From Spirochaetota bacterium (lineage in GTDB: Bacteria; Spirochaetota; Spirochaetia; Treponematales; Treponemataceae): 64,000 nucleotides of DNA. The stretch lies in the NCBI GenBank assembly GCA_023443865.1, contig JAEZST010000018.1:77214-141213 (forward strand), given 5' to 3'. Shown piece after piece: positions 1 to 64,000 of the stretch. The position numbers and the translations under genes are program-made. The notes under the pieces are model-generated. The model saw nothing but the letters and a program-made list of their open reading frames with translations, did no database searches and was not told where the DNA came from. The first letter of the stretch is position 1, and each line of letters begins with the position of its first letter.

Positions 1-76
1 CTACCGCGAACCGCGCCACCAGTTCCTTCTGGGCCGCGGCGCTCAGGGCGCCCGCGCTCGCTTTCTCATTGGGCAT
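1..76 (-). CDS. Partial CDS. Only the N-terminal ~25 codons (MPNEKASAGALSAAAQKELVARFAV...) are inside the window; the gene continues leftwards off the edge. Product unknown.
   Basis: ATG at 76..74 on the minus strand opens a frame that runs off the window start. It overlaps the 3' end of aroDE by ~11 nt. It is absent from the ORF track because it is incomplete. Confidence 0.3.
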   Translation of the reverse strand, partial: MPNEKASAGALSAAAQKELVARFAV

Positions 77-1553
77 ATTCAACTCCCGTGAACATTTCGT
101 ATTGTATATAGGCCTGATATTGCAGCATGGTATACCCGTTGCAGGTCTTGCAGCCCGCCTTTTCGGCGCGGCGGAGCATCTTCGTCTTTTCGGGATTGTA
201 AATCACGTCGTACACGTACTCGGTGCCGTTAAAGGCGTAGAAGTCAATGGGATCGTCCTCGAGATCGGGGAACATTCCGACGCTGGTGGTCTGCACGATC
301 AGGTCCGAATAGTTTTCGAGCGTGATCCGGTTTCCCGCGTCCAGCGTGGCCCACTTGAAGTTGTACTTTTGGGCGAGCTCCCGGGCCTTGTCGGTGGTAC
401 GGTTGAACACGCAGGCCTTGCCGCCCAGTTCCCATACCACGTGCGCGATGGCCTTTGCCGCGCCTCCCGCTCCCACTATGGCCACCTTCATCCGCTTGAG
501 GTCCTTCCTGCCGAGGAATTCGAGGAGCGCCCTGCTGAATCCCGGCGCGTCGGTGTTGTAGCCGTGCCAGGCGTCGCCCTGCTTCAGGATGGTATTGCAG
601 GCCCCGATCTCTCCCGTTTGGGCGGAGATTTGGTCCAGGTTCGGTATTACCGATTCCTTGAACGGATGCGTGACCGAAAGCCCGCCGATTCCCGTTTCTT
701 CGGCGAAGTCGATGGCCTCGTCCACGTTTTCCGCCTTGATGGGTACGTATACCGCGTCGATGCCTTGCTTGCGGTATTCTGCGTTATGGATAAGCGGGCT
801 CGACGTGATGGTAAGGGGGTTTCCCGTTATGCCGAAGACGCGGGTTTTAGGGCCCAGGTTGCGGATATTGTAAATTTCGTTAAGGGTGATGGGATCGAGC
901 TGGCCCAGGATATTCTCGCTCTTCCGCACGTTCTCCTCGCTCGTTACGTACACGATCGAAGAGCCGATGATCGGCGCGAGAATGCGCGAGGGCATGCCGT
1001 AGGTCCCCATGGCGATGAGTATGTAATCGTCTCCCTCGCATTGCTTGGCCTCGTGAAAGAGCCGGGTTACGTCGGAAAGGTTTCGGGGCATGAAGGCGAT
1101 TTTCGCTATTTCGTCCTTCGTTCTCCTGAGTTTCTGGACCCTGGAGCGAAGGTCGCCCACGGGGCCGTTCATATCGTGCACGCTACGGATTATCTTGGTG
1201 CCGAAAGCCCGGGCGGCTTCCTCGATGCTGGGTACCGCGAGGTCCTCTTCCAGGTCGATGTAGGCGAAGTTTTTGCGGTGGTCCGTGTCGGCGAACGCGA
1301 GGCCCCGGGCAAGGAGGGCGATTCGCGAGCCCTCCCCCTCGGCGAATTTGCCCCCGTCCGAGGTACGGCGAATCGTCAGGACGCAGGGAAGGGCGGCCAT
1401 TTCCGGGAATCGGCGGAATTTCAGCCGTTCTTCCGGGATCAGGCAGTCCACGCGAAGTTCCGCGATATCGATCCACGACCGGTAGAGCTCCACCAGGGCC
1501 AAATTTTCGTGGATGGTGGGAGCCGTCAGTACCAGGCAAATTTTCGTTTTCAT
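66..1553 (-). CDS. aroDE: Bifunctional 3-dehydroquinate dehydratase (type I) / shikimate 5-dehydrogenase, an AroD-AroE fusion.
   Basis: The 495-aa product has an N-terminal type I DHQase-like half and a C-terminal half with the shikimate dehydrogenase Rossmann motif IVGAGGAAKAIAHVV and NTDAPGF. Confidence 0.85.
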   Translation of the reverse strand: MKTKICLVLTAPTIHENLALVELYRSWIDIAELRVDCLIPEERLKFRRFPEMAALPCVLTIRRTSDGGKFAEGEGSRIALLARGLAFADTDHRKNFAYIDLEEDLAVPSIEEAARAFGTKIIRSVHDMNGPVGDLRSRVQKLRRTKDEIAKIAFMPRNLSDVTRLFHEAKQCEGDDYILIAMGTYGMPSRILAPIIGSSIVYVTSEENVRKSENILGQLDPITLNEIYNIRNLGPKTRVFGITGNPLTITSSPLIHNAEYRKQGIDAVYVPIKAENVDEAIDFAEETGIGGLSVTHPFKESVIPNLDQISAQTGEIGACNTILKQGDAWHGYNTDAPGFSRALLEFLGRKDLKRMKVAIVGAGGAAKAIAHVVWELGGKACVFNRTTDKARELAQKYNFKWATLDAGNRITLENYSDLIVQTTSVGMFPDLEDDPIDFYAFNGTEYVYDVIYNPEKTKMLRRAEKAGCKTCNGYTMLQYQAYIQYEMFTGVEYAQ

Positions 1554-1566
1554 GGGAAGGAGTATA

Positions 1567-1601
1567 CAAAAAAAGGGCGCCCGCGTTCAACGCCGGCGCC
1601 C
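1567..1601 (-). terminator. Intrinsic terminator after the PASTA gene. On the minus strand the hairpin GGGCGCCGGCGTTGAACGCGGGCGCCC is followed by a T7-8 tract.
   Basis: GC-rich inverted repeat 1575..1601 immediately followed by an A-run on the plus strand (1568..1574), which is a T-run on the minus strand. It lies between the stop of the 1617..2729 gene and the start of aroDE. Confidence 0.5.
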
Positions 1602-1616
1602 TTCGGTTCGCTCGTA

Positions 1617-2729
1617 TTATTCTGATCGGGGCGAAGCTTCCGCGCCCACGGCGCTCATGCCCGCCGTTCCGTCGCCGGCGTTTTCCCCGGCCTTTATTTC
1701 CCAGGTACCCGTTTCCTTGTTCAGGATATTCAATGAAAGTACGGTTCCCTCGCTCAGGGCGTAGGGGAAGCTCAAGGGCCCGCCCGGATGCTTAAAGGAA
1801 GCGAGCGTTCGGCGCTCGCCGTTTGCGTTCACCGCGTCCACGCGGATTTGGAAGGGGTAGGGGTATTCGGGCAATACCTCGCTGAAAATTCCGTATACGC
1901 GCCCGTCGGTAGGGGTAACCGGCATGGCCACCACCGCCGCCACGCGCGAGAAGGCGTTGACCCGCGAGCCCTCGGCGGGCAGTTGGGACACTACCGTTCC
2001 CGCCCGCTCCATTCCTTCGGGAGCCCGCGCGGTAAAGTCGTACACCACGTCGCTGGAACCGAGCATGCCCAGTACCTCGCCGATGGAAAGCCCCGCGATT
2101 TCCGGAACCGTCACCTTGTTGTTTTCGGGGCCGCGGCTGATCACCAGGGAAACCTGCACCGGCGCGGTGATGGGGGTATCCGGCGGCGGGTCCTGCTCCA
2201 GGACGGTACCGGCGCCCGCCGTGCTGAACCGGTACAGGGGCGGTTCGGCTATGACGATAAGGGGCGACGACATGGACGTGAAAAGGCTTTGCAGGTGAAT
2301 CTTCACGTCGTCGACGTTCTGGCCGATGAAATTTTCCACCCGGTCCACGATGATACCCCGGCTCACGACCAGATTGATCCTTCGGCCCGCCTTGACGATA
2401 GAGCCCGCCGCGGGGCTTTGCTCGAGTATCGCGCCCTTGTCGTCGGTTTTATCCGAGTATTTAAGCTGAATTTTCGGGTACAGTTCCTTGGCCTGCATTT
2501 CCATCATGGCGACGGAAAGGTCCTTCCCCGTAACGTTCGGGACCATGACCTGCTCGCTGCCTTTCAGGGAAAGGAAAAAAACGACCACCGACGCGGCGAC
2601 CGCCAGGGCGAGGGTCGTGATGGCGGTAATGACGATGACGCGGGCGTTTCGGGCGAACGCCTCCAGCGCCTCGTCAAGGTTGAACGGAATCCTGGGGAAA
2701 TTCGAAAAATCGGGCAATTTTAATCTCAT
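1617..2729 (-). CDS. PASTA-domain membrane protein: an N-terminal transmembrane helix followed by several PASTA-like repeats, with no kinase or PBP domain.
   Basis: 370-aa ORF with an N-terminal hydrophobic segment, then repeated ~65-aa modules containing the VP(N/E)(V/I)xG...A motif (VPNVTGKDLSVA, VPEIAGLSIGEV). It lies downstream of fmt on the same strand. Confidence 0.55.
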   Translation of the reverse strand: MRLKLPDFSNFPRIPFNLDEALEAFARNARVIVITAITTLALAVAASVVVFFLSLKGSEQVMVPNVTGKDLSVAMMEMQAKELYPKIQLKYSDKTDDKGAILEQSPAAGSIVKAGRRINLVVSRGIIVDRVENFIGQNVDDVKIHLQSLFTSMSSPLIVIAEPPLYRFSTAGAGTVLEQDPPPDTPITAPVQVSLVISRGPENNKVTVPEIAGLSIGEVLGMLGSSDVVYDFTARAPEGMERAGTVVSQLPAEGSRVNAFSRVAAVVAMPVTPTDGRVYGIFSEVLPEYPYPFQIRVDAVNANGERRTLASFKHPGGPLSFPYALSEGTVLSLNILNKETGTWEIKAGENAGDGTAGMSAVGAEASPRSE

Positions 2730-2741
2730 TATTCGTTCCTT

Positions 2742-3716
2742 TTATTCCTGGGCCATGGAGCCAAGCAGGGTTCCCGCGAAATCGCGGCTGCCGTTTATGA
2801 AGGATTTCCAGTCGAGGACCTTTTTGGTCCGCCATTGAAGGGTTCGTAGGGCAAGCAGTCCCTCTCCCGTTTGTACCAGAATTCCCTTTTGTTTGTCTAT
2901 TCCGACCACGGTACCGGGTTTCGCCGCGGGCGGATCGCCCGCGGTCGCTACCGGAACCGCTTCGTGGATAATCAACACCGCGTCGCCGGCGGAGGTATAG
3001 GCTCCCGGCCAGGGCGTAAAGGCCCGAACGAGGGCATCGATTTCCGGGGCAGTCCGGCTCCAGTCAATCTCCCCGTCTTCCTTTTTCAGTTCGGCGCAAT
3101 ACGTCGGCTCTCCCGATTGGGGCCGGGCGACGGCCTCCCCCCGATCGATGAGGCGGAGCGCCTCTACCATGAGGGGCGCTCCCTCGACGGCCGCCCGCTC
3201 CAGGAGGCTTCCAGCGGTTTCGGTGCCGTTCAGGGAAAACCGGGTTTGGATAAGGATATCGCCCTCGTCCATACCGAGTGACATCAATTGAACGGTAATG
3301 CCGGTTTCCGCGTCCCGCGCGAGAATGCTCGCCGGTACCGGAGTGCTTCCCCTCCAGCGGGGCAGAAGGGAGGGATGCAGGTTGATCGCGCCCTTGGGAT
3401 AGAGCGCGAGGGATTTAGGCCCGAAAATCTTGCCGTAGGCGAAGCAGGCCAGTACGTCGGGCTTGCGGGCCGCTATCGCGTCCCGGGTTTCCTGGGTGAT
3501 CTTCTCGGGGGTTAAAACGGGCGTATCCGGCTCAATGAGCCCCTCGGCCCTGAGCCGTTCTGCGGCGGCCGCGACCGGAGTGGGCACAAGCTCCCTGGAT
3601 CGGCCCTTGGCGGAGCTGGGATTGGTAAGAACGGCGACGATACGGTGCGCGCCCGCGATCGCCTCAAGACTGGGTACCGCGCATTCGGGCGACCCGGCGA
3701 AAACGACGTTTAGCAC
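2742..3716 (-). CDS. fmt: Methionyl-tRNA formyltransferase.
   Basis: 324-aa product with a formyl-transferase N-domain (VVFAGSPECAVPSLEA, HPSLLPRWRG) and a C-terminal domain. Classic def-fmt arrangement, 2-nt gap to def. Confidence 0.9.
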   Translation of the reverse strand: MLNVVFAGSPECAVPSLEAIAGAHRIVAVLTNPSSAKGRSRELVPTPVAAAAERLRAEGLIEPDTPVLTPEKITQETRDAIAARKPDVLACFAYGKIFGPKSLALYPKGAINLHPSLLPRWRGSTPVPASILARDAETGITVQLMSLGMDEGDILIQTRFSLNGTETAGSLLERAAVEGAPLMVEALRLIDRGEAVARPQSGEPTYCAELKKEDGEIDWSRTAPEIDALVRAFTPWPGAYTSAGDAVLIIHEAVPVATAGDPPAAKPGTVVGIDKQKGILVQTGEGLLALRTLQWRTKKVLDWKSFINGSRDFAGTLLGSMAQE

Positions 3717-3718
3717 CG

Positions 3719-4213
3719 TTACAGAGCGTCCTTTTGGGCTTTTTTGAGGAACTTTTCCTCGATTTTCGCCTTCTTTGCCGGGTCTATGCGGTCTATGAAC
3801 AGCACGCCCTCAAGGTGATCGTATTCATGCTGGATTACCCGGGCAAGAAAGCCGTCGGCTTCCAGGGTGAACCGTCGGCCGTTTTCGTTTCTGGCCTGAA
3901 CCGTTATCCGTTCCGGGCGTATGACGTCTTCGTAGTATTTGGGGATGCTCAGGCATCCTTCTTCGTAAGAACACGTTTCTTGTGAGGTCTCGATAATCTG
4001 CGGATTGATGAAAACGCGTTTGACCCCGTCATCGGCCTTGAGGACGAACATGCGGATGCTTTTCCCGATTTGGGGCGCCGCTAGGCCGACTCCGTCGGCT
4101 TTTTCCATGGTAGCGAACATTTCCGTCGCCAGGGCGCGTATTTCATCGGTTATTTCCCCTACGGGAACCGCTTTCTCGCGCAAGGTCTCGTTTCCGAGTC
4201 GTAAAACTTCCAT
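3719..4213 (-). CDS. def: Peptide deformylase. The track ORF extends to 4681, but the N-terminal 156 codons are a low-complexity Ser-rich read-through. The start is placed at MEVLRLGN.
   Basis: Def motifs are all present: GVGLAAPQIG (motif 1), EGCLSIP (motif 2), HEYDHLEG (motif 3). Length of ~164 aa from the internal ATG is typical. Confidence 0.85.
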   Translation of the reverse strand: MEVLRLGNETLREKAVPVGEITDEIRALATEMFATMEKADGVGLAAPQIGKSIRMFVLKADDGVKRVFINPQIIETSQETCSYEEGCLSIPKYYEDVIRPERITVQARNENGRRFTLEADGFLARVIQHEYDHLEGVLFIDRIDPAKKAKIEEKFLKKAQKDAL

Positions 4214-4367
4214 ACCGTTAAAGTACCCAATCAGGAGGCCTCTGGTCAAGGTTTGACGTTTCGCCCCTCCCGGCGCGTCCTTCAATGAGAGTGCCGATCC
4301 TGAAGCCCGACTGTCCTTCCGTAAGGGATACTCTTGACCAAGGCGGGCAAAAAATCCATAGTGAGGT

Positions 4368-4937
4368 ATGCAAACTTCTGTCTTCGAGAATGACATATCA
4401 ATGCCCGATGTCGTGAAAACCGCGGTAACCGAGGCCTTACCCTCCTTTATCGAGGCCCGTACCGATATCGATCTCGCCCCGCTTGCCGTGCGCATCGCCG
4501 CGGCCTTCAGCGCCCAGGACGATTTTAAGGCCGTCATGTCGGACAAGAATGAATCCCGTGATGAGGCGGAGAGGAAGCTTGTTGCCAGTTTCGAGAGGAA
4601 TCTCGAGCTGCTCGTCCAGAAAACCTGGGTCGAGAAGGCTGACGAGACCATGAAAGAGGAAATGCTGCTGAGAATCGACACGCTCTGCCATAACCTCGTT
4701 ACCTACGATTATCATCGGGCCCTGTCCGAATTCCTTCCGGTCCTGCACGACGTGGTGTATCTGCTGTTCGGTTCCCTCGCAAAGCAATCTTCCTTTTTGG
4801 AATACGCGGTGCGCATCGATCCGGATTTCGGCTTCTTCTGGTACTACATAAACAGTTTACCGGCCCACGACGCGTGGTCCGAGGAAAAATGCCGCGCCGC
4901 GGTTTTGCTGGGAATATTCTTTCTGGCCAATTTCTAA
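4368..4937 (+). CDS. Hypothetical protein (189 aa). Divergent from def.
   Basis: Complete ORF with plausible coding composition. I do not recognise a family. Confidence 0.45.
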   Translation: MQTSVFENDISMPDVVKTAVTEALPSFIEARTDIDLAPLAVRIAAAFSAQDDFKAVMSDKNESRDEAERKLVASFERNLELLVQKTWVEKADETMKEEMLLRIDTLCHNLVTYDYHRALSEFLPVLHDVVYLLFGSLAKQSSFLEYAVRIDPDFGFFWYYINSLPAHDAWSEEKCRAAVLLGIFFLANF

Positions 4938-4989
4938 CGGCTTTCTACGTATTGCGCCCTTTGTAAGGCGCGACTTCAAGGAGAGACCC

Positions 4990-6294
4990 ATGAATCTCGA
5001 CTCCTTATGCGATGAACTACGGTCTGCCGCTTCGAGCCTTTCGTTGCGGACCGCGGAAGAGAAAAACAGGGCCCTTCTCGCCGTAGCCGAAGCGTTGGAC
5101 GCCCACCGCGCCGAAATTCTTTCGGCCAACGGGCGCGACGTGGCCAAGGCCCGCGCGGGCGGAATGCGGGACAGCCTCCTCGCCCGGCTCTCCCTTTCCG
5201 ACGCGGGCCTGAACGAGATTATCGATTCCCTTCACGTACTTATCGAGCAAACCGATCCCATCGGGGAGGTCATTTCGGGCTGGAAAGTGCCCAACGGCCT
5301 CGAGATTCGCCAGGTTCGCGTACCGCTCGGCGTAATCGCGGTCATTTATGAATCCCGCCCCAACGTGACCGTGGACGTTTTTGCCCTGGCCTATAAAAGC
5401 TCGAACGCGGTCTTGCTCCGGGGCAGTTCCTCCGCCCTGGAATCGAACCGGGCCCTCCTTAAGGCCATAAAGGCGGGGCTTACCGCTTCCGGCGGGGAAA
5501 ACCGCGCCGTCGCCCTTTCGGAGCCCGCCACGGAGGGGGACAATACCCACGCCGACGTGGACTGGATACTGAACGCCGTGGGCAAGATCGACGTGGTGCT
5601 CCCCCGGGGCGGCGCCGCGCTGATCCAGCGGGTCGTGGCGAACGCCAAGGTACCGGTGATAGAGACCGGCGCGGGAACCTGCCACGTATACGTAGACGAG
5701 TCGGCCGACGCGGACATGGCCGTGGACATAATCGAAAACGCGAAAATCCAGAAACCCGGAGCCTGCAACGCCCTGGAATGCCTCTTGGTCCATTCCTCCC
5801 GCGCCGCGGAGGTGCTGCCGAAGGTATTGGCGTCTTTCGGGAAATACGAAGCCAAGACTGGCCGTTCGGGAGGCGTGGAAATGCGCTGCGACGAACGCGC
5901 CCTCTCCCTGCTTTCCTCGGGCGGCGCCCGCCCGGCGAACGTTATTCCGGCCGTCGAATCGGACTGGGGCATGGAATTCCTCGATTATATATTCGCCGTC
6001 CGCGTCGTTGATTCCCTGAACGAGGCGATCGCCTACGTCAACGCCCACAATACGAAGCATTCAGAGGTTATTATCACCGAAAACCGCGCCAATGCCCGTG
6101 CCTTCCAGAGCCGGGTCGACGCGGCCTGCGTCTACGTGAACGCCTCGATCCGCTTTACCGACGGCGGTCAGTTCGGCATGGGCGCGGAGGTCGGAATCAG
6201 TACCCAAAAACTCCACGCCCGTGGCCCCATGGGCGTTACGGCGCTCACGACCATTAAATATCTCATCGAAGGTGAAGGCCAGGTCAGACCATGA
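4990..6294 (+). CDS. proA: Gamma-glutamyl phosphate reductase (glutamate-5-semialdehyde dehydrogenase).
   Basis: 434-aa aldehyde dehydrogenase-fold protein with ProA-typical segments (VIYESRPNVTVD, LLRGSS). RBS AAGGAGAG upstream. Its stop overlaps the proB start (ATGA). Confidence 0.9.
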   Translation: MNLDSLCDELRSAASSLSLRTAEEKNRALLAVAEALDAHRAEILSANGRDVAKARAGGMRDSLLARLSLSDAGLNEIIDSLHVLIEQTDPIGEVISGWKVPNGLEIRQVRVPLGVIAVIYESRPNVTVDVFALAYKSSNAVLLRGSSSALESNRALLKAIKAGLTASGGENRAVALSEPATEGDNTHADVDWILNAVGKIDVVLPRGGAALIQRVVANAKVPVIETGAGTCHVYVDESADADMAVDIIENAKIQKPGACNALECLLVHSSRAAEVLPKVLASFGKYEAKTGRSGGVEMRCDERALSLLSSGGARPANVIPAVESDWGMEFLDYIFAVRVVDSLNEAIAYVNAHNTKHSEVIITENRANARAFQSRVDAACVYVNASIRFTDGGQFGMGAEVGISTQKLHARGPMGVTALTTIKYLIEGEGQVRP

Positions 6295-7085
6295 TACCGA
6301 AAGTCATCGCGGATGCCCGCAAGATCGTCATCAAGGTAGGGTCGAATACCCTCGCCATGGGCGACGGGACCATGAATCGCGCGTTCATGGCCGATTTTGC
6401 CGAGCAATGCGCCAATCTCGTCAAATCGGGCAAGCAGATCGTGCTCGTCTCCTCCGGCGCGCAGGTAGCGGGGGTTTCCACCCTGGACCGTTGGGCCCGA
6501 AAGAGGGACATTCACTACCGCCAGGCACTGTGCGCCATCGGGCAGGTGGAACTCATGCAGAACTGGCGCGAGGCCTTCGCGGCCCGCGACTTGCATATCG
6601 GGCAGCTCCTCCTTACCCGGGAAGATTTCAACGACGATCAGCGTACCCTGAACATGCGCAACACGATCTTTACCCTCGTGGACGAAGGGGTGATCCCGAT
6701 AATCAACGAAAACGATTCGGTATCGTACGAGGAAATCAGGATCGGCGACAACGACAACCTGTCTGCCCTCACGGCCATCCTGTGGAGCGCCGACCTCTTG
6801 ATCCTTTTCAGCGATATAGACGGGGTTTACGACAAGAACCCGAAAGAGCACGCCGACGCCCGGCATATCGGCGAGGTATCCGACCTGAACGATCTGCGTT
6901 CGGGCATTACGATCGGCGCGACCAACAGTTTCGGAACCGGCGGCATCGCCACCAAGCTTGAGGCCGCCGAGAAGGTTACCTCCTACGGCATACCCATGCT
7001 TTTGGCCAACGGGTCCCAGGGGCGGTGCCTCGAGGGCCTCGCGAACGGGACGAACCGGGGAACCGTGTTTCTCGCGCGGGACTGA
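6291..7085 (+). CDS. proB: Glutamate 5-kinase (short form, no PUA domain).
   Basis: 264-aa amino-acid kinase fold (KIVIKVGSNTL, VLVSSGA). Translationally coupled to proA. Confidence 0.9.
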   Translation: MIPKVIADARKIVIKVGSNTLAMGDGTMNRAFMADFAEQCANLVKSGKQIVLVSSGAQVAGVSTLDRWARKRDIHYRQALCAIGQVELMQNWREAFAARDLHIGQLLLTREDFNDDQRTLNMRNTIFTLVDEGVIPIINENDSVSYEEIRIGDNDNLSALTAILWSADLLILFSDIDGVYDKNPKEHADARHIGEVSDLNDLRSGITIGATNSFGTGGIATKLEAAEKVTSYGIPMLLANGSQGRCLEGLANGTNRGTVFLARD

Positions 7086-7115
7086 TACTTTTTTCGGAGA
7101 AGGGGATACGGACAG

Positions 7116-7919
7116 ATGGAAAAAAAGACGGCAGGATGCATCGGAACGGGAGTGATGGGCTCGGCGCTCATGAACGCGGTGGCCAAGGTCGCGGGGGGCG
7201 CTCAGGTGCTCGTTCGCGACGCGGACCCGGACCGGACCCGCGAATTCTGCCGATCGTCCGGCTGCGTACCGGCCCAAACCAATCGAGAAATCGCCTCGTC
7301 GGTCCGCTACCTTTTTATCGCCGTGAAGCCCCAATACCTGAAAGCCGCGCTTGAGGAATTCGCCCCCGCGCTCGATTCCTCCACCGTGGTGGTTTCCATG
7401 GCCGCGGGGGTAAAAATCGAGGCAATCCGCGCCTTCCTCGGGGGGCACGCCAAGATCGTCAGGATCATGCCGAACACGCCCGCCGCGGTCGGTTCCGGCA
7501 TGATCGCCATCGCCCCCGACGCCTCCGTTACCGAGGGGGAAACCCGCGAGCTTCAGCGACTGCTTGCCGCCGCGGGCCTGACTGAACTGACCGGCGAATC
7601 CCTGATGGACGCCGTCACCGCCGTTTCCGGCTCCGGCCCCGCCTATGCCTACCTTTTTACCGAAGCCCTGGCCGACGCCGGGGTTCGCATGGGCATGCCC
7701 CGCGCCCAGGCGATCCGTTACGCCGCCCAAACCCTGAAGGGCGCGGCGGAAATGGTCCTCCAGACCGGTCAGCACCCCGGCGCCCTCAAGGATTCGGTAT
7801 GCTCCCCTGCCGGAACGACCATAGCGGCGGTGACCAAGCTGGAAGAGAAGGGTTTCCGGCATGCCGTGATCGAGGGCGCAATGGCCGCCTGGGAACGATC
7901 GCGGGAATTGGGAAAATAG
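7116..7919 (+). CDS. proC: Pyrroline-5-carboxylate reductase.
   Basis: 267-aa product with an N-terminal NADP-binding GxGxMG motif (IGTGVMGSAL) and a P5CR C-terminal dimerisation region. Completes the proABC operon. Confidence 0.9.
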   Translation: MEKKTAGCIGTGVMGSALMNAVAKVAGGAQVLVRDADPDRTREFCRSSGCVPAQTNREIASSVRYLFIAVKPQYLKAALEEFAPALDSSTVVVSMAAGVKIEAIRAFLGGHAKIVRIMPNTPAAVGSGMIAIAPDASVTEGETRELQRLLAAAGLTELTGESLMDAVTAVSGSGPAYAYLFTEALADAGVRMGMPRAQAIRYAAQTLKGAAEMVLQTGQHPGALKDSVCSPAGTTIAAVTKLEEKGFRHAVIEGAMAAWERSRELGK

Positions 7920-7937
7920 TTTTCTTTCGTCGATTGC

Positions 7938-8315
7938 CTAGAAATTCAACTCGAGGTATTTCGTTAAGAGGGTGAATAGTTGGGCTGGCTTGAAGGGTTT
8001 ATACAGATAATCCGAGATATAGGGTTGATGCTCGCGAATCGATTCGTCGGTGGTGTGCGTAGCCGTTTGGGCGATGACGGGGGCGGTAACCTCAAGTTCT
8101 GTCTTGATTTTTCGGGCGGCCTCATAGCCGTCCATTCGAGGCATGTGAATATCCATGAGGATTAGGGAATAATAATCTTTCGGCTTTGAGCCGCAAAGAT
8201 CCACGGATTCAACCCCGTCGGTCGCGAGTTCGTTTGGAATGCCAAACGATTCGAGAAGGCCCGTTAGAATTTCCGCATTTATCTCGTTGTCCTCAACAAC
8301 AAGTACTGGCGACAT
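7938..8315 (-). CDS. Stand-alone response-regulator receiver domain (CheY-like).
   Basis: 125 aa. Acidic pocket (VVEDNE), phospho-acceptor Asp in LILMDIHMP, conserved Lys in YLYKPF. Confidence 0.8.
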   Translation of the reverse strand: MSPVLVVEDNEINAEILTGLLESFGIPNELATDGVESVDLCGSKPKDYYSLILMDIHMPRMDGYEAARKIKTELEVTAPVIAQTATHTTDESIREHQPYISDYLYKPFKPAQLFTLLTKYLELNF

Positions 8316-8377
8316 ACGTTAGTAACCCACCTGAACAAATAATATATCCCAAATTTTCAAAACGTCAATGAGAAAAA

Positions 8378-9217
8378 TTACCAATATATTATCCGGAATC
8401 CTTCCTGAAAGGCGAATCCCTCGGAGATATACAGATTTTTCGCCGAAAAATTGTGTTTTTTCACGAAAAGGGCGATTTTTTTTCCTTTATCGAACCGATC
8501 AAGGCATAATTCCCTTAAAACAGATCGCGCATATCCGTTTCCGCGGTAATTTTTCGACGTATATACCCCCCCGATTTGGTCCCAGGCTAACCCTTGGGCG
8601 TTCGTCCCCGCCTTGGCCACGGGAAGACCGCCGATCCAGGCGGCATATATCCGTTGGGAGGAAAGTGTGGCCTTTAGCATGGCGCGACAGCGTTCAATCC
8701 GGAACGGTTCGCCGGGGAGAAGCACTTCCTCCCGCTCGTAGCCCTCCTGCAGGGGCAAGAGCGCTTCCAGGCTTTCGGGCCCCGCGCGGGAAACCGAAAG
8801 CCCCGGCTCTTCCCGTTTCGCGTTGCTGCCCTTCGGGGCGCTTTCCAGCGTAAGAAGGTCGTAATCCACGATGTGGCGGGGTTCTGCGCCGGCCATGGTT
8901 TCCAGCGTGGAGGTCTCGTCGAGGCTCCCGACGATGGCGGCGGGGCAATCGGCGAAGAGGTTCCGTACGATCTGGCTTTTCGCCTGAACGAGATCGAAAC
9001 CTTCGCGGACGCAGTGAAAGAGCATGCCCCCGGGCGTCGTTAGGAAAAGCGCCGCGATGCCCTCGTGCCCTTGCTCCGGATTCCCGAGAACCCATAGCGT
9101 TCCTTCGCCCGGACGATTAAGACGGCTGGAAAGGCCGACGCAGCGGAACTCCCGGGGTTCGAGGAACGCGAGGCACGAGCCGAGCTCTGACGGGGTAGCG
9201 GGCCGTAATCGGGTCAA
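8378..9217 (-). CDS. GNAT-family N-acetyltransferase (C-terminal acetyltransferase fold).
   Basis: The C-terminal ~90 aa resemble the GNAT acetyl-CoA binding region (YRGNGYARSVLRELCLDRF...). Its start overlaps the stop of the upstream GH3 gene (ATGA). Confidence 0.55.
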   Translation of the reverse strand: MTRLRPATPSELGSCLAFLEPREFRCVGLSSRLNRPGEGTLWVLGNPEQGHEGIAALFLTTPGGMLFHCVREGFDLVQAKSQIVRNLFADCPAAIVGSLDETSTLETMAGAEPRHIVDYDLLTLESAPKGSNAKREEPGLSVSRAGPESLEALLPLQEGYEREEVLLPGEPFRIERCRAMLKATLSSQRIYAAWIGGLPVAKAGTNAQGLAWDQIGGVYTSKNYRGNGYARSVLRELCLDRFDKGKKIALFVKKHNFSAKNLYISEGFAFQEGFRIIYW

Positions 9218-10899
9218 TTAATGCCCTTGAGCGGCATAATGCCTTCGGGCGTGAAATCGCCGGCCAAGGCCCCGAATGCCGCGGTGAACGAGAGGGGCGC
9301 GTAACTGTATACCGCCAGGGCCGTATTGACCCAGGGCGCGTTTTCGAGGAGGACCGGCGACAGGGCCGATACCACGATAACCCGGCACTTTTCGCCCCGC
9401 AGCGCGTTCAGTACGGGTAATTGTTCCCGGGACGAGAGGCAGAAAATGACCGTGTCGAAGGCCCTTGCCCGTTTTGGGAGGTTCCAGTTTACCCCGGACG
9501 TCTCTGCGCCCGGAAAACGCGCCGTACCCGCCTCTAAAAAGGAGGGAAAGGCAGAGGCGAGGAGCACCCGGCCCGGCTCTCCGAGGGGGAGCCCCGCGTT
9601 CCGCACGAGCGTGACCGAGCGAACCGCCTGGGACAGGAAAAACTCCTTCCCTTCGGGATCGGGAACTCGCTCCTCAAGTTTCGCGAGGTCAGGATACACG
9701 GGGACCGCGTCGTCGTCCTTGAAATACGAGAGCTTCGCGAGAATGACCCGCCGGGCCGCGTCCTTTACCCGGTCCCTGAACGCCGGAACGCGCGACATGC
9801 GGTCAAGGTTCTTGGCCCAGAACGCGTCGCCGAAGGACGGGGTGGTGGAGGATTCGATAATATCGTTGCCCGCCTCCAGCGCGAGCTGAACGGCCCGGGA
9901 AACGCTTCCCGCGTATTCCGTGGCCCCGTTCATCATGATATCGTCGGTTACGATAAGCCCCGTGAAGCCCATTTCGTCCCGCAAGACGTCGTTTAAAAGC
10001 AGTTTCGAGAAGGTAGCCGGTTCGTCGTTTCCGGTGATTTGCGGAAAATTGAGGTGTCCGCTCATAACGGCCTCGACCCCCGCGTCGATCAGGTAGCGGA
10101 AGGGCACGAGCTCGCGGCTTCTGAACGTCTTTCCGTCTATGGGTATGACGGGGAGCTTGCCGTGACTGTCCATGCCGGTGTCGCCGTGGCCGGGAAAGTG
10201 CTTGGCGGTGGTGAGGACCCCCGCCGCCCGGCTGCCCGCGACGAATGCGGCGCCGAGGATGCCGGCCGCGTCGGGGTCCTCGCCGAAGGAACGCGGGCCT
10301 ATTACGGTGGATTCATGGTCCGTATAGAGGTCTACCGCGGGGGCGAAATTCAAATTGATGCCGAGGGCTCCCAGCTCCCGCGAGATATAATAGCCCGTAT
10401 TCCAGGCGTCGGCGGGAAGCCCCGACGCGCCGATGGCGAGATTTCCCGGGGTTTCGGTGGTTCGGCCCTTGATATGCCTGATCCATCCGCCTTCCTGGTC
10501 GGTGGCCACGAAGAGGGGAATGCCGAACCTGCCCTCGGCGGCCTTTTTTTGGAGCGCCGTTACCGATTCGGCGACCTTTCGCGTGTCGTCGGTGTTCCAG
10601 CCGAAGATCTTGATGCTGCCCAATCCCCGCTCGGCCACCCAATCGGTGACCAGGGGGCTGGGATCGGTTCCGGCCCAGCCGAACATAAGGGTTTGCGCCA
10701 GCAGTTCCGAGTCGGTCATGGCGGCGACCAACGCGTTTGCCAGGTCTTCGTCGGGAAGGGGGTCGTCAAAGCGGGGAAGGCCCTCCGGCGGCGCCTTGGA
10801 GGAAAGCATGAGGGCCGCCGCCGCCGTTACGGCGAGAAGGCCGGTAATAGTCGCGAAAACCGCTGCGGCGCGGCTTTTCCTCACGAGCCTACCCCGCAC
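9214..10899 (-). CDS. Glycoside hydrolase family 3 protein (NagZ-like beta-N-acetylhexosaminidase / beta-glucosidase-related), secreted.
   Basis: 561 aa with an N-terminal hydrophobic signal. GH3 N-domain signatures: LGINLNFAPAVDL, KHFPGHGDTGMDSHG. The start overlaps the trxB stop by 19 nt. Confidence 0.8.
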   Translation of the reverse strand: MRGRLVRKSRAAAVFATITGLLAVTAAAALMLSSKAPPEGLPRFDDPLPDEDLANALVAAMTDSELLAQTLMFGWAGTDPSPLVTDWVAERGLGSIKIFGWNTDDTRKVAESVTALQKKAAEGRFGIPLFVATDQEGGWIRHIKGRTTETPGNLAIGASGLPADAWNTGYYISRELGALGINLNFAPAVDLYTDHESTVIGPRSFGEDPDAAGILGAAFVAGSRAAGVLTTAKHFPGHGDTGMDSHGKLPVIPIDGKTFRSRELVPFRYLIDAGVEAVMSGHLNFPQITGNDEPATFSKLLLNDVLRDEMGFTGLIVTDDIMMNGATEYAGSVSRAVQLALEAGNDIIESSTTPSFGDAFWAKNLDRMSRVPAFRDRVKDAARRVILAKLSYFKDDDAVPVYPDLAKLEERVPDPEGKEFFLSQAVRSVTLVRNAGLPLGEPGRVLLASAFPSFLEAGTARFPGAETSGVNWNLPKRARAFDTVIFCLSSREQLPVLNALRGEKCRVIVVSALSPVLLENAPWVNTALAVYSYAPLSFTAAFGALAGDFTPEGIMPLKGIN

Positions 10900-11843
10900 A
10901 TGGACGCGTCGATGCAGTTCGAGGCGGAGTGGGCCGCCACCGCCCCGTCGGACGTGGCGGTAACGATTTGGCGGAAGGGCTTGGATCGAATGTCTCCCGC
11001 CGCGAAGAGGCCATGGATGGAGGTCTGCATCCCCTCGTCGGTCAGTACGTATCCCTCGTCGTCCTTTTTGGCGAGGGCGACCAGTTCCGTGCGGGGATTC
11101 ATGCCGATGAAGATGAATACGGCGTCGCAGGCGAGCTCTTCCTTCGCGCCCGTCTCGACGTTCTCGAGAAGCGCCGAGGTCACCTTTCCCGATTCCTGAT
11201 CGGTGCCGAGAATTTCCCTCACCACGGTATTGAAGCGCACGTTTATGTGGGGGTTGCGCAGGGTTCGTTCGGCGATGGATTTTTGCGCCCTGAACGCGTT
11301 TCGGCGGTGGACCATGGTGACACGGTCGGTCAGGTGGGCCAGGAAACCCGCCTCGTCGCAGGCCGCGTCGCCGCCGCCCACCACCAGGATATGCTTGTTC
11401 CGGAAAAAGGGACCGTCGCAGGTCGCGCAGTAGGATACGCCGCGGCCGTAGTAGGCTTCCTCGCCGGGGACCCCGAGGTGCCGATGCTCGGCGCCCGTGG
11501 CCAAAACCACGGTCCGGGTCGAATAGGTGATGGGGTTTTCCTCGCTCGATTCGATCGGTATCACGAAAACGCCGTCTTTCTTGCCCAGTCCCGTAACCTT
11601 TCCATATACGAATTCGGCCCCGAAGCGGACGGCCTGTTCCTTCATGTTCGCCGCGAAATCGTAGCCGTTGACGGGATCGAGAATGCCGGGATAGTTTTCA
11701 AGCCGGTCGATGAGCACGGCCTGGCCGCCCTCTGATTTTTCCTCGATCACGAGGGTTTTCAGGTTGGCCCGTCCCGCGTATTGCGCTGCCGAAAGGCCCG
11801 CCGCGCCTGCCCCGATGATTATCATATCGTATATGGTTTCCAT
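10881..11843 (-). CDS. trxB: Thioredoxin-disulfide reductase.
   Basis: 320 aa. FAD-binding GAGAAG, redox-active CATCDG, NADPH-binding GGGDAA. Confidence 0.9.
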   Translation of the reverse strand: METIYDMIIIGAGAAGLSAAQYAGRANLKTLVIEEKSEGGQAVLIDRLENYPGILDPVNGYDFAANMKEQAVRFGAEFVYGKVTGLGKKDGVFVIPIESSEENPITYSTRTVVLATGAEHRHLGVPGEEAYYGRGVSYCATCDGPFFRNKHILVVGGGDAACDEAGFLAHLTDRVTMVHRRNAFRAQKSIAERTLRNPHINVRFNTVVREILGTDQESGKVTSALLENVETGAKEELACDAVFIFIGMNPRTELVALAKKDDEGYVLTDEGMQTSIHGLFAAGDIRSKPFRQIVTATSDGAVAAHSASNCIDASMCGVGS

Positions 11844-11871
11844 AAGAACAATGTAAGGAAGGTTTTAGCTT

Positions 11872-12324
11872 TCAGTCAAGCCAGTGTACCTTGTCGGGCG
11901 CCTTCTCCGCCATGCGGATCGTCTTGTAGCGGCCCGAATGCTCGACCCGCACGTCCTTGGGGAAATAGGTACAGTGCAGGAACCAAACCGCGTCGAGGAT
12001 AGAGGCGAAAGAATCGGAGGGACAGTAGCGAAACCACAGTTCCTGGTTTTCTATCTGCGAACGCCGGAGGGGATCCGTGGTCGCGTCGGGATCTACCGCG
12101 GCCCGCAGCTGGCTTCTCAGGCCGCCGTACCAGGCGTGGGTTACCGTTAAAAGGTTCAGTTTTTTTTGTTCATCCATCCGGTACAGCTCGAAGAGGCCGG
12201 AAACGGAGGGTACGGAAGCGTTTATCTCGTATTTATCCGCCTTTTTCAGCGGCGACCAAACCAGGGTATAGGATATCGTGTCGCCGGTGACGCTGGCGGT
12301 AAGCGAGGGTTTCATTTCGAACAT
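11872..12324 (-). CDS. Hypothetical protein (150 aa), first gene of the trxB-containing minus-strand operon.
   Basis: Complete ORF 28 nt upstream of trxB on the same strand. No family recognised. Confidence 0.4.
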   Translation of the reverse strand: MFEMKPSLTASVTGDTISYTLVWSPLKKADKYEINASVPSVSGLFELYRMDEQKKLNLLTVTHAWYGGLRSQLRAAVDPDATTDPLRRSQIENQELWFRYCPSDSFASILDAVWFLHCTYFPKDVRVEHSGRYKTIRMAEKAPDKVHWLD

Positions 12325-12415
12325 GGGTACATGATACCCGATAACGGGCGATTTTTACAGAACCCCTTGCCTAAAGCCCATCATGTTGGTATATTTAGCG
12401 AACGTTGCGATTGAA

Positions 12416-12516
12416 GCAAATTGCTTCGCGATTTTGGCGCCTGTCCTTGGAACCTGCGGTTCCGGCGGGCGGCGAGAGGAAGTGATTGTAACAAATTGCT
12501 TCGCGATTTTGGCGCC
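12416..12516 (+). repeat. Two copies of a 25-bp direct repeat (CAAATTGCTTCGCGATTTTGGCGCC) at 12417..12441 and 12492..12516. The second copy covers the 5' flank plus the first 6 nt of tRNA-Cys.
   Basis: Exact 25/25 match read directly from the sequence. Possibly a duplicated tRNA promoter/5' region. Confidence 0.6.
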
Positions 12517-12582
12517 GTACCCAAGCGGTAAGGGAGAGGTCTGCAAAACCTTTATGCATCAGTTCGATTCTGATCGGCGCCT
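12511..12582 (+). tRNA. tRNA-Cys (anticodon GCA).
   Basis: Manual fold of GGCGCCGTACCCAAGCGGTAAGGGAGAGGTCTGCAAAACCTTTATGCATCAGTTCGATTCTGATCGGCGCCT. Perfect 7-bp acceptor (GGCGCCG/CGGCGCC), U8-A9, D-loop AGCGGTA with GG. Anticodon stem GAGGT/ACCTT with loop CUGCAAA (U33, GCA, A37). 5-nt variable loop. T-arm ATCAG-TTCGATT-CTGAT. Discriminator U73, the tRNA-Cys identity base. CCA is not encoded. Confidence 0.75.
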
Positions 12583-12629
12583 CAAAAAGAAAAGCCCACC
12601 ATATGGTGGGCTTTTCTTTTTGAGGCGCC
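12576..12629. terminator. Perfect 54-bp palindrome, GGCGCCTCAAAAAGAAAAGCCCACCAT|ATGGTGGGCTTTTCTTTTTGAGGCGCC. The core GCCCACC-ATAT-GGTGGGC hairpin is flanked by an A-tract and a T-tract, so it is a bidirectional intrinsic terminator directly after tRNA-Cys. Its outer arm is the tRNA 3' acceptor strand.
   Basis: Inverted repeat read directly. The T-rich run TTTTCTTTTT follows the stem on the plus strand, and the complementary run follows it on the minus strand. Confidence 0.6.
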
Positions 12630-12786
12630 GGTTCCGCGAGGAAATGTATCGAATGCCCCGGCATACGCCGTGGCTGTGGATCGGCGCCTGAATTGGGCGC
12701 CGGTTTATCAAGGAAAAGGATAAACTGCTCCGGTACGTACCGGAGCGATGGCACGGCGCCATGATTGGGCGCCGGTTCCGCGAGGC
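12623..12786. repeat. Cluster of short GGCGCC-based direct repeats. GGCGCCGGTTCCGCGAGG occurs twice (12623..12640 and 12769..12786). CGGCGCC(T/A)TGA(A)TTGGGCGCCGG occurs twice (~12682 and ~12755). GATCGGCGCCT, identical to the last 11 nt of tRNA-Cys, is repeated at ~12679. There is also the palindrome CCGGTACGTACCGG (~12731).
   Basis: Read directly from the sequence. The repeats are copies of the tRNA 3' end and flank, which suggests integration/excision scars (att-like) next to the tRNA. Confidence 0.45.
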
Positions 12787-12823
12787 TTACGGAAACGATG
12801 TTTCGATAGTGCAATTGCGTATA

Positions 12824-12852
12824 TTGCGGAAATGCAATTATGCGGTTATCAT
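12824..12852 (+). promoter_or_regulatory. Candidate sigma-70-like promoter for the EBP gene (TTGCGG-17nt-TATCAT). The predicted start site is within 1-2 nt of the ATG, so the mRNA may be leaderless. It overlaps the ATTGCGGAAATGC motif.
   Basis: Hexamers read directly: -35 at 12824..12829, -10 at 12847..12852, ATG at 12860. No RBS is possible in the interval. Confidence 0.3.
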
Positions 12853-12859
12853 TTTTAAA

Positions 12860-14206
12860 ATGAGCGACGACAGCCTTACCGCGAACATCCTCGAGAGCAT
12901 TTCGGACGGGGTATTCACGGTCGACGAAAACTGGAAGATTACCTCGTTTAACCGGGCCGCGGAACGGATTACCGGGGTGGGCCGGAAGCAGGCGATCGGT
13001 CAGAACTGCTTCGAGGTGTTCAAGTCGAATATGTGCGAGTCGTCGTGCCCCTTACGGCGAACGATGAAGACGGGAAAGCCGCTCGTCGACCGTTCGGGCT
13101 TTTGCGTGACGAAAAAGGGCAGTCGGATCCCGATCAGCGTATCGACCGCCTTGCTCGTTGACGCCCGGGGAAGGGTGCTCGGCGGCGCGGAGACGTTTCG
13201 CGATTTGACCGAACTCGAGGAACTGAAGAAGGAACTGGCCTCCCGCGGGCCAAACCCCGTTTTCCGGAGCAAAAGCCCTTCCATGGAGAAACTTCTCGCG
13301 ATGCTTCCCGCGGTTTCGGACTCTACGAGCTCTATCCTGATACGGGGCGAGACGGGCACGGGCAAGGAAGTGCTGGCCCGCGCCATCCATTCCCTGAGCC
13401 CCCGAAAGGACGGGCCGTTCGTCGCGGTAAACTGCGGCGCGATCCCCGAAAACCTCCTTGAATCGGAGCTCTTTGGCTATAAGAAGGGCGCCTTCACCGG
13501 CGCCGACCGCGACAAGCCGGGGCGCTTCGCGCTCGCCGAGGGCGGAACCCTTTTTCTCGACGAGATAGGCGATATTGCCCCTGCCTTGCAGGTAAAGCTT
13601 TTGCGCGTCCTTCAGGAACGGGAGTACGAGCCGCTCGGCGGCACGAAGCCGGTACGCGCCGACGTGCGGCTCGTCTCGGCGACGAACGCGGACCTTGCGG
13701 CCCTGATCGCCGAGGGAACGTTTCGGCGCGATCTTTTTTATCGCGTCAACGTCATCAATCTCGTACTGCCTCCATTAAAAGACCGGAAAGAAGACATACC
13801 CGATCTCGCCTCGGGCTTTCTCTCGTCGTTCGCCGTGAAAATGAACAGGAAAATCGACGGGATCGCGCCCGAGGTGTTCTCTCGTTTTTACGCGTATGAC
13901 TGGCCCGGCAATATCCGCGAGCTCGAAAACGTCGTAGAGCGCATGGTCGTGCTCGCGGACGCTCCCATTATCGGCCGGGACCTCTTGCCGAGCGAACTGC
14001 TGGCTCCCGGCGTTTCCCTAAAGGAAGCGCTAGCGGGAGCCGGCCCGGCGAAGGTCGCGCGCGTGCGCGACGAGGCCGAGCGGGAATGCATCGCCGCGGC
14101 CCTCGAGGCGCACGGATGGAGGCGCGCCGAGACGGCCGCCGCGCTCGGCATCGACAAGGCGACCCTGTGGCGGAAGGTGAAAAAGCTCGGCATTACCGAG
14201 CCGTAG
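12860..14206 (+). CDS. Sigma-54-dependent transcriptional activator (bacterial enhancer-binding protein). N-terminal PAS sensor, central AAA+ sigma-54 interaction domain, C-terminal Fis-type HTH. No receiver domain.
   Basis: PAS segment ([30 protein letters not shown]). Walker A GETGTGKE, the GAFTGA sigma-54 contact motif, ESELFGY, and a C-terminal HTH ([20 protein letters not shown]). The track ORF begins at 12761, but the start is placed at ATG 12860 ([12 protein letters not shown]). Confidence 0.85.
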
Positions 14207-14234
14207 CCGCGCGGGGGCTATCGTCCGCCGTCGG

Positions 14235-14519
14235 TCACGTTTCCTTCGGCGCGGTCAGTTCGGCGAGCCGCCCGTTCGCTTTCTCGAGTTCGCGCGAGAG
14301 AATCGCGACGCGGTTCTCGAGGAAGGCCTTTTCTTCCCCGTCCATCGATTCGGTCGGTAGGGCCCCGCGCATGCGTCGCCGGCCTCCGAAGCGTCCGCCT
14401 CCGAAGCCCCGGCCTTCGCCGCTCGCGTATCCCGGAACGTCATATCCCGCGCAGAAACCCGCTCCGCGGCCGGTCATCGGACCGCATCCCCGCGGTCCCA
14501 TTCCATTTCCTCTAGGCAT
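14235..14519 (-). CDS. Small Gly/Arg-rich protein resembling the DUF5320 family. The N-terminus is MPRGNGMGPRGCGPMTGRGAGFCAGY and the C-terminus is a coiled-coil. This family is typically encoded next to NifX-like/Mrp clusters in anaerobes.
   Basis: 94-aa ORF with a strong RBS (AGGAGG 7 nt upstream of the ATG). The N-terminal MPRG(D/N)G(T/M)GP(M/R)G.GP.TGRGAG(Y/F)CAG pattern matches what I recall of DUF5320. It sits under its own sigma-54 promoter. Confidence 0.6.
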   Translation of the reverse strand: MPRGNGMGPRGCGPMTGRGAGFCAGYDVPGYASGEGRGFGGGRFGGRRRMRGALPTESMDGEEKAFLENRVAILSRELEKANGRLAELTAPKET

Positions 14520-14555
14520 AGTGTACCTCCTCTAGCTGAGAGTTTCCCATCGTGA

Positions 14556-14572
14556 TGCAAAAAGCGTGCCAA
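14556..14572 (-). promoter_or_regulatory. Sigma-54 (RpoN) promoter for the DUF5320-like gene. On the minus strand it reads TTGGCACGCTTTTTGCA, a perfect TGGCACG-N4-TTGC.
   Basis: The -24 GG and -12 GC elements have exact consensus spacing. The predicted start site is ~14545, giving a 26-nt leader with AGGAGG and the ATG at 14519. Confidence 0.7.
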
Positions 14573-14715
14573 GCGCCTTTTTATGCTCCCGACGGGAGAG
14601 CGAAGGCGAAAACGCGGCGCGAATGATTGCGGATATGCGCTATCCATTGCGTTCGCGTTGCGATTCCGCACTGTAATGCGGGGCCTGCCGCCCCCATTTT
14701 CGCGATTATTCGAGA

Positions 14716-14731
14716 TGGCACGGAAATTGCT
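14716..14731 (+). promoter_or_regulatory. Sigma-54 (RpoN) promoter for the NifX-like/MinD-Fer4/Mrp operon: TGGCACGGAAATTGCT, a perfect TGGCACG-N4-TTGC.
   Basis: Exact consensus read on the plus strand. The -12 GC is at 14729..14730, so the predicted start site at ~14741..14743 coincides with the first ATG (14743). The first gene would be translated from a leaderless or near-leaderless mRNA. Confidence 0.7.
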
Positions 14732-14742
14732 CAATAAAAACC

Positions 14743-15129
14743 ATGAAACTTGCCCTATCGGTCTGGAATGGCAGAATCGCTCCCGTCTTTGACGCATCGG
14801 AACGGTGCCTGATCGTCGACGCCGGTTCCTCCGGCTCGATCGGCGATCTTGTCGTTTTTTCGTGCCGGACCGCCGACGAAAAGGCCCGTTTTCTCGCTGA
14901 CAAGGGCGTGTCGACGGTCGTGTGCGGCGCGGTGTCCCATGAATACGAGGAAGCCTTCATTGCGCGCGGTATCGAGATTGTCTCGTTTATAGCCGGGCCG
15001 GTGGAGCGAGTAATCGAGGCCTGGAACGCCGGGACCCTGATAGGGGCACCGTTTTCCATGCCGGGATGCGGCTGTCCGCGCCGCCGCCGATGCAGGCGGA
15101 GAGGGCGCGGAGGATCGCTCAATCTATAG
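14743..15129 (+). CDS. NifX/NafY/NifB-C-terminal-like dinitrogenase FeMo-cofactor-family protein (MTH1175-like fold), copy 1. It has an odd Arg/Cys-rich C-terminal tail.
   Basis: 128 aa. The N-terminus MKLALSVWNGRIAPVFDASERCLIVD is the characteristic beginning of this family (MKIA.p...g.....FG.a..f.i.D). Confidence 0.75.
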   Translation: MKLALSVWNGRIAPVFDASERCLIVDAGSSGSIGDLVVFSCRTADEKARFLADKGVSTVVCGAVSHEYEEAFIARGIEIVSFIAGPVERVIEAWNAGTLIGAPFSMPGCGCPRRRRCRRRGRGGSLNL

Positions 15130-15148
15130 GAAACAAGGGGAGACACTC

Positions 15149-15511
15149 ATGAAAATCGCAATCAGTTCATCGGGACCGACGCTCGACGATCGGCTTGACC
15201 TTCGGTTCGGCCGCGCCGCCCTGTTTATCGTCTACGATCTTGACGGCGACGCGTTCGCCGTCGCTGACAATACGCAAAATCTCGAGGCCTCGCAGGGCGC
15301 GGGAATCCAGGCGGCGCAGCATGTCGTCAACGCGGGAGTCGGGGCGCTCGTAACCGGCCACACGGGGCCGAAAGCCTTCAAGGTACTCGAGGCCGCGAAG
15401 GTTCCCGTATTCCTGGCCGAGGGCGGGACCGTGCGGGAAGCGATCGCCGCCTTCCGCGCGGGCACCCTCGAGGCCATCGTTGCGGCCGACGTTGAGGGCC
15501 ATTGGGTATGA
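15149..15511 (+). CDS. NifX/NafY-like dinitrogenase FeMo-cofactor-family protein, copy 2.
   Basis: 120 aa. MKIAISSSGPTLDDRLDLRFGRAALFIVYDLDGDAF... with the conserved ...GVGALVTGHTGPKAF...VPVF segment. RBS AAGGGGAG upstream. The stop overlaps the next start (ATGA). Confidence 0.8.
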   Translation: MKIAISSSGPTLDDRLDLRFGRAALFIVYDLDGDAFAVADNTQNLEASQGAGIQAAQHVVNAGVGALVTGHTGPKAFKVLEAAKVPVFLAEGGTVREAIAAFRAGTLEAIVAADVEGHWV

Positions 15512-16404
15512 GGATAGCCGTCGCGTCCGGCAAGGGAGGAACGGGCAAAACGACCGTATCGGTTTCCCTCGCGCTCTCGTTTCCGGGGAAGGCGCAGCTT
15601 CTCGACTGCGACGTGGAAGAGCCGAACGCGGGGATCTTTCTCTCGCGGCGGGATATCCGCGAACGGGAGGTTACCGTCCCCGTTCCGGTCATAGACGAGG
15701 CGAAGTGTACCGCGTGCGGCGCTTGCGCGTCGTTTTGCGAGTTTAACGCGATCGCGCGCATCGGGGACACCGTCATGATATTCCCCGAACTGTGCCACTC
15801 CTGCGGCGGCTGCGCGCTCGTATGCCCGGTTGGCGCGATTCGGGAGGAACCGTCCGCGATCGGTACGTTAACGGAAAGCGAGATTCTTCGCGACGGCCTT
15901 TATCCCCTCGATTTTTTTCAGGGCCTGCTCTCGATCGGAAAGGCGATGTCACCGCCGCTGATCCGGGCGGTCAAGTCTCGCGCGGCAAGATCGGACCGGG
16001 GGGGCGAAGGGCGCGGAGACCCCGACGTACTGACGATCGTCGACTCTCCCCCGGGAACGTCATGCCCGATGGGCACGGCCGTCGCGGGCGCGGACTTCGT
16101 CGTTCTCGTGACCGAGCCCACGCCCTTCGGCCTCCATGACCTTGACCTCGCGGTGAAGACCGTCCGAACGAGGGGGATCCCCTTCGGCGTCGTCATAAAT
16201 CGGTGCGATTCGGGCGACGGCCGCGTGGAGGCGTACTGCGCAGGGGAGCGTATCCGGATTCTCATGCAAATACCGGAAGACCGCCGCGTCGCCGAGGGTT
16301 ACTCGGAGGGAAAACCGCTTATCGAGTCGGCTCCGGAATACCGGAAGAAGTTCGCCGTTTTGGCGGATGTCATAGCCGGCGAGATACGGGGAGGGGACCG
16401 ATGA
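15508..16404 (+). CDS. MinD/ParA/CooC-type P-loop ATPase with an inserted di-cluster 4Fe-4S ferredoxin domain.
   Basis: Deviant Walker A SGKGGTGKTT. Two CxxCxxCxxxCP motifs (CTACGACASFCE, CHSCGGCALVCP). The track start 15502 is a TTG, so ATG 15508 (MRIAVASGKGG) is preferred. Confidence 0.8.
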   Translation: MRIAVASGKGGTGKTTVSVSLALSFPGKAQLLDCDVEEPNAGIFLSRRDIREREVTVPVPVIDEAKCTACGACASFCEFNAIARIGDTVMIFPELCHSCGGCALVCPVGAIREEPSAIGTLTESEILRDGLYPLDFFQGLLSIGKAMSPPLIRAVKSRAARSDRGGEGRGDPDVLTIVDSPPGTSCPMGTAVAGADFVVLVTEPTPFGLHDLDLAVKTVRTRGIPFGVVINRCDSGDGRVEAYCAGERIRILMQIPEDRRVAEGYSEGKPLIESAPEYRKKFAVLADVIAGEIRGGDR

Positions 16405-17318
16405 AGGAAATCGCGATAATAAGCGGAAAGGGCGGCACGGGAAAGACCAGTCTCACGGCCGCCTTCGCGACGCTGGCGGCCCGGCGCGGAAACGCGGTCC
16501 TGGCCGACTGCGACGTGGACGCCGCGGACCTGCGCCTCGTTCTTTCGCCCGAGATTCTCGAACGCCGCGAGTTTGTTTCCGGACGCGTCGCCCGCGTGGA
16601 TCCCGAACGGTGTATATCCTCGGGAGAGGATTCAAGCTGCTCGAAGTGCGTGGAGCTCTGCCGGTTCGACGCGATACGGCGCTCCGGCGATTCGGGCATA
16701 GAGATCGACGGGGGCTCGTGCGAGGGCTGCGGCGTATGCGTTCGGTTTTGCCCCGCAAAGGCGATCGAGTTCGTACCCCGGCGATGCGGCGAATGGTACG
16801 TTTCCGAGACGCGGTTCGGCCCGCTCGCCCACGCGGCGCTCGACGCGCGCGCGGAGAACTCGGGCAAGCTCGTAACGGCCGTCCGCAAGGAAGCGAAACG
16901 GCTCGCGGGCGAAACGAAGGCCGACTGGATCATCGTGGACGGGTCTCCCGGCACTGGCTGCCCGGTCATCGCCTCGATCACCGGCGCCGACGAGGCGCTG
17001 ATCGTGACCGAGCCCACGATGTCCGGACACCATGACCTTGAGCGCGTCGCGGGCCTCGCGCGGCATTTCTCGATCCCGTTTTCGGTCGTCGTGAACAAGG
17101 CCGACATCAACCGGGCCATGGCAGACGAAACGGAGGCCTGGTGCGCGCGGAACGGGGTGCCGTTTCTCGGGAAGGTCCCGTACGACCGCGCCGTGACGAG
17201 GGCCCAGATCGAGGGAAAGAGCGTGATCGAGTATTGCGAAAGCGGCGGAAGCTGCGGGCAAAACATACCGTCGATAGTCGGCGGAATATGGGAGAAGATA
17301 TGTCAATCGAAACGGTAA
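16401..17318 (+). CDS. Second MinD/ParA-type P-loop ATPase with a 4Fe-4S ferredoxin insertion, paralogous to the previous gene.
   Basis: MKEIAIISGKGGTGKTS Walker A. Cys clusters CSKCVELC and CEGCGVCVRFCP. The start is the ATG at 16401 inside the track ORF 16203..17318, with ATGA overlap to the upstream stop. Confidence 0.8.
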   Translation: MKEIAIISGKGGTGKTSLTAAFATLAARRGNAVLADCDVDAADLRLVLSPEILERREFVSGRVARVDPERCISSGEDSSCSKCVELCRFDAIRRSGDSGIEIDGGSCEGCGVCVRFCPAKAIEFVPRRCGEWYVSETRFGPLAHAALDARAENSGKLVTAVRKEAKRLAGETKADWIIVDGSPGTGCPVIASITGADEALIVTEPTMSGHHDLERVAGLARHFSIPFSVVVNKADINRAMADETEAWCARNGVPFLGKVPYDRAVTRAQIEGKSVIEYCESGGSCGQNIPSIVGGIWEKICQSKR

Positions 17319-18079
17319 AGATGGACGGCGTGGCGAAGAAGTATATCGTCATGTCGGGAAAGGGCGGCGTCGGGAAAAGCACGGTCGCGGTGAACCTCGC
17401 CGCGAGTCTCGCCCTGCGGGGCAAGCGGGTCGGGCTCCTCGACGTGGACATTCACGGACCGAGCGTGCCGACCATGCTCGGGCTCGAGGGAAACCGGCTC
17501 GGTGCGATCGGCGGGAAGATGCTGCCCGTCGGGATCCCGGAACTCGGCAACTTGAAGGTGATGTCGATCGGCTTCATGCTCCAATCGCCCGACGCCCCGG
17601 TAATCTGGCGCGGCCCGATGAAGAACGGCGTGATCAAGCAATTCCTGGAAGATGTCGAATGGGGCGAGCTCGATTGCCTCGTCGTCGATTGCCCTCCCGG
17701 GACGGGAGACGAGCCGATGTCGGTCATTCAGCTCCTCGGTAACGCTGACGGGGCGATCGTCGTCACGACGCCTCAAAAAGTCGCGGCGATCGACGTGAGC
17801 AAGTCCGTCAATTTCTGCAAGCAGCTTGGCCTCCCGGTCGCCGGCGTCGTCGAGAACATGTCCGGCTTCGTGTGTCCCGAATGCGGGAAGATTACCTATG
17901 TCTTCAAGCGGGGGGGCGGCAGGCGGCTCGCTGAGGAATACGGCGTGCCGTTTCTCGGCTCCCTGCCGCTCGATCCCGCCATCGGGGAGGCCGGCGATTC
18001 CGGCGTTCCCTACGTTTTGAAGTTCAAGGAGTCGCCGGCGAGCGACGTATATAACGAGATTACAAGGAGCCTTTTATGA
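17300..18079 (+). CDS. Mrp/NBP35/ApbC-family Fe-S cluster carrier ATPase.
   Basis: VMSGKGGVGKSTVAVNLA Walker A, conserved CPECG motif, about 259 aa. The start is placed at ATG 17300 (MSIETVK) with the RBS GGGAGAAG. The upstream part of the track ORF is an Arg-rich artefact. The stop overlaps the next gene. Confidence 0.85.
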   Translation: MSIETVKMDGVAKKYIVMSGKGGVGKSTVAVNLAASLALRGKRVGLLDVDIHGPSVPTMLGLEGNRLGAIGGKMLPVGIPELGNLKVMSIGFMLQSPDAPVIWRGPMKNGVIKQFLEDVEWGELDCLVVDCPPGTGDEPMSVIQLLGNADGAIVVTTPQKVAAIDVSKSVNFCKQLGLPVAGVVENMSGFVCPECGKITYVFKRGGGRRLAEEYGVPFLGSLPLDPAIGEAGDSGVPYVLKFKESPASDVYNEITRSLL

Positions 18080-18417
18080 TGAAGATCGCGGTACCCGTAG
18101 CGGAAGGGCGGCTGACCCAGCATTTCGGCCATTGCGCGGGGTTCGATTCCTTCGACGTCGCCGAGGACGGAAAGACCGTCGTCAATAAGGATTACATCGC
18201 CGCCCCGCCCCACGAGCCGGGCCTCTTGCCGAAATTCCTCGGCGAAAAGGGCGTGACCCATATCGTCGCGGGGGGAATGGGGAGCCGGGCGCGCGACCTC
18301 TTTACCGAGCGGGGAATCGCCGTGTGCGTCGGCGCGCCCGCAGAGAAAACCGAGAAAATCGTCGCGGACTTTCTCGCCGGGACCTTGATTACCGGCGTTA
18401 ACGGATGCGACCATTGA
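18076..18417 (+). CDS. NifX/NafY-like dinitrogenase FeMo-cofactor-family protein, copy 3.
   Basis: 113 aa. MMKIAVPVAEGRLTQHFGHCAGFDSFDV... with ...THIVAGGMGSRA..., typical of the family. Confidence 0.8.
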   Translation: MMKIAVPVAEGRLTQHFGHCAGFDSFDVAEDGKTVVNKDYIAAPPHEPGLLPKFLGEKGVTHIVAGGMGSRARDLFTERGIAVCVGAPAEKTEKIVADFLAGTLITGVNGCDH

Positions 18418-18751
18418 CGCCGTGAAAGAAGCGGGAACCGGCGCGATGGCCTTTAGCGTGCGAACCCCCTTGCGCCGTCGTCGTTTTTCCGTTACCGTAT
18501 CGCCATGAACGCCGTATTTACCGCGAAAAAGTATTATTACCGCTATTACGCTTCGACCTCATCGGAGGCGTCGCGAAGGAGTAGCGGTGTTCGTATGCCG
18601 CGAGGCCCGCGGCCGGATTCCCCTGAGGGGGAGCCGGTCGCGGGCCTTTCGCGTTTTAAAGCGCCCGCGTCCCCATCTTCCCCCTTCACGGCGAACCCGG
18701 TTTCGCGGGTCACCCGGGCTCGCGTCGCGGCGCGAAATAAAAGGAGGAATA

Positions 18752-19996
18752 ATGGACGCGAAAAAAGAGGCGGAGCGCCAATTGGCGCTTCTGGAGCGGG
18801 GGTGCGAGGAAATCGTGCCCCGGGAGGGCTTACTCGCGAAACTCGAGCGGAGCGCGATAACGGGAATACCGTTACGGGTCAAGCTCGGTATCGATCCCAC
18901 GTCGAAGAACGTGCACCTGGGGCACATGGTGCCGTACGGAAAGCTCAGGCAGTTTCAAGACCTGGGGCACGTCGCGGTATTGGTCATCGGAGACTACACG
19001 GCCTCGATCGGCGATCCCTCGGGACGGAACGCCGAGCGGCCGCCCCTCTCCCTGGAAGCGGTGCGCGAAAACGCGGAAACCTACGCGGAGCAGATCTTCC
19101 GGGTGGTCGACCGGAACCGCGCGGAGCTTCGCCGGCAAAGCGAATGGTACGGCGCCTTGAGCCTCGCCGAGACACTTTCGCTCGCGGGGTCTTTTAGCCT
19201 CGCCCACATGCTTTCCCACGAGACCTTCCGCCAGCGCTACGAGGGCGGCGCGCGCGTGGGCGTCCACGAGCTTCTCTACCCGATACTCCAATCCTACGAC
19301 TCGGTGGCGATCGGCGCGGACGTAGAGATCGGAGGCACCGATCAGAAGTTCAACATCCTTTCCGGCCGGGACCTCATGCGGGACCGCGGCATGGAAAGCC
19401 AGTGCGCCCTGCTCGTGCCCCTCTTAAACGGGCTCGACGGCCGTAAAATGTCCAAGTCCCTGGGAAACGACATACCCGTCGCCTGCGAAGCGGAAGAGCA
19501 ATTCGCCCGCCTCATGTCCATCGCCGATTCTCAAATCGACCAGTACCTCGCCCTGGTCCTTCTCGAGTCGCCGGAAGCTCGGAAAGAAGCGGCGGAAAGG
19601 ATACTGGGCGGAGAAAACCCCCGTGACCTCAAACTCGGCCTCGCGACCCGGATCGTGGAAAAGCTGAACGGGACGGAACGCGCCATTCGCGCGCGGGCCG
19701 CCTGGGAGAGCCGGTTTTCACGGGGCGAGGAACCGGAGTCTATGCCGACCCTTACGCTTCGGACCGGCATGGATATTCCCGGCGCCCTCCGCGCGGGCGG
19801 CCTCGTTTCTTCCACGAGCGAGGCGCGGCGGCTCATTCGGGAAGGGGCTGTATTCGCGGGAACGGAACGCGTGTCCGAATCCCGCCTATCCCTCGCCGCG
19901 GCCACGGTCCCCGCGGAAGGGCTCGTGTTGCGCATCGGCCGCCGGCGCTACCTCAGGATCGTGCGGGAAACGGAGGCGACCCGAGGGAGAGCGTGA
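18752..19996 (+). CDS. tyrS: Tyrosyl-tRNA synthetase.
   Basis: Class I HIGH motif (KNVHLGH) and KMSKS (RKMSKS). C-terminal S4-like domain. The start is placed at ATG 18752 with AAGGAGG 4 nt upstream. The track ORF extends upstream through a non-coding leader. Confidence 0.9.
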   Translation: MDAKKEAERQLALLERGCEEIVPREGLLAKLERSAITGIPLRVKLGIDPTSKNVHLGHMVPYGKLRQFQDLGHVAVLVIGDYTASIGDPSGRNAERPPLSLEAVRENAETYAEQIFRVVDRNRAELRRQSEWYGALSLAETLSLAGSFSLAHMLSHETFRQRYEGGARVGVHELLYPILQSYDSVAIGADVEIGGTDQKFNILSGRDLMRDRGMESQCALLVPLLNGLDGRKMSKSLGNDIPVACEAEEQFARLMSIADSQIDQYLALVLLESPEARKEAAERILGGENPRDLKLGLATRIVEKLNGTERAIRARAAWESRFSRGEEPESMPTLTLRTGMDIPGALRAGGLVSSTSEARRLIREGAVFAGTERVSESRLSLAAATVPAEGLVLRIGRRRYLRIVRETEATRGRA

Positions 19997-20037
19997 GGGA
20001 AGCCGGAGAAGGGCGTGCCCCGGCGCGGGCGCCGGGT

Positions 20038-20107
20038 CGGGCTTTCCGCTGCAAGCCCGGCCTGGCGGCCAAGCCCGGCTTCCGCCGGGCGGGGCTTTCC
20101 GCTGCAA
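20038..20107. repeat. Two 16-bp direct repeats (GGGCTTTCCGCTGCAA) flank the hairpin GCCCGGC-TTCC-GCCGGGC, between the convergent tyrS and aldo/keto reductase genes. Probably a bidirectional terminator region.
   Basis: Repeats and inverted repeat read directly. The location is between convergent stop codons (19996 and 20120). Confidence 0.4.
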
Positions 20108-20119
20108 TCCCTCACGCGT

Positions 20120-21118
20120 TCAGTCCAGCGGGGCGTCCAGGACCGCGAGGAGCTCTTCCGGCAGCCGCAATTCGGCCGCCGCGAGGTCTTCGGCCAGGTG
20201 CTCCATCTTGCTGACCGCGACCAGGGGAACGACCGCGGGCGCGCGGGAAAGCATCCAGGCATAGATTACCTGGTTGACCGTCCAACCGGTTTCCCCGGCG
20301 ACCCGTTCCAGGCGAAGCCGCCGTTCGGCGTTTTGCGGCCGCTCAAAGTGCTTGAGCCTGGGAATTTCGGCGTATTTCTCGGGCCTCGTGTACGAGCCCC
20401 AGAGAAGGGGGGTATACCCGAACAGGGTCATCGTTTGCGAGCCCGCGTAATCGAAGAGCTCCTCGCCCATTTGGTCGAATATACCGGTATTGGCGAACTT
20501 CTCGCTTTGGAAGTAGGTATCGAAGCCCTGATAGGCACGGTAGGCGGCGAAGCCCCTTTGCCGGCTGATTTCCCGCGACCGCGCGATCCGCCACACCTTG
20601 AAGTTCGAGCAGCCGACGTGCCGGACCTTTCCGGAACGCACCACCGCGTCGAAGGCCGCAAGGGTTTCTTCCTGATCGGTTCTGCGGTCGTCTACGTGGG
20701 CGTACAAGAGGTCGATGCGGTCGGTTTTGAGCCTCGTCAGGCTTTCGTCCACGGACGCGGCGATGGTTTTCGCCGAAAGCCCCTGGGTTTTATCCTGCCA
20801 GGGGTCGCCCTTATAGGCGAAAAATTCGGCGCGGCTCACCGTCGGGAAGGCGCCCAGCTTCGTCGCCAGGAAGAACCGGTCGCGGTTGCCCCGGGCGGTA
20901 AACCATTCCCCGAGAACGCTCTCGCTTTCGCCTCCCCGGCATCCCTCTTCCCAAAAGGAATAGTTATTGGCCGTATCGAGGACGGTCCCCCCTTCCTCGG
21001 CGAAACGGTCCAGAAGCGCGAAGGAAGAAGGGCGGTCCAGCTTCGAGCCGAAGGGCAGGCAGCCTAGCCCCATGGCGCTGATTTTCTCGTCGGTATCCGC
21101 GAATTGAATCATGTTCAT
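20120..21118 (-). CDS. Aldo/keto reductase family oxidoreductase.
   Basis: AKR fold signatures (GLGCLPFG, DTANNYS). The start is placed at ATG 21118 (MNMIQF), preceded by GAGGAGG. The track start at 21148 adds an unlikely extension. Confidence 0.8.
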   Translation of the reverse strand: MNMIQFADTDEKISAMGLGCLPFGSKLDRPSSFALLDRFAEEGGTVLDTANNYSFWEEGCRGGESESVLGEWFTARGNRDRFFLATKLGAFPTVSRAEFFAYKGDPWQDKTQGLSAKTIAASVDESLTRLKTDRIDLLYAHVDDRRTDQEETLAAFDAVVRSGKVRHVGCSNFKVWRIARSREISRQRGFAAYRAYQGFDTYFQSEKFANTGIFDQMGEELFDYAGSQTMTLFGYTPLLWGSYTRPEKYAEIPRLKHFERPQNAERRLRLERVAGETGWTVNQVIYAWMLSRAPAVVPLVAVSKMEHLAEDLAAAELRLPEELLAVLDAPLD

Positions 21119-21157
21119 ACGATTGCCTCCTCGTGTTGTCCCTATCATAGGCGGACT

Positions 21158-21206
21158 AAGTGGTACGCGATAGCGCCACTTTTCTCCAAGTTTTACGAAC
21201 CACTTG
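21158..21206. promoter_or_regulatory. Candidate MocR/GabR-type operator. AAGTGG-N12-CCACTT is an inverted repeat, and a further CCACTT lies 25 bp downstream, all in the divergent AKR/MocR intergenic region.
   Basis: Hexamer repeats read directly at ~21158, ~21176 and ~21201. MocR regulators typically bind direct or inverted hexamer repeats spaced by 2-3 helical turns. Confidence 0.3.
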
Positions 21207-21239
21207 AAGGCATCCCGTCCCCAAGGCTAGAATGGTTCC

Positions 21240-22697
21240 ATGTACGGAATACGGTTCGATCCCGCTTCTCCCTTAAGCCAATACCGCCAGTTGGTGGATG
21301 GCCTTCGGTCCCTTATCCTGGACGGCGCGCTCTCGGGCGACGCGAAACTGGCCTCTACCCGCGAGCTCGCCGCGTCGCTGAAAATCGCCCGTGCGGTCGT
21401 GCTCGAGGCGGTGGATCAACTGAAAATGGAAGGCTATCTCTTTACCAAGCGAGGATCCGGGACCTACGTTTGCCCGAACCTTCGGTTTCGCGCCGAGACC
21501 GCCCCGGGCCCGCTATCCCGCGCGTCCCGCCCCGACGCCGATCCGCGCGGAACGGCCCCGGCTTCGGAAAGCCCCCTTTCCTTCGCGCCGGGACTCCCCG
21601 ACGTGGGCCTATTCCCCCGACGGGCCTGGCTTTCCTGCTACCGCGAGGCGGTGGAGTACGCCGCCGATACGGATCTGGGTTACGCGCCGCCCTCGGGCCG
21701 GTGGGACCTTCGGGTCGCGATAGCCTCGTACCTTTTGGCCGCCAAGGGCATCAGGACCGGTCCCGAGCGGATTATCGTTACCGCCGGTTCGTCCCAGGCC
21801 TTCGCCATGCTCGCGCAGATCGTCCCGAACCCCCGCATCGCCATGGAAAACCCGCGCGCGCCCTTCGTCTTCAGGGTTTTTGACGGGCTTGGCGCGACGA
21901 TTACGGATTGCCCGGTAGACGAAGGCGGCATCGTATGCGATCTCTTGCCGACGGAACCCCCGCAGTACCTGTACGTAACGCCGAACCATCAGTTTCCCCT
22001 GGGGGGAACCCTGTCGGCGGCGCGGCGCGTCGCCCTGTTGGAATACGCGCGTCGTACCGGGGCCTGGATCGTGGAAGACGATTTTGACAGCGAATACCGG
22101 TACTCCGGGAATCCCGTGACGCCCCTCGCGGCCATGGACGCGTCCCGGGTCGCGTACGTGGGGAGTTTTAGCAAAACCTTAAGCCCGGCGCTTCGCCTGG
22201 GCTTCATGGCGCTTCCCCCCGGGCTGAGCGCGGGCGTGAAAACCCTCAAGCGCCGCTGGGATTTATGGAATGAGGGGTTTCAGCAAAAGGCCCTCGCGCT
22301 CTTCATCGCCCGGGGCCAGCTCGAGCGCCACGTGCGCCACTGCCGGTCGGTGTACGCGGGAAGAAACGCCTTCACCCTGGCTTTGGCCTCGAAATACCTG
22401 TCGCCCCGCTGGACCGTCTTCGGTTCCACCACGGGCATGCACCTTTCCCTGCGCCGATCCCCGGACAGCGGGGCCGGCGCGCGGGACCTCACCCCCCTGG
22501 TGCGGCTCGTCCGGGGCAGGGGCTTCGTCGTCGAGCTGGCTTCCGATTACTATCGCCCGGCCGGGCCTGCCGATTCTCGATTTCGCGACATCCTGCTCGT
22601 CGGCTACGGAAACCGGGGCGAGGGAGAGCTCGAGGCGCTATTCGCCTCGATCGCCGAGTGCGACGCCGCGCTTTCCGGGCGATCCCCCTCCCGGTAA
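21240..22697 (+). CDS. MocR/GabR-family transcriptional regulator: GntR-type winged HTH fused to a PLP-dependent aminotransferase-like domain.
   Basis: N-terminal GntR HTH (STRELAASLKIARAVVLEAVDQLKMEGYLFTKRGSGTYV), then a ~400-aa fold-type I aminotransferase domain with a conserved Lys region (SFSKTLSPALRLG). Confidence 0.8.
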   Translation: MYGIRFDPASPLSQYRQLVDGLRSLILDGALSGDAKLASTRELAASLKIARAVVLEAVDQLKMEGYLFTKRGSGTYVCPNLRFRAETAPGPLSRASRPDADPRGTAPASESPLSFAPGLPDVGLFPRRAWLSCYREAVEYAADTDLGYAPPSGRWDLRVAIASYLLAAKGIRTGPERIIVTAGSSQAFAMLAQIVPNPRIAMENPRAPFVFRVFDGLGATITDCPVDEGGIVCDLLPTEPPQYLYVTPNHQFPLGGTLSAARRVALLEYARRTGAWIVEDDFDSEYRYSGNPVTPLAAMDASRVAYVGSFSKTLSPALRLGFMALPPGLSAGVKTLKRRWDLWNEGFQQKALALFIARGQLERHVRHCRSVYAGRNAFTLALASKYLSPRWTVFGSTTGMHLSLRRSPDSGAGARDLTPLVRLVRGRGFVVELASDYYRPAGPADSRFRDILLVGYGNRGEGELEALFASIAECDAALSGRSPSR

Positions 22698-22955
22698 GGC
22701 GGCCGGGTCAGCGCAGGGCGCGGGAAACCTCCCGCAAGAGCTCGCCGTTCATGCCGTGGCCGTATTCCCGCGTCATCACGCCTCCGTTCGCTAGCGCGAC
22801 GCCGCCGCGGTCAGTATCGCGCATTCCGGCAACCCTGGGTTGCGATTTTTGGTATATTTTGTTGGTGGCGCGGGTACGGTAAAGCGGCGAATATGTACGG
22901 AAAGAAACAAGCGGAAAGCCGTTCGGCTTCGCCGTATCGAACAAGGAGTCTCGCA

Positions 22956-23666
22956 ATGAATATCGGATCGTGTATCGCGGCGCTGAGAAAGGACCGGGGC
23001 CTTTCCCAGGAGGCCCTCGCGGAAAGCGTCGGCGTGAGCCGGCAGGCCGTTACCAAATGGGAAGCGGGTGAATCCCAGCCAGACCTGGAAAACCTGATCG
23101 CCCTTGCCTCGTTCTTCGGGGTAACCGTGGATAGCCTTATTCGCGCCGATTCCTGCGGCGCCGCGCCGTCCGGGGCGCCCTTTCCCGGCCGCGGGTTTCC
23201 CGGACTCGCGGCCGGCGGCCTGGACTCGCTGTCGTTCGGCGAAATCCTGCGTCGGGCAAAGCGCGCGACCTACGCGGGCAAGGGCGCCGAAACCGCTTCC
23301 TCCCGGCCGTCCTCCCACGACCTTGCCTATCGGGAAGGCGATTTCTACTATTATGACACCTATTTCGGCGGCGAGGCCTTCGTCGGGGAAGAGGCGGTCT
23401 GGATCCGCGATACGCCCGCGTGGTCCATGAACTACGCCGGACGGGTTCTGGTATCCGGCCTTTTCCCCTCCGATTTCTTGAAGGAGGCCCTGTGCGCCGT
23501 GCCTCCCGACCTGCCGTTCCGGGGGCCGCGGGTGTTCGAGCGGGGGGATTTTGCCTACCACTGCATGGTTTCGGGCGACCTTTCGTGGTTTCAAGGCGGC
23601 GAGGAAATTCTCGTACGGGGCGTGAAAACCTATGAGTGCGTGTTCCATGGAGGCGCGGTGCATTAA
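22956..23666 (+). CDS. XRE-family HTH transcriptional regulator with a C-terminal domain of unknown function.
   Basis: Cro/C1-type HTH (LRKDRGLSQEALAESVGVSRQAVTKWEAGESQPDLENLIALASFFGV). The start is placed at ATG 22956 (MNIGSC). The antisense 303-aa ORF 22791..23702 is regarded as an artefact. Confidence 0.6.
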   Translation: MNIGSCIAALRKDRGLSQEALAESVGVSRQAVTKWEAGESQPDLENLIALASFFGVTVDSLIRADSCGAAPSGAPFPGRGFPGLAAGGLDSLSFGEILRRAKRATYAGKGAETASSRPSSHDLAYREGDFYYYDTYFGGEAFVGEEAVWIRDTPAWSMNYAGRVLVSGLFPSDFLKEALCAVPPDLPFRGPRVFERGDFAYHCMVSGDLSWFQGGEEILVRGVKTYECVFHGGAVH

Positions 23667-23787
23667 TTCCATTATCTCCATTTGACATATTTTAACGCGC
23701 AAACTATACTCCCGGAAGGACGGTATTCCGGTCCGGCTCTTTGTCGCTTTTTTATTTTATTTGATCGTATATCGGGAGGTTGAATAT

Positions 23788-24639
23788 ATGAGAAAAATCA
23801 GTATCGTTCCGGCAACGTTGGCCCTCGCCGCGTCGCTTATATCCTGCGCTACCGTAAAGCCCTCGGAATCCGTCGCCGAGGCCGTCCAAACCCCGCCCGC
23901 CCCCGAACCGGTAACGGTTTCGGTTCCGTACTGGGCGCTTAACCGGGTAGAAACCGCCTATCCCGACGGGGTTATCTCCGCGGTGGAAGAATTTACGCTC
24001 GACGATACCGGTCGCGTTCTCGCGGATACGCTCTACGACGGGAAGGGCGCGGTCGTGAGCGTGAAGGCGTATTCCTGGGCCGGGGATACGGCGAGCGTAA
24101 CCATGTCCGATTCTTCCGGCGCCCTGTCGGGCAAGGGCGTGCAGGAGTGGGCGAACGGGCTTTTACTGAAGGAAACCCGCCTAACGCCGAAGGACGAGAT
24201 CCAATCCACCGAGGTATACGAATACGACGCCGCGGGGAATAAAACCCATTATTCCGTGCAAACCGCGAAGGGAAGCTCCGTAACTACCGATTATTATTGG
24301 ACCGACGGCCTTTTGACCGGCATTTCCGTCAAGGACGCCACGGGAGCGGAAATCAAGAAATTCGTCCGCTCGTACGACGCTTCCGGCCTTCCGCTCTCGG
24401 AAAAGGAGTATGACGCGAAGGGAACCCTCGTTCGCTCGATCGCCTATACGAGCGAGAACGGTTTCGTGACGGGCGAAGAGGTACGCAACGGCACCGGGGG
24501 CATGGTTTCGGCCATACGGTACGAAAACGACGAAAACGGCAATCCCGTGACGGTCAGTTTCCTTGACCGCGCCGGACGCCTGATCGAAACGAGAAAACAG
24601 GCGTGGACGGGTTATACCAAGCTCGTGCGCCAGAAGTGA
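23788..24639 (+). CDS. Putative lipoprotein, hypothetical.
   Basis: Signal peptide with a lipobox-like LISC (MRKISIVPATLALAASLISCAT). RBS GGGAGG upstream of ATG 23788. Repetitive Tyr/Asp-rich beta-type sequence. Confidence 0.5.
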   Translation: MRKISIVPATLALAASLISCATVKPSESVAEAVQTPPAPEPVTVSVPYWALNRVETAYPDGVISAVEEFTLDDTGRVLADTLYDGKGAVVSVKAYSWAGDTASVTMSDSSGALSGKGVQEWANGLLLKETRLTPKDEIQSTEVYEYDAAGNKTHYSVQTAKGSSVTTDYYWTDGLLTGISVKDATGAEIKKFVRSYDASGLPLSEKEYDAKGTLVRSIAYTSENGFVTGEEVRNGTGGMVSAIRYENDENGNPVTVSFLDRAGRLIETRKQAWTGYTKLVRQK

Positions 24640-24658
24640 TAGATAGGGTAGGGAGAAC

Positions 24659-25849
24659 ATGAAGAAGTCGCTGTTATTGGGCGCGGCGTTGGCCCTCTTT
24701 GGGGTTAACGCCTTCGCCATCAACGAGAACGTTATCGTTTGGGAAGAGATCTACAAGCAGATGGATTCCAACGCCCAGCGGTACCAAATAATGCTGAAGA
24801 TCATGGAGTTCAAGGATCGGGAGTTCACGCCCATGCTCCAGTCGGCGCTTGACGGACTTATCGCGAGCCGGCTTGACCTTGGCTCCAGCGGCGAAAGGCA
24901 CGACAAGATCGAGCTGGCCAAGCTGTTGGTGACCGAGTTGGGCAACCTGAAGAGCGTTGAAGCCGCCGAAAGCGTCTTCGCGGCCTATAAGGATTCCGCC
25001 GACGCGGTACTGAAGGCCGCCGCCGCCGAGTCCCTGGGGAATATGCGCGCCGCCCAGTACGCCGAAAACCTGGCCTTCGACCTTGCCGCCATCAACGCGG
25101 GCCCCGTGGCCTCCCAGGGCCGGGACCAGGAAATCGTCGCCTTGGGGCTCGTCCGGGGCCTGGGCGCCATGCGCTCCCCCGTGGGGTTTGAGCCCGTATT
25201 CCTCGCCTCCTTCGGCTGGTACTCGGGTAAATCCGCGGTAAAGGAGACTGCCAAGGACGCGAGCGCCGCCATGGTAGACGATCCGACGGAAAGCCTCTTG
25301 AAGGTGTTCCTGGCCAATCCCTCCCTGGATATCAAGCTCGCCGCCCTTGAAACCGAATTGAATTCCAAGGCGCCGACGGATAAAAAACGGGACATGGCCC
25401 GGCAGGCCTTGGCCTGGGGCGTAGACCGCGCCGAGGAAGACGCCATCAGGATCCGCGCCGTGCAAAAGATCCGCCTGACCGCCATAAACGGCCTCGTTTC
25501 CCTCGAGGACAAGTCGGTCGATACCGTGCCCCTTCTGGTACGGGTGTTCGAGATGGACAAAAAGAACGACGCCACGCTCGAGGAAACCGCGCGAACGCTG
25601 GTTGCCATGGGCGTAAACGGCACCGACGCCGCCGCGAGCTACATGGCCTCCCTCCTGACGGCCTATAATTCCCGCCAGCGGAGCCAGGCGAATACCGCCC
25701 GGGATAAAATGCTGATCAAGCAGCTGCTTTCCAGCATGCAAACCGCGAGGAATCCCCTGGTCAAGAACGCGCTTCTCCAGGCGCAGTACATCAACTACGA
25801 CAACGGCCTGCTCCGCCAAATGGAAGACGTTCTGAAGGCGCTTCCGTAA
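24659..25849 (+). CDS. Secreted hypothetical protein, alpha-helical repeat type.
   Basis: N-terminal signal peptide MKKSLLLGAALALFGVNAFA, then Ala/Leu-rich helical repeats. The RBS AGGGAGAA precedes the start. Confidence 0.5.
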   Translation: MKKSLLLGAALALFGVNAFAINENVIVWEEIYKQMDSNAQRYQIMLKIMEFKDREFTPMLQSALDGLIASRLDLGSSGERHDKIELAKLLVTELGNLKSVEAAESVFAAYKDSADAVLKAAAAESLGNMRAAQYAENLAFDLAAINAGPVASQGRDQEIVALGLVRGLGAMRSPVGFEPVFLASFGWYSGKSAVKETAKDASAAMVDDPTESLLKVFLANPSLDIKLAALETELNSKAPTDKKRDMARQALAWGVDRAEEDAIRIRAVQKIRLTAINGLVSLEDKSVDTVPLLVRVFEMDKKNDATLEETARTLVAMGVNGTDAAASYMASLLTAYNSRQRSQANTARDKMLIKQLLSSMQTARNPLVKNALLQAQYINYDNGLLRQMEDVLKALP

Positions 25850-25884
25850 GCGGGCGTTCTATTCGGCGTTTCGCGACGCCGTGG

Positions 25885-25917
25885 GGCCGGGATCCTCGGG
25901 ATTCCGGCCTTTTTTTT
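25885..25917 (+). terminator. Intrinsic terminator: hairpin GGCCGGGATCC-TCG-GGATTCCGGCC followed by T8.
   Basis: Read directly downstream of the 24659..25849 stop. It is preceded by a second small hairpin (CGGCG-TTTCGCGA-CGCCG). Confidence 0.6.
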
Positions 25918-25994
25918 GCCCGCCTTCGCTCCCGCCCCTTCCCTTGAGCGATTCGGGACTGGACAGCGGGCCGGTCCGGTTTTACCATTAAGGT

Positions 25995-26981
25995 ATGAAA
26001 TACAGAACTTTGGGAAAGACCGGTTTTACGGTTTCCGAGATATCCCTCGGAACTTGGCAGCTCGGCGGCGTATGGGGCTCCGAATTCGACCGCGCGAACG
26101 CCGACGCGATCCTTGAGACGGCATTCGAAAGCGGAATCGATTTTTTCGACACCGCGGACGTCTATTCCGACGGCCTGAGCGAGAAGGCCGTCGGGGCTTT
26201 CGCCAAACGGCACGCGGGGAAGGTTCGTTTCGCCACGAAATGCGGGCGGCGCCTGAATCCCCACGTGGCCGCCTCGTATACCCCCGAAGCCCTTCGCGCC
26301 TTCGTGGAAGACAGCCTGAAGAACACGGGCTTGGAACGGCTTGACCTGGTGCAGCTGCATTGCCCCCCCACCGAGGTATACTATCGGCCGGAAATCTTCG
26401 GCCTGTTCGAGCGTTTGCGGGAAGAGGGCAAGGTCGCGCATCTCGGGGTCAGCGTGGAAAAGGTCGAGGAGGCGCTCAAGGCCATCGAGTACGCCAACGT
26501 GGAAACCGTGCAGATCATCTTCAACATGTTCAGGCAGCGGCCCGGGGAGCTCTTTTTCCGGGAGGCGGCGGCGCGGAATATCGGCGTGATCGTGCGGGTG
26601 CCGCTGGCGAGCGGCCTCCTTACCGGTAAATTCGGCGAGAAAACCGCCTTCGCCAAGGACGACCACCGGAACTTCAACCGGAACGGGGAAGCCTTCGACA
26701 AGGGCGAAACCTTTTCGGGAATTCCGTACGACGCGGGCCTTCGGGCGACCGAGCGGCTCAAGGAAGTGTTCCCGCTCGAGCCGCCCCTTGCCCTCATGGC
26801 GCTTCGGTGGATTCTTGACCACCCGCAGGTCTCGTGCGTCATTCCGGGCGCCTCGCGGCCGGACCAAATCAGGTCGAACTGCCGTGCCTCGGACCTGCCG
26901 CCCTTAAGCGAAAGCGAGCACCAAATCGTGAAACGCATCTACGAGGTGGACATTAAGCCGCTGGTGCATCACCTGTGGTAA
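25995..26981 (+). CDS. Aldo/keto reductase family oxidoreductase.
   Basis: MKYRTLGKTGFTVSEISLGTWQLGG..., IDFFDTADVYSDGLSE, an AKR Tas/YajO-like signature. Confidence 0.85.
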   Translation: MKYRTLGKTGFTVSEISLGTWQLGGVWGSEFDRANADAILETAFESGIDFFDTADVYSDGLSEKAVGAFAKRHAGKVRFATKCGRRLNPHVAASYTPEALRAFVEDSLKNTGLERLDLVQLHCPPTEVYYRPEIFGLFERLREEGKVAHLGVSVEKVEEALKAIEYANVETVQIIFNMFRQRPGELFFREAAARNIGVIVRVPLASGLLTGKFGEKTAFAKDDHRNFNRNGEAFDKGETFSGIPYDAGLRATERLKEVFPLEPPLALMALRWILDHPQVSCVIPGASRPDQIRSNCRASDLPPLSESEHQIVKRIYEVDIKPLVHHLW

Positions 26982-27009
26982 ACGGCCGGGCCGGCCGGCG
27001 CGAGGCGTT

Positions 27010-27483
27010 CTACGTATCCTGGCCGGACCGGCTATCTTCTTCCAAGCCGAGCTTTCGCGCGATGATGGCCGCGGCTTCGCCCACGATTCGCGCGCAGGGC
27101 CTCTTTTCGTAATATTCCTTCGTCCGCTCCGACGGGGCGGCGGAATAGCCGCAGTCGTATTTCTCCAGGAGCTCGCGGCACACGCCGGTACCGAAGAGCG
27201 AAACGAATTCGCCGTGCGCTTCCTGGATCAGGGCGTAAAAGGCGGTTTTTGACTCGGTGTCGTCCGGGGAATAGGAGCCTCGGGCCAGTCCCGAGACGAA
27301 GGCCATGCCGCTAATGGCGCCGCAGGTTTCTCTCAGCCCGCCTATGCCCCCGCCGAAACCGGCCGTCATTTTCGCGATCTCCGCCTCGGTAAGGCCGAAA
27401 TCGTCAGCGAAGGCCGCCGCAGTGGACTGGGCGCAGTTGTATCCCGACAGGAAAAGCGCTTGGGCGCGGTTCAGGTGCTTCAT
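27010..27483 (-). CDS. C_GCAxxG_C_C family protein (putative redox-active protein).
   Basis: 157 aa with the family-defining N-terminal FLSGYNCAQSTAAAF and downstream Cys motifs (CGAISG, GTGVCRE). Confidence 0.7.
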   Translation of the reverse strand: MKHLNRAQALFLSGYNCAQSTAAAFADDFGLTEAEIAKMTAGFGGGIGGLRETCGAISGMAFVSGLARGSYSPDDTESKTAFYALIQEAHGEFVSLFGTGVCRELLEKYDCGYSAAPSERTKEYYEKRPCARIVGEAAAIIARKLGLEEDSRSGQDT

Positions 27484-28400
27484 GGGGGAAGTATACCGGG
27501 CCCGCTTCCGGCTGTAAACCGAGACCCCGCAGGATACGCTCGACGATGTCTATCCGGCGGAAGGGCGTTATGAGATAGAGGCCCGCGACGACGCCGAGGG
27601 CGGACCTCGCCGTTTCCGCCGCGGTTTCCGCGGCGATGCCGGCGGCCCCTTCCCGGTCGGCCCCCGCAAGCCGCCGTTCCAGGCCCGGGTCCAACCCGAT
27701 TCCCCGCACGTTCTCCGCGAGATACCGCGCGTTTTTCGCGCTCAGTACCGGGAGTATTCCCGCGAGAAGCTCGGCGTCGAGGGCCTCGCGCGCCCGTTCC
27801 AGGTTGCGTAAGGCCCGTTCGGAGAATATCGGTTGGGTAAAGAAGCGGCGTACCCCGGCTTCCCGCTTCCGTTCCGCCCTGGCCAGTTCGGCCGAAAAGT
27901 TCGGCGCGTTCACGTTGAGCGCGCCGGATACGGCGAAGGGCCGCTCGAACAGGGTTTCGTTCCATCCGGCCACGAGCCTCGCGAAGCCCACTGAATCGAA
28001 GCTCGCCGCGCTTTTCACCGAGGCACGGTCTTCGGGCCGCACCGGATCGCCGGTAACCGCGAGAATTTCGCGGTTTCCCAGGAGGTCCAGGGCGAGGAGG
28101 GCGGAAAGGAGCGCGTTCCGGTTCCGGTCGCGGCAGGCGAGATGGGGAATGACCGGAATGCCCGTTTCCCGGACGACCGCCGCGGCGAGGATGCATGAAT
28201 CCGCGCGGGGCGAGGCGAGGGGATTGTCGGCGACGGTGATCGCGCGGGCCCCGGCGTCGCGAAGCCGCGTCGCCGCTTCAAGGTATCTGCCGAACGCCCC
28301 CGGGTTTTCCCGCTGTCCGCCGTTCGCTGCCGGGGAATCGAGTTCCACCGCGATAAAGGGCCCGGATACGGGCGGCCCGCTCACGGGCGCCCCGCTCACT
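27404..28400 (-). CDS. metF: 5,10-methylenetetrahydrofolate reductase (short bacterial form). The proposed start is a GTG that overlaps the metE stop codon (GTGA).
   Basis: The C-terminal ~300 aa of the 27404..29311 frame are MetF-like (FIAVELDSP, ITVADNPLASPR, PHLACRD, AVTGD). The upstream 300 codons of that frame overlap metE and are Arg/Gly-rich, so they are treated as artefact. The start codon is uncertain. Confidence 0.6.
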
Positions 28401-30711
28401 GGCGGCCTCCCGGAACGTTCTTCCCGGCGGCGGCGAGGGCCTCGCGCGCGGCGAGGGTCGCGGCGACGAGGTTTTCCAGGGACGCCCGGGTTTCTGCCCA
28501 GCCCCGTGTTTTCAGGCCGCAGTCGGGATTGACCCAGAGGCGGCCGATCCAGCCGGGGTCGGCGCCGGGAGCGCGGGCCATCGCGAGTATTCGTTCGGCG
28601 AGTTCCTCCGCCGAGGGCACGCGGGGCGAATGGATGTCCCATACGCCCGGTCCCACCGCCGTCTCGAACCCCTCGCGCGCCAGGGTTTCCGCGAGCGACT
28701 CGGCGGAGCGCGCCGCCTCGAAGGTAATCACGTCGGCGTCCATGCCGTCTATTTCGCGGATAATCTCCGTAAAGTCGCTGTAGCACATATGGGTATGGAT
28801 CTGGGTTTCCGCGCGAACCGACGCGTGGCAGAGCCTGAACGCGGGGATCGCCCAGCCGAGATAGGCGGCCCGATCCGCCTTCCGCGCGGGCATTTTTTCC
28901 CGCAGCGCCGCCTCGTCGATCTGGATTATGGCGATGCCCCGCCTTTCCAGCTCGAGGACTTCCTCGCGGAGGGCCCGGGCGATCTGAAAGGCCGATTCGG
29001 CGAGGGAAATGTCTTCCCGGGGAAACGACCAGGCAAGGACGGTCGCGGGCCCGGTGAGCATGCCCTTGACCGGTTTGTCCGTGAGCGATTGGGCGCGTAC
29101 CGCCAAGTCCGCGGTAAGGGAGCGGGCGCGCCGAACGTCGCCGGAAACGACCGGCGGCTTCACGCAGCGGGTCCCGTAGGACTGGACCCAGCCGTGCCGG
29201 GTAAAGGCGAAGCCCGCGAGGCTTTCCGCGAAGAATTCCACCATGTCGTTCCGCTCGAATTCCCCGTGTACCAATACGTCCAGGCCGAGCCGTTCCTGAT
29301 AGCGCACGCATTCCTCGATCAGGCGGAAAATTTCCCCGTCGTAGGCGCTTCGGCCGATCTGGGCCGAGCGGAGCCGGGAGCGGAGGGCGCGCACCTCGGC
29401 GGATTGGGGAAACGAGCCGATGGTGGTAAGGGGAAGCGGGGGGAGCTTGAACCGCGCCGCCTGAATGGCGCGCCGCTCGGAGCGCGACGGCGACCGGAAG
29501 GGAACGGTATCCGGAACGTATCCGCTATCCGGGGCCCCGGCGCCGTCGCTTCTTTCGACCGATTCTCCATCGGCTTCCCCGCCCGTCGCGCCTTCCCCGC
29601 GCCCTGAGGGCCGGGAACGCTCCGCCTTTCGCGCGATTGAGACGAGTTCGCCGAGCTTTTCCGAGGCGAAGGCGAGCCCTTCGCGAACGAGCGGGTCCAG
29701 TTCCGTTTCTTCGGCAAGCGAGATGGGCACGTGGAGGAGGGAGCAGGAGGTCTCGACGCCCAGCGGCGCCTTCGTGCGGCGCGCGATCTCGCGAAGGAGG
29801 GCGACCGAGTCGTCTTGCCGGTTCTTTCGGACGTTTCGCCCGTTCACGAGGCCGACGCTCAGTTCGCGGTCCGCCGGAAAGCCCCGTTCCCGCAGAAGGC
29901 CGAGATTCCGCGTACCGTCCACGAAATCGAGGGCGATTCCGTCGAAGGGCAGCGCCGCGACGACGTCCCAGGAATCGCGAATGTCGCCGAAGGGGAAGCC
30001 CGCGGTTATGCGTACCACCGATCGGGCGGCAAGGAGCCGTTCCCATATTCGGGCGAACAAGGCGTTTTCGCTCTTTCCCGTATCCAGGGTAAGCGCGGGC
30101 TCCTCAAAGCGGATTTCCCTCACGCCAAGGCGTTCCGCGGCGGCTATGAGCTCGGCCCACGCGCGGGAAGCCCCGTCGGCGAAAGAACTCGGCCCCCGGC
30201 CTTCCCCGTAGCGGCAGAGGGAAAGAAAGGTCCAGGGCCCGATAAAGGTCGGCACGGTTTCGATTCCCGCCGCGCGTGCCTCGAGCCAGCCGGAAAAAGC
30301 CTCTTCCGGCGATTCGGATAGGCGGAGTTCCGTATCGCCGTCCAACTCGGGGACTATGTAATGATAATTCGTGATAAACCACTTTTTCATGGGCAGGGGT
30401 GCCCGTTCCGGCGTGCCCCGCGCCATCGCGAAGGCCGTTTCGAGCCTGCTCGCCCCCGCGATCCGGAACCGCGCGGGAATGGCGGAAAAACGGATGGCGG
30501 TATCGAGCATGCCGTCGTAAAAGGAAAAGTCCTGGGAGGGAATGCGGTCTATGCCCGCGGCCTTCATGCAGTTCCACGCGATCAGGCGGAGCGATGCGGC
30601 CTTGGCTTGGAGCGTCGCCTCGTCTATCTCTCCCCGGAGCCATGATTCGGTGGCGAATTTGAGCGCGCGCCCCGCGCCGATCCGGGGCCAACCGGAAACC
30701 TGTGTGAACAT
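28396..30711 (-). CDS. metE: Cobalamin-independent methionine synthase (5-methyltetrahydropteroyltriglutamate-homocysteine methyltransferase).
   Basis: 771 aa. N-terminal half and C-terminal Zn-binding half, with conserved KKWFITNYHYIVPE, TIGSFPQ, and the His/Cys/Glu/Cys Zn ligand region (HMCYSDF, NPDCGLKTR). RBS AGGAGG 6 nt upstream. Confidence 0.9.
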   Translation of the reverse strand: MFTQVSGWPRIGAGRALKFATESWLRGEIDEATLQAKAASLRLIAWNCMKAAGIDRIPSQDFSFYDGMLDTAIRFSAIPARFRIAGASRLETAFAMARGTPERAPLPMKKWFITNYHYIVPELDGDTELRLSESPEEAFSGWLEARAAGIETVPTFIGPWTFLSLCRYGEGRGPSSFADGASRAWAELIAAAERLGVREIRFEEPALTLDTGKSENALFARIWERLLAARSVVRITAGFPFGDIRDSWDVVAALPFDGIALDFVDGTRNLGLLRERGFPADRELSVGLVNGRNVRKNRQDDSVALLREIARRTKAPLGVETSCSLLHVPISLAEETELDPLVREGLAFASEKLGELVSIARKAERSRPSGRGEGATGGEADGESVERSDGAGAPDSGYVPDTVPFRSPSRSERRAIQAARFKLPPLPLTTIGSFPQSAEVRALRSRLRSAQIGRSAYDGEIFRLIEECVRYQERLGLDVLVHGEFERNDMVEFFAESLAGFAFTRHGWVQSYGTRCVKPPVVSGDVRRARSLTADLAVRAQSLTDKPVKGMLTGPATVLAWSFPREDISLAESAFQIARALREEVLELERRGIAIIQIDEAALREKMPARKADRAAYLGWAIPAFRLCHASVRAETQIHTHMCYSDFTEIIREIDGMDADVITFEAARSAESLAETLAREGFETAVGPGVWDIHSPRVPSAEELAERILAMARAPGADPGWIGRLWVNPDCGLKTRGWAETRASLENLVAATLAAREALAAAGKNVPGGRQ

Positions 30712-30794
30712 GCGTACCTCCTGCCGACGAAAAAGCCGGCGTTGGGTACAGCCTACCAGGTCTGAAAGATATAGTCCAAGACTTTGTTTTTATT

Positions 30795-30823
30795 ATTGGT
30801 TATAGTAAAATACTATAACCAAT
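30795..30823. promoter_or_regulatory. Perfect 13-bp inverted repeat ATTGGTTATAGTA-AAA-TACTATAACCAAT in the metE promoter region, 84-112 bp upstream of the metE ATG. Candidate operator of a dimeric HTH regulator.
   Basis: Palindrome read directly. No SAM or B12 riboswitch-like sequence is apparent in the metE leader. The 12-mer ACTATAACCAAT recurs at 62314..62325 upstream of an XRE regulator gene. Confidence 0.45.
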
Positions 30824-30875
30824 GCGGTAAACCGCCTCCATCCGGGGCCGGGAATCCCCGGATAGAGCGCGTGTC

Positions 30876-33125
30876 TTACTGCTTTTCCGTTTTCTCGGCG
30901 ACGGCGTTCAGCCTGCCTTTCAGCAATTCGGTGCCGATCAGGGCTTCCACGAGGCTTCCGTTGCCCGCGCCGTCGCCCGAGCCCTGGATAAGTATTTCGG
31001 GAACGATTTTCACCTGGTTTTTCGCCAGATGCTCGGCCACCTGCACGATGGCGAATTGCTCGCGGCCCATGGCGTCGGTTTTCTTCTGGATAACGCCGGC
31101 CTCGGCGGTACCGACCTTGTCGATATTGTCCGCCTTGGCGGCGCCGACGGTCGTGAGCACGTATGCCTCGCCGTCCGCCGTTATCTTGGCGGACTCCCGC
31201 TCGCCCTTTGCGGTTTCGACCTTCGCGTCGGCCACCTGGGTGGCGATTTCCTTGTTGTACCGGGCCGCGGTCAGTTCCTCTTCCTTGGTGGCGGCGGTTT
31301 GCGCCTTCACGAAATCCTGCCGCTTTTCCTCGGAGGCCTTTTGCATCAGGTACATTTCCTGCTGCTGTTCGGCCACCTTTCGGTCCGCGAGAATTTTCAT
31401 GAGTTCCATGGGGGGATTGATGTCGCCGATGAGCGTGTCGACGCATTCTATGTCGTACTGGTTCAGTATGCGCTCGATGTGGGACCGCGCTTCCATTTGG
31501 CGCTCGGACCGGCCCTCCACGAAGGAGAGGGCTTCCGAGGTTTGGGCGCTGTTCCGGAAATAGTTGCCGATGGTGGGCTCCAGCACCTGGGAGATGAGGT
31601 TTTCTACGGTGCCGAAGCGGGCGATGACCTTGGGCGCGGCGGTATTCGAGATATTGATGACCTGGGAAACCTCCAGATTGAAGGTAAAGCCGTCTTTCGA
31701 GCGCACCTTGATGGTTTTCAGCTTTTGGTCCAGCCCGTGGTTCTCGTGGGTTTCGTCCTTCCAATTGAGCACGATATTGGTGGTGGGCACCATGAGGATG
31801 TCCTGCAGGTTCTTGTTGACGGGATAGAGGCCCGGGTCGAGCGTCGTTTCCCAAATGCCCTTTTGGCCCTTTTTCACGATTTTCCCGTGCTTGAATTCGC
31901 TGCCCGCCACGTCGACCCCGTCGTCGCCGATGAAGGAGTTGACCACGCCGCAAAACCCGACCTCGACCCTGATCATCTTTTCGATGCGTACCTGGGCGAA
32001 CCAGGGATTGACCGCGTAGGCGCCCGCGCGCAATACGGGAATCTGGAGGCCCTTTTGCCCCCCCGCCTTGATGAAGGCGTCGGGGTCCTGGAAGTTTTTA
32101 TGCGTTTTCAGGTCGATTTCGTCGGCGGCGATTTTATCCTGGCCGATTATCGGGTTACCCTCGAGGATGGTCACGATGCCGATCCCGTCCGGCGGAACTT
32201 CCACCCAGGGATTCGCCTCGCTCACCTCGAATAGCTTCGTGTTGATACGGTAGGTTCCGGGCATGAGGTGCTGGATCTGCCGTCCCTTTTGCCCCCCGTT
32301 CGCCAGGAACACGTCGCCCTTCTCGAAGTTCTTGTGGCCCTCGATTTTATCGGCCAGGAGCCTCCCGTCGGGAATTTGGGTACCGTCCATCGCCGTCACC
32401 ATCCGTACGTGGCCGCCGGGAACCACGATGGCCGGCTGTCGGGTAATGCGGAACATATAGGTATTGATGCGGTACATACCGGGGGTGAGCACCTGCACTT
32501 GGGGCCCCTTTTGCCCCCCGTTTTTCAGGAAGGCGGCGCCGTCCTGGAAGAGGTCGCACTCGACCGTCTCGGCCATGATCTTTCCCGCGGGAATCGGCTT
32601 GCCGGCTATGGCCTCGACGATGGCGATTTCGTTTTCCATAACCGTGGTGGCCTGCACGATTTCCACCTTAAAAAGGTGCGGGTTGATCCGGTGCTCGCCG
32701 GGGGGAATCATCTTGATTTGGGGCCCTTTTTGGCCGCCGTTTCTCAGGAAGGCCACGCCGTCCTGAAAGGTGTCGCAGGGCACGTCCTTCGCCATAAACT
32801 CGTCGGAGGGGATGGGCGCGCCGGAAACGGCCTGCACCAAACCGATTTCGTCGTCGCGGATAACGAGAAATTTGAATTTTTTCGCGACCTGAAAGAAGGG
32901 CACGAGGAAATGGAGGCCCGGGCCGAGGATTCGCGCCTGGATACCGATCTCCCCGGGGAGGGCGACGGTTCTTCCGTCCTTCATGGTCTTGCCGATATAG
33001 CGCCGCTCGATGGTGGCGAGCTCGTCGGCCTTTACGTTCAGGACTGATTTGGCGATAAGCACCACCGCGACGACGAGGGGGACGGCGAGCCAGGAATAGT
33101 CGATGAGTAAGGCGAGATCGATCAT
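30876..33125 (-). CDS. Flotillin / SPFH (band 7) family protein with five tandem N-terminal repeat modules and a C-terminal coiled-coil.
   Basis: 749 aa. N-terminal transmembrane helix. Five ~70-aa repeats carry the flotillin N-terminal signature (F(L/I)xNGGQKGxQ..(L/I).PG.YRIN, four times with GGQKG). Then an SPFH core and a long Glu/Ala/Lys-rich coiled-coil (EQQQEMYLMQKASEEKRQDFVKAQTAA...). Confidence 0.75.
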   Translation of the reverse strand: MIDLALLIDYSWLAVPLVVAVVLIAKSVLNVKADELATIERRYIGKTMKDGRTVALPGEIGIQARILGPGLHFLVPFFQVAKKFKFLVIRDDEIGLVQAVSGAPIPSDEFMAKDVPCDTFQDGVAFLRNGGQKGPQIKMIPPGEHRINPHLFKVEIVQATTVMENEIAIVEAIAGKPIPAGKIMAETVECDLFQDGAAFLKNGGQKGPQVQVLTPGMYRINTYMFRITRQPAIVVPGGHVRMVTAMDGTQIPDGRLLADKIEGHKNFEKGDVFLANGGQKGRQIQHLMPGTYRINTKLFEVSEANPWVEVPPDGIGIVTILEGNPIIGQDKIAADEIDLKTHKNFQDPDAFIKAGGQKGLQIPVLRAGAYAVNPWFAQVRIEKMIRVEVGFCGVVNSFIGDDGVDVAGSEFKHGKIVKKGQKGIWETTLDPGLYPVNKNLQDILMVPTTNIVLNWKDETHENHGLDQKLKTIKVRSKDGFTFNLEVSQVINISNTAAPKVIARFGTVENLISQVLEPTIGNYFRNSAQTSEALSFVEGRSERQMEARSHIERILNQYDIECVDTLIGDINPPMELMKILADRKVAEQQQEMYLMQKASEEKRQDFVKAQTAATKEEELTAARYNKEIATQVADAKVETAKGERESAKITADGEAYVLTTVGAAKADNIDKVGTAEAGVIQKKTDAMGREQFAIVQVAEHLAKNQVKIVPEILIQGSGDGAGNGSLVEALIGTELLKGRLNAVAEKTEKQ

Positions 33126-33315
33126 TGTTTTATAACTCCTTTATTTCCGATTTTTTAGTATATCACGCATCGGGAGAAACCTAAAAAATTAGCCTTTTTT
33201 ATTTTGGCCGGAGAGCGGTTCCGCTCGACCGGACGCGCGCGTGCGGGCATACGGCGGCGAATCTGGCGGCGGGCATACGACGCGGCGAACGGCGCCGGCG
33301 AACGCGCGCATATCC

Positions 33316-53463: not shown

Positions 53464-54517
53464 ATACGTACTCCGCCGCTTTTTCGAAAACCCTGCCTTC
53501 CGCGAGGGTTCCCGGCATGTCCGGCCCCACGTACAGGCACCTTCCCCCGACCGGCGTCGAGGCGATGGCCCGCGCGAGGAAGGCGCGGTCCGTTTCGGTA
53601 TCGCCGTCCCGCTCGGCCGCCATATCGATTCTCGCCAGGCAATCCAGCACGGTCGGCGCCTTGGCCGAGCCGCTTTTTAAAAACGGCCGGCCGGTACCGG
53701 TACTCGCGAAACCGCATTCCTGCCTCTTTCTCGCCGCGAGGTTCACCAGGGCGGCGGCGGTTTCTATGACCCGTTCCGCCTGGTCCCTCCTGAGCCGCAG
53801 CGGATACCTTCCCGCGGAAAGATCGCAAAAAAGCATGAGCGGGCCGTTGAGGGTATTCAGGTATTCGTTGGTGTAGAGCTTGCCCAGGCGCGCCGTCGCC
53901 TTCCAGTTAATCCGCTTCAGCTCGTCGCCCGGTCGGTAGTCCCGAATCGATCGGCACAGGGTAACGTCCTCGTACCGCAGGTCGCGGGCGGCGATTTCTC
54001 CCTGGGGAACCCCGCGATTGAACCGAAGGTCAACGTCGATCCTGGCCGGAAGCACCAATACCTCCGCGCGGTCGTCGATACGGATATCGAAGGGAAAAAG
54101 GCCCAAAGGATCCCCGCAGCGAAAGCGGAAGGGCCCGATCCCGAAATCGCCCCGCGAACTCCCCGCGATAGTATAGCGGAGCGCTACGGTCGATTCGGGA
54201 GGAAGGGTTAACAGCCACCGCGCGTCGTCGGCGCCCACGGAAAGCATTCCGGGCGTATCGGCGAAAAAACAGGAATAGAGGGGAAGGCGCGAGCGGTTTG
54301 AGGCGAGTATCACGAGCTCAAGCCGGTCATTGCGCGGCACCCGCAGCGAAGAAACCGTGCGCCGGGCGGTAAAGCTCGCCTGGCAGTGCCGGCTGTACGC
54401 CCAGCAAAGCGCGGTAACGGCGAACTCGAACATGCCCAGGGCCCGAAGCGGCCCGTTCGTCGCGAAAAGAAAGCACGCAAGCCCCGCGAAGGCGGCGAAG
54501 CCCCTCATGAAGCCCAT
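53444..54517 (-). CDS. DUF58 domain protein, the MoxR partner.
   Basis: Contains the DUF58 core motif (DYRPGDELKRINWKATARLGKLYTNEY). It overlaps the MoxR stop by 1 nt. Confidence 0.75.
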   Translation of the reverse strand: MGFMRGFAAFAGLACFLFATNGPLRALGMFEFAVTALCWAYSRHCQASFTARRTVSSLRVPRNDRLELVILASNRSRLPLYSCFFADTPGMLSVGADDARWLLTLPPESTVALRYTIAGSSRGDFGIGPFRFRCGDPLGLFPFDIRIDDRAEVLVLPARIDVDLRFNRGVPQGEIAARDLRYEDVTLCRSIRDYRPGDELKRINWKATARLGKLYTNEYLNTLNGPLMLFCDLSAGRYPLRLRRDQAERVIETAAALVNLAARKRQECGFASTGTGRPFLKSGSAKAPTVLDCLARIDMAAERDGDTETDRAFLARAIASTPVGGRCLYVGPDMPGTLAEGRVFEKAAEYVYEYRRR

Positions 54518-55488
54518 CAGCGGTCCCTAAAGGCGGGAATCGGCACCGATACCGCGATCTCCGAGAGAATACTCTCGCTCACGTAGCCCCTGGCCAGGTA
54601 GTCACCCTTAAGAATCAGGCGCTTACGGAACGCCGGAACCAAAAGTTCCTTAACGTCTTCCGGGGTGGCGTAGGTCCTGCCGCGGATCGCGGCCAGGGCT
54701 TGCGCCGCCTTATAGAGGGCTATCGAGCCGCGGGGCGAAACGCCCACGGCGACCCGGGAATCGGCGCGGGTCGCGGCGACAAGTGCCAAAAGGTAGTCCC
54801 TGACCGACGGCTCAACGTGTACCGAAACCACCGCCCCGGCGCAAGCGAGCACGTCGGCCGCCGAGGCAACGGCGCGAACGTCGTTCACCGGATGGTCCGA
54901 GCGCCGCTGCGCCTCGATTATGTCGGCCTCTTCCTCCCGGCTCGGATAGCCCGGCGTCAGCGACAGCATAAACCGGTCCTTCTGCGCCTCGGGCAACGGA
55001 AAGGTCCCTTCCGATTCAACGGGATTTTCGGTAGCTATCAGGAAAAAGGGGGCGGGTAGGGGAAAAAGCCTTCCGTCGGCGCTCACCTGGGCCTCGGCCA
55101 TGGCCTCCAAAAAGGCCGATTGGGTGCGGGGCGTGGCCCGGTTCAATTCGTCCACCAGCACCACCGACGCGTGAATCGGCCCCTTGCGGAACCGGAACGT
55201 TTGGGTCTTGGGCGAAAAAACCGCGGTGCCCGTCACGTCGGCGGGCATGAGGTCGGGCGTGCACTGTACCCGGGCGAAGGGCAGGTCCACGCTTTTCGCC
55301 AACGCCTTGGCAAGCACGGTTTTTCCCGTCCCCGGAACGTCCTCGATAAGCACGTGGCCGCCCGCGAACAGGGTTACCAAAAGATGCTCAAGGGTTTCCC
55401 TCTTGCCCTTAAATACCGACCCGACGGAATCGAGAATTGCCGCGGCCACTTCGCCTACCCGGGCGATTTCGGAAGATGCTTCGCTCAT
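54517..55488 (-). CDS. MoxR-family AAA+ ATPase.
   Basis: Walker A in GHVLIEDVPGTGKTVLAKALAKS, Walker B VLVDELNRATP, MoxR-typical length (323 aa) and C-terminal lid. Confidence 0.9.
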   Translation of the reverse strand: MSEASSEIARVGEVAAAILDSVGSVFKGKRETLEHLLVTLFAGGHVLIEDVPGTGKTVLAKALAKSVDLPFARVQCTPDLMPADVTGTAVFSPKTQTFRFRKGPIHASVVLVDELNRATPRTQSAFLEAMAEAQVSADGRLFPLPAPFFLIATENPVESEGTFPLPEAQKDRFMLSLTPGYPSREEEADIIEAQRRSDHPVNDVRAVASAADVLACAGAVVSVHVEPSVRDYLLALVAATRADSRVAVGVSPRGSIALYKAAQALAAIRGRTYATPEDVKELLVPAFRKRLILKGDYLARGYVSESILSEIAVSVPIPAFRDR

Positions 55489-55538
55489 GGGAGCAGTATA
55501 GCATAAAAAACGCCAGTCGCGGGGAATCGGCTTATCCC

Positions 55539-55589
55539 GTAAAGTAAGCTTGACATCTAATCCGACGTAAAGTATATTAGACGTAAAGC
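55539..55589. promoter_or_regulatory. Three copies of the CGTAAAG half-site (two as GACGTAAAG direct repeats 20 bp apart) plus an inverted CTTTAC, in the MoxR/XRE divergent intergenic region. Candidate operator of the adjacent XRE regulator.
   Basis: Read directly: CCGTAAAGTAAGC, GACGTAAAGTATAT, GACGTAAAGCTAGCTTTACAAAG. They lie 45-95 bp upstream of the XRE GTG start at 55633. Confidence 0.35.
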
Positions 55590-55632
55590 TAGCTTTACAA
55601 AGAAATCAAACCGAAAGGAGGTCGCACACCCC

Positions 55633-55860
55633 GTGAACAACGAAATCAAGGCCCTGCGGGAAGCGCGCGGCATTACCCAGGAAGACCTGGCCGAACGCCT
55701 ATCCGTTTCCCGGCAGACGGTTATTTCCCTGGAAAAGGGCCGGTATGACCCGTCCCTGCCCCTGGCTTTCGCGATCGCCCGCCTTTTTGGCACGACGATC
55801 GAGAAAGTATTCCATTACGGCGAACCGGAGCCCCATAAACCGGAAGGAGAAAGAAAATGA
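55633..55860 (+). CDS. XRE-family HTH transcriptional regulator (75 aa).
   Basis: LREARGITQEDLAERLSVSRQTVISLEKGRYDPSLPLAFAIARLFG. GTG start with AAAGGAGG 11 nt upstream. The stop overlaps the next gene (ATGA). Confidence 0.75.
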   Translation: MNNEIKALREARGITQEDLAERLSVSRQTVISLEKGRYDPSLPLAFAIARLFGTTIEKVFHYGEPEPHKPEGERK

Positions 55861-56264
55861 AGAAAAAATTGGCGAAGGATATTTTGATTCTGGTAAACGA
55901 GTGTATCGCCGGCCTGGTTCTATTGGCGCTGGTCATCGTGCTCAAGCCCGGAGCCGACTTTACACGGGGCCTCTTTATCGGCTTCGGCTCCGTCCTGATC
56001 GCGATAATCGCGTTGATCGTCGTCCGGCGGATCGCGGGCGGCAGGCGCTTCGGCGAAGTGGACGAGCGGGAAGCGAGGCTCGCCGGAAAGGCCGCCGGTA
56101 TCGCTATCTTCGTTACCGTAATCGGCCTTGCGCTCTTCGTCATATTGGCCGCGTCGCTTCCGGCCGTCCGGGCCGTCAGCTCGACCGCGCTCGCGGTGAC
56201 CGTCGTCCTGGTTCTCGTCGGCGTGTATCAGATCGGCGCGGCTATACTGAAGCGATTGGCTTAA
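55857..56264 (+). CDS. Small integral membrane protein (DUF2178-like partner of XRE regulators).
   Basis: 135 aa with four predicted transmembrane helices. Translationally coupled to the XRE gene. Confidence 0.5.
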   Translation: MKKKLAKDILILVNECIAGLVLLALVIVLKPGADFTRGLFIGFGSVLIAIIALIVVRRIAGGRRFGEVDEREARLAGKAAGIAIFVTVIGLALFVILAASLPAVRAVSSTALAVTVVLVLVGVYQIGAAILKRLA

Positions 56265-57075
56265 AGTCCTCGACCGGGGCTTCCTGGTCCGGCCGCCCGG
56301 GCGTGGCCGGATCGCGCGGCTCCTGCCGCTCCGGGAACCGTACCCTGCTGTTTTCCAGCCGGTATTGCAGTTCGCGGTAGTCGGTCACGCCCAAGGCCTC
56401 GTACACCACCAAAAATTCCTTCTTGATCACCGAATCGGAAACGCAGAGCCCTTCCGCCACGTCGCGGATCCGCTTGCCCTCAAGGCAACCCCGGACGCAC
56501 GCGAGCTGCCGGTCGGTCAGTCCGCCCTTGGCCAGGTCGAGCACGGGCTTTTCCTGATAGAGGTTTCTCAGCGTGTCGTGAAACAGATACAGAAAGGCGA
56601 ACACGATGGCGCTGGCCAACGCGATATTCACCACCGAAATGGTAAACCGCTGCAGGCTGAACGTCCATAATTGCGAAAGGGTAACCGCCGCCAGAATCGT
56701 AAGCAGCAGCAAAATTTTCAGCGCGCGGTTAGACCGGAAAAAGCCGTCTTTCAGGAGAATCCCCAGGCCGAACACGTAAAAAAGGAAACCGAGAATATGG
56801 CCCCCGTAATAAATGTTGATCACGCATTGCGCGATCCCGATAAACGCGAGAATGCCCGTCCGGTTCGGCTTCGCGAAAAGGACCGCGAGGAGCGCGATCG
56901 TAATGGAATCCGTTACGTGCTTCACCGTGTTCGCGTGCATGACGTTCGTCAGCTCAAGGGTCAGTATCGCGATATCCAACGCCAGGCCGATCAAGGCGAT
57001 AATCCGGATCTTCACGTGAAAGGAATCCTTTCCTAAAAGGCTAAACTCTTTTCGGGCAACGGATTCATTCGCCAT
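56242..57075 (-). CDS. Membrane-anchored LuxR-family regulator (N-terminal multi-transmembrane domain, C-terminal LuxR-type HTH).
   Basis: About 6 hydrophobic helices, then GLTDRQLACVRGCLEGKRIRDVAEGLCVSDSVIKKEFLVVYEALGV. Confidence 0.6.
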   Translation of the reverse strand: MANESVARKEFSLLGKDSFHVKIRIIALIGLALDIAILTLELTNVMHANTVKHVTDSITIALLAVLFAKPNRTGILAFIGIAQCVINIYYGGHILGFLFYVFGLGILLKDGFFRSNRALKILLLLTILAAVTLSQLWTFSLQRFTISVVNIALASAIVFAFLYLFHDTLRNLYQEKPVLDLAKGGLTDRQLACVRGCLEGKRIRDVAEGLCVSDSVIKKEFLVVYEALGVTDYRELQYRLENSRVRFPERQEPRDPATPGRPDQEAPVEDFKPIASV

Positions 57076-57265
57076 AAAACCACTGTACCCCGCCTTATCG
57101 ACAAAGGCAAGCGGTGATTTTCTTTACGCGCTTTTTTTATCATTATGGGGGGGAAGGCCTTCCCCCTGGCCCGGGCCTCCTCGCTCCGCGGTCGCGCCGG
57201 GCGCTCCCCCGTCCCTGCGGGGTCCCGGTCCGCCCCCTTCTCCGCCAAGAATCCCGCCTTCGGCG

Positions 57266-58183
57266 GTGCTATCATTACTATCCATGAGAGAAACCGGAAA
57301 AGATACGCCGCCCCGCCGCGGTGAACGCTCCGCCGGCGCGGCCGCGCCCGGATTATCCGCCGTCGCCTTCCTCGCCCTCGCCCTATGCGCCTGTTCCCTT
57401 TCTACCGCGCGACCTCCTGCCCCGTACGCCCTGAACGAGGCGGTGAACGAAACCCTCAATCCCGAGGAGACCTTCACCGTCGCCGATTCGGGCGAAACCT
57501 TCACGGTCGGCGGCGTATCCGTTACGGGCCCCTGGGGCTACGCGCGGGCCGCGAACGCGAACCGCCTGTATCCGCTATTGGTATCCGGCTTCTGGGGCGA
57601 CGGGAAAAACCAATATACCGCCTCCGTAAATTCCTTCAATAAGCGGTATCCCGCCTTCGTCCTGGACTGGCAAAAGGACGGCGTAGGCGACGGCGAAGCC
57701 CTCGCGGACTGGATCGACCTCGCCGTTTCGTCCGGCTATCGCGTCGATCCTTCCCGCGTTTACCTGACCGGCTTTTCCCGTGGCGGTTCGGGCAGTTTTC
57801 CCCTGGCGAGGGGCATGGGCAATAAGGGGAAATATTTCGCCGCCATACTCCGCGTGGCCGGTCAAAGCCAATCTGACCTGGGCGACGGCATCGCGGCGAA
57901 AACCGCGCTGTGGTACCACGTCGGATTGAACGACGAACCCGCGCGCGTAAGCGTGGCCCGCGCCGCCCTCGCGAATTTCCGCGCGTACCCTTCGTACGCG
58001 AACGCGGTCGAAGCGTCCGTCGCCGACGAAACCTGCGGCGTTCCCCGGTCCACCGTAACCCTCAGCAGGGCGGGGGAGCCGACCTTCCGCTACAGCGAAT
58101 ATACGGGGATGGGCCATGAATCCGGGACCTGCTACCGCGATAGGGAGCTCTTCGTATGGCTCTTCAACCGACGCCTGCGCTGA
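57266..58183 (+). CDS. Secreted or lipoprotein alpha/beta-hydrolase (esterase/depolymerase-like).
   Basis: Signal peptide with Cys (LALALCACSL). Nucleophile-elbow-like GFSRGGSGS. Overall esterase-like size. Confidence 0.45.
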   Translation: MLSLLSMRETGKDTPPRRGERSAGAAAPGLSAVAFLALALCACSLSTARPPAPYALNEAVNETLNPEETFTVADSGETFTVGGVSVTGPWGYARAANANRLYPLLVSGFWGDGKNQYTASVNSFNKRYPAFVLDWQKDGVGDGEALADWIDLAVSSGYRVDPSRVYLTGFSRGGSGSFPLARGMGNKGKYFAAILRVAGQSQSDLGDGIAAKTALWYHVGLNDEPARVSVARAALANFRAYPSYANAVEASVADETCGVPRSTVTLSRAGEPTFRYSEYTGMGHESGTCYRDRELFVWLFNRRLR

Positions 58184-58257
58184 CGGCCCCGTATCCGGGA
58201 GTCCCCTCGCGGCCTTCGCCGGCCTTATCTGAACCGCGGAAGGCTTCCCGCCCGCCG

Positions 58258-58914
58258 TCACGCGGCGAACAGTTCCTCCACGGCGTGCATGAGAACCGGC
58301 TCCACCTCGATGGAGGAAACCCGTTTCCCGCCTTCGGCGCCGGCTTTCTCCAAGTCCCTGACGGCCCCGACGATGAACCGAACCGCCGTATCGCGGGGGA
58401 TCAGCCGGGTATCCACGGCGAGGTTGAAATCCTGCACTCGGTCCCGGTGGCTCCCGTACGCCGACTCGATGAATCGCTCCCGCTTCGCGTCGCTTTCCCG
58501 TACCGCGCTTTTCGCCTTGTCCCTGTCTTCAAGGCCCAACTCGTCCATAACCCGCGCGACCCGGAAATCGAACGGCGCCTGCACGCGAACGTTGATTACG
58601 TCCGCGAACCCCGCGAGCACGAGATAGCTGCCCCGTCCGACGATCACCACCCTGTCGCGGCGCGCGAGGGCGAGTATCGTCCGGTTCATCATGCCTATGG
58701 TGATCTTCCGCTGTTCCATCATTTGCGTATCGAGCGCTTCCCAGAACGCGGGCGCGCTTTCGTATACCTTCTGAAACCCCACGAGTCCGTATTGGGCGAG
58801 CAGTTCGCCGATCGTCTTCTTGTCCGCGAACGCGTATCCAGTTTCCTCCGCGACCCTCTTCGCGATTTCCGTCCCCCCGCTGCCGAATTCCTGCGAAAAC
58901 GTAAGTACTGCCAT
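58258..58914 (-). CDS. Cytidylate kinase-like family protein (P-loop NTPase).
   Basis: N-terminal SQEFGSGGTEIAKRVAE P-loop-like segment and the overall pattern of the cytidylate-kinase-like family. Confidence 0.55.
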   Translation of the reverse strand: MAVLTFSQEFGSGGTEIAKRVAEETGYAFADKKTIGELLAQYGLVGFQKVYESAPAFWEALDTQMMEQRKITIGMMNRTILALARRDRVVIVGRGSYLVLAGFADVINVRVQAPFDFRVARVMDELGLEDRDKAKSAVRESDAKRERFIESAYGSHRDRVQDFNLAVDTRLIPRDTAVRFIVGAVRDLEKAGAEGGKRVSSIEVEPVLMHAVEELFAA

Positions 58915-59026
58915 GTTTCGCCTCCTTCATATCAGCCTCTCCTTCAAGCGTAGGACCGGAAAAAACCGCTGTCAAATCGGGAGTCGGGCGGGAAGGTACA
59001 CGCGCGGTAAAAAAAAAGGCGCGCGC

Positions 59027-61423
59027 TTAGGTGAAAATTCTCGCCTCTATTTTCGGCGCGTAGGGGATCAGTACCGCGCGGTCGTCCACGGCCCGCTCCT
59101 CGCCGTTCACGACCGCCCGGGCGATCTTGACCGGCATATTTATTTCGATCGAATCGGGGGGCGAGGGGAAATCCGATTCCATGGCGAAAAGGAGGCTCTC
59201 GGCCTCGCTGGTCAGCGTGAAACTGAGCGTCCCGAAATGGCTTGGCGCGTTCTCGGCGGCTATCACGTTGCCGATATCGAGCCACCGCTGGGGAATGACC
59301 GGGAAGAAGGAAAGGCGGCCGTCGCGTTCCATGAAAAGGAGGTTTCGTATCAGGTGCACGAGCTCGGAGCTTGCCCATCCGTGGTGACCGTCGCCCATGC
59401 AGCCGCCGCCCGTTTCGGGGTGAATGGCCTCCGGATACGTCCAGGTACCGGTGGCGTGGTCGAGAATCCAGTCCAGTATGGGCAGGGCCAGCGCCGCTTT
59501 CTGAAGGAGATAGCATTCGGCCATCTGCGCGGTCAGGTACACGTTGTAGCCCGAATGCAGGAGCTTGTGGAAAAAGGCGCCCGATCCCATATACTGCTTG
59601 CGGATCAGGCGCAGCGTCGCCCTCATGTCTTCCCGGTCCGGCTTGAATATCTGAAGGGGGTACAGCGCCGCCGCCGTTCCGATAAGGCTGCAGTCCTTCC
59701 GCCGATAGGGCGAGGCGGGAAGATAGGCCTCCCCGAGCAGCTCCTGCGTCCGCCGGATCGACCGCTCGATGTCTTCCATGAAAAGCGCGTTTTCCCGCTC
59801 CAGCGCGTCCGCGTTCCTGCCGATCCGTCGCGAAACCTCGATAAGGTCGCGAACGCCGCCGTACGCCCAAAAATCGTCCCAATAATAGTAATTGGACGGC
59901 CCGAAATGTTCCGCCGAATACCCGGGGGGCAAGAGCCCTGCATGGAGATCGCCGTCGTCCTTCCGGTGCTTTTTCCTGGTCTTGAATACCCAGTCTGCGC
60001 CCTTTACCAGGCTTTGGTAATGGGCCTCGATAAAGGCCCGGTCGCGCGTGAACCGGTAATACTGGCAAACGGTCCACAGTACCTGCCCGTTCGAGTCCCA
60101 CTCGCCGTTTTGCGACTCGAAATATCCGTCCGCGGTCTGTTTTTTGAAGTAGTGCTCCAGAATCCGCTTCGCGTCGGCGGTGAAGCCCAATTTTAAAAGG
60201 GCGGTCACCGAATAGGCCGCGTCCCTGAACCACATCTTGTGGTACGTGAAGGGGCCGGGCGTCACCTCCGTCTTGTCCACCAGGATAAGCACGTTGTTGA
60301 GGCTCGCCTCAAAGGCCTCGTTAATTCGGGAATCGGGGGTGCGCACCTTAATCGCCCCTTCCTTTCGCCGGGTCCATACGCCCACCGCGTCGGCTCGAAC
60401 CCGGGAATAGCGCGCCCTCACCACCGGTTCGGGAACCGGTTTTCCGTTGAGGGGAATCACCGCCTTTAACGCGAAGGGCTCGTTCGCCACCACGTCGCGG
60501 GTGAACTCCGCGAAGGCGTTGCAAAGGCCGCTCGGGTCCGCGGCGGAATGCGAATCCCCGGTTCCGTCCCCTTCCGTCCGGTTAACGCGGAAGAAGGAAT
60601 CCCCCGCGTCCTGGTTCGAGCAGACCACCCGGTCGGGCTTCTCGTCGAGGTACACGAAGTCCGTGCCGTTCACGCGAAAGGCGTTCTCACGCGCGAGGTA
60701 CTCGATTGACGTGACGGGAATCACGCTTTCCGGATTGTACGGGCGGATCGCCAGGTAGAAGGACATGCGCGTGGTCACGTTTTCCCAGGGTTCCACGCGG
60801 TAAAAGACCTCCACGTAGGTTTCGCCGTCGGCGTCGTGCATGAGCGCCTCGGAAATAACCTTCACGTTTTTTTTGTAGAACGTGCTTTTCACCACGGGGC
60901 ACCGGTTCACCAATCGCTGGTCCACGGCGTCAAGTCGGGAGGGCACGATCACGGTGCCGTCGCGCTTTACCCAGTAATCCAGCGACCAACCGTCGTACAG
61001 CGGCGTGACCAACCCCCGGGGATCAACGATCGCCTCGCGGTCCGATTGGGGGCTCGAAATGCCCGTCCAGTTCCGGTGGGTCAGGTTTATGGAAAGGTAC
61101 GAGGAGGGAAGAAAGCTCTTGTCCGCCGCGTCGTATTGCTTCTCGGCCCAATAGGGCCACACCCAGTCGTTGTTGGGCTGGATCGCCATAATGTTATAGA
61201 GCGATCGCGATAGCATATCCAGGTTCAGGGCCACGAGCTCGTCGGGAACCTCGAGTCCCTTTCCCTTTCCGAGATTATTCAGGGCCTCGAGCCGCGGCAT
61301 AAAGGAATCCAGCTTATAGTGCCGCGCCACCATTCCCAAAACGTTGTCGATAATATCCATGAGAGCCTCCCGCTTTCGCCACGCCTCGCTAAAAGTGTAA
61401 GCGAGCTTCGGCGGGAATGCCAC
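59027..61423 (-). CDS. Six-hairpin glycosidase superfamily protein (GH15 / GH63 / debranching-enzyme-like).
   Basis: 798 aa. An N-terminal beta-rich domain is followed by an (alpha/alpha)6-like region with MWFRDAAYS and ...WDDFW... motifs reminiscent of GH15-type catalytic domains. The family is not firmly assigned. Confidence 0.5.
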   Translation of the reverse strand: MAFPPKLAYTFSEAWRKREALMDIIDNVLGMVARHYKLDSFMPRLEALNNLGKGKGLEVPDELVALNLDMLSRSLYNIMAIQPNNDWVWPYWAEKQYDAADKSFLPSSYLSINLTHRNWTGISSPQSDREAIVDPRGLVTPLYDGWSLDYWVKRDGTVIVPSRLDAVDQRLVNRCPVVKSTFYKKNVKVISEALMHDADGETYVEVFYRVEPWENVTTRMSFYLAIRPYNPESVIPVTSIEYLARENAFRVNGTDFVYLDEKPDRVVCSNQDAGDSFFRVNRTEGDGTGDSHSAADPSGLCNAFAEFTRDVVANEPFALKAVIPLNGKPVPEPVVRARYSRVRADAVGVWTRRKEGAIKVRTPDSRINEAFEASLNNVLILVDKTEVTPGPFTYHKMWFRDAAYSVTALLKLGFTADAKRILEHYFKKQTADGYFESQNGEWDSNGQVLWTVCQYYRFTRDRAFIEAHYQSLVKGADWVFKTRKKHRKDDGDLHAGLLPPGYSAEHFGPSNYYYWDDFWAYGGVRDLIEVSRRIGRNADALERENALFMEDIERSIRRTQELLGEAYLPASPYRRKDCSLIGTAAALYPLQIFKPDREDMRATLRLIRKQYMGSGAFFHKLLHSGYNVYLTAQMAECYLLQKAALALPILDWILDHATGTWTYPEAIHPETGGGCMGDGHHGWASSELVHLIRNLLFMERDGRLSFFPVIPQRWLDIGNVIAAENAPSHFGTLSFTLTSEAESLLFAMESDFPSPPDSIEINMPVKIARAVVNGEERAVDDRAVLIPYAPKIEARIFT

Positions 61424-61555
61424 GAATGAATTTGCCCGGCCGCGGCTCCCGAGGCAGAAAGTAGTATTGTCGCTCGATTATGCGGAGGAAGCCAATTTCT
61501 TTTTACTATTCATAGAACCTATAAGATGCCGGTTACGGCTTAACGAATCCCGGTT

Positions 61556-61577
61556 ATTTACGGTATTGTACCGTAAT
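61556..61577. promoter_or_regulatory. Inverted repeat TTACGGTA-TTG-TACCGTAA immediately upstream of the 61576 ORF start, at the left edge of the low-GC segment.
   Basis: Read directly. Confidence 0.3.
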
Positions 61578-61980
61578 GGAATCAATCAAGGCAGAATATG
61601 TTTCCCATTTTGGTTCGGATTTCTTTCCTAAGGCGTTTATCGCGCTTCCTTGCGGCGCGTCATATCTTCAGTTGATTATTGACGATACCGGCACCCCTAT
61701 TGATTATATAACCTTAGACGTAAATCCCGCTTTTTTGCAATTGCTGGAAACCTCAAAAGATAAGGTAATTGCCAGACGCGCGAGCGAGCAACTTTCAACT
61801 ACGGAACTTCGTTACTGGCTAGACATATTCTCCCCCGTGGCGTTAGGGGAAGGAATCACCAGAACGACAATGTATGCCCATTCAAAAATTAGGAAATTCA
61901 ACGTGACCGCAATAAGTCCCCGAAAGGGTTTTTTCTGTTTGTTCTTTTCGGAGGTCACTCCAACGCGACGAAACGCCTAA
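61576..61980 (+). CDS. Hypothetical protein with a PAS-like fold, in the low-GC segment.
   Basis: 134 aa. The segment IDYITLDVNPAFLQLLETSKDKVIARRASEQL resembles a PAS core. Weak assignment. Confidence 0.35.
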   Translation: MESIKAEYVSHFGSDFFPKAFIALPCGASYLQLIIDDTGTPIDYITLDVNPAFLQLLETSKDKVIARRASEQLSTTELRYWLDIFSPVALGEGITRTTMYAHSKIRKFNVTAISPRKGFFCLFFSEVTPTRRNA

Positions 61981-62285
61981 TCTATACCCCATGGGTTTGA
62001 ATAGTCGTTGTACGGCTTCATAAAGAACTCAGTCGATTCGACCTTTAGTACTATAGCGAGTCTTTCAATCGTCTTAGCCGACGGGAATTTTTCTCCCCTT
62101 TCTAGAAGGGCTATATAGTTAGCCGCGACTTCGGCCTTATCGGCTAGCGTAACTTGGGTCATTTGTTCACAGACGCGAATCCGCCGTAAATTTTTCCCAA
62201 ATACGATTTTGATATTTTCAATAACCATGGCTATAAGAATATGTCCTATTCGCTGCGGCGACAATCGCTTTTTGTTATTATGCAT
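61977..62285 (-). CDS. XRE-family HTH regulator (102 aa), in the low-GC segment.
   Basis: HTH (MTQVTLADKAEVAANYIALLERGEKFPSAKTIERLAIVL). The upstream region (62311..62325) carries the ATAACTATAACCAAT motif shared with the metE operator. Confidence 0.6.
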   Translation of the reverse strand: MHNNKKRLSPQRIGHILIAMVIENIKIVFGKNLRRIRVCEQMTQVTLADKAEVAANYIALLERGEKFPSAKTIERLAIVLKVESTEFFMKPYNDYSNPWGID

Positions 62286-62659
62286 ACGTTTCCTCGTAAG
62301 AATTCATTCTATAACTATAACCAATCGAATTTGACATATAACTAATAGTGATTAATGCTGACAGTATCAATAAAGTTAAAAATATTCTGAGGAGTTCGTA
62401 TGAACGACAACAACGCGGTCCCGTGGTTTCATTCTGTTTCGGTATCTTTCGATCAAGACCCAAAAATTCTAAAAGAGTAATTCGCTAAAGAATTAAATCC
62501 TCACCGGAATCAGTATCGCAACGCGCTCTCAGCGGTAACAGTCACCAACGAAGAAATTCGAATGATTGTTTTTATCCCTATGGAAAACGCTTGAAATAGG
62601 GGCGATCGCATCGTGCATTCGCCTGATCAAGCAAAGATTATTTTTTACGAGGTATACGC

Positions 62660-64000
62660 ATGAAATTACGCACAACGCTATTAGTCGGTTTTTCCGTCGT
62701 AGCCGTCATGTCGTTAGTGGTAGGGATCATAGGCATGAAGAATATGTTCACTATCAATCAAACCAGCACGGTGATGTATGATCGGGAGTTACAGGCAATT
62801 TCGTTGATTAAAGAGGCAAATATCTATTTGCTCTACGCAGATCGCGCAGAAAAGTAGTTTTTACTCGCGGACACGGCGGAATACCGGCAAAGCCAATATG
62901 AAAGTTGGAAGAAGTACGTTGCCGAAGCCGAACGTCTCCTCAAACAGGCAGAACCGAAGTTCTATACCGATGAGGGGAAAGAAATTTATAAAAGCATGTT
63001 TGTATACTTTAATGAGTGGGAACCTATCGCTGAAAAGTTTTTTCTCTCGGAAGCGATAATGCACTCATAATACGCGATGATTCACATGACCTGTCGTTTG
63101 GGGAAGCCCGGGACCGATTTGACCTCTTTGATAAGAGCGTGACCGATGCCTCGCTTAAGATGGAGAGCAACGCGAAAGATCTCGATGAAACGGGCAATGC
63201 GTTATATAAAACAAGCGTCGTACTTCAAATAATCGTAATCTCCTTATCGCTCGTTCTCGGGCTTTTAATCGGAATCGTAATTTCAAATTCCGTATTAAAA
63301 ACCGTTGGCGGCGAACCGTCTGACATCGCGGCAGTCGCGAACGAAGTCGCCTCCGGGAATCTACTGGTCAATACGGCCGACGCGGAGAATAAAACGGGTA
63401 TCCTTAACGCCCTTCTTCGTATGGTTATACGATTACGGGAAGTAATCCAGTCCATGTCTGCGGCGGCCGATCAAGTATCCTCGGGAAGCCAGCAACTGAG
63501 CGGTACCTCGCAAAGCATTGCGCCAGGCGCCAGCGAACAGGCGTCTTCCGTCGTCGAGATTTCCGCCTCAATGGAACAAATGACGTCAAACATAAAACAG
63601 AACGCGGAGAACGCCCAGATAACCGAAAAAATCGCGCAAAAATCCGCGCTTGACGCCGAAACCGGCGGGGAAGCGGTCTCCAAAACGGTCGAGGCAATGA
63701 AATTAATCGCGGTAAAAACTTCCATTATCGAAGAAATCGCCCGCTCAACGAATATGCTTGCGCTCAATGCCTCGATAGAAGCCGCCCGCGCCGGGGAATA
63801 CGGAAAAGGATTCGCCGTCGTCGCCTCTGAGGTAGGGAAGCTCGCGGAGCGTAGCCAAAAGGAGGCTGGAGAGATCAGTAAGCTCTCGAGCGAAAGCGTG
63901 ATGATCGCCGAAAATGCCGGAAATACCATCAAACAAATAATACCGGATATTAAGCGTACCGCTGAGCTTGTTCAGGACATCAGCGCCGCAAGCGTTGAAC
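62660..64000 (+). pseudogene. Methyl-accepting chemotaxis protein gene (4HB-MCP type) disrupted by an in-frame TAG at 62855..62857 and by a frameshift in a T6 run (~63041..63046). The 3' part (from ~63034 in another frame) continues beyond the window end.
   Basis: Fragment 1 (62660..62857) is MKLRTTLLVGFSVVAVMSLVVGIIGM...YADRAEK*. The same frame continues as FLLADTAEYRQSQYESWKKYV...[13 protein letters not shown] +1 frame from 63034 encodes ...[22 protein letters not shown]... (the second transmembrane segment), then HAMP and the MCP signalling domain ([34 protein letters not shown]) with no stop before 64000. Confidence 0.6.

Follow-up and report, generated by a model that had tools for sequence, protein, structure and literature searches.

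A putative orp (ORange Protein complex) gene cluster in a spirochaete

Positions 12860–18417 of the DNA that we have analysed, a window of 64,000 nucleotides from a Spirochaetota bacterium (GCA_023443865.1, JAEZST010000018.1:77214-141213), hold what by its gene content is an orp (ORange Protein complex) cluster, the spirochaete counterpart of DVU2103-2109 of Desulfovibrio vulgaris Hildenborough (DvH). We identify it as such because its genes correspond one by one with those of characterised or DvH-type clusters. The system is already known: in anaerobes it comprises iron-sulfur and metal-cluster-binding proteins under redox control, and the literature has not settled what it does in the cell. 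For the window we have computed the homology of each gene, the conserved ligand motifs, the promoters and the gene neighbourhood. As a whole, these are very probably best explained by a complete orp cluster, with a working mostly carried over from experiments in DvH. The host appears to be a Treponemataceae-type spirochaete, judged from its nearest named homologues alone. The eight open reading frames listed in the original prediction are all present (Table 1), and a Pfam check of their products agrees with every domain assigned to them. The prediction had also pointed to a likeness to DVU2103-2109, which holds gene for gene. It had called the system uncharacterised; this is true of the physiological output, but the system itself has been named and studied (ORP complex, orp operons). 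Nor do DVU2103-2109 lack an assigned function, as had been thought: they are the named orp operons, with a characterised regulator OrpR, a requirement for IHF and the MrpORP carrier (PMC8359166, PMC3897727, PMC6345978).

Table 1. Genes and regulatory elements of the putative orp cluster, with positions in the window
Feature	Position	Strand	Basis
orpR homologue, sigma-54 enhancer-binding protein	12860..14206	+	Pfam PAS, Sigma54_activat (5.9e-70), HTH_8
Candidate OrpR operator just upstream of orpR	12810..12838		four ATTGCR/YGCAAT half-sites
orp5-like, small Gly/Arg/Cys-rich protein	14235..14519	-	Pfam DUF5320 1.5e-21
Sigma-54 promoter TGGCACGCTTTTTGCA of the DUF5320/orp5-like gene	14556..14571	-	perfect consensus match
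Candidate shared upstream activating sequence	14626..14672		ATTGCG repeats, two degenerate ATTGCR-N4-YGCAAT copies
Sigma-54 promoter TGGCACGGAAATTGCT of the six-gene operon	14716..14731	+	perfect consensus match
orp7-like, NifX-fold protein	14743..15129	+	PF02579 Nitro_FeMo-Co 4.1e-8
Orange protein (Orp8) homologue	15149..15511	+	PF02579 3.3e-21; 50% identity to DVU2108
Orp4-like MinD/ParA-type ATPase	15508..16404	+	Pfam CbiA/ParA P-loop, two Fer4 motifs
Orp3-like MinD/ParA-type ATPase, Orp4 paralogue	16401..17318	+	Pfam CbiA/ParA P-loop, two Fer4 motifs
MrpORP (Orp9) N-terminal half, Mrp/NBP35 P-loop Fe-S carrier	17300..18079	+	PF10609 Mrp/NUBPL 1.1e-100
MrpORP C-terminal half, free-standing Di-Nase (NifX-fold) domain	18076..18417	+	PF02579 1.3e-17

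The same seven gene families are found in DvH (DVU2103-DVU2109: Orp3, Orp4, Orp5, OrpR, Orp7, Orp8 and Orp9/MrpORP), with none extra and none missing, although that host belongs to Desulfobacterota. Both clusters include a sigma-54 activator with the same cysteine triad and acidic residue in its PAS domain, two sigma-54 promoters in opposite directions, an orange protein devoid of cysteine, paralogous ATPases with eight ferredoxin cysteines each, a Mrp domain with a deviant Walker A and CxxC, and a Di-Nase domain with HFGHC, PPHxPG and CDH. Gene order is different: in DvH orp5-orp4-orp3 diverge from orpR-orp7-orp8-orp9, whereas in the window orp5 is alone and orp7-orp8-orp4-orp3-orp9N-orp9C form one operon. 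Desulfovibrio (Oleidesulfovibrio) alaskensis G20 has nearly the order of the window (Dde_3197-Dde_3202, numbers counted back from Dde_3202): downstream of the regulator, on one strand, we find a small Cys-rich orp7-like gene, the orange protein, a small Gly/Arg-rich gene, two ATPases and MrpORP. It differs in that the Gly/Arg-rich gene lies inside the operon and is not divergent, MrpORP is fused (415 aa), and the regulator precedes the other genes on their strand, with GGGCG...CGCCC-type palindromes in a long intergenic region. The analysis of neighbourhoods proposed in the original prediction shows a conserved neighbourhood: among 69 loci of other genomes anchored on the orange protein, 63 have its gene directly followed by both ATPase genes, and 64 contain a further NifX-like gene. 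Within the operon the ATGA overlaps are three (at 15508, 16401 and 18076) and not four as had been stated; the Orp3-like and Mrp genes overlap by 19 nt, while the two first genes are separated by 19 nt with a GGGGAG ribosome-binding site.

The orange protein is 50% identical to DVU2108 over its full length and 51% identical to the D. alaskensis protein; its best match in the PDB is 2WFB, the ORP of D. gigas (E 1.5e-20). It has no cysteine at all, and no Cys or His is conserved among 95 homologues. The cluster that it binds in Desulfovibrio is anionic, of Mo-Cu-S, and has no covalent ligands. NifX, NafY and the C-terminal domain of NifB share the same fold (IPR003731/PF02579) and also bind complex clusters of metal and sulfur, in many cases without the classical ligation by Cys. 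In sequence, nevertheless, no Nif protein is as near to the three NifX-fold proteins of the window as ORP, the MrpORP Di-Nase domain and MTH1175-type proteins are, and we judge correct the earlier inference that they would bind clusters other than FeMo-co.

The last two genes of the operon correspond to a single protein in DvH, the characterised Fe-S carrier MrpORP (PMC6345978). NCBI has a naming model for it, NF041136. The Mrp half is 60% identical to residues 74–296 of DVU2109 (E 4e-93) and scores 368.8 bits against this model (positions 2–247); the Di-Nase half is 54% identical to residues 376–487 (E 6e-39) and scores 119.5 bits (positions 264–365). Together they span the model from end to end, with a sum of 488 bits against a cut-off of 450. 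The Mrp half contains SGKGGVGKS and CPEC, with the CxxC invariant in all 27 sequences compared; the Di-Nase half contains QHFGHC, PPHEPG and a C-terminal CDH, as described for MrpORP, although in CxHFGHCE the first Cys is replaced by Thr. DVU2109 has a Cys-rich extension at its N-terminus which the Mrp half lacks. The same split, with a 4-nt ATGA overlap, is found in T. zuelzerae and in two metagenomic relatives. As in other Mrp/NBP35/ApbC/Cfd1 carriers, a deviant Walker A is accompanied by a CxxC which would bridge a [4Fe-4S] cluster, and structure matches of the Mrp gene include Cfd1 (E 1e-65) and ApbC-type proteins. Its scores place it in the MrpORP subgroup, however, with only 230 bits to ApbC, and it differs from those carriers by having its Di-Nase partner as the next gene.

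Mrp/NBP35 and CooC-type ATPases mature other enzymes. NifX-fold Nif proteins carry cofactor precursors, and in DvH a hydrogenase-maturation operon contains a separate paralogue of Mrp. These facts favour the function put forward in the original prediction, a pathway inserting clusters into an external client such as a hydrogenase, CODH or radical-SAM enzyme, or else a displaced nitrogenase accessory region. We consider it very improbable. When 40 further large ORFs from across the window were scanned with Pfam (E<=1e-8), we found housekeeping and unrelated genes only: there was no match to nifHDK, nifEN or nifB, as had been predicted, and hydrogenase, CODH and radical-SAM genes were equally missing among the 40, which leaves the suggested clients without support in the window. 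No such gene adjoins the cluster in annotated relatives; in locus L088 a radical-SAM gene, the only one seen, lies some 2.4 kb downstream and is read from the opposite strand. As to the NifX-like proteins, their matches are ORP and MrpORP, not NifX or NafY. Furthermore, DvH MrpORP passes its Fe-S clusters to the Orp3-Orp4-Orp8 complex, and Orp3/Orp4 are the only physiological recipients tested; the physical ORP complex of DvH contains Orp3/4/5/8/9.

The two ATPases pair consistently, one to one, with the orp ATPases of two Desulfovibrionaceae, with identities of 39–52%. The first one is 39% identical to orp4 of Nitratidesulfovibrio liaohensis and 47% to a D. alaskensis protein of 316 aa; the second, 49% to N. 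liaohensis orp3 and 52% to a D. alaskensis protein of 308 aa. Both have an inserted ferredoxin domain, of the 2x[4Fe-4S] type in the Orp4-like protein, and an additional invariant cysteine: Cys186 in PPGTSCP and Cys187 in SPGTGCP, respectively. In the Orp4-like ATPase the eight ferredoxin cysteines and C186 are unchanged in 75 of 75 sequences, and its AlphaFold2 model has a pLDDT of 91.7.

A function proposed in the DvH literature would give this same cluster another output, without changing its identity: an anaerobe-specific positioning system of the MinD/ParA type, in which the ATPases and Mrp sit at the pole or membrane and place the septum or segregate chromosomes, their Fe-S clusters making the activity redox-dependent. 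In DvH, which has no full Min system, loss of OrpR causes morphological defects, MrpORP-GFP is polar, and MinD-like amphipathic C-termini are predicted for Orp3/Orp4. Among solved structures the best sequence matches of the window's ATPases are archaeal MinD proteins, and the NCBIfam model minD_arch matches them weakly. The C-terminal membrane-targeting helix proposed for DvH Orp3/4 is not evident on either of them. We regard this output as possible, though on the unlikely side.

For the two remaining small proteins the similarity to Orp5 and Orp7 is weak and in part of low complexity. Behind its own promoter the orp5-like gene stands alone; its leader measures about 26 nt, and its ribosome-binding site is GGAGG. 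Its product is 61% identical to N. liaohensis orp5 over 23 N-terminal residues, and the latter scores 24.7 bits against DUF5320, just under the cut-off. In three relatives the DUF5320 gene is also preceded by a sigma-54 promoter. The orp7-like protein barely exceeds the PF02579 cut-off (33.9 vs 26.3 bits). It is 28% identical to DVU2107 over 130 residues (E 8e-9) and 32% to a D. alaskensis protein of 88 aa (E 1e-10), which is probably Dde_3197, the [2Fe-2S] protein of Maiti et al. 2016; we inferred this gene number by counting back from Dde_3202. Its C-terminal tail is rich in Cys and Arg (MPGCGCPRRRRCRRRGRGG).

Another reading starts from IssA, an IPR003731 (NifX-fold) protein whose cationic Gly-rich tail is proposed to bind anionic thioferrate and which can rebuild [4Fe-4S] ferredoxin. 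By analogy, the cluster might be an IssA-related module for storage or detoxification of iron-sulfur (or thiometalate) under sulfide-rich, reducing conditions: NifX-fold and Gly/Arg-rich proteins would sequester anionic metal-sulfide polymers or clusters, loaded or released by the ATPases. The orp7-like protein ends in GCGCPRRRRCRRRGRGG, the DUF5320 protein is rich in Gly/Arg, and the non-covalent binding described above for the orange protein fits this idea, as do the NifU_N, flavin-reductase-like and rubrerythrin genes which adjoin the cluster in one relative and the C_GCAxxG_C_C redox proteins which adjoin it in four. However, the tails found here are rich in Cys, measure only about 20 residues and have none of the aromatic residues found in IssA, and in DvH orp expression is highest in ordinary anaerobic growth, not under metal or sulfide excess. 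Such a module seems rather doubtful to us.

The PAS-domain sigma-54 activator that had been predicted is indeed found. Automatic gene calls put its start at 12761 (481 aa); homologues of 448–449 aa which align from residue 1 support the start originally chosen. It is 46% identical to the N. liaohensis regulator (E 3e-135) and 43% to that of the D. alaskensis orp cluster (E 7e-131). Its AAA+ domain has GAFTGA, which is GAFTDA in DvH. The PAS domain contains C50, E52, C59 and C63, that is C-x-E-x6-C-x3-C, with the same spacing as C52/D-E54/C61/C65 of DvH OrpR. The cysteine triad and the acidic residue are kept in all 27 distinct regulators with a PAS domain at least 44% identical to that of the window, including those of Holophaga, a Nitrospirota MAG and Treponemataceae. 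DvH OrpR is a sigma-54 activator which senses redox through an Fe-S cluster in its PAS domain (PMC8359166); sensing depends on this motif, which appears to bind a [4Fe-4S] cluster. Transcription of orp in DvH requires OrpR, which responds to redox potential, as well as IHF (PMC3897727), and is shut off when the potential rises.

The two perfect sigma-54 promoters reported earlier are confirmed, both in a single divergent intergenic region of 223 bp. They are the only matches to TGGCAC-N5-TTGCW in 64 kb, even when one mismatch is allowed, a number which by itself is not significant, as at least two matches appear in 15 of 100 shuffles. Their positions are conserved: in four related loci they stand before the same genes in the same places, and the minus-strand promoter is kept in L086, L087 and L088. 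In the six-gene operon just 11 nt separate TTGCT from ATG, with no ribosome-binding site, and a spacing of 10–11 nt is retained in the four related loci; the transcript is predicted to be leaderless, in contrast with the orp7 leader of about 35 nt in DvH and N. liaohensis, which in DvH has a clear GGAGG.

The activator sites also appear to differ from those of DvH. Neither the DvH OrpR palindrome GGGCGYRTTTTGCGCCC nor an IHF consensus is found in the regulatory DNA of the window, so the geometry of activation is only analogous to that of DvH. Instead we find a candidate box ATTGCR-N4-YGCAAT. The densest cluster of its ATTGCR/YGCAAT hexamers in 64 kb, with the only perfect palindrome of the window (12823–12838), is just upstream of orpR and overlaps a sigma-70-like promoter, read by eye (TATCAT at 12847–12852). 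By analogy it may be an operator, as in DvH the OrpR site and the orpR promoter also overlap. Degenerate palindromes lie at 14626 and 14657 in a second element, which has its centre about 100 bp away from either predicted transcription start and would be the activator site shared by both promoters. Over 144 bp we count three TTGCR sites where 0.32 would be expected, which ranks this region among the top 1% of sliding windows; relatives have 6–7 sites of this type, including a perfect ATTGCAGAGATGCAAT in T. zuelzerae.

In the working that we propose every biochemical step is drawn from homology and from analogy with DvH. The OrpR homologue would carry a redox-sensitive [4Fe-4S] cluster on C50, C59, C63 and possibly E52. 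At low redox potential it would bind midway between the back-to-back promoters and spend ATP to open both; when the potential rises the cluster would be oxidised and transcription would stop. The small Orp5-like protein would come from one transcript. From the other, whose reading frames overlap or follow each other closely, would come the Orp7-like and orange proteins, the Orp4/Orp3-like pair, and Mrp with Di-Nase. A Mrp dimer, with a [4Fe-4S] cluster bridging its CPEC motifs, would hand clusters to the ferredoxin domains of both ATPases, which would assemble with the orange protein, holding non-covalently an anionic metal-sulfide cluster (Mo-Cu-S in Desulfovibrio).

What is new here is the Treponemataceae host that we propose, the single six-gene operon, the split Orp9, a different candidate activator site and the predicted leaderless sigma-54 transcript. 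Our best guess for the output is an ATP-driven device of strict anaerobes which would handle or store metal-sulfide clusters; in the literature a MinD-like function in septum placement has been proposed instead.

The region between positions 12860 and 18417 is an orp cluster, found here in a new phylum. The original prediction took it for a novel uncharacterised system. This has to be corrected: the system is known and has a decade of literature. In Desulfovibrio vulgaris Hildenborough (DvH) the genes DVU2103-2109 encode the ORange Protein (ORP) complex (Orp3, Orp4, Orp5, Orp8 and Orp9) and the sigma-54 activator OrpR. The observation itself is confirmed: all eight reading frames which had been proposed are present, and a Pfam search places the listed proteins in the predicted families, as it is apparent in the table. 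A resemblance to DVU2103-2109 had been pointed out in the original prediction. It was the key lead to the identity of the cluster and is borne out by a gene-by-gene comparison: each of the seven orp gene families of DvH has a member here, and no other gene is interleaved. The reference loci were retrieved with DVU2109 as bait, the sequence of which we rebuilt from the supplementary alignment of PMC6345978. They are a DvH-identical contig, which carries DVU2107-2109, the cluster of D. alaskensis (strain G20) and a divergent cluster of DvH type in Nitratidesulfovibrio liaohensis. Since the DvH-identical contig ends at DVU2107, the genes DVU2103-2106 were compared through the other two species. 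The spirochaete cluster differs from that of DvH by a rearranged operon, a split Orp9, another predicted operator and a predicted leaderless start.

Features of the orp cluster and of its regulatory DNA (positions in the window)
Feature	Position	Strand	Family (Pfam) or remark
ATTGCR/YGCAAT cluster	12810-12838		directly upstream of orpR; densest in the window; only perfect ATTGCR-N4-YGCAAT palindrome
Regulator (orpR)	12860-14206	+	PAS / Sigma54_activat / HTH_8
DUF5320 protein (orp5-like)	14235-14519	-	DUF5320
Predicted sigma-54 promoter	14556-14571	-	consensus match; inside the 223-bp divergent intergenic region
ATTGCR/YGCAAT cluster	14626-14672		halfway between the promoters; some 100 bp to either predicted start
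Predicted sigma-54 promoter	14716-14731	+	consensus match; inside the same 223-bp region
NifX1 (orp7-like)	14743-15129		Nitro_FeMo-Co (PF02579)
Orange protein (Orp8 homologue)	15149-15511		Nitro_FeMo-Co (PF02579)
ATPase-1 (Orp4-like)	15508-16404		CbiA/ParA P-loop, two Fer4 motifs
ATPase-2 (Orp3-like)	16401-17318		CbiA/ParA P-loop, two Fer4 motifs
Mrp	17300-18079		Mrp/NUBPL
Di-Nase (third NifX-like protein)	18076-18417		Nitro_FeMo-Co (PF02579)

Proteins of the NifX/NafY type might also indicate an accessory region for nitrogenase. This reading is rejected: when 40 of the other large ORFs of the 64 kb were compared with Pfam (E<=1e-8) none of them matched a nif family, in agreement with the earlier claim that nifHDK, nifEN and nifB are missing from the window. 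No nif genes were seen either among the called genes of the related loci. What the comparison found among the 40 ORFs were housekeeping genes, for instance for shikimate, proline and methionine biosynthesis, thioredoxin reductase, TyrRS, chemotaxis and ABC transport. The junctions within the cluster are tight. Three ATGA overlaps were counted, one less than had been announced; the reading frames of ATPase-2 and Mrp overlap by 19 nt, and a 19-nt gap with the sequence GGGGAG is found between the first two NifX-like genes.

Orp9 differs in form from that of DvH. The Mrp protein of the window matches residues 74-296 of DVU2109 (60% identity, E 4e-93), and the Di-Nase protein matches residues 376-487 (54% identity, E 6e-39). 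In the NCBIfam equivalog for MrpORP, NF041136, Mrp covers positions 2-247 (368.8 bits) and Di-Nase positions 264-365 (119.5 bits); neither of them alone reaches the cut-off of 450 bits. The two genes cover successive parts of the model, therefore Orp9 is encoded in the window as two genes. A single polypeptide with both domains fused is absent from the window, where they are found as separate genes with a 4-nt overlap (ATGA). Teretinema zuelzerae and two metagenomic relatives share this split: its conservation indicates that it is real and not due to a sequencing error. According to the literature the Mrp/Di-Nase fusion has been gained and lost repeatedly. The Mrp protein has the motifs SGKGGVGKS and CPEC, with the CxxC invariant in 27 of 27 sequences. 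Di-Nase has QHFGHC, PPHEPG and, at its C-terminus, CDH, which are the three motifs emphasized for MrpORP. The first cysteine of the MrpORP motif CxHFGHCE is replaced by threonine.

For the orange protein the best match in the PDB is 2WFB, its D. gigas counterpart (E 1.5e-20); the protein of the window is 50% identical to DVU2108 over 119 aa, its full length, and 51% identical to the D. alaskensis protein. It has no cysteine at all, and no conserved Cys or His was found across 95 homologues, which fits a non-covalent binding of the cluster.

The correspondences of Orp5 and Orp7 are the least secure of the gene-by-gene links. NifX1 has 28-31% identity with DVU2107/orp7 in BLASTP, the match to DVU2107 being 28% at E 8e-9, and is also similar to a small Cys-rich protein of D. 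alaskensis (E 1e-10). In the DUF5320 protein the similarity to N. liaohensis orp5 is limited to the N-terminal 23 aa, with the motif MPxxNGxGPxGxGP (E 6e-6). The Desulfovibrio Orp5 and Orp7 proteins score just under the Pfam cut-offs for DUF5320 and PF02579; N. liaohensis orp5 has 24.7 bits with the DUF5320 model, under the cut-off of 27. The Orp7-like protein was compared by description with IssA, in which an IPR003731 domain is followed by a long cationic tail with many Gly and aromatic residues. It shares the domain and also ends in a cationic tail, but this has about 20 aa, is rich in Cys and Arg and has no aromatic residues. The Cys-rich protein of D. alaskensis (L092:5913-6305) is called as 88 aa and probably corresponds to Dde_3197, which Maiti et al. 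2016 studied as a [2Fe-2S] protein. Its similarity to NifX1 begins some 126 nt 5' of the start that was called, therefore the protein which was studied may be an N-terminally truncated protein with the NifX fold.

The two ATPases can be paired reciprocally by BLASTP with their Desulfovibrio counterparts: ATPase-1 with orp4 and a G20 protein of 316 aa (39-47% identity), ATPase-2 with orp3 and a G20 protein of 308 aa (49-52%). The Walker A motif GKGGTGKT is present, and Pfam and the alignment give each of the ATPases two [4Fe-4S] ferredoxin motifs with eight invariant cysteines. There is an extra invariant cysteine in the motif PPGTxCP, seven residues past the Walker B Asp: Cys186 in ATPase-1 (75 of 75 homologues) and Cys187 in ATPase-2 (71 of 71). 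ATPase-2 also has a near-invariant Cys129 (70 of 71) and two invariant histidines, His144 and His211. The extra conserved Cys and His residues could mark a metal or cluster site between subunits. With the MinD models the ATPases have 56-69 bits, far under the cut-offs of 202-213 bits. A C-terminal amphipathic helix for membrane targeting, as in MinD, is not evident, the hydrophobic moment of the C-terminus being unremarkable; no minC or minE was found among the ORFs of the window scanned by Pfam.

The spacing from the Walker B Asp to the extra cysteine is equal to that of Asp125-Cys132 in NifH. The pair might be, although we consider this rather unlikely, an ATP-driven Fe-S heterodimer similar to NifH or BchL instead of a MinD-like positioning device. 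In such a heterodimer the PPGTxCP cysteine could hold a bridging cluster where the two subunits meet. If this were true, the pair, the three NifX-fold carriers and the Mrp scaffold would form a free-standing assembly line, independent of nitrogenase, and its product would be the heterometal-sulfide cofactor carried by the orange protein.

The regulator is related to the regulators linked to orp clusters in Desulfovibrionaceae (BLASTP, 43-46% identity, E 1e-131 to 1e-135). DvH OrpR depends on the cysteines C52, C61 and C65 to sense the redox state and has a conserved D/E54 close to them (PMC8359166). The PAS domain of the window regulator has C50, E52, C59 and C63, with identical spacing. This C-[ED]-C-C pattern is kept in all 27 distinct regulators with a PAS domain at least 44% identical to that of the window; among them are those of Desulfobacterota, of Holophaga foetida, of a Nitrospirota MAG and of the relatives in the Treponemataceae. 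According to PMC8359166, OrpR is seemingly restricted to delta-proteobacteria. However, regulators with the full Cys triad adjoin orp genes in H. foetida DSM 6591 and in the Nitrospirota MAG. They contradict the published confinement, and the range of OrpR is extended by sequence to at least three more phyla. The redox gating of orp appears broader than reported, because OrpR with its Cys ligands adjoins orp genes in Treponemataceae, H. foetida and the Nitrospirota MAG. In front of orpR, 7 nt 5' of its ATG (12860), there is a -10-like TATCAT (12847-12852), and a ribosome-binding site is missing: its transcript looks leaderless. Automatic gene callers prefer a start at 12761 (481 aa), for which the homologues give no support.

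The orp transcription units are preceded by predicted sigma-54 promoters. The sequence TGGCAC-N5-TTGCW occurs exactly twice in the 64 kb, even when one mismatch is allowed, at the two perfect promoters of the original prediction. Both are conserved in three related loci (L086, L087 and L088); in T. zuelzerae the equivalent genes have two promoters, both on the plus strand. The palindrome bound by OrpR in DvH, GGGCGYRTTTTGCGCCC, which is expected in front of each operon in clusters of this type, is present in the N. liaohensis cluster. It is absent from the regulatory DNA of the window: the only match in the window, at three mismatches, lies elsewhere and is at chance level. IHF sites would be expected from the activator site to the promoter, but the IHF consensus WATCARNNNNTTR has no match in 14520-14745, which is weak evidence because IHF sites are degenerate. 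As a candidate in place of the DvH palindrome we find clusters of the hexamer ATTGCR/YGCAAT. The equivalent region of the relatives has 6-7 of these sites, in T. zuelzerae with a perfect ATTGCAGAGATGCAAT. In the whole window ATTGCR-N4-YGCAAT at two mismatches is found 8 times, with 6 expected, which is not above chance; it is only the clustering at the two regulatory regions that supports the motif, in a suggestive way. The hexamer clusters are plausible candidates for an operator and an upstream activating sequence (UAS), which would parallel the autoregulation of DvH.

The plus-strand promoter has a further peculiarity. From its TTGCT there are exactly 11 nt to the start codon ATG of the orp7-like gene, which lacks a ribosome-binding site (14716-14745). 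A spacing of 10-11 nt from the -12 element to the ATG is found in four of four relatives (L086:4207-4236, L087:4208-4237, L088:4202-4231 and L085:9794-9822). The gene has no alternative in-frame start, and its N-terminus MK(L/V)A(L/V)S forms beta-strand 1 of the fold, just as it does in both other NifX-like proteins. Given the short spacing, a -12 element in its usual position should let transcription start at the ATG or 1 nt before it. This predicts a conserved leaderless mRNA, dependent on sigma-54, for the Treponemataceae operon. In DvH and N. liaohensis, on the other hand, about 35 nt separate the promoter from the start of orp7, and in DvH they include a clear GGAGG, which makes the feature specific to this lineage.

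A scan of species-representative genomes anchored on ORP gave at least 80 other loci, mostly from Desulfobacterota; the D. gigas and DvH loci are not among the matches listed. ORP is directly followed by the two ATPase genes in 63 of the 69 loci with enough downstream sequence, and one more NifX-like gene occurs at some place in 64 of these 69. In about 20 of the loci listed, a stretch of 10 kb also includes an OrpR-like regulator, Mrp and an Orp7-like gene. The window corresponds to metagenomic contigs. The nearest named homologue of ATPase-1 is found in Teretinema (Treponema) zuelzerae, a member of the Treponemataceae in the Spirochaetota, with 72% identity; other Treponemataceae and Treponema sequences come next. 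The T. zuelzerae cluster is rearranged: ORP, the two ATPases and orpR are followed by the orp7-like gene, Mrp and Di-Nase behind the second sigma-54 promoter.

Close relatives have extra genes on the divergent side of the cluster (L087:1148-4046, L086:182-4045, L088:3744-4082 and L085:9149-9607). They code for a putative redox protein of the C_GCAxxG_C_C family, a 173-aa protein without family, NifU_N, a flavin-reductase-like protein and rubrerythrin. The relatives also have a gene with a metallo-beta-lactamase fold after the last NifX-like gene. In the window the C_GCAxxG_C_C gene is found 9 kb downstream of the cluster, at 27010-27483. On the other side, 1 kb upstream of orpR, there is a thioredoxin-reductase-like pyridine nucleotide-disulfide oxidoreductase (10881-11843), followed by a 150-aa ORF without family (11872-12324) and by a tRNA-Cys (GCA) gene (12511-12583). 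The latter lies just upstream of orpR, beside an operon rich in Cys-ligated Fe-S proteins, probably by coincidence. Around the D. alaskensis cluster, too, there are genes for defence against oxygen: desulfoferrodoxin, rubredoxin, a flavodiiron-type protein and cytochrome bd. Far from the cluster, the end of the window (62001-64000) has 46% G+C, with about 62% elsewhere, and may be foreign DNA; a small ORF (61977-62285) looks, by eye, like a helix-turn-helix regulator.

A physical Orp complex, a Mo-Cu-S cluster in the orange protein and a redox shut-off of expression are known only from Desulfovibrio species. In DvH, the PAS domain of OrpR holds an apparent [4Fe-4S]2+ cluster; the protein is active at low potential and loses its activity, though not its DNA binding, once the potential has risen by about 140 mV (PMC8359166). 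MrpORP holds a bridging [4Fe-4S] on its CxxC and passes clusters to Orp3 and Orp4, which co-purify with Orp8. By analogy with DvH, the OrpR homologue of the window would carry a [4Fe-4S] cluster in its PAS domain, be on at low potential and off after a rise, and when active it would act on both sigma-54 promoters. Mrp would carry a bridging [4Fe-4S] on its CxxC and deliver clusters to the Orp3/Orp4-like ATPases, and the orange protein would hold a Mo-Cu-S cluster, as it does in Desulfovibrio.

Two outputs can be considered for this system. The DvH group proposes the positioning of the septum, similar to MinD, a view favoured by morphological defects in DvH and by the polar localisation of MrpORP. 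We consider the handling or storage of metal-sulfide clusters at least as likely. In every orp cluster the ATPases are coupled to several cluster binders with the NifX fold, and the Orp7-like and DUF5320 proteins are rich in Cys, Arg and Gly. The related IssA stores thioferrate, apparently aided by its cationic tail. C_GCAxxG_C_C genes lie beside the cluster in relatives, one of which also has NifU, flavin-reductase-like and rubrerythrin genes there. Our literature search, in a limited collection, found no functional work on the ORP complex after 2021.

The main value of this analysis is corrective: a supposed unknown metallocluster machine is orp, and it can be annotated as such in spirochaete genomes. 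The practical gain is a host. The conserved gap of 10-11 nt predicts a leaderless sigma-54 transcript in the spirochaete orp operon. T. zuelzerae, a named and isolated spirochaete with the cluster in its genome, offers a second experimental host which does not reduce sulfate. In it the purpose of the complex could be asked free of the Mo, Cu and sulfide chemistry peculiar to sulfate reducers.

What the first reader, a model, noticed from the sequence alone, without database searches (positions are those of the whole stretch)
14520..14742. Two divergent perfect-consensus sigma-54 promoters in one 220-bp intergenic region, one giving a leaderless first gene
Minus strand at 14556..14572: TTGGCACGCTTTTTGCA (TGGCACG-N4-TTGC). 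Its predicted start site gives a 26-nt leader containing AGGAGG before the DUF5320-like gene. Plus strand at 14716..14731: TGGCACGGAAATTGCT (TGGCACG-N4-TTGC). The -12 GC lies 13 nt before the ATG of the first NifX-like gene, so that mRNA would start at or within 1-2 nt of the AUG. Leaderless sigma-54 transcripts are unusual. The 140 bp between the promoters contain a 13-bp palindrome CTCCCGACGGGAG (~14590..14604) and several TTGCG(G) repeats that could be activator-binding sites (UAS) shared by both promoters.
Basis: seen in the sequence. Interest (0 to 1): 0.6.

Follow-up and report, generated by a model that had tools for sequence, protein, structure and literature searches.

The report
Divergent sigma-54 promoters, one leaderless
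This short gap between genes is the control region of an "orp" iron-sulfur/orange-protein gene cluster in a probable spirochaete: one shared activator-binding site drives two back-to-back sigma-54 promoters, and one promoter sits so close to its gene that the mRNA should begin at the AUG itself, a layout kept in about 29 related loci and not found described in the papers searched.

Summary
The exact motif TGGCACG-N4-TTGC occurs only twice in 64 kb (0 expected), back to back at 14557-14571 (-) and 14716-14730 (+).

The locus is an orp cluster of the kind studied in Desulfovibrio vulgaris. It has an OrpR-type sigma-54 activator whose PAS domain carries the C-x-E-x6-C-x3-C iron-sulfur signature. 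It also has a DUF5320 gene, three NifX-like genes, two MinD/ferredoxin ATPases and a split MrpORP.

The minus promoter gives a leader of about 26 nt with AGGAGG. On the plus strand the -12 C lies 13 nt before the ATG of the first NifX-like gene. That abutment (12-16 nt, mode 13) recurs in 29 distinct related loci. In all 29 the start codon is ATG and position -1 is a pyrimidine. In the 27 abutting loci that entered the formal comparison, only 1 has a Shine-Dalgarno-like tetramer. The spacer sequence is not conserved. Loci with 28-76-nt leaders mostly do carry Shine-Dalgarno motifs (Fisher p = 2e-8).

The conserved enhancer is two dyads, TTGCR-N4-YGCRM, 31 bp apart (14627-14640 and 14658-14671). 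The 13-bp palindrome is not conserved and not significant.

Divergent sigma-54/OrpR control is already known. The conserved leaderless sigma-54 design looks undescribed. No transcription start site has been mapped.

The parts
12824..12837 (.). OrpR-type dyad TTGCGGAAATGCAA, 36 nt before the likely orpR start codon; probable autoregulatory operator
   Evidence: Pattern search. The same dyad lies at the same offset in L081 (2183, ATG at 2219) and L088 (1044, ATG at 1079). In D. vulgaris the OrpR site overlaps the regulator's own sigma-70 promoter (PMC3897727).
12847..12852 (+). -10-like hexamer TATCAT ending 7 nt before ATG 12860; orpR has no Shine-Dalgarno motif and is probably also leaderless
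   Evidence: L081 has TATTAT and L088 has TATCTT at equivalent positions. This is inference only.
12860..14206 (+). orpR-like sigma-54 enhancer-binding protein (PAS, AAA+ with GAFTGA, HTH_8); the open reading frame extends upstream to 12761
   Evidence: Pfam. Close homologues are 448-450 aa. The signature C-x-[ED]-x6-C-x3-C is present in 117 of 120 homologues and here ([15 protein letters not shown]). It has the same spacing as D. vulgaris OrpR C52/E54/C61/C65 (PMC8359166).
14235..14519 (-). DUF5320 gene (Orp5-like), monocistronic, convergent with orpR
   Evidence: Pfam PF17253, E = 1.5e-21. The first gene of D. vulgaris orp2 starts ATGCCATACGGAGATG, i.e. MPYGD.
14526..14531 (-). Shine-Dalgarno motif AGGAGG, 7 nt before the DUF5320 ATG
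   Evidence: Sequence.
14556..14572 (-). Sigma-54 promoter TTGGCACGCTTTTTGCA (GG at 14570/14569, GC at 14558/14557); predicted start about 14544-14546, leader about 26 nt
   Evidence: Conserved in L081, and as TTGGCATGTTTCCTGCA in L088. Every close relative has a perfect sigma-54 site plus a leader with AAGGAGG before DUF5320.
14586..14598 (.). 13-bp palindrome CTCCCGACGGGAG; probably not functional
   Evidence: 14% of shuffles give such a palindrome. It has one arm mismatch in L081 and is absent from L085-L088.
14627..14640 (.). Activator-site dyad 1, TTGCGGATATGCGC; its centre is about 109 bp upstream of A14743 and about 89 bp upstream of the minus start
   Evidence: Invariant TTGC and TGC columns in alignment A1. 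Pattern hits. The family-wide TGC-N5-TGC spacing of 8 occurs 48 times upstream against 0 in control DNA.
14647..14651 (.). Middle conserved TTGCG unit between the dyads
   Evidence: Invariant TGC columns.
14658..14671 (.). Activator-site dyad 2, TTGCGATTCCGCAC, 31 bp (about 3 helical turns) from dyad 1; its centre is about 79 bp upstream of A14743 and about 120 bp upstream of the minus start
   Evidence: The two-dyad spacing of 30-31 bp and the offset from the ATG are the same in L085, L087 and L088.
14716..14731 (+). Sigma-54 promoter TGGCACGGAAATTGCT (GG at 14717/14718, GC at 14729/14730)
   Evidence: The -24 and -12 columns are invariant in A1.
14731..14742 (+). 12-nt spacer (TCAATAAAAACC) between the -12 C and the ATG; no Shine-Dalgarno motif; length conserved, sequence not; position -1 is a pyrimidine
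14743..15129 (+). First NifX-like gene (subfamily with MKxAxSVWNGRIAPVFD at the N-terminus and MPGCGC plus an Arg-rich tail at the C-terminus); predicted leaderless, with A14743 at or 1-2 nt after the start site
   Evidence: Pfam PF02579. N-terminus conserved. No alternative start codon.
15149..15511 (+). Second NifX-like gene (ORP/Orp8-like fold), with Shine-Dalgarno motif GGGGAG
15508..16404 (+). MinD/ParA-type ATPase with 2x[4Fe-4S] ferredoxin motifs (Orp3/Orp4-like)
   Evidence: gene calls in the identical contig L082.
16401..17318 (+). Second MinD/ParA-type ATPase with ferredoxin motifs (Orp3/Orp4-like)
17300..18079 (+). Mrp/NBP35 domain of MrpORP (Orp9), encoded here as a separate gene
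   Evidence: NCBIfam NF041136, 369 bits, model positions 2-247 of 365.
18076..18417 (+). Third NifX-like gene, equivalent to the C-terminal domain of MrpORP
   Evidence: NF041136, 119.5 bits, model positions 264-365.

Best explanation
The region 14520-14742 is the shared control region of an orp gene cluster. The orp system (orange protein / Fe-S cluster carrier) is known from Desulfovibrio vulgaris.

The activator is the OrpR-type protein encoded just upstream. It is a PAS-AAA+-HTH enhancer-binding protein carrying the Cys signature of a redox-sensing [4Fe-4S] PAS domain. It most likely binds two dyads, TTGCR-N4-YGCRM, that are 31 bp apart (14627-14640 and 14658-14671). From this single enhancer, by DNA looping, it would activate sigma-54 RNA polymerase held at two divergent -24/-12 promoters, each about 80-120 bp away.

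The minus promoter makes a DUF5320 mRNA with a leader of about 26 nt and a strong Shine-Dalgarno motif. The plus promoter makes a six-gene operon: NifX-like, NifX-like, two MinD/ferredoxin ATPases, Mrp, NifX-like. Its transcript starts at, or 1-2 nt before, the A of the first AUG. The first cistron would therefore be translated as a leaderless mRNA, while the downstream cistrons use their own Shine-Dalgarno motifs. A third copy of the dyad overlaps the regulator's own promoter, which implies autorepression.

Shown here: the sequence elements, their rarity, and their conservation in position and spacing. Also shown: the Shine-Dalgarno, ATG and -1 pyrimidine correlations, and the protein family assignments. 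Inferred: the start sites, dependence on sigma-54 and OrpR in this organism, redox sensing, and leaderless translation.
For: Rarity: there are two exact sigma-54 cores in 64 kb against 0 expected.

Gene content: Pfam and NCBIfam assign the full orp gene set. The activator has GAFTGA and the OrpR Cys signature (PMC8359166). Sigma-54 plus OrpR control of divergent orp operons is experimentally established in D. vulgaris (PMC3897727, PMC8359166).

Footprint: in the alignment of six loci, the only invariant blocks between the genes are five TGC cores, the -24 element, the -12 element and the ATG. Dyads occur only at the NifX1 enhancer and before orpR, at fixed offsets, in the window, L081 and L088. 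L085-L087 show only the NifX1-enhancer dyads, because orpR is not within those loci. Family-wide, TGCR-N4-YGCR occurs 0.94 times per locus upstream against 0.02 in control DNA.

Leaderless reading: the distance from the -12 C to the start codon is bimodal among the 53 of 58 distinct upstream sequences that have a sigma-54-like site. It is 12-15 nt in 27 (21 at exactly 13; 0.1 expected by chance) and 28-76 nt in 26. A Shine-Dalgarno-like tetramer is present in 1 of the 27 abutting loci against 20 of the 26 leadered loci (Fisher p = 2e-8). With no filter on the protein signature, 29 distinct abutting loci are found (12-16 nt). All 29 start with ATG and have a pyrimidine at -1. The spacer is only 33% identical between pairs, and the proteins fall to 24% identity. 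No alternative start codon exists. All other genes of the cluster have Shine-Dalgarno motifs. Among 130 distinct sigma-54-like sites in all loci held, 28 abut a long ORF and 26 of those are this gene family.
Against: No start site, sigma-54 dependence or OrpR binding has been measured for this organism, and rpoN is not in the window.

By the usual numbering, with the C at -12, the start site would be the C at 14742. That gives a 1-nt leader rather than a true 5' AUG.

The loci compared are related by descent, so the counts overstate independence.

The dyad differs from the D. vulgaris OrpR site GGGCGYRTTTTGCGCCC, so binding by this OrpR is inferred from position only. The degenerate dyad pattern is not rare across the window (5 found, 4 expected); only its clustering is informative.

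In L085-L087 the DUF5320 sigma-54 promoter has no dyad within 200 bp, so how it is activated there is unexplained.

The predicted weak 5' structure of the mRNA is not significant (z = 1.46).
Confidence: 0.8

Rival explanations
1. The plus-strand sigma-54 promoter works, but the operon mRNA that is actually translated comes from another promoter further upstream. The NifX-like gene would then be translated from a leadered mRNA without a Shine-Dalgarno motif, and the abutting -24/-12 element would add regulation or act as a roadblock.
For: Initiation without a Shine-Dalgarno motif exists in many bacteria (own knowledge). A weak sigma-70-like match overlaps the region, but on the opposite strand. 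No start site has been mapped.
Against: No plus-strand sigma-70-like promoter was found between 14520 and 14742. The only conserved blocks upstream are the dyads and the -24/-12 elements. This rival does not explain three things: the fixed 12-nt spacing, ATG in all 29 abutting loci with a pyrimidine at -1 in all 29, and Shine-Dalgarno motifs appearing exactly where the promoter is further away.
Confidence: 0.08
2. The real start codon of the first NifX-like gene is elsewhere, either upstream, so that the 'promoter' is coding sequence (the WH..C extensions), or downstream, so that a normal leader exists.
For: Gene callers extended the ORF upstream in 11 of 60 homologues; seven of these (P0002, P0022, P0027, P0036, P0038, P0041, P0046) read ...WHxxCxxxx before the Met.
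Against: In the window an in-frame stop lies 22 codons upstream, with no start codon in between. 49 of 60 homologues start at this Met, M1 is invariant and K2 nearly so, and conservation starts at residue 1. The extensions are unrelated in sequence apart from the residues forced by TGGCAC...TTGC. No in-frame ATG, GTG or TTG follows in the conserved N-terminal strand.
Confidence: 0.03
3. Each promoter has its own activator site, or the 13-bp palindrome and the A-tract inverted repeat (GCGAAAACG / CATTTTCGC, which resemble the D. vulgaris motif) are the true OrpR sites rather than the TTGCR dyads.
For: The inverted repeat 14606-14617 / 14692-14703 resembles the core YRTTTT(R)CGCC of the D. vulgaris site. 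The palindrome lies about 47 bp upstream of the minus start.
Against: Both A-tract arms are lost in the closest relative L081, which is 89% identical in NifX1 and 93% in OrpR. The dyad block 14620-14673 is nearly identical there and conserved in all others. The palindrome is not significant. The dyad also recurs before orpR.
Confidence: 0.07
4. The two sites are chance matches with no promoter function.
For: None beyond the absence of experimental data.
Against: 0 exact matches are expected and 2 are observed, adjacent and divergent, next to a sigma-54 activator gene. Both are conserved across relatives.
Confidence: 0.01

Closest known systems
Desulfovibrio vulgaris Hildenborough orp operons and OrpR (DVU2103-DVU2109). 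Sources: Fievet et al. 2011 J Bacteriol, cited but not held; PMC3897727; PMC8359166; PMC6345978.
   Same: The gene set matches: DUF5320/Orp5-like, two ferredoxin-type MinD ATPases, an ORP-fold protein and MrpORP. There are two divergent sigma-54 promoters. The cognate PAS-AAA+-HTH activator has the same Cys/Glu signature. Activator sites lie 80-130 bp upstream. An activator site overlaps the regulator's own promoter. The DUF5320 unit has a leader of about 26-30 nt with a Shine-Dalgarno motif.
   Different: In D. vulgaris orpR lies between the operons, so each promoter has its own OrpR site. Here orpR lies outside and a single enhancer serves both promoters. The D. vulgaris site is GGGCGYRTTTTGCGCCC; here it is TTGCR-N4-YGCRM. 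Both D. vulgaris operons have leaders of about 30 nt with Shine-Dalgarno motifs (Fig. S1); here the six-gene operon is predicted to be leaderless. Gene order differs: one gene against six, compared with three against three. MrpORP is split into two genes. IHF sites are not evident.
E. coli zraP / zraSR, and NtrC at glnAp2 (from my own knowledge, not checked here)
   Same: zraP and zraSR are divergent sigma-54 promoters served by activator sites in one intergenic region. At glnAp2 the two strong NtrC dimer sites lie about three helical turns apart, around -110 and -140, like the two dyads here.
   Different: The activator families and signals differ. Both E. coli systems give leadered mRNAs.
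Leaderless mRNAs made from sigma-70-type promoters whose -10 element lies next to the ORF (Deinococcus-Thermus, PMC12340547; Leptospira, PMC5243855; S. meliloti, PMC3616915)
   Same: The start site coincides with the A of an obligatory AUG, there is no Shine-Dalgarno motif, and the promoter element sits at a fixed distance from the start codon.
   Different: Those promoters are -10/-35 type and need no activator. Here the promoter is a -24/-12 enhancer-dependent one. None of the papers retrieved by searching leaderless with sigma54 or RpoN links the two in its title or abstract, and the four opened do not connect them.

Membership tests
orp gene cluster / OrpR regulon | Cognate sigma-54 enhancer-binding protein with an N-terminal PAS domain carrying the three conserved Cys plus an acidic residue (D. 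vulgaris C52, D/E54, C61, C65), an AAA+ domain with the GAFTGA-type loop, and a C-terminal HTH | tested here: met
   Pfam finds PAS, Sigma54_activat and HTH_8. GAFTGA is present. [15 protein letters not shown] gives C-x-E-x6-C-x3-C, which is also found in 117 of 120 homologues. The spacing is as reported in PMC8359166. The D. vulgaris protein sequence itself was not available for a direct alignment.
orp gene cluster / OrpR regulon | Gene complement: two MinD-like ATPases with 2x[4Fe-4S] motifs (Orp3/4), an ORP-fold protein (Orp8), two-domain MrpORP (Orp9), and Orp5 | tested here: met
   MrpORP model NF041136 matches as two adjacent genes (369 + 119.5 bits against a cut-off of 450 for the fused protein). 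The equation DUF5320 = Orp5 rests on the orp2 first-gene start MPYGD in Fig. S1.
orp gene cluster / OrpR regulon | -24/-12 promoters in front of both transcription units | tested here: met
orp gene cluster / OrpR regulon | OrpR-binding palindrome GGGCGYRTTTTGCGCCC upstream of each operon | tested here: not met
   No such site is present. The partly similar A-tract repeats at 14606-14617 and 14692-14703 are not conserved in L081. A different conserved dyad, TTGCR-N4-YGCRM, takes its place.
orp gene cluster / OrpR regulon | IHF site between the activator site and the promoter | tested here: inconclusive
   No good WATCAR-N4-TTR match was seen by eye in 14573-14626 or 14672-14715. The length of this segment is conserved, but its sequence is not.
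orp gene cluster / OrpR regulon | Activator site overlapping the regulator's own sigma-70 promoter (negative autoregulation) | tested here: met
   In sequence only: the dyad at 12824-12837 lies 36 nt before the orpR ATG, at the same offset in L081 and L088.
orp gene cluster / OrpR regulon | Redox control through a [4Fe-4S] cluster in the PAS domain; expression only under reducing conditions | not testable with these tools
   Needs biochemistry or physiology.
sigma-54-dependent promoter | GG and GC dinucleotides exactly 10 bp apart within YTGGCACGrNNNTTGCW | tested here: met
   Both sites match all 11 core bases.
sigma-54-dependent promoter | Activator gene and upstream activator sites about 80-150 bp from the start site | tested here: met
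   The dyad centres lie 79-120 bp from the predicted starts.
sigma-54-dependent promoter | rpoN present in the genome; transcription lost without it | not testable with these tools
   No RpoN box is encoded in the window. The source genome was not in genome contigs (best match 59% identity).
leaderless mRNA | Transcription start at, or within 5 nt of, the start codon | not testable with these tools
   Predicted from promoter geometry only: the -12 C lies 13 nt before the A, conserved.
leaderless mRNA | AUG start codon and no Shine-Dalgarno motif | tested here: met
   All 29 abutting loci start with ATG. Among the 27 abutting loci in the formal comparison, 1 has a Shine-Dalgarno-like tetramer, against 20 of 26 leadered relatives, 4 of which use GTG.
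leaderless mRNA | Unstructured 5' end | tested here: inconclusive
   In the minimum-energy fold the first 7 nt are unpaired and the fold is weaker than in shuffles, but z is only +1.46.

The most novel reading that the evidence does not exclude
A widespread subclade of orp clusters (Spirochaetota-, Desulfobacterota- and Myxococcota-labelled genomes plus many metagenome contigs) has fixed its enhancer-dependent sigma-54 promoter exactly 12 nt from the AUG. The operon would then be transcribed as a true leaderless mRNA. This would be the first conserved class of sigma-54 / enhancer-binding-protein-dependent leaderless transcripts. It would tie a redox-sensing Fe-S activator directly to Shine-Dalgarno-independent initiation on 70S ribosomes. 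It would also explain systematic upstream mis-extension of these genes in databases.
Probability: 0.6. Interest if true: 0.6.

Novelty: new variant of a known kind. Interest (0 to 1): 0.5.

Why it matters
Sigma-54 promoters are the bacterial model for enhancer-dependent transcription, and they are normally followed by ordinary leaders. Leaderless mRNAs have been studied almost only with sigma-70-type promoters, and they are most abundant in phyla that lack sigma-54 (own knowledge).

A conserved sigma-54 promoter that abuts an AUG would show that the two mechanisms are compatible and can be selected together. It would also give a natural reporter in which every transcript depends on an activator and every translation event of the first cistron is independent of a Shine-Dalgarno motif.

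There are three practical results. The orp/OrpR redox regulon is extended to spirochaete-like genomes. A new OrpR-family operator (TTGCR-N4-YGCRM) is defined. A recurrent annotation error is flagged: N-terminal 'WHxxC' extensions that are really translated promoters. Most of the architecture (divergent sigma-54 promoters under OrpR) is already known, so the advance is incremental rather than conceptual.

Tried and rejected
1. D. vulgaris-type OrpR motif. The A-tract inverted repeat 14606-14617 / 14692-14703 looked similar to it, but both arms are lost in L081, so I rejected it as the main activator site.

2. The 13-bp palindrome. It is not significant and not conserved.

3. IHF sites. No convincing consensus match was seen by eye; left open.

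4. A sigma-70 promoter for the operon. None was found on the plus strand. The only hit in the gap is a weak minus-strand match overlapping the sigma-54 site, and the scan as a whole was not above chance.

5. Structured RNA elements. Rfam at E <= 0.1 over 11.5-19 kb gave only tRNA-Cys plus noise hits.

6. The source genome. It is not in genome contigs (best OrpR match 59%). Cluster look-ups gave no names. The taxon is inferred only from a 78%-identical homologue labelled Treponemataceae.

7. The 2011 J Bacteriol paper with the D. vulgaris start-site mapping is not held. I used Fig. S1 of PMC3897727 instead.

8. Dyads near the distant DUF5320 promoters of L085-L087. None were found.

9. Prior reports of leaderless sigma-54 transcripts. 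Two full-text searches found no paper linking them in title or abstract, and the four papers opened do not connect them. This is absence of evidence in a partial library, not proof that the design is new.
Full report
**Observation.**
On the minus strand, 14572..14556 reads TTGGCACGCTTTTTGCA. On the plus strand, 14716..14731 reads TGGCACGGAAATTGCT. The exact core TGGCACG-N4-TTGC occurs only at these two places in 64 kb, with 0.00 expected from shuffles. Allowing one mismatch adds nothing. The looser core with two mismatches is not enriched (32 found, 40 expected).

The geometry is as stated.
- Minus strand: the -12 C is at 14557 and the ATG at 14519, so the leader is about 26 nt. AGGAGG lies at 14531..14526.
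- Plus strand: the -12 C is at 14730 and the A of the ATG at 14743, a distance of 13 nt.
- The palindrome CTCCCGACGGGAG is at 14586-14598, slightly off the stated coordinates.

**What the locus is.**
- Pfam and NCBIfam identify 12761/12860-14206 (+) as a sigma-54 enhancer-binding protein with PAS, AAA+ (GAFTGA) and HTH_8 domains.
- 14235-14519 (-) is a DUF5320 gene.
- The plus-strand operon has six genes: NifX-like (14743-15129), NifX-like (15149-15511), two MinD/ParA ATPases with ferredoxin motifs (15508-16404 and 16401-17318), an Mrp/NBP35 protein (17300-18079) and a third NifX-like gene (18076-18417).
- The last two genes together match the NCBIfam equivalog MrpORP, as its N-terminal and C-terminal domains.

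This is the gene set of the orp (orange protein) cluster of Desulfovibrio vulgaris Hildenborough. There, two divergent operons are transcribed from sigma-54 promoters under the activator OrpR (DVU2106) and IHF, and OrpR senses redox potential through a [4Fe-4S] cluster held by C52, C61 and C65 of its PAS domain (PMC3897727, PMC8359166, PMC6345978).

The window's activator carries [15 protein letters not shown], that is C-x-E-x6-C-x3-C, the same spacing including the acidic residue. The signature is present in 117 of its 120 best homologues. Close homologues are 448-450 aa, so the true start is probably ATG 12860. The nearest named homologue (78% identity) is labelled Treponemataceae. The nearest genome hits are labelled Treponema or Sphaerochaetaceae. 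The source is therefore probably a spirochaete, but this is inferred.

**Conservation of the two promoters.**
I fetched close relatives with the look-up of encoding contigs (L081-L088).
- L081 and L088 have the same divergent pair as the window.
- In L085-L087 the divergent neighbour is a different gene (C_GCAxxG_C_C), and DUF5320 lies 1.5-2 kb away.
- In L081 and L085-L087 there are exactly two perfect sigma-54 cores. One abuts the NifX-like ATG. The other precedes DUF5320, with a leader of about 27 nt; AAGGAGG directly before the ATG is visible in L081, L085 and L087.
- L088 has the same pair with weaker cores (TGGCAT... on both strands).

In the six-way alignment of the intergenic region, the only invariant blocks are five TGC cores, TGGCA.G, TTGC and ATG.

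**The leaderless claim.**
In the window and in L081 and L085-L088, exactly 12 nt separate the -12 C from the ATG, yet the 12 nt differ freely: TCAATAAAAACC, TTACTAAAAACC, TTATATCTAATC, TTGGTTATAGAC, AATAATATTTTT and TTATTACTAGCC.

I widened the sample with a genome scan seeded on the activator and a metagenome scan seeded on an alignment of the NifX-like subfamily. This gave 58 distinct upstream sequences, 53 of which have a sigma-54-like site within 250 nt. The distance from the -12 C to the start codon is bimodal.
- In 27 it is 12-15 nt, with 21 at exactly 13. About 0.1 would be expected by chance.
- In 26 it is 28-76 nt.
- A Shine-Dalgarno-like tetramer is present in 1 of the 27 abutting cases and in 20 of the 26 leadered cases (Fisher p = 2e-8).
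- All abutting genes start with ATG. Four leadered genes use GTG.

With no filter on the protein signature, there are 29 distinct abutting loci (12-16 nt). All 29 start with ATG and all 29 have a pyrimidine at -1. This fits the usual pyrimidine(-1)/purine(+1) preference at start sites (own knowledge) if the A of the ATG is +1. Spacers are 33% identical between pairs and the proteins fall to 24% identity.

The ATG is the real start. In the window an in-frame TAA lies 22 codons upstream with no start codon in between. 49 of 60 homologues begin at this Met, and conservation begins at residue 1. The few longer database entries are gene-caller artefacts whose extra residues read WHxxCxxxx, which is the promoter translated in frame.

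Two further controls support the reading.
- Every other gene of the cluster has a Shine-Dalgarno motif.
- Among 130 distinct sigma-54-like sites in all DNA held, 28 abut a long ORF, and 26 of those belong to this gene family.

By contrast, both D. vulgaris orp operons have leaders of about 30 nt with Shine-Dalgarno motifs (Fig. S1 of PMC3897727).

The inference is that the operon mRNA starts at A14743, or at most 1-2 nt before it, which still counts as leaderless under the <=5-nt definition quoted in PMC12754779. This rests on promoter geometry and comparative signals. No start site has been measured.

**The enhancer.**
The conserved TGC cores form two dyads, TTGCGGATATGCGC (14627-14640) and TTGCGATTCCGCAC (14658-14671), 31 bp apart, with a TTGCG unit between them.
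- Relatives have TTGCA-N4-TGCAA/C at the same offsets from the ATG and the same 30-31 bp separation.
- Across 53 loci, a TGC-to-TGC spacing of 8 occurs 48 times upstream and never in control coding DNA. TGCR-N4-YGCR occurs 0.94 times per locus upstream against 0.02 in control.
- The dyad centres lie 79 and 109 bp from A14743, and 120 and 89 bp from the predicted minus start. One enhancer is therefore well placed for both promoters.
- The same dyad, TTGCGGAAATGCAA, lies 36 nt before the orpR ATG in the window, L081 and L088. This matches the D. vulgaris arrangement, in which the OrpR site overlaps the regulator's own sigma-70 promoter and causes negative feedback.
- The degenerate pattern alone is not rare in the window (5 found, 4 expected). 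Its clustering at these two regulatory spots is what carries weight.
- The motif differs from the D. vulgaris site GGGCGYRTTTTGCGCCC.

The window sequences that look a little like that D. vulgaris site (14606-14617 and 14692-14703) are not conserved even in L081. The 13-bp palindrome is not significant (14% of shuffles) and not conserved.

**Mechanism proposed.**
OrpR, presumably active when its Fe-S cluster is reduced, sits on the two dyads. By DNA looping it remodels sigma-54 holoenzyme at both promoters.
- The minus promoter yields a conventional DUF5320 mRNA.
- The plus promoter yields a six-gene mRNA whose first cistron is translated from a 5'-terminal AUG, while the later cistrons use their own Shine-Dalgarno motifs.
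- OrpR also represses its own promoter.

The sequence elements and their conservation are shown here. Sigma-54 and OrpR dependence, redox sensing and leaderless translation are inferred from the D. vulgaris work and from geometry.

**Comparison and novelty.**
Divergent sigma-54 promoters under OrpR are known, so the core of the finding is a new member of a known system in a different phylum.

The differences from D. vulgaris are:
- a single shared enhancer instead of one per operon;
- a different operator sequence;
- a one-against-six gene split;
- a split MrpORP;
- a conserved leaderless design of the main operon.

Two full-text searches combining leaderless with sigma54 or RpoN retrieved no paper that links the two in its title or abstract, and the four papers I opened treat them separately. 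The library is partial, so novelty is likely but not certain.

I rate this a new variant of a known kind, of moderate interest. It is a clean, testable and apparently selected case of activator-dependent leaderless transcription, but not a new principle.

**Limits.**
- The loci compared share ancestry, so counts are not independent events. The randomised spacers and low protein identity do show that the spacing has been kept over long divergence.
- rpoN is not in the window.
- The weak predicted 5' structure of the mRNA is not significant.
- How the distant DUF5320 promoters of L085-L087 are activated is unexplained.

Noticed in passing
window 12824-12862: orpR itself appears to be leaderless from a sigma-70-type promoter. 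A -10-like TATCAT (12847-12852) ends 7 nt before ATG 12860, and there is no Shine-Dalgarno motif. The layout is the same in L081 (TATTAT) and L088 (TATCTT). An OrpR-type dyad (12824-12837) overlaps the expected -35 region and spacer, which suggests autorepression as in D. vulgaris.
   Followed up: partly
window 17300-18417: MrpORP (Orp9) is a two-domain protein in Desulfovibrio. Here it is encoded as two genes overlapping by 4 nt: the Mrp/NBP35 domain and a NifX-like domain. Each matches its half of NCBIfam NF041136.
   Followed up: partly
proteins P0002, P0022, P0027, P0036, P0038, P0041, P0046 (homologues of window 14743-15129): Database entries for this gene family often carry false N-terminal extensions ending ...WHxxCxxxx before the Met. 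These are the sigma-54 promoter translated in frame, so this is a systematic annotation error caused by the missing Shine-Dalgarno motif.
   Followed up: yes
window 15050-15129 (C-terminus of the first NifX-like protein): This NifX-like subfamily has an invariant MPGCGC motif followed by an Arg-rich tail (RRRRCRRRGRG). This may be a cluster-binding or nucleic-acid-binding tail, and the other two NifX-like genes of the operon lack it.
   Followed up: no
L085-L087 (about 850-1720 and 2369-2812): In these relatives the gene divergent from the NifX-like operon is C_GCAxxG_C_C followed by a Zip transporter. DUF5320 lies 1.5-2 kb away with its own perfect sigma-54 promoter, but no OrpR-type dyad within 200 bp. 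This implies long-range activation or some other means of activator delivery.
   Followed up: partly
window 12511-12583: A tRNA-Cys(GCA) gene lies just upstream of the orpR promoter region. The repeated peptide strings seen in overlapping ORFs around 12380-12560 were not examined further.
   Followed up: no
L057 4221 (+): This is one of only two sigma-54-like sites in the fetched loci outside the NifX-like family that also lie 13-17 nt before a long ATG ORF (CGGCACGAATCTTGCT, 13 nt, protein starting MVNGGEAPMELARAQ). It could be chance or a second leaderless sigma-54 case.
   Followed up: no
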